Position numbers and translations under genes: made by a program
NCBI GenBank assembly: GCA_051294905.1
Contig: CM119375.1
Location: forward strand, 992,001 to 1,056,000
DNA length: 64,000 nt
From: Botryllus schlosseri
Taxonomy: Eukaryota
Reading direction: 5' to 3'
Shown: piece by piece, positions 1-64,000 of the stretch
Position numbering within the stretch: the stretch's first letter is position 1
Layout: the number at the start of each line of letters is the position of its first letter
The notes under the pieces: model-generated
Database searches by the model: none
What the model was told of the DNA's origin: nothing
What the model saw: the letters and a program-made list of their open reading frames with translations, nothing else

Positions 1-562
1 TTTTAAAACCGTGAGTTGAACCTGACTTGAACTCGATAATGAACACTGAACAGTGAACACTATGACTTGGACTCGGACTCGAGCACTGATTCTATAACTC
101 TGACTTGAAGCTTTGCTCCGTTGGACTCGGAGCCGAATTGAAAATGACTCAACTTGACTCGAGGCACGACTATAAAAGTAAGATTGACTCGTGACTCGGA
201 ACCTTGTAACTTGGTTAAAACTCTGGTACATCCTATATTGACTACTTCGTAGACTCATACTATCGACTGTTACAATGTTTCCAATCGATACTCGTACAGT
301 ATGCTACTGTATATTCATTCGGCCAATACTTGAGGTGAACCGTCGTCGTAATTCTATTTTATCTGTATATTCGTTAAAGCTGCCAGACAACGCGCGTGGA
401 AGAGTTGTGTCCGACGTCATTGCTTAGTTACGTAGGCCTATATTACTTAAGTCACAACTTAAGGAAATTCAGGCTTGCGGTCACTGCAAGTTATCAAACA
501 ACAGCACGATGCCATACGGCACCTTCCGAGTGAAATGATTTTGGTAACGCACACCTCTCACC

Positions 563-1451
563 CAGACTTGGACAACTAGATAATTCTAGTTGTCTAATTT
601 TACTAAATTACAGCGAAATGCAAGTAATCTAATTCTAATCTAATTTGTGAAATGCTTCGATGCTATAATTCTAATTATAATCTAATTTGTGACATGCTCC
701 TATGTTCTAATTTTAATTCTAATCTAAATTCTAAATTGCAGCGAGTTGACAAGAATATCCCTGCCGCGCAGGAAAATCCAGTGCCAAGCAACCAGGTCAT
801 TACTTACACCGTACAATCATAGCAGTAACGAATAATAGCCATGCGTTAGTACAACGCCGAAGCCGTTTCAGCTAGTGCGGAATAGTGCTGTTTGGTACAG
901 TCGAATAGCTTCTTTTGAAAAAACAACAATAATTTGAAACTGAAATCAATTTCAGAATTTAAAAATGCTTTACTTCGCGTTTTTCCAACATCACAAATCT
1001 GATCGCCGGCGGCATGTGGCCCGCGTCTTGGTGAGTGCAAAACGAGCTTGGTGTACACTGTACAGACGGTAACGATTTTCATAGTTATAGGGACGCACTG
1101 TGATTTGATATGAACTGAATTTGATTTTTCCGTATTTATTTCTCATTCACGATTTCATTCAATCTCCAAGTTTTTTGCGAATTCAGTGATTCTAATTTTA
1201 ACCTAATTTGGAAAAAGCTGTGTAGCTTTAATTCTAATTTTAATCTAATTTGGAATAATTGTGTAACTCTAATCCTAATTCTGATCTAGTTTGGAAAAAT
1301 TGTGTAGCTTTAATTCTAATTCTAATCTAATTTGGAAAAATTGTGTAACTCCAATTCTAATTCTAATCTAATTTGGAAAAAACTGCGTAGCTCTAATTCT
1401 AGTTCTAATCTAATTTGGTAAAGCTAAAAATTTTCTAGTTGTCCAAGTCTG
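563..1451. mobile_element. hAT-type MITE, CTAAT-repeat family
   Basis: TIR CAGACTTGGACAACTAGA / TCTAGTTGTCCAAGTCTG; 8-bp TSD CTCTCACC at 555-562 and 1452-1459; internal CTAATTCTAATCTAATTTG arrays. Confidence 0.9.
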
Positions 1452-1458
1452 CTCTCAC

Positions 1459-4400
1459 CCGAGTTGTGATGCGACTTTGGCGCATTTCCGGACAGCGTCC
1501 AATCTCTGGCTGTAATCTCCGTCTAGGATGTTTGATGATCCTTCCAGGGACGGCAAAGAGTCGTTCCAAACGTACGACCAGCATCCCAAGTCCATCAAAT
1601 GGAAATAATCAATTGCCGCTGCTGGAAATGCGATCACGATGAGTGACAGGAAGACGCTATAGGGCTTAGCACAATCATTAGATTACTCGAATCTGAATCG
1701 AGTAGTAATTCTAAAGATTCGAGTCAAGTACTGGAATTATGAGCCTCTTGCCACGAACAGTTTTATATCATCAACGAAAATTATCGTTTCCACTGTAGAA
1801 GCCTTGAAACAGCGATTGGTTATATTCAATTCAATTCAATTTATTGCTACAATTTTCATCATTTCAGTACACCACAAGACTGCGATACAATGAAAGATAG
1901 GAAGGTGTCGACCCGACTTGGAGTAGTCATAGGACGCATTTAGTACAGATTAAGCTACGCACGTTATTGCATTGAGATGACATTTCTGTGAAGTCGTGAT
2001 CAATCCGCAACATTTTGACAAAATGCAACGAAATTACCATGCATGGTAGAAAACACCAAATTATATTCAGTGTGATGTAGAACTACCAGTGTACGCGAAT
2101 ACTCGATCCGAAGCCCAATACTCGATTCAGAATCGAATCATTCGAGCACTCTACTGTGCCTAGCCAGCCGCAATCAACTCACGTCGTGGATTCGGAACTT
2201 TTCGCAAAGTTTCGCGATTTCTCGGCTCGGTCACGACTTGAGATTCTCTTCTGTGCTGAATCGTGACTCTCGGCCTGGCAGTCCAAGATAAAGTTCGCCT
2301 TACCACAACCGGGTCCACTATCCATGGCAGAGTGCTTGCCGGTGTGGTTGCGATCGTAGTTGTAGAGCTAGTTGTGCTTGGCTCGGGTGATGTAGTTGAT
2401 GATGTAGGCAGAGGTGGAGGCGGGAATCCTAAAGAAGGAAAATCCAGTCACTCTATAGTTTGCGAAACTTGAGAAAGAAAGAGAATATTTATTTGTCAAC
2501 CGTACTTATTCAATTACACATCAAAAATCAATTCGGTGAAATGCGATACACAGAAAAGCAAGGTATGAACGGAAAGATCGATATAACAGGATTCCTCAAA
2601 GTCAAGCCATCCACGACGGGTGCATCATATAATACAGAACTCGTTTCCCTAACCACTTTTAGTTTAACTAAATGTAAAAATAAAAAATGAAAATGGAACA
2701 GAAAAAAAACATAAATAAATAAGAAATTAAATGATAAAAATAAGGGTCATTAAGTCCGAAATGTTATGATCGTTAAATCTTACTTGTGTCTGAATATCGA
2801 ATCTCATAAACTTGTATTGACGATGCAGTGCCCTTTCCCGTATGACTGCACAATGGCTTTCGTCTGGTGGCTATGGCAACAGCCTCGATGTCGTCCACGA
2901 CCATGCATTTTCCACCATCCAACATAGCCATCGTTCGATAGCTAATGTAGCGCATAGCAATTAATAAACACGCATTTTAGACTGAATCACAAGTAATCAA
3001 CTAGGAGACTAAATTCATAAAGAAAGGGTATAGGTGGTCCGTGAAAACAAGACCTACACTTCAGAATTCGGAAACCCCGTGTTAGGGGAGCTGACAAATC
3101 TCTGACAAATCCCACCCTGAATCAGCGACTCCCTTGGCACATTTCGTGATGGCGTTCGTCCTGCTCCTGTAATGTCCGTCCAATTCATCCAGCAAGCCTT
3201 CCATGGATCGGACCCCCCTGGGGGGTAAACTCCAACACCCGATGTCGCTCAGTACGAACTCTGCAACGGGTTAAATATCAGTTCAGATTATGAGAATGAG
3301 AATCGTTATTGGTCAGCCGTACAAATCGATAGCATATATACACAGCAAAATAAAATTCTATGAAATGCAATACGCAAATATGCAAGGTAACGCTCGGCAA
3401 CTGAGTTATCAACGACCGAGGAAGGAACAATAACATCTCACCGTGGGTGCCTCCAGTCGCGTCATCCGTTCTGGGAGTGACTTGGTCCTCGAAAATGAAC
3501 GAAGGTCGCAAGTTTGAAGGTCCTCGAGAGATGTGAGCTGGAGCGACATCGATCGAAATTAGTATTCGCAACCGCAAACAGTATAGTTTCAGTTTATCAG
3601 TAAATGGTATTATCCCTTCAAAAACACCACAAGATTGCGAAACAATTAAAAGCTGGGAAAGTGTCGAAACGAATTGGAGTATAGTCTATGAAATCAACAG
3701 TGTTGGGATGACTCGAGTCACATTTTTCGTATGACTTGACTTGACCCGAGTCACTTTGCAAAAATTACTAAATTTGTCTTGACTACACGCTTCAAAAATG
3801 TAGATTGACTCGTGACTCGCAGCAAAACTAACGAGTCAATCAGAGTCGTCAAGTAATCGGTATCGATAAAAATCGCTGTATCTTTCATATGTTCGGATTA
3901 TTCTCGACCTGACTTGACATGAATTCTGACTTGACTCGTTACTGGCTTGACTTGACTCGACCCGACTCGACTTGACTCGACTTGACTCGACTTGACTCGA
4001 CTTGACTCGACTTGACTCGACGTGGCTCGACTTGACTCGACTTGACTCGACTTGACTCGACTTGACTCGACTTGACTCGAGTCACCTCCAAATTTCGAGT
4101 GACTGGACTTGCTTCGAGTCACAGTACAATGACTCGAGATGACTCGAAAGTAGTGGCTTGATCCCAACACTGGAAATCAGGCACCCGCCTTTGTCTAGCA
4201 CAGTGGCTCTGGTTTTCAAAATTAATTAGACACGCCCCCTTTTATGATAGTGAAAAATTTCGCGCCTCCCTTATCGTCACAGAATGCAACCAGAATGCTA
4301 GCAATCCCAGCGGATAGTTTGATGTCATGGATGGTTATGATTGGTCATGAGAGAATTCTCAAACATGAAATTCGGACATACACAGAGCTAAAAAAACATA

Positions 4401-5801
4401 AATTGGGATAAATCGCGCGAAGCGCGAAAAAAATATTCAGTTTACCGCAGCTTCGCGCCCCCCTTCAGATGCTTCCACGCCCGCCAGTTTGTGAACCACC
4501 GGTTCACTGGATGGCACATTCAATGACAGACAATTTATTGCTTCGCCAAAAATAAAACACTAGAGGTCGTCAAAGTAGTCGCCATCGGTACTCAAGAAGA
4601 AGTAGAAATAACGCCGCAAATTTCTATTCAAGCACCGAGAAAAAATAAGTATTTTCGGTCGTATTTTGAGAAAATGACTCGAGTCAAGTCGACACACCAA
4701 AATTTCGCGACTGGAGTCAATACTAACCTGAACAGCATGCGCTGACTAGTTTTTATTTAATAAACTAACAAAAAAACACGTCACCCACGTCGACTGGAGG
4801 CTTTGATTTCGTAAACTTGATTCGCTCTCAAACCCCCGCGCCCGTTCGCCGCGCATTCTTCCGCCCGTCCCAGCCGCGAGTATTTGAAGATCGCGTTGCT
4901 CGATGACCCGCACCAGCCGCCGTTTTGCAACACGAACGCCCGGTAACCTGGAAACGCAGTCGGACAACTAGAAAATTTTCATCCTATCCTGAATATATTT
5001 GAATTATAGAATAACATATATGCGCAGGTTTTTCAAAATTAAATTAGAATTGGAATTGCGAGATTCGTAAAAACTTGGTAATTGTATTCAATTCCTAATT
5101 AGAAAGAAATAAAGCAAAAATACATGGTTCAATCCACATCGTAACAAATCATATTTCATTCTCACAATAAGTCCGAGAATGGTAAATGCCTTATTGGTCA
5201 GTATACATAAAGCTTGCGTCGTTTCGCACTAGAGATCTCCTGTAGCATTTGCAGGAAAACCAGAAATGGGATGAGAATTAAAATAATTGTATAGAAACAT
5301 TTCACGAATATGATTAAGAATTAGATTATTATTGGTATTTCGATCTAATTGCAGCCTATATAGAAAACTAGAATTATCCAGTTGTGCAAGTCTGCTCCGA
5401 TAACCCACCTCGTTCCCAAGCGGCTCTGGCGCATTTCTGGATAGCGTTCTTTCTCGCGGGATAATTGCCATCCAGATGAGAGCTCTTTCCTTCCAATCCC
5501 GGGACGAGACGGAATCTGCCGTCACGCCAGCAACCCAAGTTCTTCAGCGTTATGTCTGAGCGAAAATATCACGTTATGCCAATAGTATATATACAATGTA
5601 TATATAGGCGAAGCAATATGATTAGATGTACCGTCACGGCAATGACCGAGATGATAATTATATTTGCTGGACTACTAGCAAACATAACCATTGACCATGC
5701 ATAGATAGTTAAGAGATCAACTTACAGCCTTCACCTGGCGTTCCGGCTGAGCAACAGATGCTGATCATACAAAATTGAAGAGTGAACGCGAAGAAACGCA
5801 T
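1459..5801 (-). CDS. Secreted protein: signal peptide, three WSC-like Cys domains and a Ser/Thr/Pro-rich linker; 3' part not found in the window
   Basis: Phase-consistent GT-AG exons 5801-5726 (MRFFAFTLQFCMISICCSA, signal-like), 5555-5409, 4947-4789, 3537-3442, 3260-3116, 2941-2784, 2428-2183 (PPPPLPTSSTTSPEPSTTSSTTT), 1621-1459. Repeated motif [L/I]GCW..(S/G)[L/M]EG..LDG.Y..R..A[I/V].KCA / GY..F.LQNGG.C..C..G.G....QVY resembles WSC-like modules of invertebrate extracellular proteins (recognised from memory). Confidence 0.8.
3698..4172. mobile_element. hAT MITE (GACTCGAGTC-repeat family, CAGTGTTGGGA TIR)
   Basis: TIR CAGTGTTGGGAT / ATCCCAACACTG; TSD GAAATCAA / GAAATCAG; sister copy at 50871-51812. 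Confidence 0.88.
3945..4085. repeat. Tandem array of the 10-bp unit TTGACTCGAC inside the MITE
   Basis: About 13 near-perfect units; explains the SSQVESSRVK pseudo-ORF at 3898-4170. Confidence 0.95.
4957..5394. mobile_element. CTAAT-family MITE filling almost an entire intron
   Basis: Degenerate TIRs CAGTCGGACAACTAGA and CCAGTTGTGCAAGTCTG; reverse-oriented repeats; TSD not readable. Confidence 0.7.
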
Positions 5802-6398
5802 CTTCTCGTAATCATAAAATCGTGCCCTGCACACGACGGATGAACAAACAAATTACCACCTCGCGAAAGTCCATAGAACGAAAATAGCCGAGTGCCCAGC
5901 AAATTATTTCAAGTCAATAACACCCACTGTCCGGTCCGATTGATTGAATGACGCAATCGAATGATCCAACAACTTCCGCGACTGAAAGTCGATCGAACTA
6001 AGTAAATCGCGAGTTTCCAAAACCCGCGAAATTCCTCTCGACGATTCCACACCAAGTTATCATTACAACCAGCAGTTTTTAAACACATATCGAATATCAT
6101 TGGAGGCGGAGTTGCCAACTGCGGGAAGGCTTTCGCTGGCAAACTCTAGTATGCCTTATTCGAAATATCCTTGTATATATTAGGAGTAAGTTTGAACAGG
6201 CCAATTAAGCTTGGATTATCGTGTATTTCGATTTTCACCCGTTTACCACCCCTGATATACGGGTGTGAATATACAGTATAGGCCTATACACGATACCTGA
6301 ACCTACCTCAGACTTACACCACAGTAGGCCTATATATCGAGTACAACATTTTAATCCAAATTATGCATGCAAATAGAAACGTAGGAAGGTATATAGGC

Positions 6399-6834
6399 TA
6401 GGGCTCTTCAAAAATGACTTTTTTTCTCCAATCGTACTGGTTATTGCCGTCGAAAATTTGGATTTGAATAAAATAGTATTTACGGTGACCGATTCTTTGT
6501 TTGTTTATTATTGTTGTGCTCACCGTAAATACTATTTTATTCAAATCCAAATTTTCGACGGCAATAACCCCGCTTCCACTGGTTGGGATTGAACCAAATT
6601 TGCCGAGCATCGTTTCTATAGACAGCCTAACACTTTCATGGGGTGAACAGAAAATTTTCAAATTTTTTATTATTTATTTTTAAATAATAAATAGAAAATT
6701 TCTTCTCCTGTAGCGAAGCGGTTACTGGCTGGAATTGAACCAAATTTTGTGTGTAGGCTTAAATTAGGTAACCTAACAATTTTATCAAGTAGCCAGTACG
6801 ATTTGAGAAGAAAAGTCATTTTTGAAGAGCCCTA
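6399..6834. mobile_element. Palindromic hAT MITE (TAGGGCTCTTC family)
   Basis: TIR TAGGGCTCTTCAAAAATGACTTTT; TSD ATATAGGC on both sides; perfect 48-bp inner stem 6441-6488 / 6520-6567. Confidence 0.92.
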
Positions 6835-8876
6835 ATATAGGCACGTTATAGGCACATATGATTTATGAGCGCGATAGATAATTCTGAGTTAGGGTCTGTT
6901 TTCGTGCATACAACCCTTTTGGCCCCTTTGGGTGTGATTTAGACTCTTTTCACTGAGAGTGTATGGTCATCAAAGACGAACTTTTTGTTCTGTAGATCAG
7001 CAAGCTTGCGGCACCACGAATTAGATATAAAACTTAACGATCTATTAGAATTATACGTTAGATCCAGAGTTAATACGTCCATAAGAACGGAAACGCATAT
7101 CTATAGTATTGAATGATGAATGTTGAATGCTAATTGACACGGGTTTTGCAACGGGGAGCAGATAAAGTGACGCGTCGCGTAACCTGGCAATTCGACATAA
7201 CGCAATTATCTATGTGACACGAGACATCTCAGAGGAGATAGCGTAGCGGTGAGCGTCGGAGGTTTTTCTGGGCTCTTCGTGCCCCGGGTCGCTGTTCTTG
7301 CGGCGAAAAAAAGTTTAAGAGACCGCAACTGGTGGTTTCGGCATCCTCTCCTTTCTGTTCGTTACATCGCATTGTATATCGCATTGTACTTTGCTTTGCT
7401 TTACTTCTGCAGATCAAAATATAATCTGACGATTACGATTACACCAATGTGTTTACTATAATTTGATTTCAAACAATCTCAAATACTCCCCACCTACTGT
7501 ATACTACCAGTACAATATAACTTGATCTAATGCGTTGAAAACAATTTACATTGTGATCGTTGATGAAAGTAGAACGTGCCAGAAATGTGCCAATTTGCCA
7601 CACAGGTTGGCAGTACGGTTGATGATCATTCCGCTACGCTCGATTTTCCGTTTATCTGGATTCCGCTTTAAGCATATCATGTCAGTATCAGAGTTGGCCA
7701 TGAAATGATATCGATCGTCCATCTTACTCAAATTCCCATAATTGACTTCTCCGCTGTTTACGTTGTTTCGAAATAACTTACGAAATATCCGTATCCCGCT
7801 GATTTCGATTGAAGTGCGGTAAGTAGTAATCAATGGATTGGGCAATCATCCACCAAATTTATTCCAACTCGCATGGTTGTTTTTTCCGCTGCTCAGAAAT
7901 ATCTCCCGCTACGGTCCATATTCTTCCTATTCAGATTCTGCTCTCTGCATATTATGTCGGCAGTCGATGGGTAATCTACCGACAAATCGACCTGTATCTA
8001 ACTAGCATGGCTGACTTTCCCGCGATTCTCCGCCATCCGCTTATGCAGATGCCGATTGCAACTTATTATGACCGTAGTAATATAGATAACTAACCTACGG
8101 ACAGGCCTTTTTAATTTTTAATTAGCCCGGAAGTCTATATTTTTCGCTATTTCCTGATTTTATAGCTGCTATGGGCCTGCCGCGTATGCACATTGCGCAT
8201 ACCAAGGTGAATGAACGAGATTTCTGCTTTTCCGCCTTTTAGGAATCAGCACTTTTGGCTCTTTCCACTGTCTCCGTTGTTTTCGATATTCAGAATCCGT
8301 GTTCCGCTATTTCGGCTTTCCCGTCTTTTAGTGCTGCACTTGGCGCAACAAGTGCATAACACACTACACGCGACAATGGTCGTGAGAATTTAATGACATC
8401 ATATTTTATGATTGCATCGCTGACATGGCCAATTTATATCAACGAATCCAGGTTCCAGGTTGACAGGGCTGCTGCTACTCACTGATTATAGTACTTAATT
8501 ATACATATATGGGTATAGGGCGTAGGGCTGGTCCAAATCGAGTACGTGAGTAATTCGATAGACGTGTCGGGTCGAGTAGATATCGCCCATCATGACGTCA
8601 CAACAGTATGAAACATGTGCGAAGTTCAATTATGTACTTTTTATGTGATTATACAATGCAAGTCCTGTATCACAATACAGGCAACAGACAATGCCGTGGG
8701 GTGGGTTGATCTCGGCTTCATAAATGTGTCAGTGACAGTTCCACTAACACGCTCAGGCCTACAGTTCTACAGTAAAATTATAGTATCCGTATAATATATA
8801 GTATATAGTAATATATATAGTATCAGACACCCACCTGGTAGAAAGAAGCCATGCACACTGACCTCCACAGTGACCT

Positions 8877-9127
8877 GTATGGAATCGGTGTCCTGTGCCT
8901 ACAGTTTTATTTTTTAATTATTTTTTATTAAATTACTTTACCTTGCCTATGTATGGGATCGGTGTCCTGTCCTCACACCATGTTCTATTTTGTAATTATT
9001 TTTTATTAAATTACTTCAACTTGGAAAATCATAGCTGCTCACCTGATAAATCAGGCAAAAAAGCCAGCGATTTCAATCAGGTTACCTTGGAGGATCATGC
9101 CTGCTCACCTGACATATCAGGCAAAAC
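8877..9127. repeat. Two adjacent local duplications of about 70 bp
   Basis: GTATGG[A/G]ATCGGTGTCCTGT...TTATTAAATTACTT twice, then GATCAT..CTGCTCACCTGA.A.ATCAGGCAAAA-like unit twice. Confidence 0.7.
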
Positions 9128-9575
9128 GTACCGAGATTCCAGTAGGGCACACTGAATGAAAAGTAAAAGATAATATACTGGTGACAAAAAGAGAGGGCAT
9201 GTTTCGTTAGGCGAGATAGATATGTCAGGTCGTGGCTCGGTAAATTTGAGGGCTGACTAATATTGACATGACATTTCAGTTCTCGAATCAGTGTGGCTCA
9301 AACTATCATAGATTTAATTTTTTCATCCAAACTGTCTCAGTCGCTTTGAATCGGCTGTAAGACATATAACTAAAATCTGACCCAGACCTACATGGGATAC
9401 CGACCGCCCCGGTAGATTTCAAGATGCCAAGCCTATTGTTCACCTCTAGCGTCCAAGAACAAACTTGAAAACAGTTTTATTCCCGCTTTCCAGCTCAATA
9501 GAACCGGAACAATACTTGCCTAATTATTACATCGTCATTATCTCATGTCTGCATCTTCGTAACATACCTGCAACA

Positions 9576-12500
9576 ATGGCTTCTGCGAGGAAAGAAAATG
9601 AATCTGAGTGTCGACCCACAATGAATTCTTTGCTCTTTGATGAAGCTATCAAGCAAAAGATATCGAAGGCCTTTAAAGCAGGCGCTGAATATTCGGGTAA
9701 GACCATTTACACGAGGAGATTAGAGTTGGAAACGGTTGAAAGCCAGAACTGGATGTTACTGACAATATATGGTTATTGTTGATTAATAACTTTATTTCAC
9801 ATTTTAATGGCGACTTGATAAAATTGTTAAGTTGCCTAAAAAGCGATGCATACCAATTTTGGCTCAATTCCAGCCTTTAGAAGCATTGCTATAAGAAGAT
9901 CAAGTTTTAGATTTATTGAATAAAAATGAGAATAAAATTGAGAATACTTTTCAAAATTTAATAGCATCCCCATGGAATCGTTAGGTTGCCTGAGAACGCT
10001 ACATACCAAATTTGGCTAACTCCAACCAGTGGAAACGAGTATTTCAGCAGAAAATGTTGAATTTGAAAAATAATGTCACCGGATGTCAAATTCTTTGATT
10101 ATTTACGATAGTCCCACCCACCGTAAATACTCTTTTTTCAAATCCAAAATTTTCTGCCACGACAACTTTGCTTAAACTGGTTGGAATTGCAATAAATTTT
10201 ATATATACATCGATTTTCTTAACAACCTAATATGATATTTATTTTTATTTCATAAATTAAAAAAATTTTCCTTTTCTATCAATGCTTCTATAAGGCTGGA
10301 ATTGGGCCAAAATAAGCGTGAAGCTCTTTTAGGCAACCTAACAATTTTATGAAGAAGCCAGTCAAATTTGAAAAATTATATTTTTCGAACAACCTTCATT
10401 TTTACATCTCTTCCTAAATTTGCTATCAAAAATTAACAAAAAATGTTCCAAAAATACTTATATCAAATTTTTTACTGGTTGTAATGCAGCTAGGCTAGCC
10501 TTAAAGTGCGTGTATTGTCAATGGTTATTATTTAGCCTTTCAATTCCTAGATGCCACTGTGACCGTGTCTAGTCGGCCATTCACCCACTGTGTCGTGAAG
10601 AATTTCATATCCGATCGCGTTGAAGATAAAGGTTTGTATGCTAATATATTGATATCAAAACGAGCCCGGATGAATATGCTCCTGAAAATGCTACAGAAGA
10701 ACTATATTGTGCAAATTGAGACAAGCTTGATGTACAGACGTTTGCCATTCTCTTGCGTGTGAGTGTTTGACAATGATTTGATATGAACTGAATTTGATTT
10801 TCTTTTTATTTATTTCTAATTCCAAATATAATTCAATATCCCAAGTTTTGCGAATTCATCAATTCTACTTCTAATGTAAGTTGAAAAATCTCTGTAGCTA
10901 TCATTCTAATTCTAATCTAATTTGAAAAAGCTGGAGTTTTTCCGGTGCTGCAACTCTGACTGGTTGTATTTGTAGGAGAGTTTCTACGTTTGTTGAAGCT
11001 GGAGCTATCTCAGCAAGATTCCAATATCAAGTCGAACGATCTTTACAAATTTTCTCAGAGCGACGAACTGATGCTACCGTCTAAAGGTGCGTGTAATTTT
11101 AATGCTTGTTGCGTGAAAATCGTTACATTTTGTGTGGCTTGTTCAGATCACGGGCCGACTAAGAATCGAAAGCATTTGAATCCTTTGTGCTCGCTTTTTC
11201 GGAACGCCTTGTTGCCATGGATGCGGGAAATTACGTGCGCGGATCTAAACGACTCTATTGACATGTTCTATGCGCAATACAAATATACGGGTTGGTCTCT
11301 TCGGCAGATTTTTACAACTTGATAATTCTTGTTTAGTAATTAGACCAATTATAGTGAAATGCTGATAGATTAATCATGAATTAATAATGTGAAATGTTTC
11401 TATACTGTCATTTTAATTTTAATCTAATTTGTGAAGTGATGCTATGCTTTCATTTTAATTGTAATCTATTTTGTGAACTGTTCTGTTTTTATTCTCTCAT
11501 TTTAGTCGTAATCTAATTTGTGAACAGATGCTGTGCTCTCATGCCAATTCTAATCTAATTCTTGAACTGTTTCTGTCAGACTTCGACAACTGGATAATTA
11601 TCTAGTTGTCTAATTTCACTAAATTAGAGCGAAATTCCAGTAATCTGATTTCAATTTAATTGGAGAAATGTTTCTATGCTCTAATTCTAACTCTAATCTA
11701 ATATGGAAAAAATTGTGTAGCTCTAATTCTGATTTTAATTGAATTTGGAAAAAGCTGTGTGCCTCTAATTCTAGTTCTGATCGAATTTGGAAAAACTTGT
11801 TCTAATTCTAGTTCTAATCTAATTTGAAAAAACTTGTGTAGTTCTAATTCTAGTTCGAATTTGGAAAAACTTGTGTAGTTGAACTACAGTAGTTCTAATT
11901 CTAGTTCTAATCTAATTTGAAAAAACTTGTGTAGTTCTAATTCTAGTTCGAATTTGGAAAAACTTTAGTTCTAATTCTTATCCTAATCTAATTAGTAAAA
12001 GCTGAAAAATTTCTAATGGTCCAAGTCTGGTTTCTATGCTCACATTTTAATTGTAATCTAATTTCTGGTGATGACACTTGATGCATTTCTTTCTGAAACT
12101 AATAATCGAATTCAATTTCCTAGATTTCACCTATTCGGTAATTCTAAATCTAATTTGGAAAAAGAGGGAAACGTTCAAGTTGTCGAACTTAGCTCCTTTT
12201 TAGTTGATGTGTCTACTTTGCTGTTATTTATTTTTATCGCAGACGTTCTGCTTTGTCACGACGATGAATTGGAGGACCGACGGATCGCTTACATTTTGTA
12301 TTTGTCGGAAGATTGGAAGGAGAAAGACGGCGGTTCTCTCGATCTCTTTTCAGTGGATGGTTTGTCAATCGAAGACAACTTTGTGCTCGTCTTATCAAAC
12401 AGCAGTGTTTTTTTTCAGAAAACGGGGATCCCGCAGAAATTGTAAAATCTCTCGTCCCCTGTTTCAACTCGCTTGTTTTCTTTGAGGTTTCGCCGGTTTC

Positions 12501-15500
12501 ATTTCATCAGGTGCGTTGAGGCCAAGACTTGGGAGTGCTACATAATTCTCGTCCAATTAAAATAACTAAGTTCTCATTTTAATTCGGATCTCATTTCTGG
12601 ATTTCCTGAAAATGTTACAGGATGAATGTATCTTGCGGACCGAACCAATCTTGGTGTGCAGAAATTTGCCATGATTTAATAATGAAGTTAATTCGATTTG
12701 TCCGTGATTTAATTCAATTTCCCAAGTTTTTGCAAATTCAGTCATTCAAAATCCAATCAAACTTGAAAAATTGAACTGTGCAGCTATCATTTTGAGTGTA
12801 ATTTGATTTGAAAAACACAAATGTGTAGCTATAATTCTAATTCTAATATAATGTGAAAAAATCTGCAGCTATAATCCTTATTCTAACCTAACTTGAAAAA
12901 AAACGTAGCTATCGTTCTAATTCTGATCTAATTTGAAAAACTGTGTAGCTGTAGTTCTAATTGTAATCTAACTAAAAAAAATGTGTAACCATCGTCCTAA
13001 ATCTGATTTGAAAAAACTGAAGCTGTAATTCTAATCTAATTTGAAAAAAAAATGTGTAGCTATCGTTCTAATTATAATCATTCATTCAATTTCCAAGTTT
13101 TTCAATTTCAATTATTCCAATTCTAATCTGATTTGGAAAATAACTGTAGCTATCCTTCTAATTCTGATGTTATTTGTGAAAAACTGCAGCCAAAATACTT
13201 ATTTTAACCTAATTTGAAAAAACAACAACGTGTAGCTATCATTCTAATTCTAATTTGATTTGGAAAACCTGAAAACTTTTCATTGGTACAACTCAGCTGA
13301 GGCCATTACTAAAGAGCAATGTTGACGAACTGTACTTATCAATCACGCTTGCTGAAATCTGTTATTGCTCTTGAATATGAAATTTGTTTTACGCAGGTTT
13401 CCGAAATCCTCTCCAAGACGAAAACGAGAATATCGTTAAGCGGTTGGTTTCACGGGACGCCTCTACCACGACCGCAGCGGCCTCCTAGCCCGAAATGTCC
13501 TGCCATCACATTTTTGCCTGCACAGCCCGTATGTAGATTAGCCTATTGACCTGACTACTTTGTCGAATTTTATTAGTAACGTGCTAAATTTGTAAGGCTG
13601 TAGAAAAACGATGCACATCAAATTGGACTCAATTCCAAGCTGTAGAAAATTTTACATTTATTATGAAAACATAAAAAATAAGTTTTCAGATTTTCCTGGA
13701 ATAGTATTTATGGCGGGATATTATATTATTATTAACTATTAATTTATACTAAATAGTGCCATACTAAATTAATATACTCTAATAACTTCTACTGGTTGGA
13801 ATGCAGCGAAATTTGTTATACATCAATTTTTTAGACAACGTAATTTTCATGGGTTAACCTACCAATTAACTTTTCAAAAACAAATGATTTCATACTAAAT
13901 CTAAATACAGCTCCACGTCATCCGGTTTGATTTGAGCCAAATTTGATGTGCACCGTTTTTTTTTATCCAACCCAACAATTTTATCACGCAGCCAGTAAAA
14001 TTTGAACAAAAAGTTGTTTTCGAACACTCCCAATGCCCATACTCTGCAGATATATTCTCCATCTTTACTTTGTGTCAGGATGCCGATCTTCTCTCTCAAT
14101 GGGTCAATCCGAGGTATCTGTCAATTGCGACGCAGGCTACCATTCAGGAACAGTTCGAAGCGACTTCGGAAATTCAATTGCCAGAATTTTTAATCGTGAG
14201 TGTTACAAGTATTGACTTCTTGAATTTCTCAGTGAGACCGCATTAATTGACATTTGCTACCCTCAAGCCCATAAGAATGAACCGTGATTTGTAATTTACC
14301 GGAGCTTGATTCAGTGGCTGATCTTTCGCAAACTCAGTAATTCTAATTCTAATGTAACTTTGAGAAAACTAGCTATACCATCTGTGCACTGTGCAGCCAT
14401 AATTCTAATTCTACTCTATTTTGGTGAACACTTTGTAGCTGTAATTCTAATTCTAATCTATTTTGGGAAAAAACTGTAGCTGGAGTTCTAATTCTAATCT
14501 AATTTGGGAATAAACTGTGGCTATAACTCTAATTTTAATGTAATTTTGAAATAACTGCGCAGCGATAATTCTAATTCTACTCTTATTTGGAGAAGACTGT
14601 GTAGCTATAATTCTAATTTTAATGTAGTTGTAATTCTAATTCTGCTCTAATTTGTTGAAAACTTTGTAGCTGTAATTCTAATTCTAATCGAATTTGAAAA
14701 AAAAAAACTATGTAGGTAATAACTCCAATTTAATCGAATTTGGTAAAAATTCGTGGCTGTAATTCTAATTCTAATCTAACTTTGAGAAAACTGTAGCTAT
14801 AACTCTAATTTTAATGTAATTTTGAAATAACTGTGTGTGTGTAGCGGTAATTATAATTCTAATCGAATTTGGAAAAAAAACTGTAGCTAATAATTTTAAA
14901 TTTAATCGAATTTGGTAAAAATTTGTGGCTGTAATTCTAATTCTAATATAATCTGGAAAAGTTGAAATTTTTCTTCATTGAACGACTCTGCTAATGTCCG
15001 ACACCAATATTTCTTTGAAAATGGGATTTCGTCACTCTAGTAGAAATTGTTCTTTTCAGGCCGACAGATACAAGCTTCTCACCGAGTCGATACTCCATTT
15101 GTCGAGTCACAACGAGTTTTGGGATCAGCGAGGCCCCGCCAACAAGAGAAACTATCTTTCGATGAAATTTGATCAAGATTTCGAACTGTACGATTCCGAA
15201 ACGCCCGTCTCGACGTCAAAATCGTCCGTCAAAGTTTTAGAAGTGCAATCAGGGACGGAATTGAAGAAGTTTTCGGTTTCGTCGGAAACTATGAAAGCCT
15301 ATAATCTCGTGAATGACTTCATCCGACTTTTCTGTTCCGAAGAAATGTTTCTTTACATGTCAAATGTCACAGGTGAGAGGTTATGTAGACTTGTCAATCA
15401 ACGTTTTATTCAATTACTTTCTATGAAACTATGCTGGAGTGGTTATTACCTTTTTGTTAGTGTCGAAATTTTTTTGCAACCTTTACCAGATTTCGATAAC

Positions 15501-18213
15501 TAGATAATTGTAATTGTCCAATTACACTAATTGAAGTGATATAACTTCTGTATCGTACGAAACTAGCCAAGCTTGCTGTACAGACATTTGATATTCTCAT
15601 GCTTGCGAATATGAACTATGATTTAATACGAACTGAGCTGCACTTAATGTCCAAGTTTTCGCGAATTCAATAATTCTAATTGTAGTCTAATTTGGAATGA
15701 AACTGTAGCTATAATTGTAATTTTAATCGAATTCGGAAATAACCGTGTAGTTCCAAGTCTAATCGAATTCGGAAAAAGCTGACATTTTTTTAGTTGTGGA
15801 AGTCTGCCTCTAACTGCGAAATTTGGGAAGCTGACCACTGAACAATGGTCTATTATTGTTCGTGTTGTGCATAAGGCTATTGTGTCCTGCTGATAATACA
15901 AAATAAGAACGTCTTTTAAGCAGGGTGATTGTTTTTTGACATGTCAAACTAAATCAAAATTGTAGCGTTATGTCAAAATATTTTCAAAATTGTTTACAAA
16001 GTCGTTCCCTTGAGAGGTATATTATAAATGAGAATTATAGTTTGAATACCTTTTTCCACGGTGGAAGTCTAGAATCCTCGGTTGGCCATATCGCAGCATA
16101 CAAAACACATCGTGCAAAGCTACGAACATTACTGAAAAAGATATATCTGTGAAGCCGTTATTATCCCGCAGCATTGTCTCAAATTGGAATAAAGTTCGCG
16201 CAGTTGCATAATACCAAATTATCCTTTAATGTCATGTAAAACTGGCTTTATATTCTTTGTGGTAATAACGGTGGTAGCCTACATATTTGAACTTTTCATA
16301 TCCATAATCTTACGATGTCAGGATGTGTGATGCTGGAGCTGAAGCCTAATATTCAATTCCGAAATGAGTCGGTCGGATTCCCGATTGTTCCCAGCTGTAC
16401 TGATAATGTAACTTCTGTTCTCATTTTGGGTTTCAATTGACAGATTGATTTCTAAGAGTGAATGATTGAAAATTTTTTCTCATGAGCCAGCCGCGAGCCA
16501 TGAGTGTAAACGTTACGTTTCGGAAACGATGATATTTTATTATTTTTGTATTCAGGCCTATCTTTTCATCCAATGGCTGCCAATTTTGACGAGTCGTCAG
16601 GCTGTCAGCGGGAAGACGACTCTGCAAGTTCTGCGAAACGTACGAAGCTGGATAACGAAGAGAATGTCGCCGGTCTCAATTCGAAATGCAGGTATTAGCC
16701 CATGTTTGAAGATACCCCTTTTTGTCAAATTTTACTGTCTGCTGCACATCTTGTCTGATCTGTAGAAGGGTATCAATTGTAGAATTACCCACCATAAATA
16801 CTGGTTTTTTAAATCCATAATCTTTCACTCCAATAATTCTGCTTATGCCGGTCAAAATTGAGCCAAATTTGTTATCCGTCGTTTTTTAGGCAACCCAACA
16901 ATTTTATGCCAGGGAAATTTGTAAAAAAAATGTTTTATTTTGCAAAAATTTCCAAACGCAAATAACTTCACTTCGATGGGCCGGAATCGAGCCAAATTTG
17001 TTGTGCATTGTTTGTGAATTGAGCCAAATTTATAATGAAACGTTTCTAGGAAACGTCAGAATTTAATGGGATAGGCAGTGCAATAACGTGTAAACCTATT
17101 TCCAGATATGAGATCAGATGTTGGTCGAAAGGTTCCTACACGTTGATTAGCGACGACAGCTCCGAATCTGGAGAGTTTGCGTTGGACGTCAATCTGCAAT
17201 CTGGGGCGGAAGGTCAGTCTATGAAACGCGACAGGCAGAAATCTCTATTAATAATTCAATTTGATAATTCATAAGAAAAATTTGATTGATGAAAATTATC
17301 ATAAATTTCCTTGTATTTTTCAGGCTGGGAACAAGAATTTGGGGGTTTTGCGTCGTATATTGCACAAGGGGAAGATGTCGAGGTGAGTCGTGACTTAGTC
17401 GAGTCACATTTTCAATTCATCAAATATTTGGCTCTGCTTCGGCCACAGACGTGGTTCATTTAATGGACATTTCAGTTTTCAATGATGTTTTAATCAGCGG
17501 TAACACTACGGACAAAATTCGTAAGACACAGACAAACTGCTGACCTAATGGCCTTGACTAAGATCATAAAATCATTACATGTATCCGTAATAATATTGTG
17601 CCCCGTGTATAAACAATAAAGTATTTTTTGGCAATTTTCACTACAAAACATTATTTTTTCGTTATCACACGAATAGGTGTTGGGGCCGCCTTTATAGCTT
17701 TCATACTGTATTTCAGTCAATAAACGTCAAACTGCGTACTATTTTGAATGGAGCATTCATTCTCATGTATGGCACCAATTTTGACAAGTTCTGCGTCCAT
17801 CACTCGCAAAAGAGACTTTCTGAAAATATTTGATGATGATGGGCTTGACGAATTCTAAAACGTCTCGTTTGATAATTTACACGACTTGCCAAATTCTGAA
17901 ATGATTCGAAATTGGTTATGGCTGGACAGTAGCGGTTTCCGATTTGGTCCCATCACTTAGTGCTATGAATTTTATCCCTCATGCCCAATTCTATTTTTTG
18001 TATTCATTAAATCGCTGCTGGTACATCTGTATACACCACAGCACAATTCTCAACTAAAATCTCATTTTCTCTTGCCAGCTGCTGACCGTCATACCGTCGA
18101 GCAATTGCCTTTCACTCGCCTACCGGGACAGCGAAGCTTTGAGGTTCATCAAGCACGTCAATCAGAAGTCGTCCAAGTCGTTTTTTGATTTTTCATTTGT
18201 CTACTCGGAGTGA
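9576..18213 (+). CDS. OGFOD1: Prolyl 3-hydroxylase OGFOD1/Tpa1 (2OG-Fe(II) dioxygenase), 13 exons, about 554 aa
   Basis: Exons 9576-9696, 10551-10631, 10976-11086, 11147-11290, 12243-12359, 12419-12510, 13397-13528, 14079-14195, 15060-15372, 16556-16691, 17106-17212, 17324-17382, 18079-18213; all GT-AG and in phase. Motifs [63 protein letters not shown] and [10 protein letters not shown] follow vertebrate OGFOD1; HxD...H and Arg are intact. Confidence 0.95.
11577..12029. mobile_element. CTAAT-family MITE nested in an older copy (about 11330-12150)
   Basis: TIR CAGACTTCGACAACTGGA / TCTAATGGTCCAAGTCTG; TSD GTTTCTGT / GTTTCTAT (7 of 8). Confidence 0.85.
12524..15810. repeat. Further degenerate CTAAT-family copies in OGFOD1 introns (about 12524-13290, 14330-14990, 15485-15810)
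   Basis: Same TIR remnants, core (CCAAGCTTGG...ATATGAACTG) and CTAAT arrays. Other copies at about 10680-10958, 22560-23269, 24330-25110, 26930-27110, 36890-37030, 45420-46260, 49020-49190, 59320-59507, 62370-62740. Confidence 0.8.
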
Positions 18214-19357
18214 CTCAGTATTCAATGGTTTTAGTAAATGATGATAATGTGAATGATGGTTGTGTTAAAGTAGGGTTTTTTGGGAAATAAATTGGTAAAG
18301 AGACTAAGGTACAGAACTTCAATATACATTATGCAATTATATCATACATAACACATTGAATGTAACCCGAATATTTTTGGGTCAAACTCCTCAGCAACTA
18401 CATTGCACACATTCAAGTCAAAATACAAGCAGCCTCTAATGAATAAATAGTAGTCAGCGCTCGATACCTGATGTATCGACCACCGCCTAATGCCACATCT
18501 TTCTGTTTATTATGTTACCTCTCATTGCCTTTCATCCACAGTGTGCATGCCTCTTCTCTACTCCGCCTAGTCCCAGGTGGGTGTCTCATTTCGGAGACTA
18601 TTCCAAGTCGTTTTGGCACCTCCCTATCTTTTCATAGTATCGCAGACTTGTGGTGTTTTGAATTAATGAAATTGTTAATAAAAGAATCTTCAACTTTACC
18701 TTTGCCTTACTATTGTTGATCATGTTCTATTCGAAGTGCGTTTTCAAACAGGCTGGCAGTACTTGTGTGGAGAAATTCAGTTACAGTGACACCAGACTAC
18801 AGTCAGTTGATATACGAATACATCTTTTTAGTTCTACATTTAAAACAAAGCAGTTGCTGATCTACCAGATACGTGTCGTGATTCTTGTAGACATGGCCAT
18901 TATTAGCCCAGAGTATCATTACAAGTGTTGCTGGGGGTGGAATTTTTGTGTCGAAAGCCGCATATTTCAAACTCTAGTCTAGACCTCGCCCCGCTGAAAT
19001 GCCGATCCTACCTGTAATATTTCTTACCTCATTTGTAATCCAGCTCACAAACCTTCTTAGTTGTGGATTTTTTTCGTTTGTTCATTTTAATTCTGGTTGT
19101 ATTGTTCAAAAGTGTCTTGATGGAGTTTGCAAAATTGATTAGTTTAGTTCTAACCCTAGTTACCATGCTTGAAGAGTGTCTAATTCCAGTTGCGAGTTTT
19201 GTAAAGTGCCTAGGTCTAGTTGTTTTGAAAATAGAGTAGTTTGTAAAGTATAGGTGCCACCCCTAAGAATTTCACGACGACAAAACAACTCAGGACAGCA
19301 GGGTGCCACCCACGATAAGATTTCCACGACACATATATTCAAACGACAAAACACAGA

Positions 19358-22300
19358 TCAGGACAACTCAAAACCCGACTGACTCTGCAAACAATACAGT
19401 AACTTTGCTTTCAACGTTTCCGCGTCCGTGTATTCGGGTAGCTTGAGTAGGTTGACGCAAGTAGAAGCGGAAGGTAGGCGGTCCTCATCTCCGCCACGCT
19501 GGATGCAAAAGGGAGGGTCCAACTCCTATTGAAAGAATAATACGAAATCAACCATTACCTAAACTCAACTGCATGCTCAAGTGTCGCCAGGAGTGGAGCG
19601 TTTGGTTTGCGTTTGCTGCCAAGGTGTTCCTGGACAATTATGTACTTATGCGGATATTATAGCTCTCTGGACTGCCTACTACCATGCTTTGACATCACAA
19701 AAATTACCCAACACCGATATTTCATTCAAAATATAACATCTACCCATATTATCTAGTTGTGATGTTGAAAACTTCAAGTATAAAACAAACCTTGAACCCG
19801 AGTAGTGGGGGTCGCGAACAGCTCGTCACAAACAAGAGAAATTGACTCAATTGTTCGTTGCTCAACTGCGGCAGAACTTCCCAGAACGCGACGATCGTAG
19901 GATGGTCGGCCGCGTAGCCCGCTGAAAAGGAGTGTGAGAGAGTATCTTTATTTGTCAACTGCACCAATCAATAACATACATAGCAAAAATGCAGTTGGTT
20001 GAGATGCGATATACAGAAGTGGGCCGATTTTTTTACCTAGAATACGGAAGATTTTGAACTAAAAAATCAAAATTTTGACATTTTGTGACCTTAAAAATCG
20101 TAATTTTGACGCATGCAAATTAGAGGTGTTTTACCCACATAATCTTAAAATTGTACTATTTCTCTTCATTTCTGGTTGGAGCTGTCTGTCCTTAGTAGTT
20201 TGGCCTGACAAAAACACTTTTTTGCCTCAAAAACCGACAAATTTTTACATGAAAAAAACTTCATTTTAACAAAATCTGGCCCTACGAAAAATTCCAGTAG
20301 TAGAAATATATAAAAATTTGTACTACAACGAAAGATAATTTCCTACATTCTCGTGTAGAAAGTGTCTGTCCTTGCTAAGTAGCTTGCCAAGAATGGAGAA
20401 AGAACGTTCAACAGCATCAGTTGCTGGCTGACAACACTGAAGTTGTGCGTGCACTGCTGGTGGCACACCGTGTTGCTTCATTCTGGCAATGGTGTCTGCA
20501 TCACAATTTTTCATCATGCCCTTCTTGATATAAGAACTGCCCACGCAGTCTTGCTTGAGTTAAGATATTGCGGTACGTTGAGCATAACACCATGTCAACC
20601 TATTCGTTTATTTGTATATTTATAATTCACAATGAGCAGACAATGGGCCGTCTACTAACGATAGGTCTATGAAGTAGGCTACATTCTGTAAAATGTCAAA
20701 TGGTAAGTTCACAGACAGTGCAAAATCTACGAAACAAACGAAATGCAGGTTGCGAAAAAGTTTGAACTTTGTGAAAATTTTTGATATTTTTTGACCTAAC
20801 GCTACCATTTTGACCTAATTTTAACTTTTTTTTGACATGTCAAAAAAAAAATCGCCCTTCAGATGTGCAAGGTATGGACAGGAGGCTCGGTATAGCAGAG
20901 TCGTCAAAGATGAGCAACACAGGCCAGGAGAATTCAAACTTTACATCAAACCAACAAATACACAAATGTAGTAAAAATACGCAGCATGATGGAAAATAAT
21001 CAGAAATTAATGAATAAAATAACGTCTATGGCAGACTTGCGCAAACTACCGGAACTAAAACTACTCCCTGTTCAAAACCCGCAAAGAAAACTAGAACCAA
21101 CTACTTTTAAAATGCGTAACTAAAACACAAACAACTAGATTCAATTTTGCAGTAAGTCGTTCATTGTTAGTTTATCAGCATTTCGAATGGGAGTAGTTTC
21201 AACGAGCTAGCAATGGCCGGAAGAACATCACACAACAGAACACTGGTATCATAATTCACGCCAAACGAAAACCCGCATTTTCTACATGTTTGGCAACTAA
21301 ATTTTTGTATGAAATGGACAATTAGAACTAGAACTCTACTCACTTTTTAAAATCCGCAACTAGAGCTACAACTACAACCACTCAAAAATCAAGAAGTTAG
21401 CTTGGCCCTAAGATCGTCAACTAGCTAGATTGTAAAAGTCTGGTCTATGGTCATTCGGCCAATGCAAATACAATTGAGCGGTAGTTTGAGAGCGGAGGGT
21501 AAAATATGATGAGTCTTACCAGAATACATCGTGTTTGACTTCAAGTCTGCCATGTCGATGGGAACTTCCGCTCCCGCTATCAAAGTCTGGATTTCTTCGT
21601 GGTCGAACATTTGCAACCAGTCTACGTTAACCACATCTTCTAGGCCCTGTCGGAAATGATAGCACGGCGACCTCATCTGTACGTTAAGCTTGTAGTTCGC
21701 CATCAAATGCATGTACCTGTAAAGGGTGTGAATATGATTTCATTCAGGAAGGGAAAACTTCCCAGAGGTCGGACAACTAGAAAGTTTTCAACTTATCTAA
21801 ATTAGATCAGAATCACAGTGACTGAATCTACAGAAACTTGCTAGTTCAAGTAAATCCAAAGTTAAGGAGAAATGCAACAAAAATAGAGTTCATATCATGT
21901 AAGAATTCACTATGACAAATAGAGCAAATTTTGACACGTCAAAAAAAGTCAAAATTGTAGAGTCAGGTTAAAAAAATCAAAATTGTTTCCGAAGTCAAAA
22001 TTTTTCTGCAACCTCCATTTCGTTTGTATCGCAGATTTTGCACTGTCGGTGTCATTTGACATTTTACGGCAACATATTTCAATTATTCCTACCATAATAC
22101 GTGATGTAACTACTGGAATTCTTCATAGGGCCAGATTTTGTTTGAATTGAGTTTTTTCATGCAAAATTTGTCAGCATTTGAGTCAAAAAAGTTTTTTCAG
22201 GCTAAACTACTCCGACAGGGCAGACAGTTGCAACCAGAAATGAAGATAAGTAGTACAACTCTAACATTAGGTGAGAAAACACCTAATTTGCATACGTTAG

Positions 22301-25300
22301 GTGAAAATTTGGTCGAAATTTTAATTTTTTAGGTCAAAATCTTTCTTTTTTTACGTAAAAAAAAATTGCTCCAATCATAAGCATGAGAATCGCAAATATC
22401 TGTACAACAAGCTTGACTCGTTCGGCATGATACAATCCTTCTGTAGCAGTTAGATTGGAACAACAATGATACTTACACGGATATTTTTCAAATTCAATTA
22501 GAAACAGAATCAATGAATACACAACAACTTGCAAATTGAACGAAATCACAAATTGTTAAAAAATACCACAAAATTCAAGTTCACTTCATATCAAATCAGA
22601 GTTGATTCTGACAAGAATGAGAATTACAAACGTCTGTGGACCAAGCTTGGCTCGTTTCGCACGATACGCTTCTACCAGGGTTGTGATGACTCGACTCGAG
22701 TCCGACTCGAGTCACGATTTCCTGATGACTCGAGTCATTTTCTAATAATACGGAAATGACTCGACTCGAGTCCATCTGTGTATTGGCTCGACTTGGACTC
22801 GAGTCATCTCACATGACTCGAACCAAGTCATATGACTCGAGACTCAGACGGCCAAGATCAACATTTCATTGTAATTTCGAAGAATAGTAAAGTAACCACA
22901 CTATTGGGATTTCGTCTATTGGTACTGGTACTAGAAAATGCGACCAGAAACAGCTAAAAGTGAGGGAAATTAGATATTTTAAATGCGAACCATTCGATAT
23001 CACCAAACAGAGTTAGAAAAAGTGGTTTTAACAAGGCTTTAACTGGAAACTGAGCAGTCAACACGATCACTTGGACTCGACTCGAGTCATAATACCATGA
23101 CTCGGACTTGACCCTCTGCTCAATGACTTGGATTTGAGTGAAAATTTCATGAAAACAAAAAATGAGATTAGACTGAAAATGAGAAACATCTCACAAGTTA
23201 GATTTAAATGACTGACATTCTGCTACAATTAGTTTAATTATACAGTTAGAATTATCTAGCTTAAGTCTGCAAACAGCCGTCCTACATGTCTTTATTCCTG
23301 TTGGTGACCGAAATGTTCTTTCCGTTCTGGACCAGTTCCGTCACCCTGGTCACACCCAGCGCCTCGTCAACCACGGTGAAATTGAGGCCCAAATCCGAGA
23401 CATCGCCCTCGTAATCATGAAGGTACATCAGGTTCCTGGAAATGAGGACATTTAACAAGAGTAGGGGGGTCAAGAGCGTCAAACTAGTCAGTGTAGGGAC
23501 AAGGTAATTTTCTACTCGAGAGTAAAAGTTGCGAACTCCAAGATATGTCAAAACTATGTCAAGTAGAAGTAGAAAATGTGAAAAGTACCCGAGTGGTTGG
23601 GTTCAAAAAGTATGTTCGCATACTTTTCGAAGTTACTCACCAGTAGGGCAAGTTTTTGCAACTTTTTTTTACAGCTTTCGTGAGCTTCCTAAATACTCAG
23701 CAGTTATGCAGTATGGTGCTGTAAGCTGTTTGGAGGAACCCCAAAAACTTTCCCTACTGTTACTGTTACTGTGATGACAAATTCCACGCTCAATATTCTG
23801 TTACACAACGAAGAATATACTGACATCGAAATAATCCCATATATTTTCCACCTTTCATAATCTAAAGTGTGAAAAGTCAGTAGTTTTTTCTAAAGATTGT
23901 CGAGTAGATCTGGAATCTCAGTTTAACATCATAACCAGCCAAGTATGCACCGCACAAAGTCACAAGCTACTCGAGTATTTAAGAAAAGCACAAGTATTTC
24001 TGGCGATCGCAGGCTTGACCCTCACTTGTAAAAGTCCGGATCGAGAGACTGTAAATGGTTGATGTCGACATCTGCGGACTTTCTCTGCAAAATCTTGCAA
24101 AGGAAGAACGAAGCGAACGGCAGTTCCACTTGCATACCCTCATCTATTATCTGAAAAGAATGCTCGCATTGAACAGACGATTTTGTCACCAGCAAACCAA
24201 AGACGAGCACGGATTTCGATTTGTATTTGAAAAAATTGAAGGATTTGATGATTTTGGTTGGATTATGGATTCACAATCATTTTGAAGTTGAAATTGGATT
24301 TAGTTACAAAATTCCTGATACTTTTCAATTTTGATGGGAATTTCGTGCAAATTTTGGCAATTATCAGATTTAGACATGGATTAAGACACAAGACAAAATT
24401 AAATTCTAGATGCGGGTATTAATTCTAATGTAATTTCTGGTTTTCCTGAAGTTTTCTTGCAGGACAAATGTATCGTTCGAAACGAGCCAAGCTTGGCGTA
24501 CAGACATTTGCCGTTCTTTAAATCTAATAATTTAAATGTAATTTTATAGCTGAAAATTCTTTAGTTTTTAAACTCTGATATGTTCATCACATTCCGCCAA
24601 ATTGGATTTTCCCATATTTACATTAATTTGCACGGTTGACAAATGCAGATTCCCAATCTCTCGCATGAGATTTCGTCAAAATCAAAGTCTCACCTTTCCC
24701 AACATCCTCCCCAGAAAGAAAAAATGCCGGTCCGCGTCCTGCATGACCAGCGCCGCATGGGGATTCGGATAAAGCCTCCCTTGCGCCGTAGACTTGAAAA
24801 TGCCCCTCGTGGGGTTGAACCCGGCCTTGATTACTTGCTGCATAAACTCCCGCGTCACCCCGGCCCCGTAGCCGACCTCGTCGAGACCCATGGCGTTCAC
24901 AAACTGGACGCGAAGACGCTTTCGTAGGTTGGGAGCTGAGATGAGAAAAGTTAGACTTAGAATTACAGTAAGGTAGACAGATTTTCCGAATTATATTGGA
25001 AACAAAATGATAGCTATACAGGTTTTTGTTTCAGAATTAGATTAGAATTAGAGCTATAGCTACAGTTATTTTTTCCAAACTAGATTACAATTGGAGTCAT
25101 AGTACGCTACCAATTGTTTTACAAATTTGATTGGAAATAAAATGATATCCAAAGCTGCAATACATTGTAGAAAAAAAATGCAAAATACCGTTTTCCTGAG
25201 ACAAGTCGTTGAAAGCGTCTTCATAGAGAAATTCTCGTCGAACTTTGACCTCGTTGGTCATGGTCGAAGAAGCAAGCCCCGCCTCCACTATGGCTCGTTG

Positions 25301-28300
25301 ACGAGAGCTCTCGCGACCCGAACGTTCTTTCTGGAGCATCGTCTGAGAGAAATCGGTTTGATTTTACAGTTTTCTGTATTATCTGTGATTTACCTGCTCG
25401 AGTCGCAGACTATTATGAACCGAGTAATGAAAATAGAGGAAATTACTAATTATACATGCAATGTATTGCTCATATAAGGGGAATTGTAGATGTATAGCAT
25501 AGCCTCAGTGTATTATGTAATACTAATTGAATATTATATTGATTTTGAAATAAACCCAGGTATTTTCGACCAAGGTGCGGTAATATTAAGGGCTAACTAG
25601 TCTTCATTAGTCAACAACTAGTAGAGAATTGGATAGACATTGTATATCAACAATCTCATCACAAAATATGACTTCATTTCGAATACTCGAGACGAAGAGA
25701 TCATCCTATATCATATTCAACGTTAGGGTTACCATTTTGGACAACAGGAAAGGTAGACTCTTTTCACATGCGGCAAAAGTTGCTACAGATGACAGAAAAT
25801 GGCCGACTGTTATATTTATAGAGCTTATTTTGTTAGGTTGACTAAAAAAAGGGTTATTTTACCCGACTGGACTCCCGAAATACCGGTTTTAACCTTACGT
25901 TATCAGAGTTGACTGCAAAAAGAAGGTCATTTTTCAAACTCAACTCTAGCTTTTCCCGTAAATCCTACTCTTTTTGGGCATTTTAGGCTAAAAAGGAGGA
26001 CAAATTTCTTGAGAAGGAAGAAAAAATCCTCCTAAAAGAGGCCGTACGGTCACCATATTAAACATGAATATAACATTCAATTGTTTTTTGAAATCCTGTA
26101 CCTTGAAGACGCTCTTCAAGTAACAATAATGATTAGTCGAAATAGTGGATGGAATACGAAACCTCATATGTTGAAACAAATTGAAGTAATACACAACCAA
26201 CACACACATACAGAAGACATAATTAAAGCCTGCAAGCAATAGTTAACAAGTGACATAGGCATATATACGCCACCACGGATTAAACGCTAAAAGCATGTAA
26301 ACCTTGACCAACTATATTTCGAAACTGTTCAGTTGCGGCAGACCTGTCTTAGATATTGCTATCTCAGCTTGTAATCGAGTAGATGTTACACCGTTATTTC
26401 CACAGGAATATTGTTACCAAGAATGGTTACTTCGACCAAAAATGTCACTCACTCACTCACCGTGAATATCGATACTCTTGCGTCAAACGGAACCACAAAC
26501 GGCATGTTTATGAGGACTGCTAGCTGTCGCGCTTCATTCACCGATAAAACAATGTCTTCGTCCGACGAATCTGAGAGAATGCCCGAGTATCGCTCATTAT
26601 TACATCAAGAGAGTATGAATGATGTGGGAAGCAACTATCTACCCTTTATGGGAGCACAAAGAATATAATTCCAGTTCTAAATCACATTGAAGATGATTTT
26701 GTACTTTTGCAAACATGCCTATTTCAAACCAAATATGGATCGATTCCTACCTGCAGACGCAAAGCTATTGGAGTTATAAAATTGGTTGCATAACAAATTT
26801 GGCTCAATTTCAACCAGTAGAAGCGAAAGTTAGTTATTGGTGTTCAAAATTTTGGATTCGAAATAATAGTATTTCCGGTGGGTGGTTCTACAATTACTAG
26901 TCGAAGAATTTCTCACGTAACTGATATGAACCGAGCCTGAGCTTTGTTGCATTTCTTTCTATGTTAAAATTAAATTAAATTTCCAGGTTGCTGCGCATTC
27001 AGTAATTCTGTTTCTGAACTATTTGGAAGAAAATTGTGTAGCTATCATTCTTATTCTAATCTAATTAGGAAAAAAAGCTGTGTAGCTATCATTCTAATTG
27101 GAATTTTTCAAACTTTTGTATTTTGTTATTTTTGAACAACCTTTTTTATATAGCAGGGTTGCAATGACTCGAGTCACTTGAACTCAAGTCATTGCGTATA
27201 AACTCGAGACTCAGACGGCCAAGACCGACATTTCATTGTAATTTCGAAGACTAGTAAAGTAACCACACTATTGGGATTTCGTCTATTGGCATTGGTACTT
27301 GAAAACGTGACCAGAAACTGCTAAAAGTGAGGAAAATTAGTATATTATAAATGCGAACCATTCGATATCATCAAACAGAGTTATCAAAAGTGGGATTAAC
27401 AAGACTTTAACTGGAAACTGAGCAGTCACCACGATGACTTGGACTCAAGTCATAATATCATGATTCGGACTCGATTCTCCGCGCACTGACTTGGACTCGG
27501 ACTTAACTCAGCGGTGAATTGAAAATGACTCGATTTGACTCGAGTCAAAACTACAAAGGTGAGATTGACTTGTGACTTGTGTTAACCAAACAAGTTGAAA
27601 ATACCCACTGGCAAGATGGGCCGCCACAGAATTCTCATTCCCCGATCTGCGGTACCAACGGTTGGCCAGATCGTTCGATTGCGCGATCACAATGGAATTG
27701 GAGAGCCAGGAACCTTTCGCGATGAAGGCCCTTCGAGAATCTCTCGTGTGCAAATGTTTGACCAGCCTTCGACAAGTCTGAAAAATTCAAATTAAGAGTC
27801 ATTGAATTAACGAAAAGAATTACACGAAACAGTATCTAGATATTGCTTCTAGGAATTAGATTAGAAATAGAATTACTTAATAATTTATTACATTCTGAAT
27901 TAGAAGTAAGACGAGTTATGTTAGAAAATGATTAGAAATGAAAACAAGAGCAAAAAAAGAGCATTTAGTGAACAAATCAACGTAATTTGCGTGATTCCAA
28001 ACTTATGTAATCTGAAAGCCTTGTTTAAAAAGAGAGAGAAGCTTACCCTGAAAAGATGAATGAATTTGTTTCTTATGTCGAGCTCCTCCTTACTGCTATC
28101 ATCGGACTTGACCGGATGTCCAGTCGACAAAGCTTTCAACGCAGACCTTAAACGCGACAAACAATTTTCGCAATACCAGACATGGCGTGATCGTGATTTG
28201 TAATCATTACCAATTCATCGAATTTGCTAACGATTAATTTATATATATATATTCGATTTCTTTGTGAAAGGGTAAAATCTAGGCTCTTTAGCCTTTAAAA

Positions 28301-31300
28301 TAACTATTTTTTCCAGATTACGGGGATTCACTGATTGTTATGTTGCCAAAAAAAACGCTCACGACAAATTTGGCTCGATTCCAACTGGACACGTAAACAC
28401 ACTGGTTTTTAATTTTTTTGAATTTATAAAAAAAAAATTCAAATTATACTGCCAACCCAATGAATTTGTTAAGTTGTCTAAAAGAATGACGCTAGACCAG
28501 GGGTTCTCAAAGGGTGGGCCATGGCCCACTGGTGGGCCACAGAGCATTTTGAGGTGGGCCACAGAGCTATTTAAAAAATTTTAGAATTAATGTAAGTTTA
28601 GTTGTATTTCTTATGTTATTCGCTATAAATATATTCGTATTATCTAATTATACGTAGGCAACATAGCTACAAAGCTTTTCATCCGACCCTGATTAGACGT
28701 AGTGACACGTATGAAGTCAGCATGTACGAATCGAAAACGTTAGGGAGGAACGGTAGCTTTTTGTACTGGCTATGACAACCTACGGCTAACAGCAACTAAA
28801 ATAATTTCAAGCGTATAATAACTGGAAGATAATGCTAAAGTAGCCAAGTATTCCGGCAGCGTCATATGCCGTATGGCGTTGAAAGGGGTATGCAATGAGC
28901 TCGCAATGAAGTGAAATTGATGTACAGATTTACTGTACTTCTGCTGGCCGTATTATTGTAAGCTAACAATAGCCATAATTGCAAATTATTAGCAACTTCT
29001 GGCGGAGGTATACTGCACCACCTCAACGAATCTTAATGGATTGAGGATTCATCGGAGCGCATTGATCTTTGAAGTCGGTTTAAAATGTCCGGCCTGGAAA
29101 TCATTGTACATAATGAAAGGAATGGATTGTATCATTGGATTGAATATTCTGACATCGCGACTTCAGCAGTTTCGGTACAAGACATACAAAGTACATCATG
29201 CATATTGAAAAATCATCCTTCACTTCTCTGTAGTGCCCCATCCACCAATTAATTGTTCGAAGCTGGCCCAGAATGATTATAATATTCCCCACAATAGTAG
29301 GGGAGATGTGGTACCGATGGATCAAAAATTGCAAAATGATCTCTGGCCCCCAAATCGTCAGCCGAGAATAGCAGATCTTTTGCTGTCTCAACACTTCGAT
29401 ACAAGCTCTACATACCGCGGACATTTACATGAATATCCGCCTTTTCAAGAATTATTTATAAACGTTTAAAGTTTGTTGCTCGAACGTGTCATCGGTCCCC
29501 ACCCGGTGGGTCCAAAGGCACACGACCATGGGACCTATGAGACATACGCTCAAAAACTCAAATGAGTTAACTTGTATTGTTGTGTACTATAAGCTAAGCT
29601 ACAGCAAGCCAATGAAGAATGTTTCGTCGCGACCTTCAAGAATAAAATAGTTTATATCAACTCAAATGTGGGCATAAAATCATGTTTTGATTTACGCCTA
29701 AACTTACAAAATTAATGTCACATACATATTACCCGCAAATCGGCATTTTGACTTTCAAATACCTCGTAATATCGATAAAACACCACAGGTAACTATGATT
29801 TACAGCCTATATATAATATATGGGTAGGCGAGTTTCTGTTGCTAAGTGATTAGTTGGTCCATCTATTTTGCTTGATTTGGCTATGGTACCGTAGGTCCCC
29901 CACCCCCTAAATATTGTAATTGACTTGAAAATAGTCCACTCGAGGACAGCATTGATTCAAAAAATATGTGCCATTATATACGCTGATACAAGCCCTATAC
30001 TTCACATCAAAAATTATGGCGGGTTTGTTAGTCTGCAAGGGGATATAGAAAAATGCAAATGTCGATCCAAATTTACTTTACACCCCCTAAAACGTAAATC
30101 AGTCGTCACAGACCCCATAACTCACGCAGGTCGATTTTTTTGCATGTGAGGAAAGATTCTGTCAGCATGTAATTGTAGACAAATTCACGGAGTGTAATCA
30201 TGGAATTATCATGGAGAATTTTTCAAGTATTTTCGGTCCCAGTGATCCATCGGTACCGCATCTCCCCTATCACTTAAGTCCCAATCACACAGTGTAGGGA
30301 TATGATCATTTTGTTTCGCGACGAGAATGGAGCAGCGGACGAAAATAATCTACTTAGAAGTTTTAGCTTATGATCTACCAGGGCCGTAAATACCGCACTC
30401 TCACCCCCAATGGGGGAACTCGAAGGGGCCCAAGATTATGTCGTTGGTCGTTTGTTGGAGGATATTTATTCAACTTGAATTTTTTTTCGCGCTTCGCGCG
30501 ATTTCATGTCCCGGGATATCGAGATTTAAATATGATCAGTTAGAGAAAAACAGCGCATATTTTAGAGAAATTGGCATATCGGCGCTCTCCATGACCACAC
30601 ATTAAACAGGATTATGACTCTAAAATATCAGGTGGGCCACAGCACATTTTTAAACTGGAAAATGGGCCACGGCCAAGAAAGGGCTGAGAACCCCTGCGCT
30701 AGACCATGTTTTCTCACTTCCAAGCGATATAAGCGAAATTATTGCACTTGAAAATATGGATTCGCAAAAATAGCCTGGACGCTTGTACGGGTTGGAATTG
30801 CGTCAAACTTGTTTTGCATCGTTTTTGTAGACAACTCAACAATTTCATAGGGTTGACGGTGAAATTTGGAAAATAAATTTTCAGTTTTCTTTTACAACAA
30901 ATTCAAAATTATCAGACTCCTGCGCGTTCACATCTACCAGTTGGAAGAAAGCCAAATTTCGTGTGTCGCGTTTTGTTTGGGCAGCATAACAATTTAACCA
31001 GCGAATCTACGGAATCAAAGAAAGTTATTTTTGAACAACCCTAGTGGTCAGTCACTTTTCATATCTTTTTGCAATTTCGCGAACCTGATGTCATATTTTC
31101 CGAAATGCGATCTTGTCTCCGGAAGCGTCGTTTTGATGACAGACAAACAGACGTCGCGTATCAACGCCGCTATTGAAGCCAGATTTGGGAGGGAAAACGT
31201 CATTCGACTGGCGACACCTGGAGAATAGTCAAATTTTGGGATTAAATGAACGGAATAACCAGCGGCTCGCACCAGTCAGAGATGAGCTCGGAGACAATGC

Positions 31301-34300
31301 AGTTAAGGTTGTAATCACTCGAGTCATTTTCTCAAAATACGGAAATGACTCGACTCGAGTCAACCTTTGTATTGACTCGACCGGAACTCGAGTCATTGCG
31401 CAGACGGCCAATACCGACATTTCATTGTGATTTTGAAGAATAGAAAAGTAACCATACCATTGGGATTTCGTCTATTGGTACTGGTACTTGAAAATGTGTC
31501 CAAAAACTGCTAAAAGTAAAAAAAATGAGTATATTTGAAACGCGAATCATTCGATATCACAAAACAGTTATAAAAAGTGGATTTATTCAGACTTTAACTG
31601 GAAACTGAGCAGTGAGCAGTCAACACATTGACTTGGACTCGGACTCGAGTCATTATACCATGACTCGGACTCGACCATCTGTGTGCTGACTTGGACTTGA
31701 GTCGGTGGTGAATTGAAAATGACTCGACTGGACTCGAGTCAAAACTATAAAAGATTGACTTGTGACTCGGAGCCTTCTGACTTGGTTACAACCCTGATGC
31801 AGACTCTGCAGAATGTGTACAGTTGCAGAAAATACGTTTCAGCTTCAGTTGACAGCGATTTCCTGTTGACGTAAGTTGATTTATGAGCTCAGTGGCTTTT
31901 CCTGCATCGTCAAAACTACAAGACGAGTTAGCCTAAAGAAATCAGTTGCGGTGTCTCAAGCATACATTTGTAGTATTGCGTTCCTGGAAACACATATCTC
32001 TGCAGTTATATCCAGCAGTAGAAAACAGAGATGTTCAAAGTTTTCATAGCGATTCATCTTGCTGGCATGGCGTACGGATACCGCCAGAATGTCCTCGACT
32101 TCTGCTCAACGGTTATTAATGGATATAGATCGGACGTAGGTTGTGAATGTATGGGTAAAACCGGTAAGAGTGGTCCGCCCGGGCCGAAAGGGGACAAAGG
32201 AGACGAATTTGATCCATCAGAGCTGATGAGTCAGCTTGAAGTTCTGAAAAGTAAATTTTGACAGTCTGCCAGGGTTGTAATGACGCGAGTCAACCTTTTT
32301 AAGTGACTCGACTTGAGTCACTCTATGTATCGACATGACTTGATCAAGACTCCAGACTAATTTTGTCTTTTATCTGTTTCAATAAACCTGTTAAGGGAAG
32401 AGGTGGTTGGACTCAAACTTGAGTCTGGACCCTTTGCACCCTCACTCGACTCGATGGTGAATTGAAAATGACCATTTTGACTTGAGTCAAAACTATAAAA
32501 GTAGGATTGACTTGTGACTTGGTTACAGCCCTGCAGCCTACTATTAAAATCACGGCCTCTATTACAAACTTTTGCTTTTCCAGGTAAATTGGAAAGAATG
32601 GAGAGAAATCCCGAGATCACATGTAAGTTGAGACACCAAAAGAATTGGGTTTGTAGCTAAAAGGCTTATCATTGCCTTACCTTTTTGATATTGGCCACAA
32701 ACTTATTCATTTCTCTTTGTGTTTTAGTCCAATATTGTTTAATTGGGGTGAAGAGTGGCGCGATACCAGACTCATCTATGAGCTCATCCACCGATTATAA
32801 CGCCCGTCACCTAGCAAAATATGGACGCCTGGACAGGACTCTGTACGCGGGGGCATGGTGCCCCCTAACAAGTATGCCCAACATATTATAATAGGGCTGA
32901 GCACAATGATTCTTCCGAATTGAGTATCAACTCTAATGATTTAAGTCGAACAGTGAGAGATTTACCCAGCCCTTATTGCAAGACATGTGACTCTTCCGCT
33001 TCCCATCGAGAAGTGATATCATATTATCATATTAATAGCAACCATAGGTCAATGGATACAAGTTGACCTGGGCTCGCCGCACCTGATCAAAGCGACAGTT
33101 ACACAAGGCCGAGACAGTCCGAACGGTAGTTCGGATTGGGCCACGACGTACAAGGTAGCATGTGGAGTCACAGATACCAATTTATCCATAATCACCGAAG
33201 GAGGGAAACATAAGGTTGGTATGGGAATGTTCAAAATACGGGCCCTTGAGGGCCAAGCTTTTGCATGTGACGAGACCTTATCGTAACTATAGAGTTGCAT
33301 TCAAACAGAACATATTCTTAAAACAAACATACTTGACAGGAAATAGGTGCCATTTATGGTATATACACTGTACATTAGGGCTCTTCAAAAATGACTTTTT
33401 TTCTCAAATCGTACTGGCTACTTGATAAAATTGTCAGGTTACCTAATTTAAGCCTGTACACAAAATTTGGTTCAATTCCAACCAGTGGAAGTGGAGTTAT
33501 TGCCGTCGAAAAGTCTGGATTTGAATAAAATAGTATTTACGGTGAGCACAACTATAATAAATAAACAAAGAATCGGTCACCGTAAATACTATTTTATTCA
33601 AATCCAGAGTTTTCGACGGCAAGAACTCCACTAAAACTTTCATGGGGTGAACAGAAAATTTTGAAATTTTTGAATATTTATTTTCATATAATAAATAGAA
33701 ATTTTCTTCTCCTGTAGCAAAGCGGTTACTGGCTGGAATTGATCCAAATTTTGTGTGCAGGCTTAAATTAGGTAACCTAACAATTTTATCAAGTAGCCAG
33801 TACGATTTGAGATAAAAAAGTCATTTTTGAAGAGCCCTACTGTACATACAGTGGAAGATAATGAAAGCTATTACGCCGGACATTATTACTATACCAGTAG
33901 GCCAAGGTTACCGTTACCCTGTCTGTTCAATACATTGCCTTGTGTCTCGTATAGAGGTTTGTGCATTGGGGTTGTTTAAAAATGACTTTGTCCTTCTAAT
34001 TTTACGGGATAGTTGACGAAAGTGTTAGGTTGACTAAAAACCAATGCATAACAAATTTGGCTCAATTTCAACCTGTACAATTTGAAATAATAGTAATAGA
34101 CTAATATTAACAGTGGGTAGTTCTACAATTTTAATATAGAGAAGAACACAAGAATATACGACTGTAAATACTACTTTTTAAAATATGAAATTTTGTACTC
34201 CAATAGCTCCACTTCTACAGGTTGGAATTAAGCCAAATTACGTGTGCCAAGAATTTTATCAACTACCAGTAAAATTCGGAGCAAAACTTCATGTGTTTTA

Positions 34301-37300
34301 TTGAATACCGTAGTTTCAAATATTACAATCACTAGTCACTACTGTATGTTTTATCGTTATGACTAAACAAGGTTTGCTAACATTAGTTACCCTGGGGGAT
34401 CATTTTCATTGCCAATTTTTCCAATACAGTGTTCGAAAACCCTATCGTGATTAAAAGGTCAAACCTACAGCATGTTATTTTCAGATATTCCAAGGAAACT
34501 CCGATCAGACAACGAAGGTAATCGGATGGTTCCCCGAGCCTGTGACTTGTCGTTACGTGCGTCTCTACCCACAGACCTGGCATACTTTTATGTGTCTTCG
34601 AATGGACGTAGTTAAAGCTAATTGTCCTTGAAAATGGAGCCTGAGTTGGTTTCATTTCTTTCAAATACGAAAATACATTGATTTCTGCAAATTAAGTAGC
34701 TTTCTGTGTTGATTTTACCAGATCAAATGTATGTAAACAGTACAAGCATGAGGTTGCATAAAAGCTGTCCCTGTCACCATAGTAACTAAAAACAAGTGTC
34801 ACTGAAAATATGTACCTCACACTTGCGGGCAAACGCCAGGGTATTTAACAAGTCACAAGTCAATTCAACAACTTAGAGTTTTGACTCAAGTCAAGTCGAG
34901 TTATTTAGAAATCACCACCGAGTCAACCCCGAGTCCAAGTCAGGGAGCAGAGGGTCGAGTCTCCAAGTCACTGTACAGTAGGGTTGTTCAAAAATAACTT
35001 CTTTTCCAGATTCCGGGGATTCACTGATTAAATTGCTTGGTTGGCAAAAAAACGCCGTACGTCAAATTTCACTTGATTTCAACTAGCAGATGCGAACGCA
35101 CAGGAGTTTGAAAATTTTGAATTAATTTTGAAAAAATCAAGACATAAATTTTCAAATTTTTTTGTCAATCCCATGGAATTGTCAAGTTGTCTACAAAAAC
35201 GAAATAAAACAAATTTGACGCAATTCCAATCTGTAGAAGCGAAGTTATTTGTGTTATTCATTAGGCCTATTAATTATGGAATAACCCACCGTCCAGGTCA
35301 ATTTCCGCGAACCAAAAATTTGTAACTGCAATAACTTCGCTTCTACTAGTTGAAAGTGAGCAAAAATTCTTAAGCATCGTTCTTTTAGACAACTTGATAA
35401 TTTCATGGGGTTGACAGTAAAATTTGAAAAATTATTTTATGATTTTTTTTAATTCAAAACTCCTGTGCATTCTACATCTACCAGATGAAATCGAGTCCAA
35501 TTTGGTGTGTAGCGTTTTTTTAGGCAACCTAACAATTTAATCAGTGAATCCCCAGAATCCGGAAAAAGAAGTCATTTTTGAACAACCCTACTGTACAGTT
35601 CCCAGAGTGTAGGCTCGACAGTAGAGTAATTTCCAGGTTACTAGCGTCGAAATGCTACCGCAGGCCCAATTGAAGATGTAAACGCGGGACAAAGTATCAT
35701 TTGGTCATAGCAAGGTGACGAAATTTGCCACTGTAGATACTATAATTTACAAAAATGGTGAAAATTTCAAATTGTCATAGCTCTGGTGTTACTGGCTGAA
35801 ATCGACTCAAATTTTGTGTGCAGTCGCTTTTTTTTTATAAAACTTAACTATATTTTCAACTATCCAGCGAAATTTGAAAAAAAAAAATGGTAATATTGAA
35901 CAATTCTAGCGGCCATATTCAAGTCCATATTCGGCAACGACTGAAATCCGATCAAACGCGGTATGAGTATGAGACGTTACAATATCAGTTCCAAATCCAG
36001 CTTCAAAATAATCTTAAATTCAGATCCGATAAAAATCTGGGAAAAATCATCAAATTTGCTTAGTTCAAATCCAAACCCATGTTCGTCTCTGTATCAATTA
36101 CATTATGGATTTTGATTTGGACTTGGATTTGAAAATACTAAATCCGCTCATCCCTGCTACCAACCCGAGTAGAAGTCCGTGTCCGGAACCGCCAACAGAT
36201 TGAGATTGAAAAGCGCGCAGAACACGACCAGTTTCGAACGGACAGACGACGTTTCGCTCGAATTCATCGAGCGTCCTTCTATGAGCAGCTGCACGAGAGG
36301 TACACTGCCAACCGAGAGAGAGAGAGATTCTGTTTTCGTCAACCGTGCTTATCAATACCATACAAACAAAAATAGGTTGAATGTGATATGTTAAGTATGG
36401 TGTAGATCAGCGGTTCTCAACCTTTTGTACCTCATGGACAGGCGAACCTTCAAAAATCTCACTTTATTTAAAGCTGCTATTCTGATATTAGATATTTATT
36501 AATGGTTATATTGCAGATTCTGGAGGGCAAAGCTTGCGAAGACCCGTTAGAAACTACCAACTTCATTGCGTTTATTCGGTATTCTTTGAAAGAGATGGGA
36601 CTTTGCTATGATCCCTATTATATCCTACCGACAAGTGCCCCCAATTGTACTTGACTCTCCTAACTTTAACTTATAACTTACGTGAAACGAATACTTTTGA
36701 ACAGTCTATGGAGACGCCACACAAAAGATATTATCCAAACTTCAAAATCAGTTTGAAATTTGATGTTTTATTTCTCGAATTAATGGATAACGGTCAAACT
36801 TCTTGCAATCTGGAATTGAAATATAAAATTCCAATATAATCGGCGACCAACAGGAAACTTGCTACGGACCAGCAGTTAAGATCTAATGGTATAGTTCAAA
36901 ATTGGGCAAATAATTAATCCTAGCTGTCGAATTAGAATAATTAGAGCAAAATGCCGTTAATCTAATTCTAATCTAATTTCTGACATGCTTCTACGCACTC
37001 ATTTAATTATAATCTAATTGTGAAAAGCTGAAAATTTTCCATTTGTCAAAATATGACATCTACCATCTAAAAATAGCACATTGAACGGTCTCTTATTCGA
37101 ATTTCATGCTGGCGATGTCATATTTTGGTGATACGATCGTTGATATGCGATGTTCTTTCCAGTCATTAACTAATTGCTGACGATTACCCCTGACGAGTGT
37201 CAGCCGAAAATATTCAGGTTCATTTAAATATCAATAAACTATGCCAGAGTTTTGAGGATAAATCATCCATTTAGCTTTTTATCACCCATTGACCGACTGA

Positions 37301-40300
37301 AATCGCAGCTAAACTTACCTTTTTCCCGTGATTCCGCTCTTGGTGCATAAAGTCATCAACGAATTCCACAGTTGACGCAGGAATGTCGCAGAGAACGCCA
37401 AAGTGCGTAGTAACCTAAAGTATTGCTTTTGTTAACACGAGCACAAGGTTACCAGCCAATTCAGCACTTGGCGAACACCAATCCTAACCCACTCCTACCC
37501 TAGCCCCTGAGGCCCTGACTAGGGCTGAGTGCTTCTATTCTGAATCGCATATTAGGCCTTGAGACAAGTATTAATCATTATGACGCCACATAATAGGGTG
37601 GAGTGAAAAATGGAAAATTTTGAATTTTAAAACGGACACTTGATATGTGGTGCCAAATTTAAAAAAAATAATTTCTATAATAATTTTGGGCTCGTGCACC
37701 CTCTAGTGGTCGTGCAATTGCACCGAACGAGCCAAAAATAGCTAATTTTGCTATATATTGACGACCGCTTCCTCTAGAAAGCTGATTTTGGCCTCAAAAG
37801 ATGCGGAAGCAACAAGTTTCTATCTCACTTCCACAGAACTTTGTCTTAAAAATGAACAGAAAAAAAGTTACGAGGAAATTATTGATTTTTAGACCATTTT
37901 TCAGTAAAATTAGGCACTGAAGCAGGGTACGAGGCCAAAAGCGTGTAGTGATCGATCTTATGACTGACAACTCCATATTGGAAACACATAAATTGTTAAT
38001 TCATATTGAAAACACAAAACCATCAATTCCATATTGAAAAAGATATATTTCGAAGATGATTTCACTACCAGAGTATCAGTCTGCACAAACTTTGAAATCT
38101 TGTTTTGTATTAAAAGATTTCATCTGTTTTTGAGACTTCAGTTTTTCTCTGATTAAGTCATCTCTACGTTTAAATCCCGACACATGGGCAGATGCTTTGG
38201 TCACCACTTTAACGTCTCTTTCCACTGCCTGGTTGTGCCAAGGATGTTTGAGGAGATGACCTTAGATTTTCCATCTCGAGATATGGTGAGTTTTTGATTG
38301 CTGGTGGCTGTTCCATATCTTTTAGATTCAAGTTGACAATTTAGTGGTATGATTTGGCCTTGATGTTTATAATTGGGATTTTAAACAATCTGATTCTAGT
38401 GTCAATGTTGTTTTTAGGTTTCGTTTCATTAACATATCCTCCTTCAAAGTCATTAATTGGAATCTGGTATTCTGTTTGATCTGCTCATAGTTGTAATCTT
38501 GCAAGTCTTCCGAGGCCTTCATCATCATCGCCGAGCATTCCCAAAAGACATTATCCGGATGTGCAAAATATGCTTTTCCTTGTAGCAAAGGTAATGCAAG
38601 GTTGCGAATTCGTGTATCAGAAATCTTTGTAATATGGGAAACTATGTTGCAGAAGTTTTTAGCACCATCAACAATGGAATTGTGCCTTTTTTTTTCAAAC
38701 CATGACGGAAAATAAAACTCCATGCAGAATTAAGCAAGATAGTTCAGATTGCTTGATGGATGACTCTGTCGCACATGTATGCTATCATTGCTATGTATAG
38801 AACCTCAAAAAATCAGGAAATCTGAACTATCTTACTCAATTCTGCATGGAGGTTTATTTTCCGTCATGGTTTGAAATAAAAAGGTACAATTATGGATGAC
38901 TCAGTCCCACATAGAACATGCCGAATTTTTAGTTTCTATGTGCGACAAAGTCATCCATCAAGCAATCTGAGCTATCTTGCTCAATTCTGCATTGAGGTTT
39001 ATTTTCCGTCATGGTTTGAAATAAAAAGGCACAATTCCATTGTTGATGGTGCTAAAAACTTCTGCAACAGTTTCCCATGTTACAAAAGCTTTCTAATACA
39101 CAATTCGTAACCTTGCACTATCTTTGCTACAACAAAAGGCATGTTTTGCACATCTGTGAATGCTCGGTGATGATGATGAAGGCCTCAGAAGACTTGCAAG
39201 TCTATAACTATGAGCAGATCAAACAGAATATCAGATTCCAATCGGCGACTTAGAAGGAGGATGTGTTAATGAACCGAAACCTAAAAACAGCGTTGACACT
39301 AGAATCAGATTGTTCAAAATCCCAATTATAAGCATCAAGGCCAACACCAAATTGTCAACTTGCATCTAAAAGATGCGGAACATCCACCAGCAATCAAAAG
39401 CTTTTCATATCTTGAGCAGAAAAATCTAAGGTCATCACCATTAAGGATCAATCATCCTTGGCACAACCAGGAAGTGGAAAGAGACGTTAAAGTGGTGACC
39501 GAAGCATATGCCCATTGCTCATGTGTCGGGATTTGAATGTAGTGATGGCCTCATCACACAAAGACTGAAATCTCGAAAGCAGATGAAATCCTTTATTACG
39601 AAACAAGATTTTAAAGTTTGTGCATACTAATACTCTGGAAGTGAATCCATCTTCGAAATATATCTTTTTTCGATATAGAATTGATGTTTTTGTGTTTTCA
39701 ATATGGATTTGCAATTTATGTGCTTTTAATATGGAGTTGTCAGTCATAAGATCAATCACTACAAGCTTTTGGCATCATAGCCACTGCTTCAGTGCCTAAT
39801 TTTACCTAAAAACATCCTAAAAATCAATAATTTGCTTGTAACTTTTTTTCTGTCCATTTTTAAGACAAAAGTTCTGTGGAAGTGAGATAGAAACTTGTTG
39901 CTTCCGCATCTTTTAAGAACAAAATCAGCTTTCTAGCATAAGCGGTAATCAATATATAGCGAAATTAGCTATTTTTGGCTCGTTCGGTGCAATTGCACGA
40001 CCACTAGAGGGTGCACGAGCCCAAAATTATTATAGAAATTATTTTTTTTAAATTTGGCACCACATATCAAGTGTCCGTTTTGAAATTCAAAATTTTCCAT
40101 TTTTCACTCCACCCTAGCCACATAACATGAACAGCGTGGAAAGTTTAAATACGGTATGCATCTTCCATGCAACCACAAAGAGTAAAATTGCCAGTTTTAC
40201 AGCATATTGGAGATAATTTGGTATTTTTTTCGATCATACCCATTTCCTTGTACTGTGTGACAAAGTCATTTCCACTGGATTTATTTACAGAAAAAAACGA

Positions 40301-43300
40301 TGCTCAACAAATTTGGCTCAATTCCAACCCGTGGAAGCGAAATTATTGACGTTCACAATTTAAGATCTCTAATCATAGTATTTACGGTGGGTAGATCTGT
40401 AATAAATAACGAAAGAATTTGACACCTTATATACTATTTTTTCCAAATCCAAATTTGGAATTGGGCCAAAATTGGGGTGCAGTATTTTTTTATGTAACCC
40501 AACAATTTTATCAGGTATCCAGTAAAATTTGAAAAAAAAGTTATTTTTAACAGCCCTAGTGTGTAGCTTTTTACAAAATGTTTCGTATGGTGCGATAATG
40601 GATAATCAGGGTTTACAGCCTTTCGCAGTGGAGAATAGTGACATAACTATCATTTTTGTTGGTAAATACACTGCAGTAAGCAGCAATAAACGTGTAATTT
40701 CACTGGTAACCAAGCAGAAAAATAATATTAACACATAGTCTCACTTGTTTTTCTGAACATTCACTTTTTTCACGGTGATCAAGTGATCACAAATGGCGCA
40801 AATCGAGTCCAGCGTTTCGTTCGTGTGCGACTCGTAAATTCTTCTGTCCACGACAAAGTCGACAAACAGTTCCGACGACAGGACAGACTCGCTGTCCCGG
40901 ACAAGCTCTGACGTCGACACGCGGCCTTCCTGCGCAAAGAAAATTGCATGTAGTGGAAAATGATGTTTGTAACTCAGACTTGCGAAACTACTGAATTTTC
41001 AAATTACGCAACTACAACTAGAACTACTCGCATTTCAAAAGTCTCGACTAGAACTAGAATTAGAACCACTTAATTTTGCAGAACTCGCAACTAAAACTAC
41101 ATATACTCACTTTTTACAACTACAACTAGAATTAGAACTACTCACTTTTCAAAGCTCGCAACTAGAACTACTCATATTGCTAAAGTCACAACTAGAACTA
41201 GAGGTAACTACTTGATTGTATAACTCGAAACTATGGCTATTTAACTAAGACTATTCACTTTTCAAGCCCCACAACTAAAACTAAAACTTAAGTCTTTTAA
41301 AAATTAGCAACCTTTCCCTTGTTCATTTTATTTCATCGGAATTGGACCGCCTTTCCACATAAACATCAGTACAAGTTAGAAATGGGAGTGGTTTTGACCC
41401 TCAAAACCATCCCCTGGCTACGCCACTGTTCATAGTGATGACTCTAAGCTAGCAATGACTGCAAGGACATCACACAACAGAACATTGTCAACACGTGTTT
41501 TCTAGTTGATCTACAACTAATTTTGTTTTAAAATGCGCAACTAGCACTAGAACTACTCAAAAACCATTAGGTAGTTGACCATCAACTAACTAAATTTGCA
41601 GTGTGCACAAGTCTGTTGTCAACAAAACATGCCTGACCTCTGAATGCGAGAGCTGATACTCCATCTCTTCGGTTTCACTGTCGGAATCATCGTCGGAGTC
41701 GGGGTCTGAATTTGGCGGGGTCGGCAGATGAACCACGAAATATCGCACGCAACGCAAGTACTCCGAGAAGCAAGACAACGATGCAGATTCTGCAATCAGA
41801 GTTGAAAAGTTATCAAATTTTCAGTTTTCCAAATTAGACTAGAATTAGAATTAGAGCTACGGCACAATTGGTATTTGTCTGGGCTATAGTTCAAGAGAAT
41901 CCCACTGGGTAGTGCACTTTTAAAGAGTGTCACACACTCACACACACCACCACAAGCTTGAACAGATCACGACAAGGAAAGGTAAATTAAAAGACTAAAA
42001 CTGGGTTTTCCACTCTCCGTGGAACAACGGATTTGCTTTCTCAGAATCGCTTGGTATATCACTAAAACCAAGAAGACTTATTCTCATATCACTGTCAAAG
42101 TGACAAAGGCCTCTGTTACGGAAACAGATACTGTAATTTTATACTTCCTCGCGCGTTTAAACAAAGAGTTCCGGTCTCCGGTGGAAGGAATTGAAGATGC
42201 ATATACCGACTTGGCAATGCATGCCATGAACGCTCCATAAAGATGACATATTCAAACATAAAAACAACTGCATAAAAAATGCATAAAAATGTATTAAACG
42301 CCAGTATACAACAAGTATATACAGTGAATTTGTTAGTAGACTACAAATACGAGGTAACAATGTTCAGCGGCCTGCAGCATCTTTTATAGTCGAAATGCGG
42401 CTCGCTCTTCATGGGAAGTAGAGAGCCCATGGGGTGGACGGTAAAATTGAAAAAAATGAAAAAAATATTACAATTTATTTTACAATAAATAAAAAATTTT
42501 CAAACTCCTGCAGCTTCACATCTACCAGTTGAAATAGAGCAAAATTCGGTGCGCAACATTTTTTTAGCCGATCTAACAACTTTATCAAATAGCCGCAAAA
42601 ATTTAAAAAGAGTAATTTTGAACAATCCTATTGTCCATGTTTGTATGCAAATAGAGAAGTCACAGAACTCTGGTTTGAAGTAAATATTCATTACAATCTT
42701 TTCGTTTTCTGTGAAAATCGCGTTATAATGGTTTTGTTTCTGACGCACAGTTCATTTTGTGTACCAGTATTCTAACTAATGTAATATATTTATATTTTGT
42801 GACCAAGTGAAAATATGGGGTTAGCTGAAGGCTTGCAGAGTGGTGTAAAGGTTCGCCAGGATGGTCAAGGTCATGAATCACTAAATTGAAACGATCTGTC
42901 TATGATTCACAGCAAAAAGTAAACTTACCAAGTCTCGGGTGTACGATTCGCGATAACGATCCTAACATGGCAGGTAATCCCAGCTGACAGCTTTCCAAAA
43001 TTTCACGTGTGCATTTTACAAAGAGTTCCACGGGCAAACCGTGCATCCTTCCTAACGCCGGATGAACAAAGTAATAGAGTTGCGTGCTCGGGTGCCCGAG
43101 CACGACCTCGCGGACAAACGATTTCATGATCGAGTCTCGCATGAGACTTGTGGAAGTAACCTTTGAGCCTGTTACAGAAGATTAAAGACAACGGCGTTAG
43201 AGACCATTCAAAGTGTGTTGGATGCAGGGTTGTACTGAATCGAGTCATGATTTTTTGGTCACTCGACTTGAGTCATTTTTTCAAATGCGTAAAATGACTC

Positions 43301-46300
43301 GAGTAGAGCCAATTTGTGTGTTGACGCTACTTGTACTCGAGTCATTGTGCAGTGCATGACCCGAACCAAGTCACATGACTCGAGACTAGGACGGCCAAGA
43401 CAGACAATATGTAATTTCGAAGAATAGTTAAGTCACCACATTATGGTATTTCATGGAAAATAGGGCCAGAAACTGTTAGGACTGAGGAAAATTACAATAT
43501 TATGAATGTGAGCCACTCTATATTACTCTAGCAGTGTTGAAAAAAGCGGATTAAACCGAATTGAACTCAAAATTGAAGAGTGAACACTATGACTTGGACT
43601 CGAGTCACAACACTATGATTCGGACTCGACCCTCTACTCACTGACTTGGACTTGACTCGGTGGTGCATTGAAAATGACTCGATTTGACTTGAGTCAAAAC
43701 TATAAATTGAGATTGACTTGTGACTCGGAACCTTGCGACTTGGTTACAACCCTGGTTGGATGCATAGTAGCCTACAGTATACAATTGTATACCATTTTCA
43801 TATTGAAATAAACCTAGCTATTTTCGTCTGACACTCATCAGGAGCAACTAGTAGAGAATTCTAATGTTGTATAGCAAAATCCATCATCCTAGTTTGTGTA
43901 TTATCCAAAATAGTACATTGATACTACAATGTGTTTAACTGTAAGCCATCTGTTCGCCTTAAGTATTACAATTTTCACGCATATGTCATATTTTGAGATA
44001 CGGTTGTTGATGTACAATGTTCTTTTCAATTCTCTACTAGTTGCTGACGATTGCCCCTGACGAGTGTCAGCCAAAAATATTATTCAATTGCTATTGTATT
44101 AGCCATTCGCTTCCATCTTTCAACATTTACCTCCAATATTTGTGGCAAGAGTAATTGGACGGACAAGTAAACTGAGCAGAGTTTCAGCGAGTGGAGTCGG
44201 GGCTCTGACGTGGTCAAATTGCGGTTCGAGATCAAATGGCACTCTCGTAGAGAGAAGGTTTAAAATGCCTTTGAAGTAACCTGCAGAGAAAGAGAGAGAG
44301 TCGTTATTTTCATCATACCGAAATACAGATCAAACAGAAGGCAACAATGATAACACATGCACCGTGGGGCTGTTCGAAAATAACATTTTTTTTAAATTTT
44401 CCGAATACTTCATAAAATTACTCAATTGCACCCCATAGAGGTGGTGTAGTAATTGGAGGAAAAAAAATCTTTGGATTTGAAAAACAGCATTATTAATTAT
44501 AAAACTACTCACCGAAAATGCCGAATCTATACCCGATATTTCTAAGCTAGTTTGAAATTCAGCAATTCGTATTACATGTTTCGGAATTCAATCTCGTTAG
44601 TTGTATTTTAGTTAGTCAGTCGTGGATCTTTGAAGGTCGTTAGTTCTCGCTAGAGATTTGAAAAGCGAGTAGCTGTAGTTGTGAGTTTTGAAAAGTAACG
44701 ACCGGTAATTTTAGTTTTAGTTGACTATTTTGGAAGCAGAGTAGTTCTAGTCATGAGTTTTGAAAAGTGACTAATTCTAGTTCTTGTTGCGTATTTTGAA
44801 AAGTGAGTAGTTGTAGGTTGTAGTTGTGAGTTTTGAAAAGTAACTACCGGTAATTCCAGTTCTAGTCGAGTATTTTGAAAAATGAGTAGTTCTAGTTGGG
44901 TGTTTTGAAAAGTGAGTAGTTCTGGTTCTAGTTTTGAGTTTTAAAAAGTGACTAATCCAAGTTCTAGTTAGTTATTTTGAAATTCCACTAGTTTGTACAA
45001 GTCTGAGGTTTAGAAACAACTTGATCACAAACTCACCGATATCAATCAAATCATTCCACATTTTCAAAACGGAAGACCTGACGTCATCTTCCTTGTAATG
45101 GTGAGCTTTCTTCAACAGCTCAAGATCGGTGAGCGTTTCAACGATACGAAGCGGTATTGTAATATTAGACTCAGAGCCTGCCGATCCAATGCTCCTATAT
45201 AGAGAAAAAAATCAATAATCCAAGCGAGTAATTTCATAATCAAGTCCCGAAGTTACTTGCAAGACAGTTGTAAAACCTTCAAGGTCGCAGAGAGATTTTT
45301 ATCATCGCTGGAAATCCATTTTGTCTTCTCCTTGATGAGCTTTTTCCCAAACCAAATCTAGAAAATGAAAGTGTCCGAATATGACCAAACAGGTAGACTT
45401 TGAAAACAAAATAATTCCAGATGTCCAATCAGACTTATTAGAGCCAAATGCTGATAATCTAATTCTAATTTAATTTATGTAATGTTTCTTTACTCTCATT
45501 TCAATTCTAATCTAATTTCTGGTTTTCCTGAAAATGCTACAAGAGAACTGTACAGTACAAATCGAGCCAAGCTTGGTGTACGGACATTTGCCATTTTTGT
45601 GCTTATGATAACTTTGATTAGGCTCATATGAACTGGACTTTAAATTCGGAATTTAAATTAAATTTGCAAGTTCCGTAATTCTGAATTCTAATCTAATTTG
45701 GAAAAAACTGTGTAGCTACAATTCAAAATTAACTCTGGTTTGATATGAACTGAACTTCCAATTGCAATTGGAATTCTGAGTCTAATCTAATTTAATTTAG
45801 GATAACTGTGTAGCAGAGATGAGCGGATTTGAATTTTCTATGTCCTAATCCAATCCAAATCCAACACTTCAAATCCTACTCAAAGTGCTAATCCAGAAAT
45901 TTTGTATACATCAAGCCTAATCCTGATCCTAATCCGATATAAACTTGGAATTTCTCGTAAAAAGCCCACATCTTATGCCTATAATTAGGTAAAAAGAATA
46001 AAACGCAACAAGTGCTAAAGTAAATGAAGTAACTTTGGTAGGACGAAAAACCTCGTCGCCATCAGCCACAGAACATCAATCTCCCCAAATATCGGTTAAT
46101 CCAATCCTAATCCATTGCAACATCTAAAATCCTGATCGAATCCAAATCCGACAAAATTTCACAAATCCGGTTTTACCAAATGCTAATCCATGCTCGTGCT
46201 CATCCCTGCTGTGAAGCTATAATTCTAATTGCATTTTAACTTGAAGTTGAAAAATTTCGTGTAGTCAAACTCGGAAATAGGCATTGAAATAAAGCATCAC

Positions 46301-47363
46301 ACAAGAATACTAGCTAGGTAAAATGATGTTATGTGTAACCAAACGAATTAGCATACATTTCAACAAAGAAAACTTACTAACCAATCTCTCATCGTCTAAT
46401 TTGGGGCAATGAAAAAACATCAGTAATCTCAGATTTGACTTCATATTTTCCACGTTGAATTCCCCGGACGCGTTTTGGGCTACGTTAGAGTCAAATTCTG
46501 TGCGAAGTCGACGCTTCAGATGCTGTCGCGAGAGAAATGATCGCACAGACGCTTGGATGACTTGAGCGCCCCTCAATCGTTGACGAACGTCCTGGATGTT
46601 AGTAAGTTATTAACAAGCCGAAAATTGAAATCTTCAAATCAGACCTCTCTCTTTCGTCTTTCCTTCTGTGTGTTCCTAAGTAATTTTTCTTTGTCAAACG
46701 TGTTCTACAATGTAAAAAGCATTATAATGTGATAAATGATAGACTAGAGTGGTTTCTTGACCTTTCAGGAGGCCGGATAAAACTTGAAGGGGTAATGCAC
46801 TCTAAAAATCATGTGGTCTCAAATTGAAGGGTAAAACGAAAAAAAATCTGGCCGCAGCCAATTGCTTCAGAACGCCACCGTAATGAAGCTGCAATTTAAT
46901 GAAATTTCCTCAAAAACTTCAGGCTCCAGCAGTCACACAGAAATCAAACTTTATATAGTTGTCAGTCGATGTTATGAAGGAAATATGTCGAAATATCCTG
47001 ACTGAACATTTTCCGTTGAACGCTGTATCAAGACCACCTTAGCGTGTACGACATATTTCCTTCATAACATCGGCTAACATATAAAGTTTGGGCAATAAAA
47101 ATTGTGTATATAGCTATCATTCTACTTATAATCTACGGTGATTTTGGAAAAGCTAAAATTTTCTATAGTTCTTAAGTTGTGGTTTATTCATAAAATTTTT
47201 CATTTCAAAACATCACAAGACTGCGATACAATGAAAGATATATAGGAAGATGCCCAAAAGTTGTCAACTCTGATGGAATAAGCATAACATACGGTACCTG
47301 TCTTCTTGCTCCACCAAGAGAGACGTTGGGAGTGGTGCGAAATTTTCCTTCGAAGCTATACAT
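19358..47363 (-). CDS. UBE3C: HECT E3 ubiquitin ligase UBE3C, 22 exons, about 1078 aa
   Basis: Exons 47363-47298 ([21 protein letters not shown]), 46704-46645, 46591-46382 (IQ motif), 45357-45257, 45194-45037, 44280-44131, 43168-42929, 41789-41638, 40929-40745, 37414-37319, 36304-36165, 31217-31085, 28146-28047, 27777-27609, 26570-26461, 25342-25189, 24935-24694, 24150-24026, 23435-23286, 21716-21520, 19921-19791, 19525-19358. They sum to 3237 nt in frame. HECT C-terminus [14 protein letters not shown]...[17 protein letters not shown]...GFELS* with catalytic Cys. Confidence 0.96.
20014..20859 (-). mobile_element. Internally deleted hAT element retaining the transposase C-terminal dimerisation region
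   Basis: ORF 20323-20544 reads [32 protein letters not shown] (hAT-type ER.FS motif). Ends approximate. An inverted ORF-less copy lies at about 21925-22350 and a related end at 15919. Confidence 0.75.
28498..30696. mobile_element. Non-autonomous Buster/Charlie-type hAT element
   Basis: TIR CAGGGGTTCTCA / TGAGAACCCCTG; TSD CGCTAGAC on both sides; GGGCCAC subterminal repeats; no transposase ORF seen. Confidence 0.9.
29300..30267. mobile_element. TA-flanked TIR element nested in the 28498-30696 hAT
   Basis: 25-bp TIR GGGGAGATG[T/C]GGTACCGATGGATCA with one mismatch; TA on both sides; superfamily not assigned. Confidence 0.75.
32031..34631 (+). CDS. Secreted short-collagen + F5/8 type C (discoidin) domain protein, 5 exons, about 238 aa, nested antisense in a UBE3C intron
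   Basis: Exons 32031-32250 (signal peptide; [17 protein letters not shown]), 32584-32622, 32728-32871 ([11 protein letters not shown]...AKYGRLD...AGAWCP), 33048-33214 (QWIQVDLG...VTQGRD..W.TTYKV), 34485-34631 ([12 protein letters not shown]...[19 protein letters not shown]); GT-AG, in phase, classic FA58C motifs. Confidence 0.9.
33376..33839. mobile_element. Palindromic hAT MITE, close relative of 6399-6834, in an intron of the nested gene
   Basis: Same TIR; TSD CTGTACAT on both sides. Confidence 0.92.
34979..35590. mobile_element. Long-arm palindromic hAT MITE (TAGGGTTGTTC subfamily)
   Basis: TIR TAGGGTTGTTCAAAAAT; TSD CTGTACAG on both sides; arms pair over most of the length. Degenerate relatives at about 9790-10400, 13550-14030, 16760-17060, 28300-31043, 33970-34300, 40180-40558, 42440-42630. 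Confidence 0.9.
37594..40116. mobile_element. 2.5-kb foldback DNA transposon: two inverted transposase 3' ends (hATm-like), 9-bp TSD
   Basis: Ends TAGGGTGGAGTGAAAAATGG / CCATTTTTCACTCCACCCTA; identical flanks GCCACATAA at 37585-37593 and 40117-40125. Arms of about 1.18 kb each carry broken ORFs [23 protein letters not shown] and [19 protein letters not shown]...RRDDLIR. Confidence 0.9.
40975..41300. repeat. AACTAGAACTAC-repeat MITE family sharing the CAGACTTG terminus
   Basis: Starts CAGACTTGCG. Copies at about 19100-19250, 21032-21400, 41440-41600, 44590-45005 (ends TACAAGTCTG), 49500-49620, 62140-62340. Confidence 0.75.
41960..42290 (+). mobile_element. Highly decayed Merlin/ISXO2-like transposase fragment
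   Basis: Across frameshifts: NWVF..LRGTT..FSE..W.Y..NQEDYSHITV...[10 protein letters not shown]...KDDIFK, resembling the ISXO2 pattern W.LPGTTI.SDCW.AY..L...GY.H.TVNH...LW..LK. Recognised from memory only. Confidence 0.4.
43225..43754. mobile_element. hAT MITE (GACTCGAGTC-repeat family, CAGGGTTGTA TIR)
   Basis: TIR CAGGGTTGTA / TACAACCCTG; TSD GTTGGATG on both sides. Other copies at 1-225, about 22676-23140, 27154-27590, 31305-31796, 32270-32533 (last two with 6-of-8 TSD match). Confidence 0.9.
43790..44090. mobile_element. Small inverted-repeat element (CTGACACTCGTCAGG / TAGTAGAGAATT family)
   Basis: Imperfect arms 43825-43860 versus 44025-44085; fragments at about 25530-25640, 37160-37220, 61170-61290. 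No TSD read. Confidence 0.55.
45814..46208. mobile_element. hAT MITE (AATCC-repeat family) nested in a CTAAT copy
   Basis: TIR CAGAGATGAGC / GCTCATCCCTG; TSD CTGTGTAG / CTGTGAAG. Relative at about 35900-36156. Confidence 0.8.
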
Positions 47364-47901
47364 CTTCCTGTGCTACCAGCGTTACTAGAATGTCAGAAAA
47401 TATGCGACAGGAATACGAATAAACTTCGACCAAACGAATCGTATTTTCTGGAACCAGAATTTAATGTTTATCAATAACAGCAAAGTCATACTACGTCATT
47501 CGATACGACTGACCGAATTTAATGAGTCATTACGATGAGATTTGAAATAAGATGCAATCAGGGTATCTACGCTGTAAATTGCGATGTTAAATATGTCACA
47601 AGTTCAAAATTAATGCTCAGAATCGTAAAATATACAAATAATTCGCTATTTATGGGTCGGTTATTTTATTATTTTATAACCGACCCATCGATATTAGGGC
47701 TACACTGAATTCGTTCGAAGAAGCCTGTAGTATGGCAAATATTCCCAGCTGTTTCTGACAAAAATGTTCACATTAGTATGTGGTATCGCAGCGATTATGT
47801 TCATAGACCAGTTTAGCAAGAGTAAAATTATTAGCATTTAATTCGTGAAATAACATTTCATTGTCAGCTATAATTTCATCGACAGACAACATATTGTGAA
47901 A
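47364..47901. promoter_or_regulatory. Probable bidirectional promoter region between UBE3C and TMED
   Basis: Divergent start codons 539 bp apart; TE-free; CRE-like TACGTCA near 47492. TSS not determinable. Confidence 0.55.
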
Positions 47902-50900
47902 ATGAGTTTCGCGACGCGATGGGCAATTATCACGGCAATGGTATTAGCGAAAGCAGACGGCGAGCGTAGAATAGGCGTCGAAACCATCCGTCCCTCTGAA
48001 ACTGAAGGTTTACTGTATGACCCCGACCAGCCGGTGGTGAAGACGGAATTTTCTGTTATATTACTTTCCCGTGATACCGATTGCTATTATCATTACGTCC
48101 CGAAGTATGCGTCGATGCAGTTTCAATTTCGGGTGAGTGAATTATAAGTGAACCACTACAGCTCTGACGGTATATTGATAGATAACTATCTGCTCTAGTA
48201 TCTGTAGTAGGCCTACTAAGCCCTATCAAGATAACTCACAGGGTGTGTGTGTGTATCTATAATATGGTAACTTTTGTATCAGTTATGCACCTACCGGTTC
48301 CGATGACTAAGGTGTTCCTGTTCCCACCTAAATTATCAAGTAGCCTATGCAAACCACATAGGAAAAGTAGCCTATAGGTTTCAAATCAGTCTGTTCGTTC
48401 GCAAGGTCACCACTCCTCCGGGCACGATGGCGCGCAGCGTCGTCTCAATCGACATCAACTCTCCCTCTGGAGATCGAATTTACAACGCACATTTCAAGAT
48501 GACTGACGAAATGGAAGATACCGTTGCACGGGAGTCTGGTAAGATCTGTCTGTGTATGAATACCTTCAGCAACCAATGTATTTGTTTGCATACTACTTTT
48601 GTCAGGTTATTACGAGATTTGTCTCTACAACTCATTAGAACGTTTCGGCGACAAGAAAGTACGAGTGTTGTTTTCATATACCAACCGAGGAAAACTCGAC
48701 GAAAAAATGAAGGCAGTGAACGAGACGGACGCACTTACGGACGAAATCCAGGTCAATATATATAAACGACTCATCTCTCAGTCATACTAGGATAACTAGA
48801 TAATTCTTGTTGTCTGATTTGACAATAATTTGAACGAAATGCTGGTAATATAATGCTAATATCTTATTTGCTAAATGTGACTGCTACTTACTCTCAGCGA
48901 AAAGAGTGTGTATTCACACCTAAATGTGTTACGAACTCAGAATTATATCATGGTTTTAAATCCTACGTGCTTACGTGCATACCTTCCTATACTTCCAACG
49001 TGATTAGACATGAGCTGAAGTTGATATTTGTTGCATTTCTTTCCAACTAGGAATTGAATAAATTTCCAAGGTTTTGCGAGTTCCGGAATTCTAATTCAAA
49101 CGTAAGTTGGAGAAAGTGTGTAGCTATACAGTTCTAACTGTAATCTAATTTAGTAATTCCGAAATTTAATAAATGTCCAAACCTGATTAGAGCGACCTCA
49201 AAGCCCATTTTCAGCCTGACGTTTTATTTCTGAACAGGGGAGAGTGATTAATATGACCGTGAAGACGATGATCATGCACCGAACCCTGTTCTTCCTCAAG
49301 ATCTCAGAAGGAGGCCACTACGAGTTTATGTTGTCAATGTCGCAATACGTGAAAACGTAGGTAGCTCAGTCTTATAGTTGCTTCAAGTCCGGTAGCAGTA
49401 GCTTTATTCATACCACGTTTCATCCAATATCCCACAAGATTGTGATACAAAAAAAGAAAGGAAAGAACTGTAGTCACACTTTTACAAACTAGTACCAACT
49501 AATACCAACTATCTGGTTATTTGAGTAGTTCTAGTTCTAGTTTTGGTTTGGGATTTTGAAACATGAGCAGTTCTAGTTCTAATTGCGCATTTCAAAATAA
49601 AAGTGTAGCCGAAAAACGAGAAAACGCGTGACGACGTTTTACGTGAATGTAGGGTTGCATTGAAAACAGAAATCAATTTAAAATAAACATGTTTAAAACA
49701 ATGCCCTTGTTTGAAACATGTTTTTTATTGTTTTGTTTGCCATGGCGTCACGAATATTCAATTGACATTGACAATTGAAAATGTATGGTAAATATGACTC
49801 CTTCGGTGAAAAGGGCACCCGATCACTGTCATAAACAGACCAAAAATATCTTTAACCGGAACTACATCGATATGCAGCATATATACCAGTGGTTCCCAAC
49901 GTGGGCGATATCGCCCCCCAGGGGGCGATTTGTCGGTCCAGGGGGGCGAAAATAGCCAAGGGGGCGATAGGGGGGCGAAAATGGACGAAGGGGGCGATAG
50001 GGGGGCGATGGCACGTTGAAATGGCTATATTGGCGTCCATGACCGTAACTGCCACACCCAAACCCCCAATTGGAATGGGGGGCCCGAGGTCGAAGCGGGC
50101 CCACAATTCTTTCGTGAATTAACAATAGTTATAGAGTATTATTTGGGAAATTTAGGCAACTTTTTCAAAAAATGTTCACGCTGCGCTCCATTTCGTGGTC
50201 ACATATTTCTTGCTTATTGGATACTTTTCCTCCAAGAAATAATACGCATGAGTTATAGAAATGAGCATCTCGGCGTCAGCCATTGTCACACCATGACTCA
50301 CCAAGACATATGAAGTTTCAGGCCATGTAACATGCGACTACGAGAAGTATGCCATGCAGTACGAAAATACCTTGGCGGAAAAGGACTGCCTTTATGCTGA
50401 CCGACTTTGATATATGTACGATATACATATATATTTAATTGTCCATAGGCGCCTAAATGGCTGGCGCCAAATGTTCTTGTCCTGGCAATCAGAAACCCAC
50501 AAAAAATGCCATCTCGCAGAGAAAAATTAATTGCCAGTGCAGAAATACCAATTTGAAATCGTGTGCGTCTTTTAGTTTAGTACGTATGGGCGATTTGAAT
50601 ATCTTTTGACATAGCGGACAGGCCACGAAATGTCATTACGTAACGAAGTCATTATACCCACGGGTCTGCCCGACTATGTTCAATTATTATTTGCGAGCCC
50701 TACATTTTCCAAGACACCTCACTCAGCTTTACTGGTAAATCTGAATACATGAGCAGAGAGAGGATAAAAAATTGACAGCAATATATATGCAATTCCCGAT
50801 CATATTGACCGATTCAATCATGAATGATAGCAATTTTTCGCGCATCGCGCGAATTAAACTCACTAACTAACAGTGTTGGGATGACTCGAGTCATGACTTG

Positions 50901-52943
50901 ACTCGAGTCAGACTCGAGTCACCTTTTTCGTATGACTTGACTTGACTCGAGTCACTCTGATAAAATGACTTGACTTGACTTGACTCGGCGTATCAGAAAT
51001 GTGGATTGACTGGTGACTCGGAGCAAAATTGACGAGTCAATTTCAAGTCATCAAGTAATCGATGTCGCTAAAAATTACTGTATCTTCCATATGTTCGGAT
51101 TGTTCGCGAAACGCTGGTGTAACCCGCGGGAGCGACCAATCATTCAATGATCGCGTGTTTTACTGAGCCCTCCATTGTTCTTTCACAAATATATTGACCA
51201 CAAACGAAGTTATCGAAGCTTACAGCTTACGTTTTCGTAAACTAGTAGTAAAGTAATTTAATAGCAAAATATCCATTTCTGATATATGTTCTTACCTTAG
51301 CCAAACCTCTTGTTTTATTAAAATTGAATTCGAATATAGTTTATATAGCTTTCCTCAACCATTGGGGCAGGCTCGAATTATATCATATCAATATGTAAAT
51401 GGTTAATGTATTGCATATCTTATCAAGTCGCTTCTCCATTTTTGCTGGTAATAATAAACTGAGGTTATGCAATTACGTACGTAGTTTAACAGTTCTACGT
51501 GTATGTGAGCGATACAACGCGTTCATGTGTTCAGAATCAATGACCAGTCAATCTGTATTTCAGACAGCTAACAAAATGCAATGACGCAATCATGTCTCAT
51601 ACTTCAAAAAGGTAACTTGACTTGAATTGTGACTTGACTCGTGACTCGACTTGACTTGACTCGACTTGACTCGAGTCACCTCAAAAAATCGAGTGACTTG
51701 ACTTGACTCGAGTCACCTTCGAAAATCGATTGACTTGACTTGACTCGAGTCAAAATGTGCAATGACTCGAAGTGACTCGTGACTCGAAGGTAGTGACTTA
51801 ATCCCAACACTGCAACTAATGAGTCCAACAATTTGTGCTGAGAGGTAGCGGTAAACAGGTATCGGGGGAGTTTGGTCTGAGTGCAGAAGTTTGCTTTATC
51901 ATCCTATGGAGGAGGTCAAGACCAACGTATTAGGGCGAGGGGGGGGCTGACGAAGTGCTGTTACGGTCATTTGGGAACCAAGTCGAAGAAATCACCTTTT
52001 TTGTTAGTCAATTCACCAAAATTTAGCTGGAAAAGTGTAATTTCGAGGTCGAGCCGATAAGTTGACCTTTTTTCTTAGTCAACTCGCCAGTGATTTCAGT
52101 CTTTATGACCATTTTTCGATTCCCAATATTTGGGGGGCGATGATCGGTGTGGAGTTTGAAAAGGGGGCGATGAGTCGAAAAAGGTTGGGAACCACTGATA
52201 TATACGGTCGGCGGTCATCATCATCAGAAAACACCCATTCTGTACCAATGATTTATATCTACGTGCAAAAACTGTTGAACCGACGACGATTTCGAGGATT
52301 CCAGCCACCCCACATCGTATGCGTCGACTATTTCGGGTGCAAATCGTCCGTACGCTCATACTATACATGGTTTTTCGGACGTAATTACACCATTATGGTA
52401 TAATTAGACAACGTTTGATTTTTTTTCTTTTTTCAAAAAGGTAATTGTTTAACAAACCGCTTGTTTTAAATGCATCCCTACGTGAACCGTGCCGGTTTCT
52501 GTTGTGTGATGCTCTTGTAGACATTCCTTGCTCAGACTCATCACTACAAACATTGGTGTAGCCGGGGCGGGTTTTGGAGTTTTTCTAAGCTTTTCCTACT
52601 TAAAAAAATCAATAAAAATTGGGTTATCAATCACTTAACAGATTTAGAGGTATCGCGGACCTCCTGAAAATGCTTCGCGGACCCCCGGTTGAGAACCACT
52701 GACCTAGAGCATATAATAACTGTAAGAGGCACTAAATGAAAAGCGCGTCTAGTGTAATGTAGGCTACTAGTGTGTGCACCATGGTGCGAAGTCTACCAAA
52801 TCAGTACTTATTTTCAGCCACCTATCTTGTTTTCCAGCGCATCTATTGTCACCTGTGTTGCCATATGCCTCGTCATGTATCTGCAAGTAGTCTCGTTGAA
52901 AAGACCGTTCCAATCCCCGGCCAATGTGAAGCCGAAAGTTTGA
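47902..52943 (+). CDS. p24/TMED (emp24/gp25L) cargo receptor with GOLD domain, 5 exons, about 244 aa
   Basis: Exons 47902-48132, 48406-48538, 48606-48751 (GYYEICLYNSLERFGDKKV), 49238-49356, 52838-52943 (TM segment SIVTCVAICLVMYLQVVSLKR, short tail). Signal peptide, two-Cys GOLD pattern, coiled region and C-terminal TM. Exact paralogue not assigned. Confidence 0.85.
49887..52197. mobile_element. Non-autonomous Buster/Charlie-type hAT element in the last TMED intron
   Basis: TIR CAGTGGTTCCCAAC / GTTGGGAACCACTG; TSD ATATATAC on both sides; GGGGGCGA subterminal repeats; contains a nested MITE at 50871-51812. Confidence 0.92.
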
Positions 52944-53773
52944 AACGGATACGTCACAAAAAAGGGATTTCCAATCCTCAGAGCTTACGTCTTGCATAAA
53001 ATGTTTCGGGTTTTGAATTTTTAAATTAAAAAATATGAATCTTGTTGCGGTGGTCTTCTTATTCAATGTTTTGGTTGAGGTGAACAAAAGCAGAGCCTGT
53101 CTTATCTCCGAATTGTATTATCAAACTCGACATTTCAATCCAAATGATACCTCCACAGTTCTCCATTGGTTGCCTAAAAAAAAACTAAAATTTCCCTCTC
53201 AGCTCCCGAAATACCCGTTAGAGCGTTACTTCAGTGCTGATTTATGATTTACGGTATTTCAGTCGACTTTGGCCGTGTATCTCACCAAAATTCTCAAAAA
53301 GACGGTGGCCGATCTATTTAAATATACTATCAAATATTTTCAGTAAATTGGTTGCATGAAAAATCAAATAAACTTTCATTAAAAATCGAAAAAGTTGCAA
53401 AAAGTTGCATGAAAAAAAGGACAAAAGTTGCACTATAAAATTCCTTCAAACAGCTTAAAACAGCATTCTACATAACTTTCGAGTATTTAGGAAGCCGCCG
53501 GAAGCTGTAAAAATAAGTTGCAAAAGTTGCAAAAACTTGCCCTAGTTACCATTCATACGATTCTTCAGTATCAAATTGTAACACCGATTACCGCACCCAG
53601 TCTAATACCTCGATAACAACCCGATAACACATACCAGTTTAGAAACACACGATCCTTGTGCTAGTTCAAAGCGAACACAAGAAACCCGTGTATTCGATGC
53701 ATACCCACAGACACATGTAGATGTGTATTCGATGCATACCCCCATTATACATAATATCGGCGTATGTCATTAC

Positions 53774-54280
53774 TAGGGCTGGGCACAATGATTCGAGTAC
53801 TCGAATCTGAATCGAGTATTCATTTTAATGATTTGAGTCGAGTAGTAAAAGACGATTTTTTCGAGTACTGAAATTATACGCTCCTCGCAACTGAAAGTTA
53901 ATTAACTAACGAGAATTCTATTTTTGATAATATTTTCCACTGAGGAAGCCTTGAAACCTTGATTGGCCGCGTCGTAGCATAATAGACATAGTACAAAGCT
54001 ACGATCGTGACTGAAAATAACACATTTCCGAAGTCATGATCGTTCCACGACATTGTCAAGAAGGGCAATGAAGTCGGTATGGTCGAAAAATTACCAAAGT
54101 ATATTTAATGTGACGGGTAGCAGGCATTATGTTCTGCGTGGTGGCATAAAAGGTAGATATTTGAACTTTGGCATAGTACATTCTGTTGTGACATCATAAT
54201 GAGTGATACTCGAATCGACTCGAAGCATTTTACGTGATTCAGAATCGAATCACTCAGGTACTCGATTTTGCCCAGCCCTA
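53774..54280. mobile_element. hAT MITE (TAGGGCTGGGCA family, TACTCGA repeats)
   Basis: TIR TAGGGCTGGGCA / TGCCCAGCCCTA; TSD GTCATTAC on both sides. Degenerate relatives at about 1660-2163, 8524-8630, 32891-32960, 59860-60160. Confidence 0.9.
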
Positions 54281-54443
54281 GTCATTACGTTATCACACCG
54301 TTATCAAATAAGTTTTGACTGCGAATATGTATGTAAGTCAGCTACTCGTTACTGCATCCTACACTAAAGCACACCAACGAGTCCAAAACCCAATCAGTAT
54401 TCTTTTAGAGAACCGGTGTCTAATAACTCGTGAATGTCCTAGG

Positions 54444-56589
54444 CATAGGCGCCGACTTTCATTTTTGCATGGGGTGGCGGCCGGCGCGTAGCCAGGGGGT
54501 GTCTAAACCCCTTCCTTTTGAAACGCAAGACCCCTTCCTTTTGAAATGACCATTTTGACGCTAATATTCAGTTGCAATTCAACAAGCCGTGTTATCACTA
54601 GTGTTACGCGGGGCCAATTAGCGAGTTTATTCTGTGCACGCATATCGCATCACACAGTGTAACGCGACGCGATCTCCCGCTGAGATGATTGCAAAAGTAA
54701 GTCATTGATTGTCGCGCACTCGGCATTCGTCGCTGGACTGAGCGGTAACACGGCGCGACAATTCTGGAACACGAAAGACAGGCAAGAATGATGATTACAA
54801 ACGTGCGCGGCCAATCCGTAATTATCCCTTACCGCCAACGCAATGGGTTTTTACATAGTATTAAGTAGCTCACATCGCGACAATTGGTTGCTGATTAAAA
54901 CATCAATTTTGACTGCATTGCTGCATTTCACGATTTACGTTCGCAAAGCATAATTGGAATTATGGGCACTAGAATAAATTCCAACTAGCAGGCACACACA
55001 ATAAAACACTGTTCAACTCCGCGCTACGAGAATATTTATCACAATAATGGTTCACAAAATATTTTAAACGCGGCTTGCGGCCCTCAACGATGCAAATAAT
55101 GCACTTTAATTTCTAGAAGGTGAACGTATATTTGGTCGTCAAATCGCGATAGGAGATGGTGTTTCTCAGAGCGCGCGAAGAAATCTACGTGTCTAGCGAT
55201 GAGGTCTAATTTGTACATCTAATAAGGATCGTCAGTTTGCTGAAATCAGTATCAGTACGCTGCGCGAAATACATAGTAGTGATCAATTTTATCGGACTGT
55301 ACGTACAATCGGCCGGCAAGGTTGCGCTGATAACGAAATTGCAGACATGCCGCAAACCTTCAACAATTACAATTACAGGGTGCGCTAGTCATACCGAAAT
55401 ACCCAGATTCGGCAATGACAACGAGTACATTAGTACAATTTGTTCGGACGCGGGTATAAGTTTTAATCAAAAAGATACATAAACAGAACACTAACAATAT
55501 TACACTCAGAGATTGTTACTGTTTGGCGACAGTGATTCTGCAGACGGTAGTACGCCTGCATGCCGGGGCGCTAAATCATACCACCGCCGATAATACCAAT
55601 GAGACATCGATGACCCATTTCGCATACAAATGATTCTGGCTAATTTTGAGTACGCAGCATCGATAATACGAATCAGTGAATTGGCATTTCAAAAGGACTG
55701 GATTTCTAGTTTTAAGTGAGAAACTCACTGGCTACGCACCTAGGGTTTTATTACCGACAACGCGCTGGTTATTCAGCCCGGGACCTACGGCAGACGCACG
55801 TCCCTATCAGCCAGTCGAATTTGATCGTGAAATGGTGCGATTTTAATTATCCAGGTGTTATTGCTGCAAGAGCATTATGGCTGCACACAGTGCACAGTGC
55901 ACACTGCACATACCGCAACCTTATCAATGGAAATACAAGTCCCGATGGTTTGAAATTCGACAGGAGGGAATACGAGTGTGTAAAGCAGACAAGAATTAGT
56001 AGCCTAGAGATGATAGCAAACGAGAAAGCGCGCATCTAATCCGTAATTCCTCAACTTGCGTATGGCACAATGGAGTTCCGAGTCTGCCATCGCGACAATT
56101 CTTTGCAATTGAATATGCGCACTTAGTGCAGGCATACACAAACACACTGTCCTTTTTCGCGGTTCAATTAAAACGGCTATCACGAAACTAACTCTAGAAT
56201 TATTTTGTAAACGAATATGCGTGCAATGCAAATACAATTTAATTGAGAGAAGTATAACGTGAATTCGCTCGTCCAGTAGAGAGAGCTGTTGTTTCTTAGA
56301 GCACGCGTGTCGAAATCGACGTCGTAAACGAGGTCGCGTCGATTGTATGATTACTAATCACGGATTACAATTTATTTGGCAATTAAGCACTAGTTTAAGC
56401 TGCGTATACAATTAGTCGCGCGCGTATCGGTTAATAGTAAATAGTTGGCATTTACGCGATAATCACAGACTCACTAATTGACAGCACAGACGGCGGGCGT
56501 TTAAGCATTTTGTATGGGGTGGCCGCCACCCCATAATTGTGGCATGGGGTGGCTGCGCCACCCCGCCACCCCGTAACTCGGCGCCTATG
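54444..56589. mobile_element. Non-autonomous hAT element, 2.1 kb
   Basis: TIR CATAGGCGCCGA / TCGGCGCCTATG; TSD GTCCTAGG on both sides; GGGGTGGC subterminal repeats. Confidence 0.9.
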
Positions 56590-56669
56590 GTCCTAGGTAT
56601 ACATTGACACGATCAATTCACATCACCAACGAAAATTTATTTATGTCAAGTGAATGCGAAAAACAGAAT

Positions 56670-57105
56670 CTAATTCCGTAAACCGCAACGAGTAGTGAGA
56701 TTTTGCCTCAACTCACTCTGCGAAGTAAACGCCATCCCACAAATTTCACACTGATGATTTTTGATGTCGTAGTGGATCGCCGTGTGGTTCTTAAGATGTT
56801 GCTCGCGAGCGAACTCCTTGCCGCAGATTTCGCATTGTTGATTTTTGAGTTCGTAATGCGTCGCGATGTGTCGACCCAGATCGTTCTTTTGCGCAATCCC
56901 CCGCGCACAAATCCAGCATCGATGCTTTTCCCCGTTATAATGTGTTGCCATGCGTCCATTTAGATTCGATATCCTAGAGTGAACTCTCTCCCACAAACCC
57001 AACATTGACTGGCTTCGACGTTGTAGTGCGTGGCCATGTGCGTGTCTAACCGTCGTGTTCGATCGAACTCCTCACCGCATAGCTCCACATAGATATCGGT
57101 TCATA
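56670..57105 (-). pseudogene. Decayed C2H2 zinc-finger array (about six fingers)
   Basis: Fingers CELCGEEF..LDTHMATH, CWVCGREF..LNGRMATH, CWICARGI..LGRHIATH, CEICGKEF..LKNHTAIH, CEICGMAF..LRQNLTTR. Joining them needs two frameshifts (near 57085 and 56980); two fingers have lost His ligands. Confidence 0.7.
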
Positions 57106-58356
57106 ACGGTGATCAATATTTCTGCGGTATTGACAATTTCAGTAAAGTAATAAATTCAAGAGTCACAAAGGTCAAGTTTTCGAGTATAACATCGGGTGGA
57201 TTACAGCGAGTCTTCGCAGAACGCACCCTATCTGTCTAGGTTAGATATTGAAATACACGGCCATATCAATACCACGAAAGCGAGCCAGTCCATAGGATCG
57301 GTGTATGAAAATGAATGAGCACTGTCAGATGGCGCGCTGGTTATAATTGTGCGGATTCGTCTGCACACATGTAGCGCTATTCAAATATTCTATACACAGA
57401 TATGAGTTACCTTTTTTTAGAGTCTATACACCTACCTTTCTTTAGAGTCTATACGCCTGTTTTCTAAAAATAAATATAAATCACTGCCCTACGTCGCCCA
57501 GACATTGCTTCATATATCATTTGCTACCATCGTTTAATTTTTCTTCTATTTTTTTTAACTACTGTAACCTTTTTTACAGCAAGACTGTTTAGAGTCAAGT
57601 GTACCTGTTTGATGCTGGTGTGATCAGACTAGATGACCTTCACGGTCTTATCGATCATTCCTATCTAATACCGAATACTGTGCAAGCATATTTTCTGTAC
57701 CACCATCACTGCCGTGTGTTATGTATTTTGGTTGGATGAAAATAAAGACTCTCTCTCTCTCTCTCACTGACAGAGTTGTAAGTTTCAACGTTTGTTTCGA
57801 ATCAATGCCCGACAAACAAGCGATCAACATTCTTATGATATAAGACATTACCATGTTTACAGACTTTGAATAATATTATATTGATGTCAAAGTGGCAAAT
57901 TAACGCATTCGGATACGATTCAACTTGAGTTGCGTTACGTTTGCAAATGTCAACTCATACATTCGCGGCGGGTTTATCGAAAATTGATAGGGAGCTAGTT
58001 AGCGGTACCATGCCTAAGAAGATCGTAATCGAGCTAAAATCAACCACTATTCCAGAGTTGTGAAAACACTGACATAGCGATCGCCAGAAAGTTTCAAATT
58101 GTTGGTTTTCGAATCACCGTCTGCATCGGTTCTGTTAGTCGTTGCTTATTACATATAGTTATTAATCTTGTTATATCTCGCCTGTGAAATCCAGTTCCGC
58201 GACAAACTAATTACCAAAATGTTACCTTGCGAGCGATCGGTATGTCTGTAACACCAAGTCACGAAAGATCGCTATGTCTGAGGCGTTTACTTGTCAGCGA
58301 CCGTGGGATTTGTTTACTATTTCACACCTATTTGAATAAGCGTTAGTTCGCGAACT

Positions 58357-58500
58357 CACGAATCACCGCCACCACCTATACCTGAAAACACGAATCACCA
58401 CCGCAGCCTATACCTGGAAGTACGACATGCCACCGACATGGGGGGGGGTCTGAAAGTACGACTTGCCACCACGGGGTTCCAATACGACTTGACACCGCGC
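58357..58500. repeat. Degenerate tandem array of 26-36 bp units
   Basis: Two 32-bp CACGAATCACC...CCTATACCTG units followed by three TACGAC[A/T]TG[C/A]CACC units. Confidence 0.7.
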
Positions 58501-58983
58501 CATAAGAGCCCCAGGCACACCACCGGAGATAATACTAACTACTACTGTCTCTTCCGTGGTGTAGCGATTGAATGTAGATACAGAGAAAGAAAAACGCCGA
58601 TTGATAAGGATCATTGGCTCAGGTTGGATCTAAATTGAAACACGCAAATAAGGAAATAATGCTGCTGGGTCGCTAAGAGTCCAGTAAAATCTTCGGCTCG
58701 ACACCATGAGAACGAGGTTTCTGAATTCTGAAGCGAGTTATTTTTTCGACTACCACCTCTAGGGTGTCAATACGCTCTTGAGTGCACTGCTGATATTTCA
58801 GTTATACCGTTGCCATTGAAAACCACATACTGCGAAGCGACATATTCTTCCGAATAATTTCAAGTTTGTAGATTGTTATAGAAATGCAGCTATGGATTGA
58901 AATTTAGTCAGATCTGGTGTGGACCGTTTCTTAAGCACCCTAACAATGTCGTCAACTAGACAGTGACTTATTGAAAAGACATT

Positions 58984-61375
58984 TTAACTGCACAGAGCGA
59001 GAGGGCGAATATCGGATATGTCACGCCACGTCCGCACACCAAACAATCCGCTGCTGATCTTCTGTCGAAATATTGCTTTGATTTGATCAGCGTGTCGAAT
59101 CGCTTCTGATTCAGCCAAGATTTCCTGTTATTCTGCAATCCGCATAGTGACGCAATACGACCTCATTGTATAGATAACTAACCGTAGGTTAGTTATCTAT
59201 ACTCATTGGCAATCACCTGAGTCACTGATGCATGAACTTTCGGACGGCGAAAACCAGAAGTAAAATTGTTGGTTACTAACGTGTCTGTCTGTAATGTCTG
59301 TATGTAATGTCTGTAGGCCTACACCAAGCTTGGCTCGTTTCGCATTACAGTTCTCCTGTAGCGTTTTCAGAAAAAAACCGAAATTATAGATTACAATTAA
59401 AATGAGACCACATCAATATTTCACAAGTTAGATTAGAATTAGATTTCGCTCCAATCAGTCTAATCAGACATGACTAGAATTATCTTGATGTCCATTGTCC
59501 ATGTCTTATTTCACGTACGTATCTTGTTGTATAAAATTCCACATCCTCGCCAGCAAAGCGGTTCAGAAATTGTAAGGCCCAATCCGACATCGAGAAGCGC
59601 TCCTTCTGCCGCATTCTCCGAACAACTTCCGATATTGTCGCGGGTCGGCCGAGACTAAACGATAAAAACTTCACATTGCGCTCTACGTCACCCATCAGGT
59701 GACCACAAGCCTTGTTTTGCGAAACACTCAATCGGCAGGGTCGTGTTGTTTGCCAGCAAGGGAGTATCACTTTCAGAAAATGAATTATGTTAGGTGTTAC
59801 AGTTGAACTTCCAGCCCAGTGTATTTTGTTGGTATTGCTAGGCGTGTGACGATGAAGGCTGGACTCTGGACACAGTGATTGTACTCGTACACTGTGGAAG
59901 CCTTGAAACCTCGATTGATCGTATCTCATCATACGAAACGTATCTAGTACAAAGCTACGTAGGTTAGTGGAAAGGACAGTCTGTGAAAACAACTCACAGC
60001 ATTATCACAAAGTGCAATGGAATAGGCATGGTGTAAATTAAAGCTACCAAATTATATATAATACGATGTAACAGATGGCATTATATTCTTCGTGGTCGCA
60101 TAAGAACTCTCCACTTTTTCCATATTGTTGTGACGTCGTAATGGGTGATAGCCTGAGCCTAAGACTCTATTCAGAAAAGTGGTGACTGGTGAGGTGACAG
60201 TCGTCCACTCGCTCAGCGCCATCGTCTGCAATCAGCGTTACCAGTATCAGGTTCAGTTCAGTGTATTAGTAATCTCATCACTTCAAAACACCAAAAGCTT
60301 TCGATACAATGAAAAAATGTACGAAGGAGTCGAAACGACTTGGAGTATAGGTTTTTAATCGGTCACCCACCTTAGCTTAGCCTTACAACATTGAAATAAG
60401 AGGCATGCACTGCACAGTGCACATTGCACACTGAATGAAAGTAACAGAAGATAACATTCAAAGAACAAGTGATGAAAATAAAGTCGCATGTCTCGGTAGG
60501 CGGCATAAATATGTCACCCCATGTCGTCTGGCAATTCTAGAGCACAGAGTACTAAACTTCAAAATACATTTGAATAAAGTATTCATATCTATAAAATAAA
60601 GTTTTGACTGTTCGCAATATAGATGACGGTAACCCCTGATTAAGTGTCTGCTCGAAAAGCTTTGGGAATAAATATGATTATACTATTCGAAAAGAATAGT
60701 ATTCATTCCCGTGATTCTCAACTATGGGCTGCCTATTCAACTGCTGAGGGGTGCCGCGAGAATATGAGGCAAGGAAAATATAAGGCTGTCGTTAACATAA
60801 AACAAAAATGAATGACATTCAAGTTCTACTGTAAGTAGGATTTGGGTGCTCGAAGTGCACTCTTAGCGAAAAAGAGTGTGCATTTCCTCCCGTATCGATA
60901 GAAAACAGAACCTATCTGAGAATTCAGAAACCCCGTTGTCGCAGTGTCGATTCAATGTTTCACCTGACTTGTTATCGATTGAACAGCATTTCCTTATTTG
61001 TGTGTTTTAATTTAGACCCAATTTTAGCCAATCGCCATTATCAATCACTGTTTTTACTCCGTTGTATACATTCAACCGCTGGCTTAGTTCTTTTGGAAGA
61101 GACTCTTTGGGGCACAGAACTCCAGTATACAATTGATTGGTATATTGGTATTGAAGTATATAAGAATATTTTCGGTTGACACTCGTCAAGGATAATCGCC
61201 AGCAACTATAGTAGAGAATTGAAAAGAATATTCTACACCTATTCTCTAAGTTCATGACAATAACCCCTGGCGGGTTGATTTCAATATGAATATATTATTC
61301 AACGGTATCCTACTTTGTGGAAGTGACGGTTCTGATTGACCCATTGTAGCATTGTTATAAATCCTACCTGCCAGC
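58984..61375 (-). CDS. Uncharacterised multi-exon gene candidate; exon set incomplete
   Basis: Phase-consistent 3' exons 59769-59692, 59654-59519, 59124-58984 give DTPLLANNTTLPIECFAKQGLWSPDGLGRPATISEVVRRMRQKERFSMSDWALQFLNRFAGEDVEFYTTRYEILAESEAIRHADQIKAIFRQKISSGLFGVRTWRDISDIRPLALCS*. Possible upstream exons near 61120-61020 (VLCPKESLPKELSQRLNVYNG) and 61375-61350 (MEFEGTLA). No family recognised; upper boundary approximate. Confidence 0.35.
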
Positions 61376-64000
61376 GTTCCTTCGAACTCCATTCGTGATT
61401 ATTCTAATTTGTGGAGCATCATCTGGATTAGAATTTTGTGTTTGATTTATACCGCGGCATAATTATGTGATAGGTTCGGTTTCGTGTACCACCGTTTGGA
61501 TGTGATAGACACTCTTTTCGCTAAGCCTTCAAAGAAATACGAAAACAAACGTTCAATCAAACGTAGTAGTTCTACAGCTTCGACACTTGGAAACTGAGTT
61601 ACCTCGTTTACTAGCTAACATTCTGCGGTCGGCGAATTTGTTTCAACTTGTTACCAATATATTCGACGCCCTATATATTCTGAATCACAAAGGGACTTAT
61701 TTCGTTCAATGATCAAATCAAGAGAACACCCGGAAAATGCAAACGACTGTTAAATCGATAGGTAGTTTTTCTACAGTTTTATATCTATTTCTCTGCGGCG
61801 AATGCATATCGTGTTTATTTAACCGCATTTCTGGATTATGCAAAATGCTGAAAACTGTGTTGCAACTCGTTATTCTGACTCGGTGGCTGTCAGCAGGTCA
61901 GTTCGATTTCACTTTTACGCGTAGACTCCTACCAATTATCAGCTCGACGATAATATCGATTCAATATCACACTTAGAAAGAAATATTGGCATCGGCCAAT
62001 TGAGATTAAAAATATCGGCGATTTTCGTGACGTCACAACATGTTAATAGTGAGTCAGAAACCTCGAATCTGCGACTGCTATATTTGAAATACTGATCTAT
62101 TTCTTATAGCTTACAGAGGTCGTAAATGTAGTTATCATTGGCACTCAAGTAGAAGTAGTAGTAACGTCTTTTATTTTTTCTCAAGCACAAGTAGAACTAG
62201 CTTTTCCAAGTCAGTACACAGTAAGTGTCTTAAGCCTATATTTGACTAAAAACTGAAAACTGGTAAGTAGAAGTACTCTAAAACCGTAGACCTACTAGTT
62301 TCCAGATTCTACTCGAGCACTCCGAAAAAGTAGAAGTGCTTCGTTACTTTGAGTATACGTACTAGCCTACTTGGACAACTAGATAATTATAGCTATCTAA
62401 TTAGACTGAATTGGAGGAAAATTTCGGTAGTCTATTTTTAATCTAATTTGTGAAATGTTTCTATGCTTTAATATCAATTCTAAATTTCTGGTTTCCCGAA
62501 AATTCTACAGGAGAACTACACAGTGCAAAACGAGCCAAAATTTCTGTGTATACATTTGCCATGCTCGTGCTTATGAGGATGAACTCTGATATGAATGGAA
62601 CTGAACTTGATGAAATTTCCGAAATTTCGCTAACTCAATTATCCTAATTCTAGACTAATTTGGAAAATGCTGTGTAGCAATAATTCTAATTCTAATCCAA
62701 TTGGTAAAAGCTGAAAATCTTCTACTTTGTCCAACTCTGGTTCCAAGTAAGTAAAAATGTAATAACAAACGGAAGTAATTTAAAAAACCTTCACTTGACA
62801 GGCTGCAGTAGTTTATAAGCAAAGCTAGTAAAATAAATGCTCTGAAGTTATGGAAATGCGCATTAAGCAAGATGCCATATTTTTAAAAATCGGCGGAATA
62901 TGTTGCAAATTATCGGCTTTGTCGGTGTCGGCTCAAAATACGATATCGGTAGGCTGATCGAATTCCTTGTTTGGAAAGTGAAAACGTGGAACATGTCGTA
63001 ACATCCAGGAAATAATCGCCGATAGATCGGTTTCCGCGCGTTTTCGATAATCGTTTCCGCGCCGTCACAATACTTGTTGTTGTCCGCAATTTATGACGTC
63101 GATACAGTTATTTTAGTCCCAAAAGATGCGCCGCGCGCGCAACGTTCCGAAACGCGGCTTAAAACTACGAAGAACCCAACGTGACTACTAGAAATACGCA
63201 GAAATGTAGAAATGCAAAAAAGTTCCATCTGCATACAAACTATGGAAAAGTCCCTCAATATTTGTTTTTCTTTAAGATTGTCCACACAAAAACGTCACAA
63301 CTGAAAACCAGCCGATTGAACCGTTACCTAGGCCCACCATATATGCTCTTTTATAGCAGAATTTGTCCTGTTTACTCAAGAAAAGTGAATGTTCCTCATA
63401 GGACGATCAAATGTCCTTCTTTTTAGCATTTCGAGTCAGATGCTTATAGCCTACTTTCATCAAAGACTCTTAGGCTAGATGTTACATTTATTTACAAAAT
63501 AAATAGTGGATTTCCAACAAATTGCCGTATAGCTTGATTGTTATTACAAACATTGTTCGACGTTCTGTGCCTTTTTAGATGTGAAGATCTGTTGCCAGTT
63601 CGAGCTTAACAGACTTGTTGGTTGGATCAGTTTAAAACATTTTGACAATTTCAATTATATTTCGCGTAGACAATTTAACGAACTCGTTAATATGATCGTT
63701 CCTTGTTGGAACAATTCAAGAGAGCTTCAAACTATTCATGGGCTGGATCTAAAAAATAAATTTCATTTGTTGTTTTTCTGTCTTTTTTAAAAAAACTTTT
63801 GATTAGCTTTAATTTGTAACTTCACCTGCAACTACCAAAGAAATGTAATATATCATCAAACTAAGACGTAACAATTCCACTTATGTTTTACTTTCCGGCA
63901 AAAACATGGGTGCTAAAATATGGTAGGCCTATAACGTTGCCTATAAAACCGATAGCTGCGGCACTTTCACCGTTAACCCTTACATATTCGGCCGATATTC

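Follow-up and report, generated by a model that had tools for sequence, protein, structure and literature searches.

Locus and element

The window analysed here is a stretch of 64,000 nucleotides of the Botryllus schlosseri genome (assembly GCA_051294905.1, contig CM119375.1, positions 992,001 to 1,056,000), and positions are counted from its first letter. It contains a foldback element of 2,523 bp at 37594-40116 (Table 1), a palindrome with TAGGGTG...CACCCTA termini whose ends read TAGGGTGGAG...CTCCACCCTA. The perfect 9-bp target-site duplication given in the preliminary description was recovered on both sides, and no paralogous empty site exists for this copy, the immediate flank being unique. 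Transcription within UBE3C pre-mRNA had been proposed, and an intronic position in a UBE3C-like gene is supported by colinear minus-strand exon matches on either side of the element. The match on the downstream side in the gene is also colinear with strong HECT exons at 19361-24939, and the query which detected the other one, P0129, is a cuttlefish UBE3C by its source's name.

Table 1. Features of the foldback element and its host locus (positions in the window; L031 and L032 are loci of related elements, P0002, P0129 and P0137 are protein queries)
Feature	Position	Strand	Evidence
Candidate host exon, downstream in gene, UBE3C-like ~residues 450-505	36166-36333	-	tblastn of P0137, E 3e-4
Left target-site duplication GCCACATAA	37585-37593	.	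identical to 40117-40125
Outer left arm, also terminal inverted repeat in autonomous relatives; begins TAGGGTGGAGTGAAAA	37594-37895	-	matches both L032-element ends (arm 1-302)
Left arm, 3'-specific non-coding subterminal region	37896-38075	-	matches L032-element 3' side only
Left arm, broken coding remnant, final ~235 residues, read toward left terminus	38076-38803	-	tblastn: P0002 520-755 (frames -3/-2/-3), L031 ORF, L032 C-terminal ORF
Remnant of first 15-nt loop copy; 31-bp deletion here in the subfamily of the window copy	38804-38810	.	26-copy alignment
Third, partial copy of inner arm end, right-arm orientation	38811-38891	+	repeats of both arms
26-nt inverted piece, small stem with start of right arm	38892-38917	-	inverted repeat and centre dissection
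Second 15-nt loop copy ATGCCGAATTTTTAG, inverted relative to the first	38918-38932	+	native parent-gene sequence, L032-element 2308-2322
Right arm, broken coding remnant, final ~235 residues, read toward right terminus	38933-39612	+	tblastn, P0002 frames +1/+2/+1/+2
Right arm, 3' non-coding subterminal region and terminal repeat, ending CTCCACCCTA	39613-40116	+	matches L032-element 3' part
Right target-site duplication GCCACATAA	40117-40125	.	9/9 match to left duplication
Candidate host exon, upstream in gene, UBE3C-like ~residues 200-250	44126-44287	-	tblastn of P0129, E 4.5e-5

Structure of the arms and the centre

Global alignment of the left half with the reverse complement of the right half gave 90.4% identity over aligned bases along with 19 indels (87.5% by BLAST with gaps included), and in the outermost 249 nt the arms are 96% identical. 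The divergence of the inner arms, estimated earlier by eye at roughly 10-15%, was measured as about 10% substitutions plus indels. Each arm is composed of a terminal repeat of about 300 bp, 3' non-coding DNA and the frameshifted final ~235 codons of a transposase. Residues ~520-755 of the 755-aa homologue P0002 map by tblastn onto both arms, reading from the centre to each terminus, and the open reading frames lie at 38367-38723, 38209-38331 and 38076-38225 on the left arm and at 38892-39110, 39077-39253, 39360-39536 and 39508-39630 on the right arm. A tandem repeat of 28 bp x 2.6 is present at 37968-38040 within the left subterminal region, and its units may be transposase-binding sites.

The arms were compared with a near-autonomous relative of 3.7 kb at the L032 locus, which has ORF pieces at 727-1626 and 1922-2830 and terminal repeats of about 300 bp. 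The 3'-specific part of this relative (2308-3440) is present on both arms, and its 5'-specific part (283-2306) has no match anywhere in the foldback element. The earlier reading, that both arms represent the same end with a broken transposase C-terminus and that a distinct opposite end is absent, is therefore upheld. The term 'one-ended' is less radical than it sounds, because the terminal repeats of about 300 bp in the autonomous relatives give both natural ends the same outer sequence. The more distant L031 element, whose terminal repeats of about 310 bp are 92.7% alike, shares with the foldback family only the terminal 16 nt, and these are identical to the first 16 nt of the outer arm.

The centre is more than a plain turn-around: between the arms lie a third, incomplete copy of arm sequence, an inverted piece of 26 nt and the 15-nt loop for a second time, in inverted orientation. 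The third arm copy is a direct repeat of 38957-39036 (93%) and an inverted repeat of 38678-38757 (91%), corresponds to positions 2352-2426 of the L032 element, and was recurrently deleted in the family (L012, L020, L023, L028, L029). The full loop CTCAAAATTTGGCAT and its adjoining stem are retained in a 2.55-kb subfamily (L018, L021, L022, L024-L027, L030). The breakpoint is identical in the two arms, at position 2323 of the L032 element on either side of the 15-nt native loop, and the whole foldback can be written in the coordinates of that element as rc(2308-3738) + 2323-2426 + rc(2323-2352) + 2308-3738, where rc is the reverse complement. No microhomology of the kind that simple snap-back priming would use is obvious at the junction. 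A short native inverted repeat of the parent gene (2291-2303 with 2336-2348) was considered as the direct cause of folding back and was rejected, since the stem actually begins at 2323 and the loop (2308-2322) differs from the native spacer.

Distribution of copies in the genome

The BLASTN search which had been suggested for copies having the same centre and different duplications returned at least 26 full-length copies (the window copy and 25 others), 92-97% identical across all 2,523 bp, on 16 contigs. Their flanks differ, their size ranges from 2.3 to 2.56 kb and all 26 have a common centre with recurrent small deletions. They start with TAGGGTGGAG and all but one end with CTCCACCCTA, the exception being L025, which ends with CTCCACTCTA. 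The duplications are exact over 8 bp in 12 copies and over 9 bp in 10, and a further 3 are 9-bp duplications with one mismatch; the excess of 9-bp duplications over chance extension of an 8-bp duplication has p = 0.03 (10/22) to 0.003 (13/25). In both classes T is preferred at position 2 (21/25) and A at the penultimate position (23/25), and the target consensus of hAT elements is nTnnnnAn. The duplication of the window copy fits the family pattern nT.....An except for C, not T, at position 2. A genome-wide search with the junction motif, that is the loop and its flanking stem, produced 95 hits against 15 for the control, which is about 80 above background and corresponds to roughly 60-75 loci.

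These loci contradict a single-copy structure formed in place, an assembly artefact and a lack of relatives that share the junction. Palindromes do carry a general assembly risk, and a chimeric palindromic long read or one rearrangement in place that was never mobile could be imagined on that ground only; such an origin has practically no chance of being right, as at least 26 loci on 16 contigs differ in their flanks and have separate duplications of 8 or 9 bp, and the arms stand about 10% apart in a pattern common to all copies, whereas artefactual palindromes have identical arms.

In a tree of the arms, those of each side are monophyletic with respect to those of the other, and the branching order of one clade mirrors that of the other. 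Their separation into two clades means that the palindrome was formed first and was then transposed as a unit, which agrees with the order of events proposed earlier from the window copy, and the copies share arm differences and centre along with different duplications. The subfamily consensus is about 2.7% from its copies and the youngest pairs of copies are 0.8-1% apart, against about 10% between the arms. Divergence between the left and right consensus is 7.0% overall and is lowest in the outer 300 nt (2.7% vs 8-10% elsewhere, Fisher p = 0.0007), as would follow if the ends had been under selection in repeated transposition. Judged from the assembled copies, the family shows that palindromes made twice of one end can form, persist and go on moving as units, and that two copies of one end are enough in cis for transposition to be repeated many times.

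Family assignment

The hATm group, which carries a Repbase name, was characterised by Zhang et al. 2018 in Mob DNA, and its published hallmarks are 5'-TAGGGTG...CACCCTA-3' termini, duplications of 8 or 9 bp within one family and long terminal repeats, reported as 417 and 575 bp (PMC6004678). The assignment to hATm, which was suggested in the preliminary description, agrees with the TAGGGTG/CACCCTA termini, the 8/9-bp duplications, the nT...An target, the long repeats (about 300 bp in the L032 and L031 elements) and a Hermes-like fold. An indirect link is that the protein family of about 750 aa is widespread in arthropods including Amyelois transitella, the source of homologue P0062 and listed as the host of hATm-1_AT in the supplement of that study (PMC6004678). 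The hATm elements that have been published are either autonomous or short MITEs, of which hATm-NA6 is one (PMC6004678), whereas the present one is a non-autonomous 2.5-kb palindrome of two 3' ends with about 700 bp of coding remnant.

Pfam gave no transposase domain in the arm ORFs and relatives, and none of its hAT models was reached by the five ORFs or 23 homologues scanned. The hAT dimerisation domain PF05699, reported for hATm-6 (PMC6004678), had no match at E up to 1-10 in the L031/L032 ORFs or the 23 homologues; with this Pfam model, over 150 other hAT genes are recognised in the genome. The only matches returned by PDB sequence and profile searches, to TRIM25, were discarded as spurious coiled-coil. 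As Pfam and PDB sequence searches remained blank, the classification was made from structure prediction. The AlphaFold model of P0002 (pLDDT 81.6) has Hermes as its top match (Foldseek E 2e-5, probability 1.0), with the P element transposase ranking far below. VIA-align of the model with Hermes gave Z 15.2 over 338 residues, placing model 268-747 on Hermes 136-609, above ISCth4 (11.7) and integrase cores (about 11). D304, D378 and E713, which fall in invariant or nearly invariant columns of the 23 homologues, are the candidate D/D/E residues, and the predicted core is of the hAT type, an RNase H-like DDE core interrupted by a large insertion domain like that of Hermes. Look-alikes in the ESM Atlas were only arthropod clusters. 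By eye only, the C-terminal PCHxQAVERHVK resembles the hAT motif S-x-x-x-E-R-x-F-S.

Origin of the palindrome

The explanation which covers all of these data best is that the element is a single insertion of a non-autonomous, foldback-shaped hAT transposon of the hATm group, and taken as a whole we consider it highly probable. The ancestor would have been an hATm element with terminal repeats of about 300 bp and a transposase gene of about 750 aa ending some 480 bp before the 3' terminus. We infer that the 1.4 kb at its 3' end were duplicated by copying back, the likely mechanism being snap-back or a template switch of the nascent strand in gap repair or replication. A native loop of 15 nt, which lies within the codons of the conserved SRWLT motif, connects the two copies, and a second inverted copying would then have affected the central 145 bp. 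The product has both outer termini intact but nothing of the 5' two-thirds of the parent, and this loss implies dependence on transposase supplied in trans. That transposase would recognise the terminal repeats, excise the element and insert it at nT(N4-5)An through an 8- or 9-bp staggered cut. Over a long time the palindrome was propagated as a unit, and the window copy landed in the intron of the UBE3C-like gene.

An intact transposase of the same lineage was not found in this assembly by DNA and protein searches. The DNA search with the L032 interior gave only L032 itself, fragments and a family of 5'-5' palindromes, and the protein search for an autonomous parent led to the distant L031 lineage. 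The L032 element is broken and 19-21% diverged. An open frame of 763 aa on contig C110 was not upheld, the ORF scan of L050 giving at most 348 aa.

A different course of events would be that two already diverged members of the family were inserted tail to tail or nested, were fused by a deletion and were mobilised as a composite from the outer ends in the style of 'double Ds'. In a more inclusive tree the distance between the left and right clades is not smaller than that of either to the arms of related foldbacks, all pairs being 9-13% apart, and the distance of the single-armed L033, L036 and L037 to either consensus (6.6-9.8%) is much like that between the consensuses themselves (7.0%), as such a fusion would predict. 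These single-armed relatives, however, are placed within the foldback arms and resemble deletion derivatives. Two related foldbacks, L041 and L042, share exactly this junction; their arms and those of the window family together make up a star, which fits arms identical at birth and a radiation soon after; the break of both arms at 2323 around the native loop has a symmetry which fits self-templated copying and not random deletion. The fusion is thus improbable in our judgement, and copying back of one end is preferred.

Other palindromes are present in the same genome. The 3'-3' forms fall into at least two independent junction classes (2308|2323, and 2238-2246|2652-2706), and a separate 5'-5' family has at least 17 copies, with arms 95-96% alike within one copy; two of its copies are only 91% alike, and its arms may have been re-homogenised. 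The idea that the 5'-5' and 3'-3' families are reciprocal products of one break was rejected, because their terminal repeats are only about 80% alike and their arm ages differ (4-5% vs about 10%). It is conceivable, though we rather doubt it, that hATm elements here generate same-end palindromes systematically and that the lineage comes to propagate chiefly in this form. If so, the mechanism would be tied to replication or repair of hAT elements with long repeats; the transposase might pair one end of a half-replicated element with its copy on the sister chromatid, and self-primed repair synthesis is another option.

Host transcript and predicted hairpin

A hairpin of more than 1 kb had been suggested for the transcript, and the predicted RNA fold of either strand forms one of about 1.1 kb, with about 1,080-1,090 arm-to-arm pairs and a minimum free energy of -1,697 to -1,747 kcal/mol, whereas three mononucleotide-shuffled sequences gave about -570. 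It includes 12 perfect duplex runs of at least 21 bp, the longest of 120 bp. The length of this hairpin and its intronic position would suit a view in which the copy matters mainly as a hairpin RNA locus of the host, where UBE3C-like pre-mRNA yields siRNAs or editing substrates which restrain the family. The window copy shares no 21-mer with the L032 transposase ORF or the L031 element, perfect 21-mer targets being only other non-autonomous copies and terminal repeats, and nothing sets it apart from some 60 others; we regard this role as quite improbable, a little more so than the fusion of two insertions. The preliminary description had put forward the hairpin as a potential endo-siRNA source against its own family; as neither ORF compared contains a 21-mer of the copy, silencing of the transposase itself is not supported for now.

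Significance

To our knowledge, the origin of long-armed non-autonomous DNA transposons from autonomous ones has mostly been deduced from end products. The present family preserves together a parent-like element, the exact junction within a conserved codon block and the scar of a second template switch, with arm-specific substitutions which date the formation relative to the amplification and deletion derivatives which lead to shorter elements. The 3'-3', 5'-5' and 5'-3' forms are a natural set of substrates for the end requirements of a hAT transposase, and the tens of kilobase-scale hairpin loci, intronic and intergenic, are candidate sources of small RNA in a chordate relative.

Comparison with known elements

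Rubin and Levy in 1997 and Yan et al. in 1999 reportedly traced maize Ds elements to Ac by abortive gap repair and described 'double Ds'. Ds is likewise a hAT element with non-autonomous derivatives made by interrupted repair with template switches, and inverted arrangements of its ends can remain transposase substrates. It differs in that Ds forms are mostly internal deletions keeping a 5' and a 3' end, or Ds in Ds, and are not known to form amplified families of same-end palindromes. Drosophila FB and other long-inverted-repeat elements also have long inverted arms and little or no unique centre. FB makes a 9-bp duplication, its arms are tandem subrepeats and it is grouped with MuDR-like elements; here, in contrast, there is one 28-bp x 2.6 array per arm, the arms are ends of a transposase gene, and the termini and target are of hAT type.

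The nearest precedent, as a functional analogy only, is Galileo of the P superfamily in Drosophila, which has foldback-like long repeats containing the end of the transposase ORF. Both terminal repeats have recruited the final piece of this ORF, which measures 69 bp in the D. willistoni copy that is nearly complete and exceeds 500 bp in copy 147, and there are copies made up of two long repeats only. Template switching in gap repair was proposed as the cause, and the recruitment was called unique to Galileo by its authors (PMC4168063). Galileo differs by a THAP/P-type transposase, 7-8-bp duplications, a GTATTAC-like target and other termini, whereas the present family is of hAT lineage, with about 700 bp of coding sequence, no unique interior and a defined junction at about 60-75 loci. 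Recruitment of transposase coding sequence into inverted arms is accordingly not confined to Galileo and is also seen in a hAT lineage.

MITEs are usually delimited to sizes below 800 bp (PMC6004678), with no coding capacity and a high copy number. The present family, with copies of 2.3-2.56 kb in tens and not thousands, falls outside that class; it is non-coding to the extent that its ORFs survive only as broken remnants. The route proposed from it to shorter palindromic elements is based on a few deletion derivatives, L003, L029 and L037.

Structure and distribution of the element

The foldback at window 37594-40116 had been described in a preliminary description from its termini, 9-bp TSD and diverged arms, and this was correct on coordinates, repeats and alignment (Table). 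The halves are 90.4% identical over aligned positions with 19 indels in a global alignment, the BLAST identity of the arms is 87.5% including gaps, and by the repeat finder the outermost 249 nt of the arms are 96% alike. The arms do not simply meet at the centre, which has in addition a third arm piece and two loop copies.

The left arm was searched against the window's own assembly (495 Mb, 219 contigs; the window is C5:992001-1056000), where dozens of sites showed a 93-98% match adjoining an inverted match of 87-89%. The whole element was present in 26 of the 30 fetched loci with 92-97% identity across all 2,523 bp. These full-length copies have different flanks and each has its own TSD (12 exact 8-bp, 10 exact 9-bp and three 9-bp with one mismatch), so that further copies with the same centre junction and different TSDs do exist and the structure is not single-copy and formed in place. 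The element belongs to a mobile family and is no accident of this locus. The share of 9-bp TSDs exceeds chance extension of 8-bp TSDs (p = 0.03 to 0.003); in both classes the pattern is nT...An, with T at position 2 in 21/25 and A at the penultimate position in 23/25, which is a hAT-type target. A 21-nt motif of the centre junction occurred 95 times in the genome against 15 for the reversed control, with two hits apiece at 17 loci, hence about 60-75 loci have the common junction. Three one-armed copies on contig C1 (L005, L007, L008) have identical flanks, which rules out separate insertions and marks them as a segmental duplication. In locus L017 two additional bases, AG, separate the right end of the copy from its otherwise perfect TSD and may be a small insertion there.

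Table. Location of the element, neighbouring features and relatives. Plain positions are those of the window; G000 is the assembly, C-numbers are its contigs and L-numbers are loci cut from it.
Feature	Location	Remarks
Element	37594-40116	2,523 bp; start TAGGGTGGAG, end CTCCACCCTA
TSD	37585-37593, 40117-40125	GCCACATAA, nine bases, abuts both ends
Inverted-repeat block chain	37594-38776, 38938-40116	repeat finder
15-nt loop copy 1	38804-38810	opposite orientation to copy 2; partly deleted in window copy
Third partial copy of inner arm end	38811-38891	centre of element
26-nt inverted piece	38892-38917	centre of element
15-nt loop copy 2	38918-38932	opposite orientation to copy 1
Subterminal 28-bp x 2.6 repeat	37968-38040, mirror ~39667-39740	core (T/C)CATATTG(A/G)AAA
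Abundant short repeat	37194-37260	first ~50-65 nt
HECT-domain exons	19361-24939	minus strand
Weaker colinear HECT-ligase matches	27691-27786, 36166-36333, 44126-44287	ligases of ~1,060-1,090 aa
Tandem HECT-domain genes	G000 C2:33899647-33924582
Near-autonomous relative	L032:5340-9077; G000 C3:22280339-22284076	3,738 bp
Distant hATm element	L031:5723-8934; G000 C1:20693722-20696933	3,212 bp; 8-bp TSD TTATCCAT
Distant hATm element	L050:4590-7787; G000 C110	8-bp TSD ATAGACAA
3'-3' foldbacks, parent 2246 joined to 2706	L044:2158-4714, L045:1990-4563
3'-3' foldbacks, parent 2238 joined to 2652	L046:2075-4377, L048:2188-4761, L049:1054-3936
5'-5' representative	L038:2250-5430; G000 C9:6635749-6638929	9-bp TSD CAAAACCAC
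5'-5' representative	L039:2272-5459; G000 C8:138871-142058	8-bp TSD GCCCCCAT
Copy with extra AG	L017; G000 C11:289358-291881	8-bp TSD TGGACTAT

Origin of the arms

The only near-complete member found of the family's lineage lies in locus L032 and has the same termini, terminal repeats of ~300 bp and two ORF pieces of ~300 aa (727-1626 and 1922-2830 in transposase orientation) with a break between them. It also has a 230-bp insertion in its 3' region and a likely 8-bp, AT-rich TSD with one mismatch. In its coordinates the window element reads rc(2308-3738) + 2323-2426 + rc(2323-2352) + 2308-3738, so both arms are the 3' end, and nothing of the 5'-specific part (283-2306) is present. Each arm comprises a terminal repeat (~300 bp), 3'-specific non-coding sequence (~180 bp) and a coding remnant (~700 bp), in which tblastn placed residues ~520-755 of a full-length 755-aa homologue in several frames. 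The earlier reading of one end present twice with a broken transposase C-terminus is thereby borne out. The arm ORFs had no Pfam match; an 84-aa arm ORF used as query found over 150 related sites genome-wide, L032 and L031 being two of them, and assembly searches found no intact transposase of this lineage. The 28-bp subterminal repeats, which the parent element has on its 3' side only, may be transposase-binding sites. Upstream of the element lies a short repeat of very high abundance (524 first-look candidates, many 94-96%), probably one end of a MITE.

The break falls at one and the same nucleotide in the two arms, in codons of a conserved SRWLT block, with a short native loop between them, and next to it the central 145 bp are present in a second inverted copy; this symmetry points to self-templated copying. 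While the 3' end was being gap-repaired or replicated, a nascent strand would have turned round to copy itself; one further template switch, later, would have given the second inverted copy. Fusion of two independent insertions is unlikely in view of the symmetry of the arm breaks and of diverged relatives having the same junction. No clear microhomology was found at the junction, and a nearby native imperfect inverted repeat, considered as the cause of folding back, does not match the position of the stem that is seen.

When all arms were placed in one tree, the left and the right ones fell into separate clades whose internal topologies mirror each other. The two arms must therefore have differed by the start of amplification, and they have been co-inherited since, in agreement with the proposal that the palindrome came first and transposed as a unit later. 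The Kimura distance between the left and right consensus was 0.070 overall, 0.027 in the outer 300 nt and 0.08-0.10 in the remaining arm regions; copies differed from their own arm consensus by 0.027 on average (window copy 0.017-0.018) and the youngest copy pairs by 0.008-0.010. The outer 300 nt are significantly less diverged (Fisher p = 0.0007), the pattern to be expected if transposition persisted only in lineages whose ends worked while the arms drifted apart. The centre is intact in a 2.55-kb subfamily and shortened by a 31-bp deletion in that of the window; in five copies ~145 bp or more of it was lost independently. Such instability is expected at the centre of a palindrome.

Other same-end palindromes

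The 3'-3' foldbacks in L041, L043, L047 and L042 have the same junction as the window's family and arms 9-12% apart, and all these arms together with those of the window's family form a near-star tree, which is best explained by one old palindromisation followed by quick radiation. The seemingly one-armed L033, L036 and L037 look like deletion derivatives because they nest among the foldback arms in the tree; in L037 one arm is reduced to 968 bp and the other to 132 bp. Two further 3'-3' groups (L044/L045 and L046/L048/L049) have asymmetric junctions, which leave 400-460 bp of single-copy interior as a coding remnant. With 82-87% identity to the L032 element they are nearer to it than the window's family is, and they represent at least one independent palindromisation event. 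A 5'-5' family with at least 17 copies consists of two 5' halves (parent 1-328 + 925-2030, twice). Its arms are 95-96% alike within one copy while L038 and L039 are only 91% alike, which hints at arm homogenisation or repeated re-formation. The several 3'-3' junctions together with the 5'-5' family make same-end palindromes a recurrent product of the hATm lineage in this genome.

Superfamily and protein family

The hATm family is defined by 5'-TAGGGTG / CACCCTA-3' termini, 8- or 9-bp TSDs and long terminal repeats of 417 and 575 bp (Zhang et al. 2018, PMC6004678); the paper's supplement lists hATm in Amyelois transitella and mixed 8/9-bp TSDs in one Bactrocera family, and PF05699 is reported in hATm-6 (PMC6004678). 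The element and its relatives show all three DNA hallmarks. The L031 element has repeats of ~310 bp and an open frame of 653 codons, whose C-terminus (...CHNQIVERHVKLVTEASAQVSGFERRD...) aligns with the arm ORFs; its lineage has only the terminal 16 nt in common with the window's family. The frame has 654 database relatives, mostly of ~740-770 aa; the named ones are all "hypothetical" or "uncharacterized" and belong to insects, for example Amyelois transitella and Cacopsylla. No precomputed Pfam domain was present among these relatives, and the family was recognised neither by Pfam nor by sequence and profile searches of PDB. An alignment of 23 sequences gave an AlphaFold model of the 755-aa homologue P0002 (pLDDT 81.6) whose best match was the Hermes hAT transposase (Foldseek E 2e-5; VIA-align Z 15.2 over 338 residues, model 268-747 / Hermes 136-609), with a Z clearly higher than for ISCth4 (11.7) and retroviral integrase cores (about 11). 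We file the element under hATm, as previously suggested, on the DNA hallmarks and the Hermes-like model, with the reservation that PF05699 was reached by no member scanned here.

L031 and L050 form a second, distant hATm lineage with ~310-bp repeats. At the position of the second catalytic aspartate the L031 frame has GTEGT versus CDGT in the family. A 763-aa open frame on C110 (L050) was not reproduced, the longest ORF in the scan being 348 aa. The ~750-aa family (alignment A1, P0001-P0120) has hundreds of database members without any Pfam annotation, is apparently mostly animal (the few named or taxon-assigned members are arthropods) and has a conserved C-x-C...C-x-C and FL-x-DQR motif in its N-terminal region; its Hermes-like model fold suggests a hAT transposase clade that has gone unannotated.

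Comparison with known systems

The closest structural precedent is Galileo of the P superfamily, which also has the end of an ORF in both repeats: 69 bp to more than 500 bp were recruited, some copies are two repeats alone, conservation is higher at the ends than elsewhere, and the authors called the recruitment of the ORF unique to Galileo (PMC4168063). The window element differs in belonging to a hAT lineage, in its more complete recruitment, its defined junction and its clear record of repeated transposition. Its size excludes a MITE, and it is not FB-type. The element is real and well supported, introduces no new principle and is useful to transposon specialists.

Host gene and predicted hairpin

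Colinear HECT-ligase matches on either side place the element in an intron. One matching ligase is UBE3C by its source's name and, with the HECT exons, these matches support the placement in a UBE3C-like gene. As RNA, either strand is predicted to form a hairpin with ~1,080-1,090 arm-to-arm pairs, an MFE of -1,697 to -1,747 kcal/mol (three mononucleotide shuffles: about -570) and 12 perfect duplex runs of at least 21 bp (longest 120 bp). The window copy shares no 21-mers with the L032 transposase ORF or the L031 element and many with other foldback copies, so any small RNAs would target non-autonomous relatives and not either transposase ORF compared. Elsewhere in the assembly, on contig C2, there are four tandem HECT-domain genes, apparently intronless, with open frames of 556-1,045 aa.
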